Assembly (NCBI GenBank): GCA_038999435.1
Contig: JAVZYR010000019.1
Span: 1 to 10,615, forward strand
DNA from: Candidatus Aenigmatarchaeota archaeon
GTDB taxonomy: Archaea; Aenigmatarchaeota; Aenigmatarchaeia; QMZP01
Direction: 5' to 3'
DNA length: 10,615 nt
Shown here: positions 1 through 10,615 of the stretch, piece by piece
How the letters are laid out: every line of letters begins with the position of its first letter
Position numbering within the stretch: the first letter of the stretch is position 1
The notes under the pieces: generated by a model
Told to the model about the DNA's origin: nothing
Database searches by the model: none
The model's input: the letters and a program-made list of their open reading frames with translations, nothing else
Translations under genes and position numbers: made by a program

Positions 1-2
1 TG

Positions 3-1202
3 TGCGCGGACAGTGCAAGATACACATTCGTCACACAAGAGCGTCCCTTCCCTGAAATCATAGGCCTGAGAACCGAGGTGACCCACACTTCTGTTGACAT
101 ACACTGGAATACCTTCCAGATTGTCAACACAACTGTTTATCTTATAAAAAACCAATCTACACTTCCTAACATGTCATCGTGGATGAGGACTTCCAATAGC
201 TCATACAGGACAGACCATTCTGCTCACTTTTCCTACCTTAAACCTGGGACAACATATGTTTTTGTCATAGAACACTGCGGTGAAGGAAGATGTAACAAGA
301 CAGCCCATAATTTTGTAGCAACTTTGAGCTGTTTTGACGGAATAAGAAACGGTGACGAACACGGTGTTGACTGTGGTGGACCGTGTGAGGCAGAATGCAT
401 AGAGTGCACATGGTGTGGTGACAAGATAATACCCGTCTATCTTCAAGGTCCGCCTGAGGAGAAAATAGACATCGTTTTCGTCGCTTCTAATACGTCGTGG
501 GACTGGTTCCACAGAGCCAAGGTCGCGAAAAACACATATTCATCCAACAGAAGTGCTTTTATTAGCGTAGTGAGGGATTTGATTCAAAACTGGTATCTTG
601 AATTAAATACGCTGGTGAGTGAGCCGATACCTTCCAATTTCCGCGAGCGCTTCAATTTCTACTATTACTGGGACAATCGCAGTTTCGGTGATGCTTTCGA
701 TGGTTGTGCCGGCAGACTACCAGAAGCCTTCTGGACCGATGCACCATTCGCCGACGTCGGCGGTATACTTTATCCACCTCATTGGGTTAGCGGCGTGACA
801 GAGGCAGGAGGTTGTGCCAATGCTTTGGGTCCGCCCAGCCAGTTCAAGGGACCTGGTTTCAATGGCTATGTCACCATTCATGAAAGTGGTCATGCAGTCT
901 TTGGTCTTGTTGACGAATACTGTGGGAACACTACCTATTCGCAGAACGATCCGCTGGCAAACGTCTGGGGTTCGCTTGAGAACTGCACGAGGGACGTGGC
1001 TTCTACGACGAAGCATGATCCATCCAACTGCAGGCAGATAATGTGGGACGATTCAAGAACATCCGGAGTCGACTGTACGCGCAACTGGTGGAGGTGGAAC
1101 CCAGACCCAGAAATAATGGAATGTGCCTGTGGCAAGTTCGGGCCCATGTGCGTCAGGCACATAAATTACATGTTCGAGAGTAGCTGGAAATGGAGGAGAT
1201 GA
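3..1202 (+). CDS. Secreted/surface zinc metallopeptidase, M64 (IgA peptidase)-like, with FN3-like domain(s) and a Cys-rich module; 5' end lies upstream of the window
   Basis: The frame is open from base 3 (CADSARYTFVTQERPFPEIIGLRTEV...), so GTG78 is probably internal. FN3/purple-acid-phosphatase-N-like segment: THTSVDIHWNT...HSAHFSYLKPGTTYVFVIEHC. Cys motif CFDGIRNGDEHGVDCGGPC at 330-386. Catalytic domain has KIDIVFV...RFNFYYY, HESGHAVFGLVDEY at 879-920 (the HExxH...LxDEY pattern of M64 peptidases) and a C-terminal IM...FGPMC. Stop TGA 1200-1202. Confidence 0.85.
   Translation, partial: CADSARYTFVTQERPFPEIIGLRTEVTHTSVDIHWNTFQIVNTTVYLIKNQSTLPNMSSWMRTSNSSYRTDHSAHFSYLKPGTTYVFVIEHCGEGRCNKTAHNFVATLSCFDGIRNGDEHGVDCGGPCEAECIECTWCGDKIIPVYLQGPPEEKIDIVFVASNTSWDWFHRAKVAKNTYSSNRSAFISVVRDLIQNWYLELNTLVSEPIPSNFRERFNFYYYWDNRSFGDAFDGCAGRLPEAFWTDAPFADVGGILYPPHWVSGVTEAGGCANALGPPSQFKGPGFNGYVTIHESGHAVFGLVDEYCGNTTYSQNDPLANVWGSLENCTRDVASTTKHDPSNCRQIMWDDSRTSGVDCTRNWWRWNPDPEIMECACGKFGPMCVRHINYMFESSWKWRR
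1192..1196 (+). promoter_or_regulatory. Shine-Dalgarno-like GGAGG for the 1204 CDS, inside the end of the peptidase gene
   Basis: GGAGG at 1192-1196 lies 7 nt before ATG1204. The peptidase stop (1200-1202) is 1 nt from the next ATG, suggesting translational coupling. Confidence 0.65.
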
Positions 1203-1203
1203 G

Positions 1204-1800
1204 ATGAAAAAGGTTGCAGCCTTTCTAATGCTTGCATTTTTGTTACTGCCATATCCAGCTTTTGCCGAAGACCTGACTAAGACGATAAAAATTGAACTCA
1301 GCATAAAAAACGATAGCTTCAGCGAAATCTCAAAGACAATCGTTTACTCTCATCCGCCAGACCTCGGTCTGCAACAAGGGCCTTTCATTGCAAAGATCAT
1401 CTCTGTAGATGGCTCGCTGTTTGGAGAATTCAATATCTGGGATCCGAGAATCCAAATGGGCGATGAAATTGTTATGTATGAAAATGGAACAGTTGGCAGG
1501 ATAGAGGGCAAGGTTGTCCGCACAGATGAGGCCAGGTTCTCGGTCATGCTTCCATTTCATCGAGAAATAAAAGTTTTAGAAATTTATGACAAGGAAAGCG
1601 GCGAGAAGATGCTCTCAGTCGAGCTTGCTTCTCTTATAGGCGAATTCTGCGAAACCCATAAAGAAGACTCAGACTGCGGCGGCGCTGTCACACAGATGAA
1701 TTATCTTCTTATTATAGCCCTAATATTTTTAGTCGTTGTAATAATTTTGTTTTTTTCTGTCAAAAAACTCAAAGGACCGAAAGCAGGAAAAAAGCGCTGA
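1204..1800 (+). CDS. Membrane-anchored exported protein of unknown function (signal peptide, beta-rich domain, C-terminal TM helix, basic tail); probable partner of the peptidase
   Basis: MKKVAAFLMLAFLLLPYPAFA is a typical Sec signal with an AFA cleavage site. It is followed by a ~125-aa beta-rich domain, a FCETHKEDSDC Cys pair, the hydrophobic YLLIIALIFLVVVIILFFSV and the tail KKLKGPKAGKKR. Confidence 0.85.
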   Translation: MKKVAAFLMLAFLLLPYPAFAEDLTKTIKIELSIKNDSFSEISKTIVYSHPPDLGLQQGPFIAKIISVDGSLFGEFNIWDPRIQMGDEIVMYENGTVGRIEGKVVRTDEARFSVMLPFHREIKVLEIYDKESGEKMLSVELASLIGEFCETHKEDSDCGGAVTQMNYLLIIALIFLVVVIILFFSVKKLKGPKAGKKR

Positions 1801-1855
1801 ATTTCCCTATTTCTGCTTCCGTGTGTTCTTCGGCACAGATAAAGTTCATCACCAT

Positions 1856-1911
1856 TCTATTTTAAAGTAGGATAACTATTTATAGCATTTTTGACCAATA
1901 TTTAAAATAGA
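1856..1911. repeat. 11-bp perfect inverted repeat TCTATTTTAAA / TTTAAAATAGA with a 34-nt spacer containing the putative TATA box
   Basis: 1856-1866 (TCTATTTTAAA) is the exact reverse complement of 1901-1911 (TTTAAAATAGA). Confidence 0.7.
1869..1885 (+). promoter_or_regulatory. Putative archaeal promoter (BRE + TATA box) for the giant CDS
   Basis: Purine-rich AGGATAAC followed by TATTTATAG (TTTATA at 1879-1884), about 35 nt upstream of ATG1917. There is no SD before 1917, consistent with a short-leader transcript. Confidence 0.5.
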
Positions 1912-1916
1912 TAGCC

Positions 1917-4900
1917 ATGCATAAGAAATTTATAAAAAAAGGAAATAAAACCTTTGGTCCCTATTACTATACAACAATTAGAGATTCTGGTAAGATAAAA
2001 TCTTTTTATCTTGGCCAAGATGAAGAGATTGCAAGGCAAAAGGAAAAAGAAATAAAGAAAAAATATGATGTGAAAGAGTTATCCCACACATTGTCATATG
2101 AGCAAGAGCCCAGGCCCGTGCTGCCATACATTACATTAGCACTGCTGATAACAGCTGTGCTTGTATTTCCATTTATCCTACAATTCAGACTAAATGGTCT
2201 TTTCATAGGTTTAGAGTCGGTAAACTATGAAAAGATTCAAGATGACCCAACATTTGATGTAATTGTAGATTCTGTGAATTTTGAGGGTAATAATCTGGTC
2301 GTGAATTTTCATCATAATTCAGAGCAGGCACAACCCGTTTTAGTTATGGGAAATATTTCTTTCTCTCTCAGTACAGACATCCTGGGCCCGGGCGAAACAG
2401 CGCAATTAGCAGTTCAGGATTGGGATGGCAGTTATTTTGAGCTAAAGGTTGGAAATGAATCAGAGATTATCGCATTTTATATCAAGGCTAAAAACAGGGC
2501 AGAGCAAAATTTACCGCACGAAAATCAAACAGAAAATGTCACAGAGCCCCTTATCGAATCACCTACATCAATTGATTATGAAAAAATAGAGGCAGATTCT
2601 GAATTTGACCTGATAATCGATTCGGTGAGTTATGAGGGTAGTGACTTGATTGTCGATTTTCATCACACCTCAAGTCAGACCCAACCTATAACAATTGAAG
2701 GTGATGTGGTGTATGAGCTAAGCCACAGCCAGGCAGAAGGTGGCCAACAAGTCCATCTAAAGGTATTTGACTGGACAGAAGAGAAGTATTTTGAAATTAA
2801 GATCGGAAACCAGTCAGAGATTGTAGGTTTTGGTAAGATACCTGAATACAATATTAATACTGAGATTTTTGATGCGGAAGGACAGCCAGTGCCTGCAGAA
2901 ATCATTTTTGAAAAACCAGAGATAGGCAAAATGAGAATAACAGAATCAGCAACAAAAATGAAAAAGGGCAAATATGATATAAGGGTCAGAACAGCCGGGC
3001 TGCCTATAAAAGAGATTTGGATAAAAAATGTTGATGTCAAATCAGATATATCCGATTTTATCAAACTTGATGATGTGCCAGAGTCTATAGGTCCTGCTGA
3101 TGCTGTTGAAGTTTATGCAATTGACCCAACAGCGCTGAACTTTACAGAAGCTCTTGTGACAGCAACAGCGAAAGGTACAGAACTTTACAAATGCAAGGAA
3201 TGGGATTTCACAGAGCGAAAATGCAATGGCGAGTGGATTTACTTGATGAACATTGTTCCTGGTGAAGATTATTCCTTTGTTTTAACCCCAGAAGACCCTG
3301 CTTATGCAGAATATAATTATAGCAATTATCAGATAGAGGGCCATATGGCTTGGAGTTCTGATAATGCTTTGTCGAAACCACCTTCTGGAGGCCCTGCAGT
3401 ACCTAACGAAAAAGAATTAAATTCTACACAATATAGCCAAATAAATGCTTCTGACAATGTTCGAGCTTCTGTTGCAAGTGCAAATTATAGAACCTTTAGA
3501 TTTATGTTCAAGCTTAACCAAAGTGCAAGCCAGATTGTTAATCTAACAATTGCATGGGAAGGCTATACTACTGGAGCAAATGCTGCACAGAGACGAGTTG
3601 ATTTATATGTTTGGAATTTTACAAGTAATTCCTGGAGCGCTTCTTTAGCCAATAACAACCTTGCTGCTGATTATTGGTTAATATATACCTTTGCACCAAG
3701 TTCGCCTGAAGAATTTAAACATATAATAAACTCTACTAATCATATAATCTTTCTTGTTGAAACGCCAGATCCTCCTGGAACACAGACTTTCTATACCGAT
3801 ACAGCAAATATTTCTGTTTGGTATAATCTTCCTCCAAATGTTACTCTTGTTTCACCTCCTGATGGAAATGTTACAACAAGCAATGCTGTCAATTTCACTT
3901 GCAATGCAACTGATGATTTACAGCTTAGCAGTATAACATTTTACTGGAACTACAGCGGCTCTTGGCAAGCAAACGGCACTGTTTCGGTTTCAGGAACAAG
4001 CAACCAAACAACATTCGAAAGAACAAATTTAAGTAATGGCGCGATATTATGGAATTGCCAAGCATGTGATAATGAATCTGCATGCTCTTTTGCTCCTGCC
4101 AACTGGACTGTAACTGTTAATTACACTCCAGACAGCCCTCCAACTGTCACTCTAAGCTATCCACCTGACAATTATTATAATGACACAAGCCAATATGTTA
4201 ATTTAACATTCAATGCAAGTGTAACTGATGATTATGCCCTTGTAAATTGCTCATTGTGGCACAACTATACGGGAACATGGCATCTAAATCAGACACAAAC
4301 AGTTACAGGAACAAGCAATGTTACTAATTTCACTCTTGATGATTTAACAAACAAAACTTTCATTTGGAACATTCAATGTTATGACAATGCAAGTCAGTCA
4401 GCTTTTGCTCCAGCAAACAGGACCGTGATTTTAAATTGGACCCCTTACAATACATCTATCGATATCTCTCTTCTGAGGCTTGATTATTCAGCATTCCCAA
4501 CAAATGACAGCTACAACTTTATAGGAGAAGCGCTGGAGATGGGTGAAATGCATCATTTTTGGCCTGCTGTAAATTACAGCTATGCAAATGGTAGCCCTGT
4601 TTTAGGTGCAGATATAAGCGCAATCTTTGGTAAAGATGCAGGCATTTATTATGGTTATTTTGGTTTCGACCCTCCACACATCCATAATCACACAAAAATA
4701 TACGATTTTGCCCTCAAAGAAGACAACTATATTGCTGTCAACTTCACAGATGTATATAATTTAACAGAATCAAATTCGTTAAGCATAACATTTGCAGTGT
4801 GTAAGGTTGGGCAGAGCGATGTAACAGGAGAGGTGAGGATAAATAATCAGCTTAGTTGGACAGGCTCGAGCCTGATTGGAAATATATTCTCAAATCAAAC

Positions 4901-7900
4901 CTCGCAATGCCCATCAGATAGTTTGGTTTATTTAAAGAACATCAGCGCTTTCAAAGATGCTGATTCGTTTTACATCATGATCGGCTGTCCGAACTGTAGC
5001 AACAGCGAATACTATGTTGTGCCAAGGACAAACAATACAAATGGGTGGTTTGTGCCAAACAGAAGCCTTCAAACAGAAAGTGGGGATAGTGGATGGCAAT
5101 TGATGCCTGATAGTGAGCAAAACAATTGGGTTATTTATGTGCATAAATATTTTGACAATTTCTCAGACTTCAATTTCACCTACAATTCAAGCACAGGCCT
5201 CTATATAGACAAATCAAAGATATATGTGACAGAAGAAGATAGCATAACAAACATCACAGCCAATGCAAGCAAGCAAGACCACGAGCCAGCTACAAAGACA
5301 GAGTATATAGTAAATCTACCAATTGGTACTATAGTAAATATAGATGACCTGATAGATTCGGTAACAGTACATCAAAATCCACAAAATGGCACAACAGTTG
5401 AATATGGCAATATAACACTCATATGGAGCGCTTTCCATCCAAGAGGTATAGATTATTTCTATTCAAATCTCACATATGCAAACGGCTCAACAATTTCATA
5501 TAATGATACTGCTTTTGTTGTGCATTGGCCAGCGGAGCTGTTCACAGAGATAAATACTATTTATAATCTCACGGTTTGGGCAAATTCCACTACAGGTCAG
5601 AATGAGTCAGAAGTATTATGGTTTTATGTCAATGACACCCTTGCTCCATCTATTTACTACAATCCAAACACCACTGCAAACGGGACATATAGCAAAAATT
5701 GGATTTTCATCAATGTCACATGTTCTGATCTAAAAAAGGATACTGTTATTTTGAATTGGAATGGCTCAAATGAAAGCTTTGACAACAACGAAGGTGATAT
5801 TTATTGGGAAAACAAAACTGGACTGAATGAGGGCATTTATACATTCTATGCATGGTGCAACGACACATCAGGAAATAGCAATCAAACTGAGACAAGGATC
5901 ATAACAATCTATTTTAACAAAGCACCTCAAATATCTCTCAACGAACCATCAAACAACACTCAATTAAATGATACGCAGGATATGAATTTCAATTTCACAG
6001 CAACAGACGATCTGAACACAACATTAAATTGTTCGATTTATCTTGATGACAATTTAAATCAAACCAATTCATCAACACTAAATAATACATTGACAAACTT
6101 CTTAATCCAGGGCATAAGTTATGGCAGCCATAACTGGTCTATAAGTTGCACAGATGGAGAGCTGAGCAATATTTCTGAGACAAGATATTTTGTGATTGCT
6201 GATACGATTGGCCCAACAATCCTATTTGTCTCACCAACCCCTGACAACAATACAGTGCTGAGTCGAGATTGGGTAACAATCAATGCAAGTGTGTCAGATA
6301 CAGCAAGTAATATCGACGCTTGCATCCTTGAATGGAATGGCTCAAACGAAAGCATGACAAAAGTTGGCTCAGGGCCAAATGTAACTTGTTATGCTAATAA
6401 GACAGGCTTAACAGGGAACACAAACTACACTTACAAAGTTTATGCAAACGACACAAGCAACAACTGGAATGTTTCTGAAACAAGAAATGTATTTATAGGA
6501 ACACCTCCTAGCGTTGTGATATTGCATCCTTTGCCAGGAGAAGTCTTTGATGAGAATGATGTTGTCGTGCTCGTCGCAAACATCACGGACCCCGACGGCT
6601 TGAACCTGACAGTAGCAGAAGTAACCCTACCGAACTCTTCGAAGCAGAATGTTACACTATACATTCCGCCAAACGCTGATAACTTTGACACAAACACAGT
6701 CGGAATTGCGTGGGCAATAGAAAATCATACAGGAGCAGGTCAGATATGCGTTGCAGACATTGATACAACCATCCCTGACATGGCTTACACAGCAATAAGC
6801 GGAAATGGTTCACCATTTACAGATACATACTGTGGCTTAGTTTCTATGCATCCTATATGTGGCGATTTTGACATGAATATAACATTCAATGTTACTTATG
6901 AAGAAGGTATAGATTATGCGATGCTATTCGCTCTCACAGAAAACCCAACAATAATCGGCTCATCAAAGATTGTTTTCATGTCAATAGGAAATTGGACAGG
7001 TTATGGCAGGACATATGATGTCTTTATAAACGATGGGAACATATCAGACTACATCTCGGAAAGGCCAACTAACGACACCTACGGCAAATTCAGAATAAAG
7101 AGAGAAGGAAACAATTTCACATTCTACACTTGGAACAATACAGCGAATGATTGGTACGAGGAAGCACATGTTGAGAACGTAAACATGCCTTGTGCCTTGT
7201 TCATCAACCTTGAATCAGAAACAGCAGAAATTGGCTGGGGGAGCATAAATGTCACATGGGATGATTTAATCATCAACGGCTCCCAAGCATACACAGGGAT
7301 GTTCTCAGATACCTCAGTAAGCGGAATCTATAATGTCACATTCATTGCAAGAGACAATCTTGGTGCAATAAATGACAGTGAACAGACATACTTCAATATT
7401 TCAGAAATAAATGATGCTCCAAGCACACCATACATATTACAACCTTCTCCAGGATGGATTATACGAAATACTGTTGAAATCCGATGGAGTGATGTTTATG
7501 ACGAAGAAAATGACAGCCTTCAGTTTAACATTACTTTGTTAAATCCTGATTACAGCGAGAACGCAACGATCGTCACAAATTATGGCAATGCAAGCACTAC
7601 GAGCTACGAGTGGAACACAACGCTGTTCCAAGACGGCAACTATTCCTTGAAAGTTGTTGTTTTTGAGAATGAAACAGCTGAAGGGCTTTCATCGTATAGT
7701 ATTATGACAGGTACATTCAGCATAGACAACACCCCGCCAGCAATAGCTTTTATTCCTCCAACAGAAACAAGTGGCTCAATAATAAACAGAAATTACATAC
7801 AGGTGAATGTCACAGCTGATGACGAGCATCTTGACTACATCGAAGTATACTTGTACAATTCCACTCATTTATTAAATCAGACAATGAGCGTGTCTTCGCC

Positions 7901-10615
7901 TTACTTTGTGAATTTCACAGACCTGTCTGATGGTGTGTATTACTTCAATGCAAGCGCTTATGATGCTGCAGGCAATATCAATTCAACAGAAACAAGAACA
8001 ATAATTCTTGATACACAAGCTCCTAACTATAGCGATGATCAAGATGATTCAGGGGGAAGCGTTGTCGAAGGAACAATTGTAAATATCAGTGTTTTATGGC
8101 AGGATAATCATCAGCTTGATACAGCAATATTTAGAACAAACCAATCAGGTTCATGGCAAAATGTTTCAACCTGTGCTTTGAGTGGAGCAATTTCATGGTG
8201 TAACACGACAATCGACACAAGTGGAGATGCAGGCAAATGCATTTGCTGGAATCAATGGGCAAATGACAGTGCAGGCAACTTAAATACCAGCATGTCTGAA
8301 ACAGCTCACTGCTTTAATGTAACAGCTATAGATAAACCACCAATCTGGTCAGACAACCAAACAAACATTCCGGCAATATACAGCCTCAATGCAAGCCAAT
8401 TTAACATAACATGGCAGGATGATGTAGAGGTGTCAGTCGTTTTGATTGAAGGTAATTGGTCTGGAGAACCTAAAAATTATACAATGGCTCTGATTGCTGG
8501 AAATTCCAGCAATGGGACATATTCTTATTCACAGGTCCTCCCTGCAGGCACATTTTATTGGCGTTCGCGGGCCAATGATACGGCCAATCAATGGAATACC
8601 TCAGATGTGTGGATATTTACAATCAACAAAGCAACAACAAGCCTCAATCTCTCAGCACAGCCTGCCTGGTCAGTAACATACGGCACTCAAACAAACATAA
8701 CATGCTCTGCAAACAACAACGAAGCCCAGATAGCCCTATACAGAAATGACAGCCAAGTTGCATCCGGCTATGGCCTTGTCTATGAAAGCACAACGCTCGC
8801 AGCCGGCCTTTGGAACTATACATGCAACACATCAGGTTCACAGAACTGGACTGCTGCATCTGTCTCAAATCTGTTGACAGTCAACAAAGCACCAACGACT
8901 GTCAACCTAACGCTGAATGGCGTTGAGGACAACATCACCATCACATATCCACAGACAGTCACAGCCATCTTCTGGACAAATGCACTGACAGCCACATTGT
9001 ATAGAAATGGCACAGATGTCAGCTCTGAAAACAACACCGCTATAATCTTGCCAGCAGGATATTGGAATTACACAGTCATCAATCTAGGCAATGAGAACTA
9101 TACAGGCAGCAGCAAGACGCTCTTTGCAACTGTCAATAAAGCAACATCCTCATGCTCCTTAACATTCAATCCACCATCCCCAACAACCTATGGCATCGCC
9201 ACAACCGCAACCTGTACATGCACAAATCCTGAGGCAAGCGCAAGGCTATGGAGAAATGGTACAGACATCACAAGCGAGAATGGCACTGCCATCATCCTAC
9301 CAGCCGGTGCATGGTCATATGTCTGCAATGTCAGCGAAAGCCAGAACTACACCTCAGCCAGCAACAGCTCGATGTATGTTGTGAACAAGGCAACTTCTAT
9401 TCTCAACCTAACGCTGAATGGTGTGGCAGGAAATCTTACAGTGCTAGTGAATAGCTCTGTAAACATAACAGCAAAACTCATAAACCCAACTTCAGGTTAC
9501 ATCGAGTTGTACGAAAATGGCACTATGATAAACAATGGTTCTTCTCCACTGACAAATATAACCTATTACAACATGACAGGGCTGTGGAACATTACAGCTA
9601 TATATCCTGAAACCCAGAATTATACTGGAGCATCAAAAACACATTGGGTAATTGTTACAAATGATACAACTCCACCCATTGTCAGCATTCAGCCATCTGC
9701 AACGAGCCTAATAGTAGGCCAGACCCTGCACGCAAGCTGTTCAGCAACAGACAATATAGGCGTAGCCAGTGTGAACATGAGCATTGATGGCAGCACGTTA
9801 TGTTCTGGTACAACTTCATGTTCTGGCAGTTGGACAGCACAGGCAGGAAACTGGATTTTGACTTGCTATGCAAAGGACCTGTTTGGCAACACAGCCAAAT
9901 CATCGATTGCCATAAACGTTAGATATCCAACACATCACAGACCACCTGCACAACCACCAACATATCAGTTTCCAATAGATATCATATCCCCTGAGCAACC
10001 TGCAGATATTGGTATGAATATTGGACCACTGAGAGGGCTTTCAATTGCAGTTGGTCAAAAAAACAAAAATGTAAACATAAACATATCTGCCAAAGAATGC
10101 CCGCCCATAAACACAACCCGGCCTGTATATGCATGTTTTGAAATCGATCATAACATCAGTAATATCACACAAGTTAATATCAGCTTTTGCGTTAACAATA
10201 GCTGGATTGCTAAAAACAATGTTACAAGTTCTATATTGGCAAGGCTAACTGAAGGCTGGGACAGTTTGTTGACAATAAAAACCAAAGAAAATGAAAACGA
10301 GACATGCTATGAAGCCATCAGTCCGAACCTTTCATGGTTTGCAATACTTGGCTTAACAATCCCACAAGTTTGTCAGCCATTGGCCAAACAGTGTGCTGGA
10401 TATGCATTGCAGCAATGCAATATCGAGGGCACGGGTTGGGTTGATATTGAAAATTGCACATATGGCTGTAATATCAGCATGCTGTCATGCAATCCAGCCC
10501 CAACCCCTGTTTACATCTGTGAGCCTGGTCAGAGGAGATGCGCAGGCAGGGTTGTGCAGGAATGCAATGGCACGGCATGGCTTGATGTGGAGGAATGCAG
10601 GCTTCTTTGTTTTGA
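1917..10615 (+). CDS. Giant multidomain cell-surface glycoprotein/adhesin (>=2899 aa, 3' end beyond the window): basic N-terminal domain, TM, Ig-like repeats, lectin-like domains, PGF-pre-PGF domain, Cys-rich repeats
   Basis: Manual translation from ATG1917 (MHKKFIKKGNKTFGPYYY...) to ...ECNGTAWLDVEECRLLCF at 10613 found no in-frame stop. Its absence from the ORF track agrees with this. TM helix at about 2118-2180; recurrent Ig signatures (D/N-x-x-PP, YxxxxxAND/DxxGN, ETRxxxI); PGF-pre-PGF-like domain near the end. Confidence 0.93.
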   Translation, partial: MHKKFIKKGNKTFGPYYYTTIRDSGKIKSFYLGQDEEIARQKEKEIKKKYDVKELSHTLSYEQEPRPVLPYITLALLITAVLVFPFILQFRLNGLFIGLESVNYEKIQDDPTFDVIVDSVNFEGNNLVVNFHHNSEQAQPVLVMGNISFSLSTDILGPGETAQLAVQDWDGSYFELKVGNESEIIAFYIKAKNRAEQNLPHENQTENVTEPLIESPTSIDYEKIEADSEFDLIIDSVSYEGSDLIVDFHHTSSQTQPITIEGDVVYELSHSQAEGGQQVHLKVFDWTEEKYFEIKIGNQSEIVGFGKIPEYNINTEIFDAEGQPVPAEIIFEKPEIGKMRITESATKMKKGKYDIRVRTAGLPIKEIWIKNVDVKSDISDFIKLDDVPESIGPADAVEVYAIDPTALNFTEALVTATAKGTELYKCKEWDFTERKCNGEWIYLMNIVPGEDYSFVLTPEDPAYAEYNYSNYQIEGHMAWSSDNALSKPPSGGPAVPNEKELNSTQYSQINASDNVRASVASANYRTFRFMFKLNQSASQIVNLTIAWEGYTTGANAAQRRVDLYVWNFTSNSWSASLANNNLAADYWLIYTFAPSSPEEFKHIINSTNHIIFLVETPDPPGTQTFYTDTANISVWYNLPPNVTLVSPPDGNVTTSNAVNFTCNATDDLQLSSITFYWNYSGSWQANGTVSVSGTSNQTTFERTNLSNGAILWNCQACDNESACSFAPANWTVTVNYTPDSPPTVTLSYPPDNYYNDTSQYVNLTFNASVTDDYALVNCSLWHNYTGTWHLNQTQTVTGTSNVTNFTLDDLTNKTFIWNIQCYDNASQSAFAPANRTVILNWTPYNTSIDISLLRLDYSAFPTNDSYNFIGEALEMGEMHHFWPAVNYSYANGSPVLGADISAIFGKDAGIYYGYFGFDPPHIHNHTKIYDFALKEDNYIAVNFTDVYNLTESNSLSITFAVCKVGQSDVTGEVRINNQLSWTGSSLIGNIFSNQTSQCPSDSLVYLKNISAFKDADSFYIMIGCPNCSNSEYYVVPRTNNTNGWFVPNRSLQTESGDSGWQLMPDSEQNNWVIYVHKYFDNFSDFNFTYNSSTGLYIDKSKIYVTEEDSITNITANASKQDHEPATKTEYIVNLPIGTIVNIDDLIDSVTVHQNPQNGTTVEYGNITLIWSAFHPRGIDYFYSNLTYANGSTISYNDTAFVVHWPAELFTEINTIYNLTVWANSTTGQNESEVLWFYVNDTLAPSIYYNPNTTANGTYSKNWIFINVTCSDLKKDTVILNWNGSNESFDNNEGDIYWENKTGLNEGIYTFYAWCNDTSGNSNQTETRIITIYFNKAPQISLNEPSNNTQLNDTQDMNFNFTATDDLNTTLNCSIYLDDNLNQTNSSTLNNTLTNFLIQGISYGSHNWSISCTDGELSNISETRYFVIADTIGPTILFVSPTPDNNTVLSRDWVTINASVSDTASNIDACILEWNGSNESMTKVGSGPNVTCYANKTGLTGNTNYTYKVYANDTSNNWNVSETRNVFIGTPPSVVILHPLPGEVFDENDVVVLVANITDPDGLNLTVAEVTLPNSSKQNVTLYIPPNADNFDTNTVGIAWAIENHTGAGQICVADIDTTIPDMAYTAISGNGSPFTDTYCGLVSMHPICGDFDMNITFNVTYEEGIDYAMLFALTENPTIIGSSKIVFMSIGNWTGYGRTYDVFINDGNISDYISERPTNDTYGKFRIKREGNNFTFYTWNNTANDWYEEAHVENVNMPCALFINLESETAEIGWGSINVTWDDLIINGSQAYTGMFSDTSVSGIYNVTFIARDNLGAINDSEQTYFNISEINDAPSTPYILQPSPGWIIRNTVEIRWSDVYDEENDSLQFNITLLNPDYSENATIVTNYGNASTTSYEWNTTLFQDGNYSLKVVVFENETAEGLSSYSIMTGTFSIDNTPPAIAFIPPTETSGSIINRNYIQVNVTADDEHLDYIEVYLYNSTHLLNQTMSVSSPYFVNFTDLSDGVYYFNASAYDAAGNINSTETRTIILDTQAPNYSDDQDDSGGSVVEGTIVNISVLWQDNHQLDTAIFRTNQSGSWQNVSTCALSGAISWCNTTIDTSGDAGKCICWNQWANDSAGNLNTSMSETAHCFNVTAIDKPPIWSDNQTNIPAIYSLNASQFNITWQDDVEVSVVLIEGNWSGEPKNYTMALIAGNSSNGTYSYSQVLPAGTFYWRSRANDTANQWNTSDVWIFTINKATTSLNLSAQPAWSVTYGTQTNITCSANNNEAQIALYRNDSQVASGYGLVYESTTLAAGLWNYTCNTSGSQNWTAASVSNLLTVNKAPTTVNLTLNGVEDNITITYPQTVTAIFWTNALTATLYRNGTDVSSENNTAIILPAGYWNYTVINLGNENYTGSSKTLFATVNKATSSCSLTFNPPSPTTYGIATTATCTCTNPEASARLWRNGTDITSENGTAIILPAGAWSYVCNVSESQNYTSASNSSMYVVNKATSILNLTLNGVAGNLTVLVNSSVNITAKLINPTSGYIELYENGTMINNGSSPLTNITYYNMTGLWNITAIYPETQNYTGASKTHWVIVTNDTTPPIVSIQPSATSLIVGQTLHASCSATDNIGVASVNMSIDGSTLCSGTTSCSGSWTAQAGNWILTCYAKDLFGNTAKSSIAINVRYPTHHRPPAQPPTYQFPIDIISPEQPADIGMNIGPLRGLSIAVGQKNKNVNINISAKECPPINTTRPVYACFEIDHNISNITQVNISFCVNNSWIAKNNVTSSILARLTEGWDSLLTIKTKENENETCYEAISPNLSWFAILGLTIPQVCQPLAKQCAGYALQQCNIEGTGWVDIENCTYGCNISMLSCNPAPTPVYICEPGQRRCAGRVVQECNGTAWLDVEECRLLCF
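2217..2831 (+). repeat. Two tandem copies of an ~87-aa beta-rich FHH domain within the giant CDS (2217-2477 and 2568-2831)
   Basis: SVNYEKIQDDPTFDVIVDSVNFEGNNLVVNFHHNSEQAQP...DW...YFELKVGNESEIIAF aligns with SIDYEKIEADSEFDLIIDSVSYEGSDLIVDFHHTSSQTQP...DW...YFEIKIGNQSEIVGF. Confidence 0.9.
3312..3824 (+). other. Probable jelly-roll (galactose-binding/CBM-like) domain within the giant CDS
   Basis: Strand pattern FRFMFKL...IVNLTIAWEGY...VDLYVWNFTSNSW...HIINSTNHIIFLV...FYTDTANISV resembles CBM-like beta-sandwiches; recognised by eye only. Confidence 0.5.
3825..8624 (+). repeat. Array of about 12 divergent ~95-105-aa Ig-like domains within the giant CDS
   Basis: Recurrent starts (NLPPNVTLVSP, DSPPTVTLSYP, DTLAPSI, NKAPQISLNEP, DTIGPTILFVSP, NDAPSTP, DNTPPAIAFIPP, DTQAP, DKPP) and ends (WNCQACDN, WNIQCYDN, YAWCNDTSGN..ETR, YANDTSNN..ETR, AYDAAGN..ETR). 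Residual DNA identity: TGGAATGGCTCAAAYGAAAGC at 5757-5777 and 6333-6353 (20/21). Confidence 0.8.
6672..7280 (+). other. Concanavalin A-like lectin/glucanase beta-sandwich domain inserted in an Ig domain
   Basis: DNFD...W, ICGDFDMNITF, GKFRIKREGNNFTFYTW...W and INVTWDDLII match the ConA-like (GH43 C-terminal/DUF1349-type) pattern by eye. Confidence 0.7.
8625..9657 (+). repeat. Four tandem ~84-aa NKA-type Ig-like (group 3-like) repeats
   Basis: Units start at NKA 8625, 8883, 9135 and 9384 (spacing 258, 252, 249 nt). Shared motifs are L(Y/W)xN(G/D), GxW(N/S) and (Q/E)N(Y/W)T. A 19-nt identity TCAACCTAACGCTGAATGG occurs at 8902-8920 and 9403-9421. Confidence 0.88.
9972..10352 (+). other. PGF-pre-PGF-like domain
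   Basis: VYACFEI...ITQVNISFCVNNSWIAKNNV...ILARL...WDSLLT...YEAISPNLSWFAILG matches the archaeal PGF-pre-PGF pattern (VYxYxxI...FxVxxxW...LxR...WxxLxT...YxAxxPGFSxFAI). Confidence 0.8.
10368..10615 (+). repeat. Cys-rich ~45-aa tandem repeats (second copy truncated by the window edge)
   Basis: VCQPLAKQCAGYALQQCNIEGTGWVDIENCTYGCNISMLSC aligns with ICEPGQRRCAGRVVQECN--GTAWLDVEECRLLCF. Confidence 0.85.

Follow-up and report, generated by a model that had tools for sequence, protein, structure and literature searches.

To our knowledge, all self-cleaving ZU5, GAIN, and Nup98 domains described so far carry a Ser, Thr, or Cys nucleophile directly after the scissile bond. According to Zhang et al. 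(2012; PMC3482391), the ZU5, GPS, and Nup96/98 domains form a single superfamily with members in large surface proteins of bacteria as well. Microbial GAIN-like autoproteolytic domains (MAIN), reported for bacteria and archaea (Brogan and Rudner, bioRxiv 10.64898/2026.05.12.724683), are the nearest described kind to the module analyzed here, as compared by published description. Self-cleavage of an Asp-Pro bond is described for GDPH-type VWD domains, where it takes place in a turn adjoining the terminal strand and is abolished by exchange of Asp for Asn; in FCGBP, 11 of 13 VWD domains have such a site (PMC10880436). In FrpC and ApxIVA, as described, Asp-Pro scission proceeds via an Asp anhydride that is captured by a Lys amine, the “clip-and-link” reaction (PMC7078468). 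No Asp-Pro autoproteolysis was described for archaeal surface proteins or for ZU5/GAIN-type domains in the literature searched. Our analysis of a giant archaeal surface protein suggests, with a probability of about 0.6, that it contains a module which belongs to, or closely resembles, the ZU5/GAIN/Nup98 self-cleaving superfamily, has Asp-Pro and a coupled Lys in place of the canonical site, and cuts itself.

The window, that is, the whole stretch of DNA analyzed (10,615 nt), is an entire contig (C19:1-10615). The gene of the surface protein (1917..10613, forward strand, as are all features given below) is a 3’-open ORF of 2899 amino acids, whose product is identical to a partial NCBI protein of Candidatus Aenigmatarchaeota. 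A Lys-rich cytoplasmic head of approximately 65 aa precedes the N-terminal signal-anchor (approximately residues 67-95; 2115..2201), the sole hydrophobic segment of the protein: all 17 windows with a Kyte-Doolittle score of at least 1.6 start at residues 65-81. The module (residues 324-467; 2886..3317) has a length of approximately 140 aa and is predicted to be a beta-sandwich of the ZU5/GAIN type with 11-13 strands. It is followed by a domain (approximately residues 467-640; 3318..3836) that opens the sequon-rich ectodomain and had no match in the family search; domains of this type also stand after the modules of P0006, P0008, and P0022. Near the end of the ORF there is a PGF-pre-PGF domain (residues 2737-2812; 10125..10352; TIGR04213, E 5.9e-10). 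Archaeosortase A (TIGR04125) was not found in the same genome, which is 86% complete, so that its absence is not implied.

A parallel in motif order between the module and the protein’s own PGF-pre-PGF domain had been proposed in the sequence-only reading, and this part of it was not supported. The hhalign probability was 0.16% when a module profile of 24 rows was compared with the single PGF-pre-PGF sequence and 0.07-0.28% when the profile of 398 copies was compared with a PGF-pre-PGF alignment of 5 rows, and TIGR04213 matches residues 2737-2812 only, not the module. With probabilities below 1%, kinship of the two domains was rejected at the sequence level.

The candidate scissile bond, D460-P461, is encoded by GACCCT (3294..3299) and lies in the turn that connects the penultimate strand to the last; this position, as well as those of the flanking motifs VEVYAIDPT (from residue 397, nt 3105) and PEDPAYAE (from residue 458, nt 3288), agrees with that first reading. 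The bond had also been placed exactly at a compositional boundary. A shift in composition does lie nearby, but 30-aa and 100-aa window counts place it within approximately 40 residues after the Asp-Pro bond. Per 30-aa window, the sum of Lys and Glu is 5 at residues 471-500 and 0-2 from residue 501 on (with the exception of 4 at residues 591-620), and the sum of Asn, Ser, and Thr changes from 4-6 before residue 501 to 8-11 from there on; NxS/T sequons number 0-3 per 100-aa window upstream of residue 500 and 4-10 over residues 501-2600.

The module profile matched 1068 representative proteins at E<=1e-3 (855 at E<=1e-10), mostly giant surface proteins of DPANN archaea. All 80 genome loci kept for analysis are titled as archaeal MAGs or single-cell genomes and come mostly from DPANN lineages. 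The carriers thus exceed 1000 representative proteins, many of which take up a considerable part of a genome that measures 0.5-1.3 Mb. Each protein has 1-7 copies of the module; they vary in position, are often distant from the N-terminus, and often stand in tandem, with up to five adjacent copies at a spacing of approximately 140 aa, equal to the module length. If every copy (up to seven) were cut, long chains would be held by single strands alone. The module matched no model in Pfam and NCBIfam, the Pfam copy searched being one without PF27237.1, a family that appears in precomputed annotation of 3/57 homologues somewhere along the protein. No sequence-level match was obtained with the Pfam ZU5, GPS, and Nucleoporin2 models, and a PDB sequence search with the module profile returned four irrelevant matches, all with E>=1.2. 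In the ESM Atlas the top scores, 0.82 (CarboxypepD_reg-like) and 0.79, were both under the useful range.

Conservation was counted in 190 of the 1068 proteins, which gave 398 aligned copies, 353 of them covering the DP motif. Invariance of this motif among homologues was the check proposed for the original claim, and DP proved to be nearly invariant (318/353 copies), so that one refuting condition named for that claim falls away. Since the whole protein has only six DP dipeptides and 318 of 353 copies keep this one, D460-P461 is more than a chance occurrence. Position 460 is occupied by Asp in 327, Glu in 9, and Asn in 5 of approximately 360 copies. Within the 318 DP copies, the preceding (P2) residue is Asp in 84, Glu in 83, Thr in 56, and Gly in 31, and P2’ is Gly or Ala, His never being listed. 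The last strand, A462-Y466 by DSSP (3300..3314), has the consensus [G/A]-[F/Y]-x-E, with G/A in 304, F/Y in 295, and E in 304 copies; beyond it, the sequence differs between copies. The DP motif is kept regardless of the domain that precedes or follows the module. A second conserved Asp-Pro, D403-P404 in the YAIDPT motif (3123..3128), has Asp in 299 and Asn in 60 of the 398 rows; because Asn so frequently replaces Asp, the counts suggest that it is a structural turn. The Cys pair C426…C436 (3192..3224) is invariant, with Cys in 395 and 394 of the 398 rows and gaps in the remaining ones, and is also coupled by covariation; it probably forms a disulfide closing a 9-residue loop beside the site. 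No Cys pair spans the DP site itself.

The DP motif is accompanied by K425 (3189..3191), which by conservation and covariation may be a catalytic helper. It is Lys in 315 of the 318 DP copies and never Arg. Of the non-DP copies, 25/34 (the other tally of these copies being 35) have lost both D and P, and these 25 have Lys at position 425 in six cases and Glu in seven; seven further copies, in which D is kept and P is lost, have Lys in three, Arg in three, and Val in one. In a divergence-matched control, K425 was present in 37/38 DP versus 11/34 non-DP copies. In the covariation analysis, the top two places are taken by K425-P461 and K425-D460, ahead of the Cys pair. P404 covaries with K425, D460, and P461, and P404, T405, K425, K427, and T457 are lost together with DP. 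The covariation partners of E465 are Y452, Y400, and A418 and do not include K425 or D460; a catalytic Glu beside the K425-D460 pair is thus not evident. Independent contrasts of K425 against DP found two pairs on well-supported branches (p = 1) and so had no power; with only two supported pairs, Fisher values for the K-DP coupling overstate the case.

Two AlphaFold models of the module (pLDDT 91.2 and 87.7) both have the DP turn immediately before the last strand, assigned by DSSP to model residues 158-162 in one model and 139-143 in the other; K425 is in strand 10 of 13. The fold had been proposed to be ZU5-like, and ZU5 domains are indeed the best full-length matches to both models. VIA-align ranked ZU5 first for model 1 (Z 5.7, rmsd 3.6, 112 residues aligned) and model 2 (Z 6.2, rmsd 3.6, 106 aligned), although all module Z-scores are at most 6.2 and the program cautions that Z<8 may reflect merely a common arrangement. 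The best 4 of 48,161 chains compared with model 2 were ZU5 domains (Z 6.2, 6.0, 6.0, and 5.2); full-module matches to ZU5/FIIND domains continue with Z 4.7 and 4.4. Among the 50 matches listed for each model, 7 (model 1) and 15 (model 2) were autoproteolytic domains of the ZU5/FIIND/GAIN/Nup98 type. Chains terminating at or close to the site of their own cut (1ko6_A, to 863; 7crv_C; 5hb6_A, to T994) were aligned up to model residue 136-137, that is, E459/D460. For Nup98 we take the cut to be between F863 and S864, counting from H862 of its “HFS” motif. H862 is placed within this motif in PMC3210808. Re-ranking by pdb_via again put the ankyrin ZU5 domain (3f59_A, Z 5.7) on top, the other rows being mostly transthyretin-like and covering model residues 1-111 only. 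A Foldseek search against the PDB had no match at E<=1e-3 for either model.

The module also has a sister group that carries the canonical motif. It comprises 40 copies, from this genome and a further 39 loci, and 38 of the 40 have [H/S/G]-[F/L]-S-[A/G]-[F/Y], with His in 13, Ser in 10, and Gly in 10 copies at P2. The group was gathered by genome search; a protein homologue search with the module of P0192, the example encoded in the same genome, found only P0192 itself, a protein with a signal/TM segment, S8 protease, Ig-like domains, the module, and a C-terminal TM segment. In Pfam and NCBIfam, the H-L-S sister module had no match either, and since neither group is matched there, both merit a family model. 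Local hhalign of the 398 DP-type against the 40 sister copies gave a probability of 99.1% (E 9.8e-19) and stops at residue 445; the global alignment gave 99.2% (E 1.1e-18) over 140 columns and put the consensus “DPgf~E” on “fSAF~i”, pairing D with F/L and P with S. At the level of profile alignment, the module is shown to be homologous to the sister group and its Asp-Pro bond equivalent to the Phe/Leu-Ser bond, the site equivalence being based on the global alignment (with low per-column confidence there), on the [A/G]-[F/Y] anchor, and on spacing: P1’ stands 21 residues from the conserved Trp in DP-type copies and 22 (mode; range 18-25) in sister copies. The sister group itself is assigned to ZU5/GAIN/MAIN by its motif and domain order. 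At the position corresponding to K425, Lys occurs in none of the 13 His-type sister copies and in 12 of the 25 without His, a pattern that fits a catalytic residue adjoining the scissile bond. On the tree, the DP and F/L-S types are separated by a single change, with no evidence of convergent, repeated swaps between DP and F/L-S, and an H-hydrophobic-S/T motif was absent from the 35 non-DP copies listed. As the module has E459-D460-P461 instead of [H/S]-hydrophobic-[S/T/C] (cut before the last residue), it can be described as one that works like and is derived from the superfamily, rather than as a canonical member.

Cleavage of the D460-P461 bond is predicted as somewhat the likelier outcome. 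Asp-Pro and K425 would in this lineage have taken the place of the canonical [H/S/G]-[F/L]-S site, which is cut before the Ser in the turn preceding the last strand. Folding would strain the turn, so that the side-chain carboxylate of D460 could attack its own backbone carbonyl; P461 would be released as a new N-terminus, and D460 would become an anhydride and then be hydrolyzed. K425 may assist by protonating the Pro nitrogen or by polarizing the carbonyl. After the cut, strand 462-466 would remain hydrogen-bonded in the sandwich, and the membrane stub (residues 1-460) and the ectodomain (from residue 461) would be held together non-covalently until force or unfolding separates them. Close full-length homologues have a C-terminal membrane helix at their end, so that the ectodomain would stay cell-tethered after such a cut. 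The role initially proposed, that of parting the adhesin from the N-terminal portion in the membrane, would suit this protein but is not a general one, because there are 1-7 modules per protein, often in tandem and far from the N-terminus.

The same conservation could be expected from an inactivated descendant that has lost the F/L-S site and uses D-P and K425 as a rigid Asx-Pro turn with a buried Lys-Asp ion pair in an uncut stalk domain. ZU5 domains without cleavage do exist, as in ankyrin and UNC5; Asp-Pro turns are a common structural motif, with a second one in this very module at D403-P404, and the stalk-like arrays of up to five adjacent copies, the lack of a disulfide spanning the site, and the modest Z-scores of the fold searches are all compatible with an uncut domain. 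Copies that have lost P and kept D retain a positive charge at position 425 in 6/7 cases, as a salt bridge would predict. However, a plain ion pair usually permits swaps, whereas Lys is never replaced by Arg in DP copies, and Asp only rarely by Glu or Asn. Moreover, D, P, and K mostly vanish jointly, and DP conservation (90%) is as strong as that of F/L-S in the sister group (38/40), so that we regard an inactivated domain as unlikely, though as the likeliest of the alternatives.

The strict Lys and Asp and their strong mutual coupling would also suit an intramolecular K425-D460 isopeptide bond, as in Gram-positive pilins and SpyCatcher, with the backbone left uncut. Such cross-links are usual in stalks of giant adhesin-like proteins (PMC12617251), the setting in which the module occurs, and CnaB-type domains are among the matches of model 1. 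These matches are nevertheless partial, spanning model residues 4-106 with the DP site outside, and the bonds covered by that survey, as described, occur only in terminal strands of CnaA-like and CnaB-like folds (PMC12617251), as against strand 10 of 13 for K425. E465 is uncoupled from the pair, leaving no evident catalytic Glu, and neither the equal conservation of Pro and Asp nor the alignment of D-P with F/L-S would be explained; an isopeptide is accordingly very improbable. Slightly less so is a ligand or metal site, or a contact with a neighboring domain, at the sandwich “top”, to which D403, K425, D460, and the disulfide loop would contribute without any covalent chemistry. Interdomain acidic Ca2+-binding motifs are common in tandem adhesin domains, and by strand order P404, T405, K425, K427, and T457 lie at one end of the sandwich; but Lys is unusual within a Ca2+ site, the motif is kept whichever domains flank the module, and the correspondence of D-P to the canonical cut position would again be left without explanation. 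Self-cleavage at Asp-Pro is consequently the reading we prefer. An extension of it, a “clip-and-link” device in which K425 or a Lys on the host cell surface would supply the amine that traps the D460 anhydride, is a long shot; if true, giant DPANN surface proteins would weld covalently to hosts or to each other, and arrays of up to seven modules would be self-cut units joined by donor-strand complementation.

If the Asp-Pro version does cut, one fold would use two unrelated chemistries on the same peptide bond, and the sister group would be a natural control; this would bear on how fold strain, more than the nucleophile, powers such reactions. Giant surface proteins of the symbiotic DPANN archaea would then be assemblies that are processed and respond to force, and not single chains, and the module would be a compact, Ca2+-independent candidate for anhydride-generating or self-cleaving tags.

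Of the systems with Asp-Pro chemistry, the GDPH-type VWD domain shares with the module the position of Asp-Pro in a beta-turn beside the terminal strand of a beta-sandwich, the possibility of many copies per protein, the failure of Asn to substitute for Asp, and a neighboring residue that polarizes the bond, as K425 is proposed to do (PMC10880436 for VWD). The VWD fold differs, having DP between strands 1 and 2 as described, whereas in the module it lies between the last two; the VWD motif is G-D-P-H, in contrast to E/D/T/G at P2 and G/A at P2’ in the module, which also lacks a disulfide holding the cut strand and has no match to Pfam VWD. FrpC has a likewise strained turn shielded by the fold, but with DP at the N-terminal end of a downstream 177-aa Ca2+-dependent module of novel fold (PMC7078468); here the layout is the opposite, with the module upstream of DP and 4-5 conserved residues after it, and no EF-hand-like loops were seen in the module. 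The ZU5/FIIND domains (ankyrin, UNC5b, PIDD, CARD8, and NLRP1) are the best whole-module structural matches (Z 4.4-6.2); their nucleophile is Ser, Thr, or Cys at P1’, while that of the module would be the side chain of Asp at P1, and the module has no buried Phe/Leu at P1. Compared with MAIN as described, the module has D-P instead of HXS cut before the Ser, the text of the MAIN preprint available to us containing no “Asp”, and the coupled Lys takes the place of the MAIN His; there are 1-7 copies of the module, here beside an N-terminal anchor, versus the C-terminal anchor of MAIN. The sister group shares both H-L/F-S and the domain order with MAIN, as in P0192. Like the module, MAIN is a beta-sandwich found in large surface proteins that are tethered to the envelope, and it is cut within a conserved beta-turn with the fragments remaining joined non-covalently, as is proposed for the module.

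The giant surface-protein gene (1917..10613, plus strand) encodes 2899 residues and is open at its 3' end. The window represents the complete contig C19 of a 549-kb genome (30 contigs, 86% complete), and an identical partial NCBI protein carries the name Candidatus Aenigmatarchaeota. The product, encoded throughout on the plus strand, starts with a Lys-rich cytoplasmic head (first ~65 residues, 1917-2114), followed by the sole hydrophobic segment (residues ~67-95), two repeats of ~110 aa (residues 100-200 and 215-310, 2214-2846) and the module (residues 324-467). After the module come a long, sequon-rich (NxS/T) stretch that contains Ig-like domains, a PGF-pre-PGF domain (residues 2737-2812) and two Cys-rich repeats of the form C-x-G-x-x-x-Q-x-C-N...W...C (10353-10613). 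As the close full-length homologues P0009 and P0181 carry a C-terminal membrane helix and, behind it, a basic tail, both ends of the mature protein are probably anchored in the membrane. PGF-CTERM is not found at the C-termini of these two homologues, which have the helix and basic tail instead, and archaeosortase A was not found in the source genome (86% complete).

The cytoplasmic head (KKGNKTFGPYYYTTIRDSGKIKSFYLG...) has only a weak match, to DUF6788 (E 0.028), and the ~110-aa repeats gave no family match and no useful ESM Atlas match. The hydrophobic segment is likewise non-initial in the homologues P0009, P0181 and P0127 (residues 57-71); most members of the module family have a normal, signal-peptide-like start. 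Two ORFs lie upstream: a 5'-open one of 399 aa (3-1202), weakly similar to Pur_ac_phosph_N/fn3 (E 7e-6) and Peptidase_M64 (E 0.003), and one of 198 aa (1204-1800) without a family match. Their G+C content (0.44-0.52) is higher than that of the giant gene (0.33-0.47).

The sequence-only reading proposed an autoproteolysis module ending in an Asp-Pro bond exactly at a compositional boundary. Its sequence and coordinates were correct, V397 being encoded from nucleotide 3105 and D460-P461 by GACCCT at 3294-3299. The compositional shift is also real, but it falls ~40 residues or less after the Asp-Pro rather than exactly at it. The suggested parallel with the protein's own PGF-pre-PGF domain found no statistical support: hhalign gave a probability of 0.16% for one PGF-pre-PGF sequence and of 0.07-0.28% for a five-row alignment of that domain.

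Residues 300-520 match 57 giant proteins (1.6-5 thousand aa, E<=0.01) out of 603 candidates, the named members being nearly all Woese-, Pace-, Nano-, Micr- or Aenigmatarchaeota. With a profile built from 24 copies (A1), 1068 representative proteins matched at E<=1e-3, of which the stricter cut-offs of E<=1e-10 and E<=1e-30 left 855 and 486. The 190 proteins examined contain 387 module copies: one copy in 77, two in 64, three in 28, four in 12, five in 5, six in 3 and seven in 1; tandem arrays with a period of ~140 aa are frequent. All 80 loci kept from species-representative genomes are titled archaeal MAG or single-cell genome, mostly of DPANN lineages; since the patterns used in that scan included the DP motif, it was excluded from the conservation counts. 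Searches of Pfam, NCBIfam and PDB sequences gave no match to the module, whose copies make up a large, unannotated domain family. PF27237.1 occurs in the precomputed annotation of P0002, P0006 and P0044, only 3 of the 57 homologues, and is therefore probably not the module.

In arrays of four to five adjacent modules (P0059, P0062, P0064, P0066, P0070 and others), there is regularly one internal copy in which DP and K425 are both missing (e.g., VR/E, KT/E, EK/E), a pattern common to related proteins, as if this unit were meant to stay uncut. Stretches starting with N-x-T-N-I-T-Y-x-K-I-K-D-D-P come after degenerate non-DP modules at five loci (L020, L058, L042, L062 and L079).

The site itself is strongly conserved. 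D460 is kept in 85 of the 86 copies that formed a first set, P461 in 81, K425 in 82, C426 and C436 in all 86, W440 in 84 and E465 in 79. The homologue alignment that the earlier reading called for retains DP in 318 of the 353 copies covering the motif; in the wider set, position 460 is D in 327, E in 9 and N in 5. The module's second Asp-Pro behaves differently, Asn often taking the place of D403 (60/398 rows). K425 is Lys in 315 of the 318 DP copies and Arg in none, and where D and P are both lost (25 copies) the residue is K in 6 and E in 7; a divergence-matched control gave Lys in 37/38 DP versus 11/34 non-DP copies. Mean-field covariation over 400 non-redundant copies ranked K425-P461 first and K425-D460 second, above the Cys pair. 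Much of the coupling signal as a whole is supplied by ~34 degenerate copies. A tree built with the trait columns masked implies at least ~12 losses of DP; as only two independent contrasts of K425 against DP sit on well-supported branches, the coupling is not established under phylogenetic control.

A second, divergent copy of the module is encoded in the same genome by P0192 (L083:419-3586, plus strand, G000:C9), a 1056-aa surface subtilase composed of signal/TM, Inhibitor_I9, Peptidase_S8 (E 1.4e-48), Ig-like domains, module, a CGDG Cys-rich stretch and a C-terminal TM, the order described for MAIN proteins. Its module, unmatched by Pfam and NCBIfam, reads N-H-L-S-A-F where the window module reads T-P-E-D-P-A-Y, and was matched in 101 of 301 genomes sampled from the class. 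Among 40 loci of this sister group, all have the two-Cys core and 38 have [F/L]-S-[A/G]-[F/Y], with H (13), S (10), G (10), N (2) or another residue (3) at P2; the other two show SSSAF and ILSSAGF. What the 38 share is the canonical self-cleavage motif (HXS/SFS/HFS) of GAIN, MAIN, FIIND, PIDD and Nup98 (PMC3210808; bioRxiv 10.64898/2026.05.12.724683). The DP type (398 copies) and the sister group align by hhalign both locally (99.1%, E 9.8e-19, 92 columns) and globally (99.2%, E 1.1e-18, 140 columns). In the global alignment, where per-column confidence is low in the last hairpin, 'DPgf~E' sits on 'fSAF~i', therefore placing D460 on P1 (F/L), P461 on P1' (Ser) and A462-Y463 on A-F. Spacing supports this placement: the conserved Trp lies 21 residues from P461 and, in the mode, 22 (range 18-25) from the sister Ser. 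On these comparisons, homology of the two groups and equivalence of their sites are solid. A single change on the tree, in one direction or the other, separates the DP type from the F/L-S type; the swap was one event. Lys occupies the position corresponding to K425 in 0/13 His-type versus 12/25 non-His sister copies, the latter with S, G or N at P2 (Fisher p 0.003, uncorrected for relatedness). Such a pattern would be expected if this position supplies a catalytic group by the scissile bond when His is absent; Lys here and His at P2 look like alternative catalytic residues, with the same proviso about relatedness.

Two AlphaFold2 models built from different alignments (residues 305-480, 24 rows, pLDDT 91.2; residues 324-470, 62 rows, pLDDT 87.7) are all-beta sandwiches, with D460-P461 in the turn joining the penultimate strand (451-456) to the last one (462-466). 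Among 48,161 representative chains, the top VIA-align match of model 1 is ankyrin ZU5 (Z 5.7, rmsd 3.6, 112 aligned), and ZU5 domains take ranks 1-4 for model 2 (Z 6.2, 6.0, 6.0 and, for CARD8, 5.2). Every Z is below the tool's caution line of 8, and Foldseek gave no match at E<=1e-3 for either model. Lower rows for model 2 include the NLRP1 FIIND (Z 4.7), UNC5b (4.4), BAI3 and CD97 GAIN (4.5, 4.3, 3.9) and six Nup98/Nup145/Nup116 autoproteolytic domains (4.2-3.7), so that this group accounts for 15 of the best 50 rows, 7r5j_U0 being counted by residue range only. Chains ending at or near their own cut site (1ko6_A, 721-863; 7crv_C; 5hb6_A, to T994) align until model residue 136-137, i.e., E459/D460. 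On structure alone, the ZU5-superfamily fold is a lead, not proof. ZU5, GPS and Nup96/98 domains are described as one superfamily, present also in large bacterial surface proteins (Zhang et al., PMC3482391).

We estimate the probability that D460-P461 is cleaved at about 0.6. An inactivated site, kept as a structural turn with a Lys-Asp ion pair, would account for the stalk-like arrays, but leaves unexplained the absence of K-to-R and the near-absence of D-to-E or D-to-N replacements, and we consider it doubtful. Residue clustering at one end of the sandwich would suit a ligand, metal or interface site, an improbable reading at odds with the equivalence to a scissile site. Least probable of all is a K425-D460 isopeptide without cleavage, as neither the CnaA/B topology nor a catalytic Glu alongside is evident.

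The literature searched describes no ZU5/GAIN/MAIN-type domain in an Asp-Pro version and no case of Asp-Pro autoproteolysis among the surface proteins of archaea, and the word 'Asp' is absent from the main text of the MAIN preprint (bioRxiv 10.64898/2026.05.12.724683). For the Asp-Pro version, a mechanism of cleavage can be proposed. The fold would keep the turn before the last strand strained, as established for ZU5 and Nup98 (PMC3210808). The D460 carboxylate would serve as nucleophile in the DP lineage and attack its own carbonyl, whereupon Pro, which of all residues provides the best leaving amine, would depart. K425 would act as proton donor or polariser, comparable to the His of GDPH (PMC10880436) and to the proton donor discussed for FrpC (PMC7078468). 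The Asp anhydride would next react with water, or perhaps with an amine that captures it, and strand 462-466 would stay in the sheet. After such a cut in this protein, the N-terminal membrane stub (residues 1-460) and the ectodomain would no longer be coupled, and the ectodomain would remain tethered via its C-terminal helix. This would create a latch that force can open, like those proposed for MAIN and GAIN domains (bioRxiv 10.64898/2026.05.12.724683). Proteins with many copies could instead be stabilised, an effect that has been reported for the VWD domain of FCGBP (PMC10880436).
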